This document shows, one piece after another, positions 1 to 24,000 of a stretch of DNA of 24,000 nt; the stretch's first letter is position 1; every line of letters starts with the position of its first letter. The stretch comes from an uncultured bacterium (GTDB taxonomy: Bacteria; Bacillota; Bacilli; Lactobacillales; Streptococcaceae): positions 14,600 through 38,599 of the forward strand of contig CAUQNI010000011.1 in the NCBI GenBank assembly GCA_963519555.1. Reading direction: 5' to 3'. Under the pieces are notes generated by a model, which worked only from the letters and a program-made list of their open reading frames with translations, did not search any database and had not been told where the DNA came from. The position numbers and the translations under genes were made by a program.

Positions 1-2
1 AA

Positions 3-419
3 TCATTTGCACAAATTGATAAAACTATTCAAGAAAGTGCAACAAAAAGGCAAGAATTGCAAGATGAAATGAAGAAGATTGAGCATGAAATAAAGCAGCT
101 ATCAATGACCATGGAGAACATTCATACCATAAAAAAATATCGGCACATATATCAAGTCTACAAAGAAGATACTACTGACAAAGCTTTCCTCAAAGAGAAT
201 CAAACTGAAATCACACTTTACCGAAATGCACTAAAAAATCTTAAAAAATCTTATGCAAAACTCCCTAACACAAAAAAAATACTCACTCAACTTGACCTCT
301 TACAAGAAAAAAAGAATACCCTTTTTCAAGAGTATTCTTCAACAAAAAATAGTATATCTGAGCTATATCAATTTAGAAAAAATTATGAAACATATCTAGG
401 GGAAGAGGTGGAACGTTGA
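3..419 (+). CDS. Relaxase/mobilisation protein, C-terminal coiled-coil part (partial, 5' end outside window)
   Basis: The frame of the 57..419 ORF stays open back to nt 3 (SFAQIDKTIQESATKRQELQDEM...), so the gene starts upstream of the window. The pattern ...IKKYRHIYQVYKE...FLKENQTEITLYRNALKNLKK..KLPNTKKILTQLDLLQEKKNTLFQEY...ELYQFRKNYETYLG matches, from memory, the conserved C-terminal tail of relaxases of clostridial/enterococcal conjugative transposons (...HKAAKKAFDEL..KLPT.K.L..EY..L..EKK..Y.EY...). No catalytic domain is visible. Confidence 0.55.
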   Translation, partial: SFAQIDKTIQESATKRQELQDEMKKIEHEIKQLSMTMENIHTIKKYRHIYQVYKEDTTDKAFLKENQTEITLYRNALKNLKKSYAKLPNTKKILTQLDLLQEKKNTLFQEYSSTKNSISELYQFRKNYETYLGEEVER

Positions 420-439
420 TAGAAATAATCAACTCCTCC

Positions 440-1246
440 TTACAAATTAATTCCAATTGCAGAAGCAATCATCTGTATTCCTGCACTTAAATCTGGCAAG
501 GCTGCAATAGAAGTAGCAATAAATTGCATACTTTTTAAGCAGGTTGCAAGTATAGATAATTTAGGAGTGCTCTCCCTCACTTCCTTCTTTAAAGTCTCTA
601 AATTTTGATTTAAAACCAATTTAGAGTTCTCATCTTCAATTTTAGCTATTGAAGATTCAATACTTTCTATTGCCTTATCAATCTTATCAGTATTAAAATG
701 ATTTACCTGCTCCGCATTAACTGTTCCCCCATTATCTACCACATTAACTTGTGTTCCGGAAGCATTAACATTGACATTAAAAATGGTATTTTGATTATCA
801 TAGCCCATATCCGTAGCTATGTCTTTCATATAATTTTCGATCTCACTAACAAAAGGATAAATCATCCTATCTCCAAATGCTTTTGCCATATCTTGATATT
901 TATTGCTACTGGCATAATACCAACCAAAAGTGTATGTATCCCAATTTTTATTAACAATACACAAAAAAGTTTGATACAATCGATAAGCTTTTTCTCTACC
1001 GTTACTTCCTAGCTTTAATGTAATTGTGCCGTATGAGTCATATACTTCCTCTAATGTTGACTCTAGTTCATCTATGTCAAAAGCAAGGGTTTCTAAATAT
1101 TCACTTAATAAAGGGGTTTCTTCAATAAAATCTAAAAACTCTTGAAGACTGTCATTCTGCTCTCTAAAGTGTGAATTCATCACATTTGAAGCCAGTGTTC
1201 TAAATTTTCTACTAATCTTTTTTAATTCATTTTTACTAATCTTCAT
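440..1246 (-). CDS. Hypothetical protein: helical N-domain, N/V/G-rich linker, coiled coil, C-terminal hydrophobic helix-Pro-helix (putative membrane-active effector)
   Basis: 268-aa ORF with ATG at 1244-1246 and GGAGAG about 8 nt upstream. It overlaps the upstream ORF by 11 nt. C-terminus is LSILATCLKSMQFIATSIAALPDLSAGIQMIASAIGINL. I recognise no family. Confidence 0.8.
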   Translation of the reverse strand: MKISKNELKKISRKFRTLASNVMNSHFREQNDSLQEFLDFIEETPLLSEYLETLAFDIDELESTLEEVYDSYGTITLKLGSNGREKAYRLYQTFLCIVNKNWDTYTFGWYYASSNKYQDMAKAFGDRMIYPFVSEIENYMKDIATDMGYDNQNTIFNVNVNASGTQVNVVDNGGTVNAEQVNHFNTDKIDKAIESIESSIAKIEDENSKLVLNQNLETLKKEVRESTPKLSILATCLKSMQFIATSIAALPDLSAGIQMIASAIGINL

Positions 1247-1697
1247 CTAGTATCTCTCCACAAAAAGGACAGTAGCCACCTTCAAATAAAGTCAGACTAC
1301 TTAATTTAAAAATATTTTCACAACAATAGCATTTCTTTACTTCATAGTCCCCAACTTTTCTATGTACAGAAGTTTCAGGTTCCCTTTTTAATTGTTTACT
1401 AGATTTAAAGTTTAAATTTTTACTATTGCTAAAGTTTTTTTCAAGCTCTTGTGAAAAATCATTTAATAAATCTACAACCTGATTTTTTATAAGACGATTG
1501 GCAGATTCTAAAACATCATCATCTAAGTAGTTATCATGTGTTAAACCACACTTTGGACACCAAATAACTATTAGTTCATCTGACTTCAAATCATCAACTT
1601 GAAGCATAAACTTTTCACTGCAAGAGGGGCACTTTAATAAAACATATCCCTCACCATCACTAGGTATAGAAATTTCTACTTCGTATGTATTTGACAT
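1236..1697 (-). CDS. Double zinc-ribbon protein (two CxxC...CxxC units), function unknown
   Basis: 153-aa ORF with ATG at 1695-1697 preceded by GGAAGGAG. Cys pairs are C23/C26 + C47/C50 (CPSC...CPKC) and C123/C126 + C143/C146 (CYCC...CPFC), separated by a polar helical linker. The tail is acidic (ILDED). Confidence 0.8.
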   Translation of the reverse strand: MSNTYEVEISIPSDGEGYVLLKCPSCSEKFMLQVDDLKSDELIVIWCPKCGLTHDNYLDDDVLESANRLIKNQVVDLLNDFSQELEKNFSNSKNLNFKSSKQLKREPETSVHRKVGDYEVKKCYCCENIFKLSSLTLFEGGYCPFCGEILDED

Positions 1698-1718
1698 ACA
1701 ATCTCCTTCCTCGATAAA

Positions 1719-1747
1719 ATTATAATTCTACTTTGGACAGTAATCAA
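1719..1747 (-). promoter_or_regulatory. SigA-type promoter of the zinc-ribbon/effector pair
   Basis: The minus strand reads TTGATT (1747-1742), a 17-nt spacer, then TATAAT (1724-1719). This sits about 22 nt upstream of the ATG, so the leader is short and contains the GGAAGGAG RBS. Confidence 0.55.
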
Positions 1748-1912
1748 TCTATTAATTTAAAAATATTCATAGCTTATATCAAGAAAGCAGAAAATGCTAT
1801 AGTAGACTAGGAGTATTATTGTGATGAAGACAATCACACTTTTCAACCTTAATATGTAAATCCTTTAGAAGATTGATACTTATCAATACTGCTTCACCAG
1901 TATTTAATTTTT

Positions 1913-2983
1913 TTATTTTGTTGTTGATTTAATATTTTCTAAAAAAATTTCTTTAACATTTTGCAAATCCGCTTTAATTTTATCAACATCCGTTCTTATA
2001 TAATTAATCAAGTCTTCACTAGATACCTGTTTTTTTATACGAGCATAATCATAATAATCTTTTTTACCATATGTTTTCCATTTTTTTCTTGAAGATGATT
2101 TTTCTAAAATTGGATTATCCTCTAGATTGAAATTATATAAACAAGTTTTCTCTTTTATACTATCACATATTCTTTCTAAATCACCTAGTTTTTCCTTATC
2201 TTCAAGAGAGAAATTAACCTTATGTCTATACTGATTCCCTTGTATCTGAATATCAAAAGATGATGTAGTACCTTCGATAGGAAGATCAATTCCAAAATGA
2301 TGTCCTCCCTTTATTCTACCAGAGTATGTTTTATACCCTAAATCAGCAATCTTATTCTGTAAGTTCGCATAATGAATCTTCTCGATAACCGACCTTAATC
2401 TCATACCTTCAAGCACTTTATTATTAGTCTCTTCAAAATAGTATGATTCACCATAACTTACCTTTCCAATAAACTTTTCCAAATTCTCCATATATTCGAT
2501 ATAATCCTTTAAGAATAATCTAAAAGTCTCATCTACTTTATCAAGTGAATCACGATAATACTCAATTAGCTCATCATAACTTCTTCTAAACCAACTATCA
2601 GGTAGTTTAAATCCAGGTTTAACTAAACTAAGAAGTATCCCTTTAGCATTAGAATCTTTTTCAGAATAACGAATTAATTGATTCTCATCAGGTAAAGACT
2701 TAACCTTATTTTCTATAAAAATAACATGAGTTTGTCTATCTTCATCAATAACTTCGATAGTTAAATCAATCGAGTTTTTTTCTCTGTATACCTTCAAGTC
2801 CGTATATTTTTTATTAATATCAATAACATCACTAAAAAAATGATGATTAATAAATCCAGACTTCTCTAGAACAACAGCGAATAGATTGCTGTGATATAAT
2901 TCCAAATTACTTAATGACAGTTGATAATTCAGTGTATTTTCTATTTTATTCCTTAGAGCTAATAACTCATTAAAAATTTCCAT
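1913..2983 (-). CDS. PD-(D/E)xK nuclease superfamily protein (PDDEXK_4-like pattern)
   Basis: 356-aa ORF with RBS AAAGGAA. The N-terminal motif series is NLELYHSNLFAVVLE (E..HS..A..L), YREKNSIDLTIEV (D) and HVIFIENKVKSLPDENQLIRY (ExK...QL.RY). This is typical of the stand-alone PD-(D/E)xK family annotated as 'PD-(D/E)XK nuclease family protein'. I do not recognise the C-terminal half. Confidence 0.75.
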   Translation of the reverse strand: MEIFNELLALRNKIENTLNYQLSLSNLELYHSNLFAVVLEKSGFINHHFFSDVIDINKKYTDLKVYREKNSIDLTIEVIDEDRQTHVIFIENKVKSLPDENQLIRYSEKDSNAKGILLSLVKPGFKLPDSWFRRSYDELIEYYRDSLDKVDETFRLFLKDYIEYMENLEKFIGKVSYGESYYFEETNNKVLEGMRLRSVIEKIHYANLQNKIADLGYKTYSGRIKGGHHFGIDLPIEGTTSSFDIQIQGNQYRHKVNFSLEDKEKLGDLERICDSIKEKTCLYNFNLEDNPILEKSSSRKKWKTYGKKDYYDYARIKKQVSSEDLINYIRTDVDKIKADLQNVKEIFLENIKSTTK

Positions 2984-3030
2984 TTAACAATTCCTTTGCT
3001 ATTATAATCAATATATTTTTAATTTATTTT

Positions 3031-3039
3031 ATTATATCA
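3031..3039 (-). promoter_or_regulatory. Extended -10 box (TGATATAAT) upstream of the PD-(D/E)xK gene
   Basis: The minus strand reads TGATATAAT at 3039-3031, about 45 nt upstream of the ATG at 2983. There is no convincing -35. Confidence 0.35.
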
Positions 3040-3057
3040 TAAAATAAATTAATCAGT

Positions 3058-3648
3058 TTATTGAAAACAATTGAGTATAAGTTGCCCACAATCATTATCT
3101 ACAAAATGGTTTAATGCAGACTGAATTACACTTTCTTGACAATATCTTAACTTCTTTTTAGCTTTTACAGTTACTACTTCTGGTCATTCAAAAGAGAATT
3201 TTGACCAATCAATCTGAGAATTTCTAAGGTCTGAAAACCCAATACGAATAACATCACTACGATCTGATAGAGCTTTTTCAACATTTTTACCCCATTTATC
3301 GGTTGAAGCTACGAAAATACCTGATTCGAAATAGTCTTCCACAATTCACCTAGGAAGGAATCTATATCTTTTTTTGAGATTGCATGCGTATAGAATTTTT
3401 CCTGAATTGCAACTGATTCTCCAGTAAACTTTTCCGCAACTAAATCTACTGCAGTATCAACTTTAGGTATTCCAAATTCCTATGGAACATCTGCTAGAAT
3501 CCATACATTCTTAAACTCATTCTGGTATATTGGTTCATTTTGAAAATAGGCAAGTGCTAAATACTCAAAGCATTTCCCTCTACCACGTTGCGTTTCAGCA
3601 AGTTCATTAATTTCCATCACTAAACGAACAATGCCATTATCATCCACC
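3058..3648 (-). pseudogene. Remnant of an Mrr-like (PD-(D/E)xK) nuclease / SF2 helicase restriction-like gene, 5' ~590 nt only
   Basis: Minus-strand translation gives VDDNGIVRLVMEINELAETQRGRGKCFEYLALAYFQNEPIYQNEFKNVWILADVP*EFGIPKVDTAVDLVAEKFTGESVAIQEKFY..ISKKDIDSFLGEL. A frameshift near 3310-3350 follows, then GIFVASTDKWGKNVEKALSDRSDVIRIGFSDLRNSQIDWSKFSFE*PEVVTVKAKKKLRYCQESVIQSALNHFVDNDCGQLILNCFQ*. In-frame stops lie at 3480-3482 and 3184-3186, and the original frame ends in a TAG at 3309-3311. The reading frame ends at 3058-3060, where intact homologues continue with the ...LIMACGTGKT Walker A motif. Confidence 0.7.
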
Positions 3649-3754
3649 TATTCATTTATATTCTTAACTAGAAAATATTTTTAATTATTTTGCTTTCATT
3701 ATAACATTTATCGTTGTAAAAAGCTTATGCAATACTATTATATCACCCTCTTAT

Positions 3755-3781
3755 AAAAAAGTAGTGCAGCCCGTAGACTAC
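3755..3781 (-). terminator. Weak intrinsic terminator after the 218-aa SSB-like gene
   Basis: The minus strand has GTAGT (3781-3777), an 11-nt loop, ACTAC (3765-3761), then TTTTTT. It lies 11 nt after the stop at 3792. The stem is only 5 bp. Confidence 0.35.
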
Positions 3782-3791
3782 ACCATAACTC

Positions 3792-4448
3792 TCATCGTTC
3801 ACTATTTATATCTTGTTTCTTTGGTTGTTTTGGATTTGTCTGTTCTTTCTTTTTGTACTGTTTGATTGCTCCTAACACTGAATATTTGTTTTTTCCTTTA
3901 AATTGATTTCGTGCTTTTAAGAGCTTAGAAGCAAGAACTCGTACATTACTATGAATCTTACCTTGGTCATCAATAGATGTACGAATCTTCCCAAAAATCT
4001 TGACAAAATCCCCTTGTTTAAAATTTTTGGGGATTTCTCCTTTATCTCCATAAGCCGAACAGTTAGTGTAGAATTTGTTCCCCTCATCATCCTTTGATAC
4101 AACTGAAAAATTAACAGCTGTAAATACTTCCCCTTCTCTTGTTTTTCTCTCAACCACTTCAACTTCTCCAACGATATTACCAACAAGATTGACCAGGTTG
4201 TTTTCTTCTATTTGCTGACTGTCTAATTGTTGGCTCAATTCTCCATTTTCACGTAACTCTTCAATCATCTCATCAAAGGTATCATTTAACAACATCATTG
4301 AGTCATTATTTTGATAGTTATCATACAGCTTATCAAGAGCTGACTGGTCATCAATTCCTTTTTCAAAGCTGATAATTGCTTTGGTAAACTCTTTATAGTT
4401 GTCTGTTGCCATTTGTTCTAGTTGTGCTTTCATATCTTTATAATCCAT
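3792..4448 (-). CDS. SSB-like OB-fold protein with N-terminal helical extension and Lys-rich tail
   Basis: The OB-fold-like core is NLVGNIVGEVEVVERKTREGEVFTAVNFSVVSKDDEGNKFYTNCSAYGDKGEIPKNFKQGDFVKIFGKIRTS...VRVLASKL. I prefer the start ATG at 4446-4448 (MDYKDMK...) because GGAGGA (4461-4456) lies 7 nt upstream. The track ORF extends to 4484, and another ATG sits at 4463. Confidence 0.7.
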   Translation of the reverse strand: MDYKDMKAQLEQMATDNYKEFTKAIISFEKGIDDQSALDKLYDNYQNNDSMMLLNDTFDEMIEELRENGELSQQLDSQQIEENNLVNLVGNIVGEVEVVERKTREGEVFTAVNFSVVSKDDEGNKFYTNCSAYGDKGEIPKNFKQGDFVKIFGKIRTSIDDQGKIHSNVRVLASKLLKARNQFKGKNKYSVLGAIKQYKKKEQTNPKQPKKQDINSER

Positions 4449-4473
4449 TTTTCTATCCTCCATTTGTATCTTT

Positions 4474-7400
4474 TTATCGTTCATCTAATACATTTATTTT
4501 TTCATCATTACTAGTTACTTTATCCTGTGATTGGTAATTTTTTATCTGACCTAGTATAGATACTTTCTCTTCCTTTTCATGCAGATTATCCTCCACATCA
4601 TAAGTGGATTCAAAAGCATCACTATCCCTAAAGTCATCGTCATAACGATCTGCAATTCCATCATTATCCATATCTTTTGAGAGTGGGTCATAAATGTTCC
4701 CCTCATCATCTCTTTCAAGTCCTGTTGCTGCTTTCAGTTCGTCATCATTAATCGATACGAACTCAGAAAAATCACCGTATTCAATTTCCATTTTCATAGC
4801 CTCAAGTGCTTGCTCTACTGTGCCATTTTCTTCCATGTATTGATAATGACTGATTGGTGTCTCATCTACGTACTGTGTCGCTGTGTAGTCTTCTAGGTTT
4901 AATTCAAATAAAATTCCGTGCTCTTCATCATTAGAGCTTGTGTAGGCGATATCTACATGTTTTAAATCGGGATAAAGCTCATTAAAACTATCATAACTAA
5001 AGTTCTCTGCATACTCTCTATTATAAAAGTCTATAATTGCTCGTTTAAGATCTTCTAACAAAGGATTAGATTTAGATATTTCTTCTACTTCTCCCATATC
5101 TAATAATTGATTGAGTTCTGCTAGTCTTAACACCTTTGTTTTCAACTCCTCTGCCTTTTCAAATGGCTTTTCTAATTCCGCTTTAGCACGTTCAAATTGA
5201 TTTTTGGTATTGCTGAGTTTATCTTCCAATCTTTCAAGTTTTTCAGGAATCTTATCTATGACATGATCTAATCTTATTAAATTACCTTCAGCACTACTTC
5301 CCAACTCTCCAGAGTGCTTTGCATGACCATTTAAACTAAATTGATATTCGTTGCTAAATACATCAAAATGAACTTCTAAGTCTAAATTTCGATATTGTCC
5401 TATTATTGGGGAGTCATTTACTTTTAAATTTTTAATAGACTCCAGCAACCTTTCCCCAGCAATTTTTTTGTCCTTTATTCTCTCACTATGAATCGTTAAT
5501 GATGTAAACTTATTATCACCAACTCCTTGAGGTTCAATAGTATTCAAATCCTCTTTCATATCTTGAATCAATTCTTTAGTGCGTCTGATTTCCTCTGGAT
5601 AATATGTTGTCACTTTATCTTCTAATCGATAACGGTTAGCTTTATAGTTAGCCTCTAACATTTTTAGTTTTGTAACTTCATTATCCAAATCCATTTTCTC
5701 CTTGATTTTAGGGTCTCCTGTTGCGAGAGCTTTAATTTCTGCGTAATTCAAACTACTCTCATCTACATCTTCTGCAACACGAACTGGGGTCTTACTAGTC
5801 ATGATTTGTGAGATAAACTTTTGCTTATTCTCGATTGTTTGCCATAGATAGGCATCAAATGTATTTTCTGTGATATAGCGATAGATATGAACTTCTTTAT
5901 TTTCATTACCTTGCCTGATAATTCTACCCGCGCGTTGCTCCAAATCAGCTGGTCGCCAAGGAACATCTAAGTCATGCATGGCAATTAATTTCTTTTGAAC
6001 ATTTGTTCCTGCCCCCATTTTTTGAGTCGAACCCATCAAAATACGGATTTCTCCTTTTCGAACTTTTGCAAATAACTCCTCCTTTTGCTTGTCTGAATTT
6101 GCCTCATGTATAAACGCAATCTCTTCTTTAGGTATTCCCAATTTGACAAGCTTATCTCGAATATCATCATAAATATTAAAACTTCCATCTCCTTTCGGTG
6201 TAGACATATCAGAAAATAATAGCTGTGTAGATTGGGGTTCTTTTGTATTTTCCCAAATCGCAAACACATTTTTCACGCATACATTCACTTTTGAATTGTC
6301 ATCATCAGGTAGTAAAGGATTAATCAATCGTTGATCAAGGGCAAGCTTTTTCCCATCATTGGTAATTCGTAACATATTATCTTCTTCTGGCTCTACCAAT
6401 TTGTTACGAACCCTCTCTGCTCTTTCAGACAAGCCTTGTAGGATTTGTTTTTGTTCTTCACTAGGAGTTGTCTTTATAACGTCAAAGTGCGCTTCAGGTA
6501 CAGGTAGTTTTAACATATCCGCTGTTTGAATATCTGATACTTCCTTAAAAAGACTCATCAATTCAGGCAAGTTATAAAATTTAGAAAAGCGTGTTTTTAC
6601 TCGATAACCAGTCCCTTCAGGAGATAATTCAAAAGCAGATTGAGTTTCACCGAAAGTCGAAGCCCAAGAATCAAAATGTTCCAAGCCATTCTTCTTCAAT
6701 TCATCATACTGAAGATAGCGTTGCATAGTATACAATTCTGTCATTGAGTTTGAAATCGGTGTTCCAGTCGCAAATACTATCCCTTTACCATTCGTCATCT
6801 CATCCATATACCGACACTTCATAAACATATCAGATGACTTAAAAGCTTCAGACTGTCCAATTCCTGCCACATTTCTCATTTTTGTATATAGATATAGATT
6901 TTTATAATTATGAGCTTCATCCACAATCAACTTATCCACTCCTAATTCTTCAAACGTGACAACATCATCTTTTTTGAAATCGTCATTCAACTTTTTTAAC
7001 TTAAGCTCTAATTTCTTCTTTGTCTTTTGAAGTTCCTTGACTGTAAAATGTTGACTGCTATCGTACTTGTATTCTTTTATGTAATCTATAATATTATCAA
7101 TCTGATCTTGAATATGCTTTTCTTGATATTCCTTTGACATTGGAATTTTTTCAAACTGACTATGCCCAATAATTACTGCATCGTACTCGCCTGTCGCAAT
7201 CTTTCCGATAAATCGTTTCCGATTTTTAGGCTCGAAATCCTTTTTATCTGCTACCATGATGGTGGCAGAAGGATAAAGCTGCATGAACTCTCTCCCAATC
7301 TGTCCAGTTAAATGATTAGGAACGACAAATAAGGTTTTGCTACACATACCAAGCCTCTTAGACTCCATAGCACTCGCGACCATTTCAAAGGTTTTACCTG

Positions 7401-10400
7401 CTCCCACAACATGAGCAAGCAAGGTGTTTCCTCCATAGAGAACTCTAGCAATCGCATTTTTTTGATGTGGTCTAAGGCTGATATCCGTACTCATACCATC
7501 AAAGGTTAAATTAGACCCATCATACTCTCTATTTCGTATAGAATTAAACCGTTCATTATAGATATTCACAAGTCGATTTCTTCTATCAATATCTTTGAAA
7601 ATCCAATTTTTAAATTCTTCTTTTAATAGCTCTTGCTTTTGACCTGCAAGCATCGTCTCCTTTTTATTTAAAACTGCTGTCTTTGAGCCATCTGGATTGA
7701 GAACCTGATCAAAAACTTTAGTTTCCTTTAAGTTGAGGGCATCTTCTATCAGTTTATAAGCACTCACTCGACTCGTTCCATAAGTTAACTCTGCCAAGTC
7801 ATTTCCTCTATCTTTACTCTTTCCTTCTACCTTCCACTCACTTGTCATTGGAGAAAATTTGGCTTTAATATCCCATCTCAAATAGCTCGGAGTTTTTAAG
7901 GTCTCAAAAATAAACTGTTCGATGTCTTTTGTTGGTAGCCAAGTAGCACCAAGTCGAACATTGATCTCACTAGCTTCTAATTCCTTCGGCATAACTTTTT
8001 CCAGCTCTGTCTTTTGGTAATTCAATTGCTCTAGCTCATATTCTAATGACTGACGCTCGTTCATTTGAGAATCTGAAAGCTGTGATTTTGCAGTTAACAA
8101 ACTAGCTATATAACGATCGATAATCCGAATTTTTTCTCGAATATTGCCACTCAAATATTCATCTTTTGGAACGTAAGTATAGTGAGTTGAATCTGTATCT
8201 AAACTACTAGTAAAAGGTAACTCACCTACCTCTATATCAAATGATGCTTCTGGATGAAAATAAGAATTCTCTTTATCTAGTTGTAAAAATATTTCACCTT
8301 TTAGTTCCTTGATTAAGGTATTCCTGTCTTTCGTGGTTAAGGCAGACATATATTCAAAATCAACGACTCCTTTTTGAGAAATTGAAAGTACCAACGCTTC
8401 AACTGAAGTATCAACATGTTCCACTGCTTTTGCCTTGGTAATCGTACGTTTAGTAAAAATATCTCCTTTCGCTTTAAAATTCTGTTCTTCATCTAGTATC
8501 TCAATGGAAGATACCAAGGGAAAGTTACTATCATCTCTCAATGCCCGTGTATTACTGAGAGTGTTGATAAACCCATGTTTTTTTGAAAAACTATCGTACG
8601 CTTCATTTAATAGTTGTTGCGCTTTTTTTATCTCTTCATCGCTGGTATCTTCTTTTTGTTTTTCAATCACTACTTTCAAAGCATTCTGTACAGTCAAGTA
8701 ATCCTCAATCTTTGACTTTATCTTTTCTGAGACTTCTTTTTTGATAAAAAGTGAATCTTCTCGGTAATAGACATCCCCATCGATTAGGGTATAAGAAAAA
8801 TTTTTGACATCATTTGTTGCTGCTAGTGTTTCTAAACTATCGTCATCTCGTTCAACATATTCGTACTTTGCATTTTGAGATATTTTTCTTCCCGCTTCGT
8901 TTAATAAGATTTCAAGAGATTCTTCATTTGGTACGCAAGTGAGAGTATCCCCAAATCTACCACTTACACTTTTCATATTACCAAGTACCATTTCGGGGTG
9001 TTTTACAAAATAACGATTATAAATCAGACCATTTTCATCTTGATCAAGATGAATCCAGTCATCATCTCTCTCTAGAATACTCTCTCGCTTCTTCAAAAAA
9101 ATAATATCAGAAGTTACTTCAGTACCAGCTACGCCTTTGAAAATCGTATTAGGAAGTCTGATAGCTCCTAAAAATTCTGTTCGAGCATTTAGATACCTTC
9201 TCACACTCTCATCTTTTTTATCCAATGTTCCACTGGAAGTAATAAAGGCTACAATCCCTCCATTTCTCACTTTATCAATTGCTTTTGCAAAGAAATAATC
9301 ATGAATAAGAAAATTCTGGCGATTATATTCTCTATCATTGACCTTAAAATCCCCAAAAGGGATGTTCCCAATAGCCAAATCAAAGAAATTATTGGAAAAA
9401 TTCGTCTCTTCAAAACCTTTTACTTGAAGATTGCTTTCAGGATAAAGTTTTTTCGCAATTCTTCCACTAATTGAGTCCAATTCAACTCCGTAAAACTTTG
9501 AGTGACCCATTTCAGCTGGTAAATTGCCTATAAAATTTCCTATCCCCATTGATGGTTCAAGAATATTACCACTTTGAAATCCCATATCAGATATGGTTTG
9601 ATACATACTGTCGATAATAGCTTTAGGTGTGTAAAACGCTGTTAACGTAGAAGCTTTTGCGGCTTCATATTCAGATTCTGAAAGAGTATCTTTTAGGAAG
9701 CTTCGAGCTTTTTCCCATTGCCCTTCTTTACTTTCATCAAATACTTCGGAAAGTCCTCCCCAGCCAACATATTTTGCTAATATTTCTTGCGAGTCTTGAT
9801 CTAAGATTTTGTCGCCATTTTCTATACTGTGAAGTGTTGAAATAGCCTCTAAGTTTCCTGCTAATCGCTCACTCGGACTTAGTTTTTCAGGAAACAACTC
9901 CTCTGTACTCTTATAATTTTTCGCCCCTATGTAGTTAGAATCTTTCTCTATCACTCTTAGATTTTCATTTACAGGAACCTTTTCTGAACTAACTTCCTCC
10001 TGATTTTGAAATTCAAATAAGTCTCCCTGAATCATCCCATTCTCTTGTACAAGACCTTTCTCATCCCCAACAGGTAAAACTCCTTCTAGTGGTTCCTTTC
10101 TTTCCAATTCTTTCTCAAAACTAAGTTCTCCATCAAATATCGAGTAAAGTTCTTCTTCACTCATTCGCTTTCTGAGTTCTGTATCTGTTAACTCCCTAAA
10201 GGTTTTAGGGAACTCTTCTGATAGCAAACGCTCAGCGTGGAGAGTTTCCAGTTCATGCAGATTAAAATATCCCCATTCAGCTTCATCACCTAATACCAAA
10301 CCAAAGGCATCCCCTGTTTCTTTATCATACTCCGTTAAATACCAGGTCCAGTCGCTCTTAAAAGGAATTGTATAAGCCGCATGCACTTCTTTTTCGCCTA

Positions 10401-11712
10401 ACTTGACATGTTCTTGTTCATAAAAAGAAGGAACTTGTTCCAACATTGCTTCCGTCATTAGATTGGTCGGATTTTCTTGAGAATAAAAAAAGGAAGCATT
10501 TTCTGCTTCCGCTGTTTTTGTTTCTACACTTCGATGATTTCCTTGATGATAATCTCTTTTAATGCCGATATCATCGCTTGATATTGTGGATGATTCTCGT
10601 CTGAAATCTGCCAAGCTTTCATCATCTTCGGTTTCTCTTCCCTCAGAAATTGAATAGCTCGAATTTGAGTCTCCATCAAGTGCTCCACTAGTTTCTCTTC
10701 CTTGTATAAATCCACGAGCAACTGATAATCCATCTCTTTCGGACTCTCTGCCAGATAATCGAGACGCATGACCGAGTAAATCGGATTTGGGAACTCCATT
10801 AGAAACTCCTCCTTGGTTTCCAACTGATTCAATGTTTTCTCCTTGATGAGTGATAGAATTTCCTCTGTTGTCTCCACTGTTGAAAATTCGCTTTTCTCCA
10901 TCATCAAATTGGGTATTTGTTCGAATCTCATGATCAAGCCCTCCTTGTGTGTGATTCTTTTCCTTATCATTATTATACTCTGTACTATCCTCTTTTGTCA
11001 GCCCCTTAGGCACAATTATTTGTCTACTTCGCTTCATCGTACCTTCTATCATCTGATGACAAGCAGATGATAGGCACTTCCCAATACTCATCAGTGAAAT
11101 AGAATCTAAGTTATCTCTATTTTGATTAACATCGTCAATTGTTAATGGGTAAGGGATATGGAATCTATTAGCAACCGCATAACTAATAGAATTTCTCATA
11201 AAGTGTGTAAACGTATCTCTTTCGTTTAGAGGGAGACTTAATTCATTACACAGATTATCAATCTCATCGTCAGCTATTAGTCTAGTTAAAGTATAAAGGT
11301 TTTCAACTAGATTTTCACTAGATTCATACCCCTGTTTTTCTATCATATCTCTCAGAATTGGTAGGTGCTGTTCTTGCTCAAATGACCACAACTCTACTTC
11401 ATTTACATTTCGATTAATTGAAATTGTTTGACTAATATCAAAAACATAGAAAATTTCTTGTGACGGATATTTGCTTAAAATTGGGATTCCCTTTTGCCCT
11501 CTTGTTACAGTCCGTTGAAATCGTTCTTTCCACATATCAAAGGTAGCACAAGCTATAGCTGTAGGACTTGATCTATAGATACTTAACTGATTGATAAAAT
11601 CATACCGTTGGTTATTACCAATCACCTCTAAAAGTTTTAGATATTCTTGAGGACTTTCTAACACATCTTTTTTAATCTCTTCGATTCGATTATTGAAGTC
11701 ATGTACTCTCAT
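4474..11712 (-). CDS. Polyvalent conjugative-element protein: ArdC-N-like ssDNA-binding domain, disordered linker, DUF2958-like, N6-adenine DNA methyltransferase, SNF2/DEAD-box helicase, C-terminal extension
   Basis: I prefer the start ATG at 11710-11712 (MRVHDF...), which has AGGAGG upstream. The track ORF runs to 11754. ArdC-N-like: [43 protein letters not shown] (~11380-11620). DUF2958-like: [35 protein letters not shown] (~10230-10400). MTase motif I is [11 protein letters not shown] (~9541-9570) and motif IV is GNIPFG (~9352-9375). Helicase motifs are GAGKTF (~7381-7416), VDEAHNYKN (~6901-6930) and [11 protein letters not shown] (~5911-5940). An acidic [14 protein letters not shown] motif lies near the C-terminus (~4640-4684). 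Confidence 0.95.
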
Positions 11713-11731
11713 ATTCTTCCTCCTTTTTTTT

Positions 11732-11765
11732 AAAAAAGAGACAATAGAAATCATCCTACTGTCTC
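11732..11765 (-). terminator. Intrinsic terminator between the 195-aa gene and the polyvalent-protein gene
   Basis: The minus-strand RNA reads GAGACAGUAGGA-UGAU-UUCUAUUGUCUC followed by UUUUUU. The stem is 12 bp including two G.U pairs. On the plus strand those pairs would be A.C mismatches, so the hairpin is specific to the minus strand. It starts 12 nt after the stop at 11778 and is followed directly by AAAGGAGG and the ATG at 11712. Confidence 0.65.
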
Positions 11766-11777
11766 GTCACTTTTATA

Positions 11778-12365
11778 TCATTTTGTTTTTATTAATTCCA
11801 TACATTCTTCTAACTTCATATTCAAGGCATTATACACTACTGTTTGAAAATCTTTTTCTCCTTTATTTCTAGATAAAATAAAATCAACTTTCACTTCATC
11901 ATGTAATTGATACCCCTTCAATATCGTTTGTGGTTTGGCTAATTTCGTCTTTGTAAAACCAATTGTACAAACTTTATCTGAAGAAGCGAAAGAACAAGAA
12001 ATCCTATTTTTATTAAAATTCTCTTCCACAACAATAGCTTCTGATGAAAATATTTGAATAGCATTCTCTAAGACACTCATCTTCCTACGAACAGAACCTT
12101 TTTGACTCTTATCATTGATTTCAAAGTCACCATCCTCTAAAGTCTTTTGATAACATTTTTCAAAAAAGTTTTTTGCTTTCAAGTTTGTGTGAACTCCTGT
12201 TAAATGCAAAAAATTATCCTCAAAAGCAGAAACGATATAATATTTCTGATATCTAAAATTTCTAGAGAAAATAAGGTAATCTTTCTGAACTAGCAATTCA
12301 TAATATAACACTGCACAGTCCATCAACTTTAATCGTACTCTTTCTTTAAATGATTGTTCTACCAT
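11778..12365 (-). CDS. Small nuclease-like protein, probably PBECR-type (phage Barnase-EndoU-ColicinE5/D-RelE-like) domain protein
   Basis: 195-aa ORF with RBS GAGGTGAGG. The FLHLTGVHT motif, the size and the position next to a polyvalent protein recall the PBECR families described for polyvalent-protein neighbourhoods. This is from memory only and is not verified by a profile search. Confidence 0.55.
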   Translation of the reverse strand: MVEQSFKERVRLKLMDCAVLYYELLVQKDYLIFSRNFRYQKYYIVSAFEDNFLHLTGVHTNLKAKNFFEKCYQKTLEDGDFEINDKSQKGSVRRKMSVLENAIQIFSSEAIVVEENFNKNRISCSFASSDKVCTIGFTKTKLAKPQTILKGYQLHDEVKVDFILSRNKGEKDFQTVVYNALNMKLEECMELIKTK

Positions 12366-12376
12366 CGCCTCACCTC

Positions 12377-12408
12377 AAAAAAAGGAGGATGAAAAATCAA
12401 CCTCCTTT
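12377..12408 (-). terminator. Hairpin + U-tract (attenuator/terminator) directly upstream of the RBS of the 195-aa gene
   Basis: The minus strand reads AAAGGAGG (12408-12401), a 12-nt loop, CCTCCTTT (12388-12381), then TTTT. GAGGTGAGGCG-ATG follows immediately. The 8-bp stem is perfect. Confidence 0.55.
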
Positions 12409-12532
12409 GGTTTTTCACAGTTTCCTTCTGCACTGGATATGGGTTTTCAGTCTCCATTCCGACCTCTGGAAGTAGGTTTAACGTCTCTACTCCGACTCAA
12501 TTCAAGTTGAAGATTCAACTTTTCCTACTAAC

Positions 12533-12561
12533 AGTATACAAAATTATCCTTCAAATGCCAA
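12533..12561 (-). promoter_or_regulatory. SigA-type promoter driving a ~160-nt leader and the 195-aa gene
   Basis: The minus strand reads TTGGCA (12561-12556), a 17-nt spacer, then TATACT (12538-12533). It lies about 37 nt downstream of the methyltransferase stop codon. Confidence 0.5.
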
Positions 12562-12597
12562 GTAAAAAGAATGACATTTGATAAAATAAATTCCTGC

Positions 12598-13560
12598 TTA
12601 AAACACTTCCGCTAACAATTTCTGAAGAATTGCTTCTAAAATATTAACCACAATACTATTTCCTGCTTCACGATACAAGATAGAAGACATCCTTCCCTTT
12701 CTCTGTGGATAGATTGCCCTTAGTGTATTAAAGTCTCCATCCTCAAACCCCATTAGCTTAAAACACTCTCTTTCTGTTAAATATCGATATGTCCCATTTT
12801 TTAAGTCTACCACACCTGAATTCGGAACTCGAACCTGCTTGGTTGAGATTGTATAGGCAAACTGCTCTATCACCTTTACTCTTCCTTCGAAATTCTGATT
12901 TCTAGGTTTCCCATTTAAGTAACCTAATATTGAAGATTGTCTTACTTGGTAAAAATCAGGGACATCCTTTTCCAAAAATGATGTAATTTTTCTAGTTGGA
13001 GTCCGTGGTATCATTGAAAAATCAAACCTTTTTTCTCCTAGTAGACTAACCACGAAAATCCGTTCTCTTTTTTGAGGAATCCCAAAATCCATCGCATTCA
13101 GTATTGCATACTGACTCGTGTATCCTAGTCTATCTAGTTCGTGAATATAGTCAAAAAAAGTTTCTCTAAAATTTTTATCTAAAACACCCTTCACATTTTC
13201 CCATAGAATCATTTTAGGTTTTTCTCTCATTTCTTGAATAATTCGTATCGTTTCATATAGAAGACTTGAGCGTGTTCCTGAACCTCGCTCTCCTCCTCGT
13301 TTTAACCCAGTACGACTAAAATCCTGACATGGACTCCCATGCATCAATAAATCTACTTTAGCAGTTGACGGATGATACTCTACAATATCTCTCGGTTGAA
13401 AGTTTTCGTGATACAAAGCATTATATCCTTTCACACAATTTCTGTCCTTCTCTACATAATCTACAACACGATGAGGAATACCTTGTCTAATTAACGCTTT
13501 TCGAATAGCTCCAATCCCTCCAAATAATTCTAACACTTGCAATTCGTCTATTGTTCTCAC
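12598..13560 (-). CDS. dcm: DNA (cytosine-5)-methyltransferase, orphan
   Basis: Canonical C5-MTase motifs are present: I LELFGGIGA, IV GSPCQDFS, VI LWENVKG, VIII QKRERIF, X GNSI. The track start is a GTG at 13558-13560 that directly abuts GAGGAG with no spacing, so the true start is uncertain. An in-frame TTG lies 6 codons downstream. Confidence 0.95.
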   Translation of the reverse strand: MRTIDELQVLELFGGIGAIRKALIRQGIPHRVVDYVEKDRNCVKGYNALYHENFQPRDIVEYHPSTAKVDLLMHGSPCQDFSRTGLKRGGERGSGTRSSLLYETIRIIQEMREKPKMILWENVKGVLDKNFRETFFDYIHELDRLGYTSQYAILNAMDFGIPQKRERIFVVSLLGEKRFDFSMIPRTPTRKITSFLEKDVPDFYQVRQSSILGYLNGKPRNQNFEGRVKVIEQFAYTISTKQVRVPNSGVVDLKNGTYRYLTERECFKLMGFEDGDFNTLRAIYPQRKGRMSSILYREAGNSIVVNILEAILQKLLAEVF

Positions 13561-13588
13561 CTCCTCACAAAAGGAATTACATTCTCTT

Positions 13589-15310
13589 CTAATCCGATTT
13601 TACATTGTCTTGTTGATACTGTTGAATCGTACTTTTTATTTCTTCTTCTAACGACCTCAAAAACTCTTCTTTTGTTGCTTTCCCCTGAGCTATTCTTGTT
13701 AGCTCCATTTCCCATTTTGAAGTGGTTGTTGCTGACTTAAAGATATCTGATACGACTGTAATCAAACCGACTCCCTTGTGAGTCGCAAGTAAATACTTCC
13801 TATCTCTTTCAACCAGTCCTTTAGAGATTAGATTTTCAATAATACCTGCTCTTGTAGCGGGTGTCCCTAATCCCTTTCTCTCAACTTCAATTCCTTTTTG
13901 TAGCCCATCTTTTCCGGCCATTTCCATAGCTTTTAACAAGCTCTCCTCTGTAAAGTGTTGAACAGGTTTTGTGTACTTTTCCTTAATTTCTTTTTTATGA
14001 ACGGAAATCACATCACCAACATTCAAATCTGGAAAAGACTGTTCGTTTATTGGATGTTGAAATGCACGCAAGTAACGTGTGAATCCCTCATCTACAATGA
14101 CTTTCCATGACTTAACAAATGTAAAATCTTCTATTTGTGCGATAATTTTTCTTTTCTCTTCAACTAGTGGATATCCTACACTAGCATGCAGTTTATTTCC
14201 TATAAGACAATAAACTTGCCTTTCCTCCTCTGACAGCCGAGATATATTTTTGGTTAAAGAGCTAACTGTCGGAATTATAGCGTGATGATCTGAAACTTTC
14301 TTCGAATCAAACACTATCTTCAAACGACTTTCATCAAAGTCATTCATTCCTATGATGCCATTAACAATAGAATCAAGCATATCCTCCGTAAGACATCGAC
14401 TGTCTGTTCTAGGATACGTGATATACTTTTTCTCATATAAGCTTTGAGCAAGATCTAATGTTTTCTGCGCACTATAACCAAAATAATGATTACATTCCCT
14501 TTGAAGACTCGTTAAATCAAATGGTAGCTCTGGTCTCGTCACCTCCTCCTCTCTTAGACTTTCTGTAATTTGAAGGCTGTCTCCTACTAAATCCATGATC
14601 AATTGAGCTATCATTTTCTCATCTAATCTCTCGGTTGATAGAGTCAAATCCTTACCCATCACTTCGACTGTATAGTACTTTTGTTTTTTAAACTGTAAAA
14701 TTTCGTCATCTCGTTTTACAATCATAGCCAGAGTAGGTGTTTGAACTCTTCCAACAGAATAAGGCTGTTTATATAGACATGAATAAAGTCGGCTAAGATT
14801 CATTCCAACCAACCAGTCTGCTATGGCTCGTGCCTGTGAAGATTCAAATAATCCATCGTAAAACTGACTATCTTTTAAATTCTTAAATCCTACCTCAATA
14901 GCTTTATCCTCCATTGAAGAGATCCAAAGCCTCTCGACAAACTTTTTACATTGCGCCTGATTGTAGACTAATCGAAAAATACTCTCTCCCTCTCGTCCTG
15001 CATCGCAGGCATTGATTAAACTTTTAGTATCTTTTTTATTCATTAGTTTTTTTAAAAGTTGAAAATGTTGTTTTGTTTTCTTTGAAACTTCGTAACGGTA
15101 GTGACTAGGAATAATTGGTAAATCGTCCAAATTCCATCGTTTATATCGCTCATCATAGGTTTCTGGGTTCGACATCTGTACCAGATGACCTATACACCAT
15201 GAGACTCGATACCCTCCTCCTTCATAATATCCCTCTTTCTTTTTAGTCGCTCCTATGACTTTAGCAATCGTCTGCGCAACACTGGGTTTTTCTGCAATAA
15301 CTAATTTCAT
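13589..15310 (-). CDS. topB: DNA topoisomerase III (type IA), short conjugative-element form
   Basis: Toprim N-terminus MKLVIAEKPSVAQ, acidic motif DAGREGE, and active-site tyrosine context YITYPRTDS. RBS is GAGGAG. Confidence 0.95.
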   Translation of the reverse strand: MKLVIAEKPSVAQTIAKVIGATKKKEGYYEGGGYRVSWCIGHLVQMSNPETYDERYKRWNLDDLPIIPSHYRYEVSKKTKQHFQLLKKLMNKKDTKSLINACDAGREGESIFRLVYNQAQCKKFVERLWISSMEDKAIEVGFKNLKDSQFYDGLFESSQARAIADWLVGMNLSRLYSCLYKQPYSVGRVQTPTLAMIVKRDDEILQFKKQKYYTVEVMGKDLTLSTERLDEKMIAQLIMDLVGDSLQITESLREEEVTRPELPFDLTSLQRECNHYFGYSAQKTLDLAQSLYEKKYITYPRTDSRCLTEDMLDSIVNGIIGMNDFDESRLKIVFDSKKVSDHHAIIPTVSSLTKNISRLSEEERQVYCLIGNKLHASVGYPLVEEKRKIIAQIEDFTFVKSWKVIVDEGFTRYLRAFQHPINEQSFPDLNVGDVISVHKKEIKEKYTKPVQHFTEESLLKAMEMAGKDGLQKGIEVERKGLGTPATRAGIIENLISKGLVERDRKYLLATHKGVGLITVVSDIFKSATTTSKWEMELTRIAQGKATKEEFLRSLEEEIKSTIQQYQQDNVKSD

Positions 15311-15329
15311 TCTTTTTTCTCCTCATATG

Positions 15330-15360
15330 AAAAAAGGACGAAAGATAATCTCCCGTCCTT
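15330..15360 (-). terminator. Intrinsic terminator between the DUF4366-like gene and topB
   Basis: The minus-strand RNA reads AAGGACGGGAG-AUUAU-CUUUCGUCCUU followed by UUUUU. The stem is 11 bp with two G.U pairs, so it is minus-strand specific. GAGGAG and the topB ATG follow. Confidence 0.65.
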
Positions 15361-15386
15361 AGTTAGGTATTTTAAACTATTCTTCA

Positions 15387-16874
15387 TTACAGTACTTCAT
15401 CTTCTTCATCAGCTAGTTCTTTGTCTTCCTCTTCCTCCTCATCTTCATTGTCATCAGTTTCTGAAAAGAAATCCTCGTTCTCATCTTCCTCTAAATGTTC
15501 TAATTCTTTATTTTCTCTTTGTTTTATAACCTTGAAATAGTAACCTGCACCTAAAGCACCGACCACTACAAGAAAGACAATGAAATACATTCCCATATTG
15601 CTTTCTTCTTCCTTTTTAACAAGAGACACTTCCTCTTTTTTAGGCTCTTCTTTAATAATCTCTTGTTTGGGAACTTCTTTCTTTTGAACCATATTTAACA
15701 AATCATCCTCAGATACTTCCGTTAACAATTGTACATTGTCGTTTTCTTTATCATGATTGATAATTAAATGGAATGTTTTCCCGCTTTTAGTAGTAAAAGT
15801 TACAAATTGTCTTGCGTCAGCTGAAATAGCAGTTGCTTCCTTCTTATCTCTTTCATCACCATGGTGAATCGGATAATCTTTATTTGCATTATCCTTATTT
15901 TCAGTAATAGTTCCTCGTGCTTTTGAGGGTGCAGATGGTATTCCTTTTGAGACTTTTTCACTAGTATTCCCTTCACTGATTGTTCTACTTCCTTGACTAG
16001 AAGAATGACTCGTATCGCTATCCTTATTAGGTGTACGAATCTCTTCTTTTTTTGCTTTTGATGTTTCTTCTTTATTTGAATCATCAACTGTAGTGGATGG
16101 TAAACTAGGAGATTCATTACTAGAAATCGTTTCTTGCCCATCTTGTATCAATTGTGGCAAGACTGCCTTTTCTTCACCTGCTTTATCAGTTAGTGATTGG
16201 CTCTTTTCTTGAAGCTCCTGCATCTGTTTCTTCAGTTTCTCAATCTCCTCATTAAGAGCTTGGTCTCCATCAGAAATAACCGCCTTTTCCATTCTCTTCT
16301 GAAGAGCTTGATTTTTTTCCTCTAATTCTTTGATTCGTTTCTTTTGTTCCTCATTTAATTGAGATTTATCTTTTAACTCTGCCTTTAGAGTATCAAGTGC
16401 TTTATTAAGTTCTTTAGATTCCTGATTTATTTTTTCAATATCATTTTTTTGTGAATCCCTTTGACTACTGTCTTCTTTTTCCTCCTTTTCAGTAGAATAT
16501 TGACTAGTTGTTTTACTCTTTCTTACCTTCAATTCTATTTTGTCATGACCATCACCCTTTACCAAATAAGACGAGAATGCCTCTACAAATTCCATCTCCT
16601 TTGAAATAGGTGGTAAATCTTTTTCTACAAGTTCTTGCCCTCTGTTTGCGGAAATGTTGTGTTCTTTATAGACTGTACCATCTTCCCAAAGATAGTTGAT
16701 ACTGACATTTACTTTCTCTTTTGTTTCTAATTGAGTCCGCAAAGAAGGAAGTAGTCCGTCAGTCGCAAATACAATTTGTTTTTGCATCAGTAAATACCCT
16801 GTTGCAGAAACTAGAATACCAGAACTGATAGCTAGTGTTAGCCATACTTTCTTATTAAATTTTTTAAATTTCAT
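15387..16874 (-). CDS. DUF4366/CD1107-like conjugal-transfer membrane protein with coiled-coil and low-complexity spacer
   Basis: N-terminal TM/signal anchor VWLTLAISSGILVSATGYLLM. Long E/K/Q-rich coiled coil. Conserved C-terminal module ARQFVTFTTKSGKTFHLIINHDKENDNVQLLTEVSEDDLLNM, followed by TM MGMYFIVFLVVVGALGAGYYF and an acidic tail. Confidence 0.8.
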   Translation of the reverse strand: MKFKKFNKKVWLTLAISSGILVSATGYLLMQKQIVFATDGLLPSLRTQLETKEKVNVSINYLWEDGTVYKEHNISANRGQELVEKDLPPISKEMEFVEAFSSYLVKGDGHDKIELKVRKSKTTSQYSTEKEEKEDSSQRDSQKNDIEKINQESKELNKALDTLKAELKDKSQLNEEQKKRIKELEEKNQALQKRMEKAVISDGDQALNEEIEKLKKQMQELQEKSQSLTDKAGEEKAVLPQLIQDGQETISSNESPSLPSTTVDDSNKEETSKAKKEEIRTPNKDSDTSHSSSQGSRTISEGNTSEKVSKGIPSAPSKARGTITENKDNANKDYPIHHGDERDKKEATAISADARQFVTFTTKSGKTFHLIINHDKENDNVQLLTEVSEDDLLNMVQKKEVPKQEIIKEEPKKEEVSLVKKEEESNMGMYFIVFLVVVGALGAGYYFKVIKQRENKELEHLEEDENEDFFSETDDNEDEEEEEDKELADEEDEVL

Positions 16875-17082
16875 CTACAGTTTTCTCCTCTATTTTCTTT
16901 TCTTGACACATATTCACTAAATCCTCAATCGTAATATGATTTCTTCTACAAATAACGACGTATTCCTTATCTAGAAGTTCTTCTTTCTTGGAACATAAAA
17001 TCTCTAAATCCTTATCAATTTGTTCCTTCTTTTCTAATAACTTTTTAATTTTTTGATTCACACGATGTAATTCTTTATTCAT
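16864..17082 (-). CDS. DUF4315-like small coiled-coil conjugation protein
   Basis: 72-aa helical protein (KIKKLLEKKEQIDKDLEILCSKKEELLDKEYV...ITIEDLVNM) in the conserved position between the CHAP hydrolase and the DUF4366 gene. It overlaps the downstream gene by 11 nt. Confidence 0.65.
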   Translation of the reverse strand: MNKELHRVNQKIKKLLEKKEQIDKDLEILCSKKEELLDKEYVVICRRNHITIEDLVNMCQEKKIEEKTVDEI

Positions 17083-17094
17083 ATGTAACCTCCT

Positions 17095-19605
17095 TTACCT
17101 TTGAACATTTGGTGGAAATCCAAAACCGACAGGAGAAGACTGACAACACGTCGCAATCCAATTATCAAGGCTAGTCACTCTAATTTGTCCGATATTATCC
17201 ATTACTTTACCATCTCCAATATAGATACCAACATGTCCATAAGTTCGACCTAACTCTCCACCAGTACTACAACTTTCAACTGCTACAATCATTCCAACTT
17301 TTAACTTTGAACGATCACTCGTATAAGTAAAGTTACGATACATATCATTCGCATTTCCGCCTATAAAGCCAATACCAGCGTTTTGATATACTTGTGTTAC
17401 CCACATGGCACACCATCCTGGACCTGGAGAAGGTGTAATATAAGCTGCATTTACAATACTTTTTTGAATGGCATCTGATGCCTCATACTCTTTTCCTCCA
17501 CCTACTGATCCAGAAACGCTACCTCCTCCCCTTCCTCCAAGCAAAGACTGATTACTAAATAATGCAGCCATATTCCCTTGGGCTGAAAATAGAGATTGAT
17601 AATGTTTTAAATTATCAGGGTAATTAGCGAAAACTTTATGGACAATGGTATCCATCTCTGTTTTATCTAGTGTCACAATAAGCTTCTTATACAGATATGC
17701 TTCTTTACTTTCGTTCCCTTGGCTGTCTGTAACCGTACGATAGCGAGTCTCAGTTTCCACTCGATAATTTACTTTATACATCGTGTCAAATAACTCTTTC
17801 AATGGTGCTTTAATATCAGAAAGATTCTTGATTTCGCCATATCTTGAAGTAATATACGAAAGTAACTCATGCACATTATGACCAATATCTCCATGCTTAT
17901 GGATAATATACTCATCATAACCTGGATAATGACTTTGAACATTTTCCAATTCGTTATATAAATCTGTCTCTAACTTGGAAAATATTTGATTGATTCCTTT
18001 TAAAATCTGTTCACTCGACAAATAACTGGTCGCTAGAACACCACTGGTAGAGTTTGCTACTCCACTCATTGAAACACTAGTAAATTGAAACAGAATCATT
18101 CCAAAACTAAAAATCACTACTGTTGCAATCGCAATCCCTTTTGCTCGTTTACTAATAAATTGCTTTGTAAAGTTTATTCCCTCCAATAAACTTTTTTTGA
18201 TTCTTTCTTTTAAGCTGTTCCTAAATGAATTTTTAATAGCTTCTTTCATCTGCTTCTTCTTTTGAAATTTCTTTCTTCTAGCAATTTTTTTAGAATCAAT
18301 TAGCTTGTTTCTCTTGTCTACAATATTACGAATAGTAAATGGGATTTTTCTTCTGGATTTTTCTCTTACTAGACTAGATAGACTTTCAAACCGTTTTTCT
18401 TTGTGTTTAGTCGCATACTTTTTAGCACCTTTGAGAAATGTGGAAGCTGTTCTCAATGTTTTTTCAGCAGCTTCTACCCCCTGATTTTCTTCACTACCAT
18501 AAGATAAATACATCCCACCAGCACTAGCAACTTGTGTAGCACCGAGAAACCCAATAGCCTTTTTTTGATTTTTACGCTTACGAGATTTTCTATTTTTGCC
18601 TGCCTCTTGTTTAGTTGATTTTTCAAACACATTCTGAAACCCTGGTGATGTTTTTTGCGTTTTAACAACTTTAGTCTTAACATCCATAGTTTCTTTATTT
18701 GAATTTCTCTTACTAAAACTATTTATCTCATTGATTCTGTTCGATAAGTTCCTTTGTTCTTCTTTTTGAATGTTTCTCTTTCGAATTTCTTTTTTATCTA
18801 CTTGAGGTCTTTGATGAAAGTTTCTAATTTCCTCTTCAGGAAGTGAAACTGACTTAATAGGTTCAAATTCTCGATTCAGGGTTTGATTTTTATGTTTCTT
18901 CCGATAAAATTGTCTGTTGATTCGACGTCGTCGAATCCTCTTAAAATGATCATTCCCTTGAACAAAAAAATTCCCAGTTATATTTTGTCTATAAATCTTT
19001 TCTTGAAAATGAGAAGAAGGGTTTTTTATTTCAGAATGATAGGTCTTATCCCTTTTCCTCTTAGATGGATGAATTGAATATTCAACAGAAGGCAACCCTG
19101 TCTCAGTTTCTTTTATTTTAGTGAATCTCTTGTGTTGTTTACTTTGCTTTCTTTTAGAGAGTGGCATTGTTTGTCTATAACTCCAATGACGCACTGAATC
19201 ACCTAAAGAATGATAGGTACTTGAATGATCTTGGTTTGAACGCTCCGATACTGCATTTGTTAAAGAAGCTATTCTTTTCTTCTTATGCTCTCCACTATTT
19301 TCCTCAGTTTGAGCTGTCGCCTTGTCTATCCCATCTTTACCTTTATCTGGTGCTTCTAATTCTTTTTTAATCAGATAATTCCGTTTTCTATTCTTTCTAG
19401 AAGGACGTGCTACCCTACATGCAAGATTTTTATTATGGATCTTATCCTGAAAACGATAACCTACCTTCGCAATTTTTTGACTGTAGTCATCAGAAATTTT
19501 TCTCCTATAAGATAAAACTTCACTTGTTGTACTATCCTTACTTAATGTCTGTTCATCTTTAGCTTTTATCCTTTCATTTAGACTACGTTTCCGTTTTTTT
19601 ACCAT
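17095..19605 (-). CDS. Conjugation cell-wall hydrolase: K/R-rich N-terminal region, TM segment, C-terminal CHAP/NlpC-P60 domain
   Basis: The C-terminus has the catalytic Cys context PGPGWCAMWVTQVY and the His context GHVGIYIGDGKVMDN. TM segment is GIAIATVVIFSFGMILFQF. The ATG at 19603-19605 lies 3 nt after the virB4 stop. Confidence 0.9.
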   Translation of the reverse strand: MVKKRKRSLNERIKAKDEQTLSKDSTTSEVLSYRRKISDDYSQKIAKVGYRFQDKIHNKNLACRVARPSRKNRKRNYLIKKELEAPDKGKDGIDKATAQTEENSGEHKKKRIASLTNAVSERSNQDHSSTYHSLGDSVRHWSYRQTMPLSKRKQSKQHKRFTKIKETETGLPSVEYSIHPSKRKRDKTYHSEIKNPSSHFQEKIYRQNITGNFFVQGNDHFKRIRRRRINRQFYRKKHKNQTLNREFEPIKSVSLPEEEIRNFHQRPQVDKKEIRKRNIQKEEQRNLSNRINEINSFSKRNSNKETMDVKTKVVKTQKTSPGFQNVFEKSTKQEAGKNRKSRKRKNQKKAIGFLGATQVASAGGMYLSYGSEENQGVEAAEKTLRTASTFLKGAKKYATKHKEKRFESLSSLVREKSRRKIPFTIRNIVDKRNKLIDSKKIARRKKFQKKKQMKEAIKNSFRNSLKERIKKSLLEGINFTKQFISKRAKGIAIATVVIFSFGMILFQFTSVSMSGVANSTSGVLATSYLSSEQILKGINQIFSKLETDLYNELENVQSHYPGYDEYIIHKHGDIGHNVHELLSYITSRYGEIKNLSDIKAPLKELFDTMYKVNYRVETETRYRTVTDSQGNESKEAYLYKKLIVTLDKTEMDTIVHKVFANYPDNLKHYQSLFSAQGNMAALFSNQSLLGGRGGGSVSGSVGGGKEYEASDAIQKSIVNAAYITPSPGPGWCAMWVTQVYQNAGIGFIGGNANDMYRNFTYTSDRSKLKVGMIVAVESCSTGGELGRTYGHVGIYIGDGKVMDNIGQIRVTSLDNWIATCCQSSPVGFGFPPNVQR

Positions 19606-19608
19606 AGG

Positions 19609-22044
19609 TTACAACCTCATTTCTTCTGGTTTCGTAGTCATCTTTTGATAAAGAATCGTGTCTTTCGGGAAATTATCCACAAAGGGAACAATCGTATTTC
19701 CAAAAAAGACTAATCCTTCTCCAGCCTTTGAATTGGTTACAAATTTTTCTTGATCTTTGGAAATCTTCAGTTTACTCACTAGATATTCTCTATCTCCTGT
19801 TGCTTGATTTAACATAAGAATAAAATCGGTATTATCAAAAATATTCTCAATTTCCTTACTAGCAAGAAGATCTTTCACATTTTGGGTAATACCTGTTGGA
19901 ATACCTCCCCACTTTCTAAATCTTTTCCATATTTCCACAGAATATTGAGAAGTCTGTTCATCCTTTAATAACAAATGAAACTCATCAATATAATAGCGTG
20001 TACTTTTTCCACTATTTCGATTCTGAGAGACCTTATTCCATACTTGATCTTGTATGACAAGCATCCCAATTTTCTTTAGCTGGGTTCCTAATTCTTTAAT
20101 ATCAAAGCACAAAAGTTGTTTATTTAAGTCAATATTTGACTGATGGTTAAAGACATTGAGTGATCCAGAGACGTAGATTTCCATTTCAGTGGCTAGTTTT
20201 TTCCCAACTTTTTCTTCTTGTCCTTTTAACATGTCATATAAATCTTGTAAGATTGGCATATTTTCAGGAATTGGATTACTAAAATATTCTTCATAAATTT
20301 TGGGTAAACATCTATCAATAACTGATTTTTCTTCCGCAGTTAATCCACTACCTCCTACAACTAGTTCCAACATCGACATGATGAAATTCGCTTTATCTTT
20401 AAGTGGAGCATCGCCATCACCATAGTTCATATTGATATCTAAAGGATTCAGGTAGTCCTGACTTTTCGCACTAACTTTAATCACTTCTCCTTTAAATTGC
20501 TTTACTAGATTCCCATATTCTCCTTCAGGATCACAAATAATAATGTCATCATCTGTAGTCAAAATAGCATTTGCTATCTCACGCTTAGCTGAAAAAGATT
20601 TCCCAGATCCTGGAGTCCCTAGAATAAGACCATTCGGATTCTTTAACATTTTTCTATCAGCCATGATAAGATTATGACTTAAAGCATTTAACCCATAATA
20701 AAGACTATTTTCGGAATTAATAAATAACTCTTCAGTTGTAAAGGGTAAAAACACGGCGGTTGAAGAAGAAGTTAAGCAGCGATTGATTTCAATTTTATTT
20801 ACCCCCAATGGAAGGACACTGATAAATCCTTGTTCCTGACTATGATCTAATCGTTTAATCTTACAGTTATGCTTACTAGCTATTGATGATATTTGAGATA
20901 AAGTAGCGTCCAATTTTTGTAAACTTTTTGCAAAATTCATAAAAATAATCGTCACTACAAACATACGCTCATCACGAGTTTGAAGATCTTTTAGCAACAT
21001 TTTAATATTATCTCCATAAGTAATTAAGTCACTAGGCAAAATATCCATATCGTAGCCACTACGGACAGCTTTTTTATTCTCCTCAATTTTCATCCTATCA
21101 ATATCAGTATTTTTTCGTTTCACCATTTTAATAGCTTCCGTCTGCTCAATTGCTTTAATATGAAAAGAAATATTGATATTATCGTCAATATCCAAAAACT
21201 CTGCAAGCATACGGTCTGATAATTCACTAGCTAAAATTTGAATATGGCTCACAGCACCTATATGATTTCCAAACTTAAAATACCTACTAGGAATAAAATT
21301 AAAAGAATCTGGCGCAATCACGCTTTTCGTACTTTCTCTTGGTTTTAAATCTTTGTAAGAAAAAGAAAAAAACTTATCAGGATTAAAAATATCATGCAAA
21401 ACTTTCAAACGTTCAATCCCTGTCAATGACTCTGCTCTTACACCCATACTTTTAAGATTCGATAATAAATCAATTTCTATCCTTTCCAGTTTAGTTCTTG
21501 CTTGCTCAACATTCGTTGCCTCAATCCCAAAAGTGATATACTTTGATTTCTTTAAACCGTTGTTTCCTTTTGCAAGTTGATTTTTGAGCATATCTCGAAA
21601 TTCTAAACGAATATCATCGTAACCATCTTTTTTATCTGGTATTTGAATGGCAGCTTTTAACTCAGTATTTCTCCCAATCTGATTAACATATGAAAATTCA
21701 ATTGTTACAGTAGGGTCAAATGAATTGAGTACATTCGCAAATTGATTAAAAATCAAATCTTTATCTTCTTCTAATGCTAGTTGATAATTGATATCTTGAA
21801 ATGAAATACATTTATTGAAATGAGTTTTATCTAGCTGACAAATACCACTTTTTAACATTCTCAAATATGGTATAGTATCCTCCACGGTATAACGTTTCGG
21901 TTCTTTCTTAAAAATCATACCAATTACAGAATTTTTATCTGTTGCAGAAAGTCTTTTTTCTTTTCTTAACTCACGTTTATTTTCTCTTAAGATTCTCTGA
22001 CTTTCTAGTAGTTGTAATTCTTGTGTTTTTCTTTTGTTTTTCAA
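19609..22044 (-). CDS. virB4: VirB4-family type IV secretion ATPase
   Basis: Walker A GTPGSGKSF, Walker B YYIDEFHLL, and the N-terminal IPYLRMLKSGICQL motif typical of Gram-positive VirB4/TcpF-like proteins. TTG start at 22042-22044 has GGAGG 6 nt upstream. It overlaps the PrgI-like gene by 68 nt. Confidence 0.95.
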   Translation of the reverse strand: MKNKRKTQELQLLESQRILRENKRELRKEKRLSATDKNSVIGMIFKKEPKRYTVEDTIPYLRMLKSGICQLDKTHFNKCISFQDINYQLALEEDKDLIFNQFANVLNSFDPTVTIEFSYVNQIGRNTELKAAIQIPDKKDGYDDIRLEFRDMLKNQLAKGNNGLKKSKYITFGIEATNVEQARTKLERIEIDLLSNLKSMGVRAESLTGIERLKVLHDIFNPDKFFSFSYKDLKPRESTKSVIAPDSFNFIPSRYFKFGNHIGAVSHIQILASELSDRMLAEFLDIDDNINISFHIKAIEQTEAIKMVKRKNTDIDRMKIEENKKAVRSGYDMDILPSDLITYGDNIKMLLKDLQTRDERMFVVTIIFMNFAKSLQKLDATLSQISSIASKHNCKIKRLDHSQEQGFISVLPLGVNKIEINRCLTSSSTAVFLPFTTEELFINSENSLYYGLNALSHNLIMADRKMLKNPNGLILGTPGSGKSFSAKREIANAILTTDDDIIICDPEGEYGNLVKQFKGEVIKVSAKSQDYLNPLDINMNYGDGDAPLKDKANFIMSMLELVVGGSGLTAEEKSVIDRCLPKIYEEYFSNPIPENMPILQDLYDMLKGQEEKVGKKLATEMEIYVSGSLNVFNHQSNIDLNKQLLCFDIKELGTQLKKIGMLVIQDQVWNKVSQNRNSGKSTRYYIDEFHLLLKDEQTSQYSVEIWKRFRKWGGIPTGITQNVKDLLASKEIENIFDNTDFILMLNQATGDREYLVSKLKISKDQEKFVTNSKAGEGLVFFGNTIVPFVDNFPKDTILYQKMTTKPEEMRL

Positions 22045-22345
22045 GATATACCTCCTTTCTCACTCTGATAGGTGGTTGATAAAATTTATGAAGGTAAATG
22101 TATTTAAAGTATTTCTCAAAATATAAACCATCCTTTTCAAATAAAGTAATAAAAAAGATAGGTAAAGTCGAAATGATGAGAAATAAAATAGCGACATCAT
22201 TTGGAAGAAATTTCCTGATAAATAGATAAATTGGAACTCCTACAAATCCAGCACATGTGAAACCAATCAGCTGTCGTCTAGTGAGGTTAAATGCTACCTT
22301 TGTTTTTACTTTTTTTAAATCCTTTGGTATCGGTACATATCCCAT
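21977..22345 (-). CDS. PrgI/VirB3-like small membrane protein
   Basis: 122 aa. N-terminal IPKDLKKVKTKVAFNLTRRQLIGF is followed by two TM helices. It occupies the position immediately upstream of virB4. Confidence 0.8.
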   Translation of the reverse strand: MGYVPIPKDLKKVKTKVAFNLTRRQLIGFTCAGFVGVPIYLFIRKFLPNDVAILFLIISTLPIFFITLFEKDGLYFEKYFKYIYLHKFYQPPIRVRKEVYLEKQKKNTRITTTRKSENLKRK

Positions 22346-22346
22346 T

Positions 22347-22463
22347 TCATCCCTCCAATCTACTTTTCTTACACTTTTTCAACCAGTTATAAATTGAGTA
22401 ACCAATAACTCCAATTCCTACTAACAAAATAGAAATAGGAAAAATACTTCTATTATCTCTCAT
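22347..22463 (-). CDS. 38-aa single-pass membrane peptide (not in ORF track)
   Basis: The ATG at 22461-22463 is preceded by GGAGGAGAAGAA. Translation is MRDNRSIFPISILLVGIGVIGYSIYNWLKKCKKSRLEG, with stop TGA at 22347-22349, 1 nt before the PrgI-like ATG. It fills an otherwise non-coding gap in a tightly packed operon. Confidence 0.5.
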   Translation of the reverse strand: MRDNRSIFPISILLVGIGVIGYSIYNWLKKCKKSRLEG

Positions 22464-22475
22464 TTCTTCTCCTCC

Positions 22476-23339
22476 TTAATGAGCATTTAAAATACTTTTC
22501 GCCAAAGTACCACTCTTTAACATCATTAGACCTAATAAAATTGCATAGCCTAAAACCATAAAAATGCTTGCATGAATATCTGTTATCTTAATTGTTTTAA
22601 CCAATACTGAATAGATTCCCAAGCAAATCATTAAAAACAAACCTTGTAATCCAATTGCAAATAAACCTTTGATATAATTTGTCCCTATCTGTCCCCATTC
22701 CTTGTTTCCCATTGTCGCAAATGGGATTGCTGAAACAGAACAATAAACATAAATTTCAAACATCCTTCCATAGACTGCTAACATAATGATGATAGACATC
22801 ACTTGTATTGCTACTTTTACCAACGATGTCTCTAAAAGTATCATCACTAGTTCACCAAGTTCTTTACTTTTTAGTCCGTCTACCATACTGACTATCTGAT
22901 CAGATGAAACAGTGGCAGAGGTATTAATAACCCCTGCCGCCTGATTCACTAAATGCTGAGCGACATCAAAAACTGCCATAGAAAAAGTAAAAGCATGTGA
23001 TGCTAACCAAACTGCTACCCACATTTTGATAATATATTTGAAAAACTCAAAGGTGTCTGTATCGTGCATATTATTTCTTTGCATAACCATATTTATAAGT
23101 TCAATGCATAACACCGCAGTTATAATAAGACCTGCAATCGGAATAATCACATTATCATTAATATTTTTTATGAAACTAAACACATCTGAGTTCCAACCCA
23201 TCGGTGTCTTCCCTACATCTTTGGCAATACTACCAACTTGGTCATTGATATCAATAAACATTGAATTAAGGTTTGCTTGGATACCTTCGAGGAGAAGTTT
23301 CTGAAAGAACTCTTTTATCTTATCGAAAATCCCAAACAT
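22476..23339 (-). CDS. VirB6/TrbL-like polytopic membrane protein of the T4SS
   Basis: 287 aa with at least 6 hydrophobic helices. It occupies the conserved position between Maff2 and PrgI-like genes. Confidence 0.75.
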   Translation of the reverse strand: MFGIFDKIKEFFQKLLLEGIQANLNSMFIDINDQVGSIAKDVGKTPMGWNSDVFSFIKNINDNVIIPIAGLIITAVLCIELINMVMQRNNMHDTDTFEFFKYIIKMWVAVWLASHAFTFSMAVFDVAQHLVNQAAGVINTSATVSSDQIVSMVDGLKSKELGELVMILLETSLVKVAIQVMSIIIMLAVYGRMFEIYVYCSVSAIPFATMGNKEWGQIGTNYIKGLFAIGLQGLFLMICLGIYSVLVKTIKITDIHASIFMVLGYAILLGLMMLKSGTLAKSILNAH

Positions 23340-23351
23340 TCTATTTCCCCC

Positions 23352-23567
23352 TTATTTCAACAAATTTCCAAGTAATGGAATTAGTTTTAGTCCAATCAAG
23401 ACAATACCTCCTCCTGCCATCAGTTGTTTGATTCCTTGTGATTTTGCGCCAGGGTTATCGTTCCCATAACCTTCCATCAAGTTAATGACACCCCATGCTC
23501 CAAGTCCGGCACCAACTGCCATTACCAATATTTTTAAGACATTTACTGCTTGTGCGAAAAACTCCAT
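23352..23567 (-). CDS. Maff2 family small membrane protein
   Basis: GAGLGAWGVINLMEGYGNDNPGAKSQGIKQLMAGGGIVLIG matches the highly conserved Maff2 signature as I remember it. Confidence 0.85.
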   Translation of the reverse strand: MEFFAQAVNVLKILVMAVGAGLGAWGVINLMEGYGNDNPGAKSQGIKQLMAGGGIVLIGLKLIPLLGNLLK

Positions 23568-23570
23568 CTT

Positions 23571-23882
23571 CTATTCCTCCTCGGATTCTTCTTTTGATTC
23601 TATCTTATTAAATGATTTGACAATAAAATTTCTATAAGTTTTGTCCTCTTTCACTCTCTGATTGAAATACCCAAATACATGAACAAAATCATCCTTTGAT
23701 AATTTCATTACCTCAGTAACTTTATCCCCGTACACTGCACAATGAATGTATTCCTTTCCTTTTCCGTATCTTTTTACGAGCGTAAAATTTGCGACACTGA
23801 CTTCTTCTGTATCTATCATAAAAGTAGTCTTAACTGGTGCTTCTATCAGATTGGCATTAATATTTATCATTTCTTTATCCAC
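23571..23882 (-). CDS. Small SSB-like OB-fold protein with acidic tail
   Basis: 103 aa. GTG start at 23880-23882 has GGAGG 7 nt upstream. The pattern NANLIEAPV...VANFTLV...YIHCAVYGDKVTEVMKLSKDDFVHVFGYF...V resembles SSB OB folds and the core of the 218-aa protein at 3792-4448 (shared C..YGDK motif). The tail is ESKEESEEE. Confidence 0.6.
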   Translation of the reverse strand: MDKEMININANLIEAPVKTTFMIDTEEVSVANFTLVKRYGKGKEYIHCAVYGDKVTEVMKLSKDDFVHVFGYFNQRVKEDKTYRNFIVKSFNKIESKEESEEE

Positions 23883-23895
23883 TGTTATACCTCCA

Positions 23896-23929
23896 ATAAA
23901 AAATGCGATTGAAGAATTATTTCAATCGC
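23896..23929 (-). terminator. Intrinsic terminator upstream of the transfer array
   Basis: The minus strand reads GCGATTGAA (23929-23921), a 7-nt loop, TTCAATCGC (23913-23905), then ATTTTTTATT. GGAGG and the GTG start follow directly. The 9-bp stem is perfect. Confidence 0.6.
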
Positions 23930-24000
23930 TGCGTTCATATATTTTTTCTATTATCTTGTAGGGCTTTTATTTCTTATCATATATTCATATTCTCCTCAAA

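Follow-up and report, generated by a model that had tools for sequence, protein, structure and literature searches.

What is the function of two overlapping genes carried as cargo by a streptococcal conjugative element? We analyzed this locus in a DNA stretch of 24,000 nucleotides (the window). A sequence-only reading had described it as a module of two translationally coupled genes occupying the cargo slot of a conjugative element, a description that was upheld, and had proposed for it a role in defence, abortive infection or addiction. Both minus-strand open reading frames, here called A and B, their overlap and their ribosome-binding sites were confirmed at the positions listed in Table 1.

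Table 1. Coordinates of the features of the A/B locus within the window.
Feature	Position	Strand	Basis or remark
Gene A, 153-aa acidic double zinc-ribbon protein (PDC-M14A)	1236..1697	(-)	ORF
Gene B, 268-aa acidic helical protein (PDC-M14B)	440..1246	(-)	ORF
A/B overlap, 11 nt (B ATG 1246-1244, A TAG 1238-1236)	1236..1246	(-)	sequence
A residues 18-55, first zinc ribbon, CPSC...CPKCG	1533..1646	(-)	four invariant Cys
A residues 118-150, second, non-canonical zinc site, CC...CPFCGE	1248..1346	(-)	four invariant Cys
B residues 1-150, N-terminal domain of seven helices (residues 1-146)	797..1246	(-)	AlphaFold2 pLDDT >90
B residues 156-182, best-conserved family motif, three short beta-prone segments	701..781	(-)	alignment
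B residues 186-264, four helices	455..691	(-)	AlphaFold2
Shine-Dalgarno of B, GGAGAG, 7 nt ahead of B ATG	1254..1259	(-)	sequence
Shine-Dalgarno of A, GGAAGGAG; 5 nt (1702-1698) between its end and the ATG at 1697	1703..1710	(-)	sequence
Promoter-like TTGATT-17-TATAAT, 10/12 matches	1719..1747	(-)	position fits
Terminator-like hairpin and T-run	311..340	(-)	pattern match only: 13 pairs, 3 G-C

Both proteins matched models of a single predicted system, PDC-M14, from PADLOC-DB v2. Model PDLC04447 (PDC-M14A) matched A with an E-value of 6.2e-51 (residues 1–148 of 153, model positions 1–149 of 152), and PDLC04449 (PDC-M14B) matched B with an E-value of 1.4e-79 (residues 1–264, model positions 1–262 of 267); five more M14B models of the database also matched B. 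The required arrangement of PDC-M14—A followed by B, adjacent and on the same strand—was present, the two genes overlapping by 11 nt. Judged by these profile matches, the locus is almost certainly a clear member of PDC-M14, one of 145 computationally predicted phage defence candidates, defined as cassette CAS_00078 with the number 247, which we take to be an occurrence count (Payne, Hughes, Fineran and Jackson, bioRxiv 10.1101/2024.01.29.577857). The pair had been called undescribed and is in fact already catalogued; as a finding in the window, it is a routine PADLOC match. The accompanying statement that both proteins lack a named family is correct with respect to Pfam, NCBIfam and PHROGs, where neither A nor B reached the threshold of any family, but not with respect to PADLOC-DB. 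Literature searches, including those on zinc-ribbon/defence and Gabija topics, found no study of the PDC-M14 pair. A protein named 'GajC' (PMC13069673) was rejected as a relative, being an unrelated MazF-like protein.

Conservation as a pair, proposed earlier as a check, was evident: in all 36 loci that have upstream DNA, gene B was immediately preceded by A on its own strand, with identities as low as approximately 24%. The 11-nt overlap recurred in 19 of the 29 distinct contexts and at the junction in locus L027, where the A gene is interrupted; four contexts had an overlap of 14 nt, and five distant loci had a spacing of +1 to +12 nt. The Shine-Dalgarno sequence of B is formed by the codons of A residues G147 and E148, both invariant, and a GGAG-type site was found at the same place ahead of B in 21 of 29 loci. 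Natural A–B fusion proteins were also identified, six of 404–417 aa and one partial, with both profiles in order; residue E148 was absent from four of five of them. The existence of the six fusions indicates that A and B act as one unit. A and B form an obligate, translationally coupled pair, which in some lineages is a single fused polypeptide.

The near-consensus promoter assigned to the pair is present as a sequence, but such sites are no more frequent in this AT-rich region than expected by chance (25 observed vs 24.7 expected). When upstream regions were compared, the near-identical S. mitis locus L011 alone had kept it, and conservation between loci of the DNA upstream of A was not found. 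The terminator-like hairpin lies 100 nt past the B stop, inside the convergent relaxase gene. An antisense ORF (698–1012, plus strand) was discarded as spurious because of its lack of conservation; nothing of relevance emerged when the locus was scanned for Rfam families and repeats.

Protein A was modelled by AlphaFold2 as a ribbon, a 30-residue helix and a second ribbon (mean pLDDT 76). A total of 18 homologues were found, and cysteines C23, C26, C47, C50, C125, C126, C143 and C146 were invariant in the homologue alignment. Two CxxC...CxxC units had been read from the sequence. The first is correct (strands predicted at residues 18–22 and 29–33), with weak, sub-threshold zinc-ribbon matches in Pfam; the second is instead a CC...CPFCG site with C125/C126 and C143/C146 as ligands, C123 being peculiar to the copy in this window (strands predicted at 118–122 and 129–133). 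The protein is acidic, with a pI of about 4.6–4.7 and a net charge of about −10; given these calculated values, the nucleic-acid-binding role once suggested for A is unlikely.

Searches with protein B yielded 79 homologues and, at greater depth, 770 cluster representatives from Firmicutes and other phyla. AlphaFold2 modelled B with a mean pLDDT of 83.7 and bore out the predicted helical N-terminal domain. In the deep alignment of this domain, F124 was the sole invariant residue, with F15 and Y111 conserved in at least 90%. Residues E29, D119, D146 and D150 were rejected as a catalytic site: they are invariant in close relatives, not in the deep alignment. Residues 151–181 formed a low-confidence stretch between the helical parts. 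The Asn/Val/Gly-rich sequence in this region had been taken for a linker and is instead the best-conserved motif of the family, reading F-N-V-N-V-N-A-S-G-T-Q-V-N-V-V-D-N-G-G-T-V-N-A-E-Q-V-N in the window and Y.I.VNGG-QVNIA.DNSTINATQNN in the family consensus. Q166, N168 and A178 were retained in 48, 44 and 42 of 51 sequences, respectively. In the monomer model, the motif had a pLDDT below 40.

One reading built on this motif would make B a new kind of cell-death executioner: contacts between subunits would be needed for the motif to fold, into a beta-solenoid or an amyloid-like stack, converting a latent A:B complex into a lethal or arresting polymer, with A as a phage-protein sensor keeping the motif in check. 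Such a protein would resemble HET-S or RHIM signalling while being unrelated in sequence; we regard this reading as very improbable.

The C-terminal part of B (residues 186–264) was the least conserved region, with a mean top-residue frequency of 0.33–0.34. Its last two helices (residues 230–246 and 251–264) are 17 and 14 residues long and had been interpreted as a membrane-inserting effector tail. By simple scale-based estimates, which leave room for conditional insertion, this interpretation is not supported: the tail in the window had a maximum Kyte-Doolittle-19 value of 1.52 and a summed insertion energy of +4.2 kcal/mol. Among 156 full-length relatives the median Kyte-Doolittle-19 value was 1.32, 14% reached 1.6, and insertion was predicted for none, with no value at or below 2 kcal/mol. 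The low conservation of the tail and its predicted failure to insert leave a membrane step unsupported.

Profile searches with A and B against PDB sequences returned coiled-coil or zinc-knuckle noise at E-values of 0.0015 or worse. Foldseek searches of the AlphaFold2 models (A and B vs PDB, B vs BFVD viral structures) had a best E-value of 0.28; the top matches, the diphtheria toxin T domain and Mcl-1, were non-significant and were set aside as evidence. Weak matches to PADLOC LmuB (E about 1e-3) were attributed to coiled-coil composition. Both proteins are acidic and carry no conserved catalytic residues, and the pair is therefore probably non-enzymatic.

Taken together, a defence role of the PDC-M14 pair is likely, and the functional case for it is one of guilt by association. 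The best overall reading, to which we give an even chance, is that PDC-M14 is an A:B module that serves defence or abortive infection by non-enzymatic means and is here the cargo of an S. mitis-group conjugative element. A and B would form a stoichiometric complex, self-contained as a module, in which the acidic zinc-ribbon protein A may bind and restrain B or may sense through protein–protein contacts. Upon a phage cue, B would self-associate via its Asn/Gln-rich beta motif and C-terminal amphipathic helices, and the self-associated form would arrest or kill the cell, possibly at the membrane. The effector step of this mechanism is a guess, and a doubtful one.

The neighbourhoods agreed with the expectation that relatives would lie near defence genes: known or candidate defence genes were found within about three genes of the pair in 20 of 29 distinct contexts, the other nine having no recognisable defence neighbour. 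Gabija genes (GajA, E 1e-199; GajB, E 1e-118) directly preceded the pair in four loci (L001, L007, L012, L013). In L028 the pair was located between hsdS and hsdR of a type I restriction–modification (RM) system (hsdM-hsdS-A-B-hsdR), in L037 it followed straight after hsdRMS (hsdRMS-A-B), and type I RM genes were near the pair also in L007, L030, L031 and L035. Further neighbours were AbiEi/AbiEii, FRG/PDC-S15, AbiJ-like, Stk2/mad6-like kinase, Schlafen ATPase and DrmD-like genes. In the window, the gene upstream of the pair encodes a PD-(D/E)xK protein (PDDEXK_4, 24.6 bits vs a cut-off of 22.3; PDC-S26, E 5e-11), which adjoins an Mrr_cat_2 remnant.

These associations could also mean that the pair is a guard or accessory module, not defending by itself but monitoring or extending a neighbouring type I RM or short-GajB Gabija system and firing once that system is inhibited by a phage, as PrrC does with EcoprrI. 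Beyond the RM loci just listed, this is favoured by a four-gene block, gajA-gajB(355 aa)-A-B, present in four genera, in which A starts 27–33 nt past gajB, making co-transcription likely, and which has crossed between phyla in one piece (78/75/66/60% identity). The block was also found in eight of nine metagenome loci retrieved via the short GajB (the ninth was decayed), a scan that reaches only close relatives of one GajB, so that this figure is not independent sampling. However, neither type I RM nor Gabija adjoins the pair in the window or in most contexts—GajA (OLD-type ATPase/TOPRIM) and GajB (UvrD helicase) were both absent from the window—and the variety of partner systems argues for autonomy. 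We consider a guard function unlikely.

The defence-module reading has also to be set against the position of the pair on its element. In the window, the pair is cargo beside the relaxase gene of a Streptococcus mitis-group conjugative element; the same site beside the relaxase is fixed in seven elements of this conjugative family, where the pair has diverged in step with the element backbone (A 59%, B 54%, backbone 61–62%). This fixed site and in-step divergence would also fit a role benefiting the element itself. One such role is that of a toxin–antitoxin-like addiction module stabilising the conjugative element or a plasmid, with A as the labile antidote and B as the toxin. A small upstream gene overlapping the downstream one is a toxin–antitoxin-like layout, AbiE-type toxin–antitoxin pairs occur as neighbours, and the pair was found on two plasmids. 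These two, both non-mobilizable, were the only matches among 72,556 plasmid records, and the rarity on plasmids counts against addiction, as do the many chromosomal occurrences within RM operons. Furthermore, A lacks a DNA-binding domain for autoregulation (no helix-turn-helix in Pfam or NCBIfam) and remained below the thresholds for MqsA/YgiT antitoxins: YgiT_finger scored 19.5 bits against a cut-off of 20.2, covering one knuckle only, and MqsA_antitoxin had an E-value of 0.7. B has no known toxin fold, and fused A–B proteins would be unusual, though not unknown, for antidote–toxin pairs. Addiction thus appears quite unlikely.

A function in conjugation or establishment of the element, or in anti-restriction aiding entry to new hosts, seems barely probable at all. 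It would account for the position of the pair next to the relaxase, for the NCBI label of the streptococcal homologues ('conjugal transfer protein') and for a weak likeness of A to Lar (PF14354, Lar_restr_allev, E 1.4e-4). The last match, however, is below the cut-off (22.5 vs 28.6 bits) and reflects a generic zinc knuckle only; the Lar model TIGR03655 gave 16 bits against a cut-off of 39.6. Only 7 of the 29 contexts had relaxase or type IV secretion genes within 10 kb, and the 22 without them include a chromosomal island of Aminobacterium and the non-mobilizable plasmids. Within RM operons the pair is nested in the orientation of the RM genes, and it was absent from 50,697 phage genome records, where anti-restriction genes are common. 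Neither A nor B matched a transfer protein family in Pfam or NCBIfam; with so few contexts containing transfer genes, the NCBI label is wrong and should be dropped. The pair moves without regard to transfer genes: its sites include conjugative elements and non-mobilizable plasmids as well as defence islands, RM operons and a prophage-like region.

If PDC-M14 truly defends, it would do so by a new mechanism, having no enzyme, no known fold and about 420 residues in total, sometimes in one chain. Oral and pathogenic streptococci (S. mitis, S. agalactiae, S. suis) have conjugative elements that carry it, and as a true defence it could shape the phage susceptibility of these species and gene flow in them. 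Experiments could start from the naturally fused A–B proteins, from the conserved beta motif or the corrected set of cysteine ligands, and from the recurring Gabija-linked four-gene form.

Like RexA/RexB, Kiwa KwaA/KwaB and the transmembrane effectors of CBASS/Pycsar, the pair consists of two genes transcribed together, encodes nothing that is obviously an enzyme and has a hydrophobic element at one C-terminus, here that of B. Those membrane effectors have clear multi-pass transmembrane helices, whereas no helix of B is predicted to insert and its tail is not conserved; neither PADLOC nor Pfam matched A or B to any of them. HET-S/HeLo and bacterial Bell/BASS proteins are amyloid-signalling death proteins, which B resembles in joining a globular helical domain to a short Asn/Gln/Gly/Val-rich beta-prone motif, best conserved yet unfolded in the monomer model. 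In B, however, the motif is internal rather than terminal, A carries no matching motif, and no Pfam amyloid-motif family (HET-s, BASS, RHIM) was found in A or B at E-values of up to 1; the resemblance is a lead only. PrrC, nested like some PDC-M14 relatives in a type I RM operon (EcoprrI), has been cited as the model for embedding in RM (Payne et al., bioRxiv 10.1101/2024.01.29.577857). PrrC is a single ABC-ATPase anticodon nuclease dependent on its RM partner, whereas neither an ATPase nor a nuclease domain is present in the PDC-M14 pair, most occurrences of which have no RM system. The closest likeness is to PDC-M14 itself: the copy in the window is the same in kind, and whereas its relatives in L028 and L037 are embedded in type I RM systems as originally defined, it stands alone as cargo of a conjugative element.

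Two overlapping minus-strand genes, A and B, were encoded in the window, each preceded by a ribosome-binding site; reading the sequence again gave the same arrangement as before. The near-consensus promoter previously ascribed to the pair was present as a site, but the AT-rich region contained 25 promoter-like sites versus 24.7 in shuffled sequence. Because such sites are no commoner than in shuffled sequence, this one alone was given little weight.

Coordinates of the features discussed (window positions; positions in relatives' loci carry a handle beginning with L)
Feature	Position	Strand	Remarks
Gene A	1236–1697	−	ORF, 153 aa
Gene B	440–1246	−	ORF, 268 aa
A/B overlap, 11 nt	B ATG 1246–1244; A stop TAG 1238–1236	−	ATG 5 nt upstream of TAG
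B ribosome-binding site GGAGAG	1259–1254	−	Upstream of B start
A ribosome-binding site GGAAGGAG	1710–1703	−	Upstream of A start
Promoter-like TTGATT-17-TATAAT	1747–1719	−	Pattern match
B signature, residues 156–182	701–781	−	Asn/Gln/Val/Gly-rich; best-conserved motif in the family; AlphaFold2 pLDDT <40
Restriction-type gene remnants	3184–3647	−	
52-aa ORF	3184–3342	−	Resembles C-terminal part of Mrr_cat_2, E 1e-9
55-aa ORF	3480–3647	−	No Pfam match
Regions compared for the variable slot	3792–11754; L001:1–1083	− (window)	
PBECR4 (barnase/EndoU/colicin-like) nuclease-domain protein	11778–12365	−	195 aa; between giant SNF2 protein and Dcm methylase
AbiJ-like gene	L021:10821–11645; L023:10813–11634; L024:6481–7302; L025:10813–11634		Granulicatella and three Peptoniphilaceae
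gajA–short gajB–A–B block	L001:6782–10807; L007:6830–10804; L012:1452–5426; L013:6836–10807; L038–L046		
Split A gene with intact B	L027:247–1567		Insertion at 576–1367
Prophage-like replication module	L036:1–16798		Clostridium sp. FP2

We analyzed 37 loci from 21 species-level genomes, metagenome contigs, and plasmids. An A homologue lay directly upstream of B on the same strand in 36 of 36 sources with upstream DNA (35 loci and the window), so the conservation as a pair that the sequence-only reading had proposed to verify was upheld. Among 29 distinct contexts, the genes overlapped by 11 nt in 19 and by 14 nt in 4, while 5 distant ones had gaps of +1 to +12 nt. The ribosome-binding site of B, present in 21 of 29 loci, coincides with the TGT GGR GAG codons for the invariant Cys146-Gly147-Glu148 of A. 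When 1.84 billion cluster representatives were searched with a profile, 770 relatives of B were retrieved (354 at E ≤1e-10), nearly all of 255–275 aa; six were natural A–B fusions of 404–417 aa and one more was partial, with a full match to A followed directly by a full match to B. The fusions include P0161, P0173, P0176, P0214, and P0236 (404–417 aa) and the partial P0226. The join lies exactly at the A-stop/B-start overlap, and Glu148 of A—part of the B ribosome-binding site in the two-gene form—is missing in four of five fusions. A and B are an obligate two-gene unit, in some lineages a single chain. Taken together, fusion and translational coupling are good grounds for thinking that the proteins probably form a stoichiometric A:B complex. 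In an Oscillospiraceae metagenome-assembled genome (L027), A was split by an insertion of ~800 bp, whose 276-aa ORF matched nothing in Pfam; B was intact and the 11-nt junction was kept despite the split A gene.

The model of A (mean pLDDT of 76) consisted of a ribbon (residues 18–55), a 30-residue helix (60–90), a coil, and a second ribbon (118–150). Of the two CxxC...CxxC zinc ribbons described earlier, the first stands, with C23, C26, C47, and C50 invariant, whereas the second is corrected: its ligands are C125/C126 and C143/C146 (CC...CPFCG), and C123 of the window's protein was not conserved. Both A and B were acidic; the acidity of A (median pI of 4.7, net charge of about −10) argues for a predicted binder of protein rather than nucleic acid. 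The pair had no enzyme signature.

In the model of B, a seven-helix N-domain (1–146, pLDDT >90) was followed by residues 151–181 with pLDDT <40 and by four C-terminal helices. The Asn/Val/Gly stretch, formerly regarded as a linker, proved to be the family signature: Y-x-I-x-V-N-G-G, 0–5 residues, and Q-V-N-I-A-x-D-N-S-T-I-N-A-T-Q-N-N (Q166 in 48 and N168 in 44 of 51 sequences). Its alternation is as expected for three short strands with Gly/Asn turns. Since the motif is highly conserved yet unmodelled in the monomer, it may form a partner-dependent beta structure, against the ribbons of A or other copies of B. In the alignment, extending down to about 20% identity, F124 was the sole invariant residue and only F15, Y111, and Q166 reached at least 90%. 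A conserved catalytic set in B was rejected: polar residues invariant among close relatives were not so in the deep alignment.

The C-terminus of B had been read as a membrane-inserting hairpin, which the values do not support. The tail helices were of 17 and 14 residues, the best 19-residue window averaged 1.52 on the Kyte–Doolittle scale, with a summed apparent insertion energy of +4.2 kcal/mol, and the C-terminal helices were the least conserved region (mean top-residue frequency of 0.33 vs 0.49–0.50 elsewhere). Among 156 full-length relatives, the median maximum Kyte–Doolittle value was 1.32, with 14% at ≥1.6 and none at ≥1.9; none had an insertion energy ≤2 kcal/mol. These values lend no support to a constitutive transmembrane hairpin. 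The tails of distant and fused homologues were clearly amphipathic, with lysines; by such simple scales, conditional membrane association of the amphipathic helix pair is possible, and membrane damage as the last step is rather doubtful.

The flanks varied between loci; the pair alone was constant. In 20 of 29 distinct contexts, cluster membership and Pfam/PADLOC annotation placed known or candidate defence genes within about three genes of the pair, in keeping with the setting suggested earlier. Type I RM genes enclosed the pair in locus L028 (hsdM-hsdS-A-B-hsdR), preceded it in L037 (hsdR-hsdM-hsdS), and were near it in L007, L030, L031, and L035. A Stk2/mad6-like kinase was encoded downstream in three streptococci, and Schlafen-type ATPases and a DrmD-like gene were neighbours elsewhere. 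In Peptoniphilaceae and Granulicatella, AbiEi/AbiEii and an FRG/PDC-S15 gene were located upstream, and a gene for a 273-aa AbiJ-like protein (Abi_C E 3e-22, PADLOC AbiJ E 1.5e-13) started 8–14 nt past the B stop; together with A and B it may constitute a three-gene variant. GajA and GajB (PADLOC E 1e-199 and 1e-118) were encoded directly upstream of the pair in Streptococcus agalactiae, Aminobacterium, Mobilibacterium, and Eubacterium brachy, so that a block of gajA (540 aa), short gajB (355 aa), A, and B recurs in four genera. It was complete in eight of nine metagenome loci retrieved via the short GajB; the ninth, L042, was decayed, with a truncated gajB and no downstream genes. Our literature search found no paper on this block, which may represent a four-gene form of Gabija not yet described. 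The block and the embedding in type I RM would suit a pair that guards or assists type I RM or Gabija, but many copies, including that of the window, stand alone, and we regard this role as unlikely.

Streptococcal homologues are named 'conjugal transfer protein' at NCBI. However, just 7 of the 29 contexts had transfer genes within 10 kb, only two copies occurred in 72,556 plasmid records, both on non-mobilizable plasmids, and none in 50,697 phage genome records; the name therefore reflects position, not function, and a transfer or anti-restriction function is highly improbable. The pair moves from one defence island to another, independently of transfer genes. A distant pair (33% identity) in Clostridium sp. 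FP2 lay within a prophage-like replication module (ribonucleotide reductase, dUTPase, Mu Gam, DNA polymerase III alpha, Thy1), in contrast to its absence from the deposited phage genomes.

The window itself is a Firmicute conjugative element, 96.8% identical to a Streptococcus mitis OMI649 contig across 11.2 kb. It encoded TrbL/VirB6-like, PrgI, VirB4-like, CHAP hydrolase, CD1107-like, topoisomerase III, Dcm methylase, and PBECR4 proteins as well as a 2426-aa SNF2/Eco57I-like giant. The relaxase gene was convergent with B, ending 20 nt from it. Directly upstream of the pair was the previously noticed PD-(D/E)xK nuclease (PDDEXK_4 above cut-off, PDC-S26 E 5e-11), and past it an Mrr-type restriction gene remnant; the 'dead restriction-like helicase' reported there is thus right as to restriction, but no helicase part is left. 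The variable slot of this element family is bounded by the giant protein with a 230-aa neighbour on one side and the relaxase on the other. It held the PD-(D/E)xK gene and Mrr remnant in the window and LlaJI-type RM with Gabija in S. agalactiae, the A–B pair being the constant right-hand member; the slot is a variable defence-cargo hotspot of these elements. In the comparison with the S. agalactiae element, values were 59% for A, 54% for B, 62% for a backbone protein, and 61% for the relaxase C-terminus. Because the place beside the relaxase is fixed within this family and divergence about equals that of the backbone, the pair could benefit the element itself, for instance as an addiction module, which we consider quite improbable.

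Taken as a whole, the sequence evidence inclines us towards a defence role of some kind, most likely that of a defence or abortive-infection module that is self-contained and non-enzymatic. A would bind and restrain B, or sense on its behalf; upon activation, B would self-associate via the beta motif and amphipathic C-terminus and, once self-associated, stop the cell.

A and B matched the PADLOC-DB models PDC-M14A (E 6e-51) and PDC-M14B (E 1.4e-79) over their full length. Judged by every sequence feature defining membership, the pair is the catalogued PDC-M14 candidate and not a new kind, and 'undescribed' no longer applies. The absence of a named family holds for Pfam, NCBIfam, and PHROGs, where neither protein was placed, but not for PADLOC-DB. 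No Rfam family matched anywhere in the window. Profile searches against PDB sequences gave nothing but coiled-coil or zinc-knuckle noise, and Foldseek (both models against PDB, B against viral structures) gave a best E of 0.28; of the profile, Foldseek, and PADLOC checks suggested earlier, only the last supplied an identity. Table S8 of Payne et al. (bioRxiv 10.1101/2024.01.29.577857) lists PDC-M14 as cassette CAS_00078, with the number 247 beside it, taken to be its occurrence count; in that computational study, genes embedded in BREX, DISARM, or type I RM systems yielded 145 'phage defence candidates'. No paper text found in our literature search mentioned PDC-M14. Under the membership tests, the pair did not qualify as a transfer protein, Gabija, an MqsA-type antitoxin, Lar, or a transmembrane effector, nor as a carrier of a described amyloid-signalling motif. 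A PADLOC user would recognise the pair at once; the fusions, conserved beta motif, corrected zinc ligands, and Gabija-linked form are fresh leads on the PDC-M14 family, whose mechanism could be a new one.
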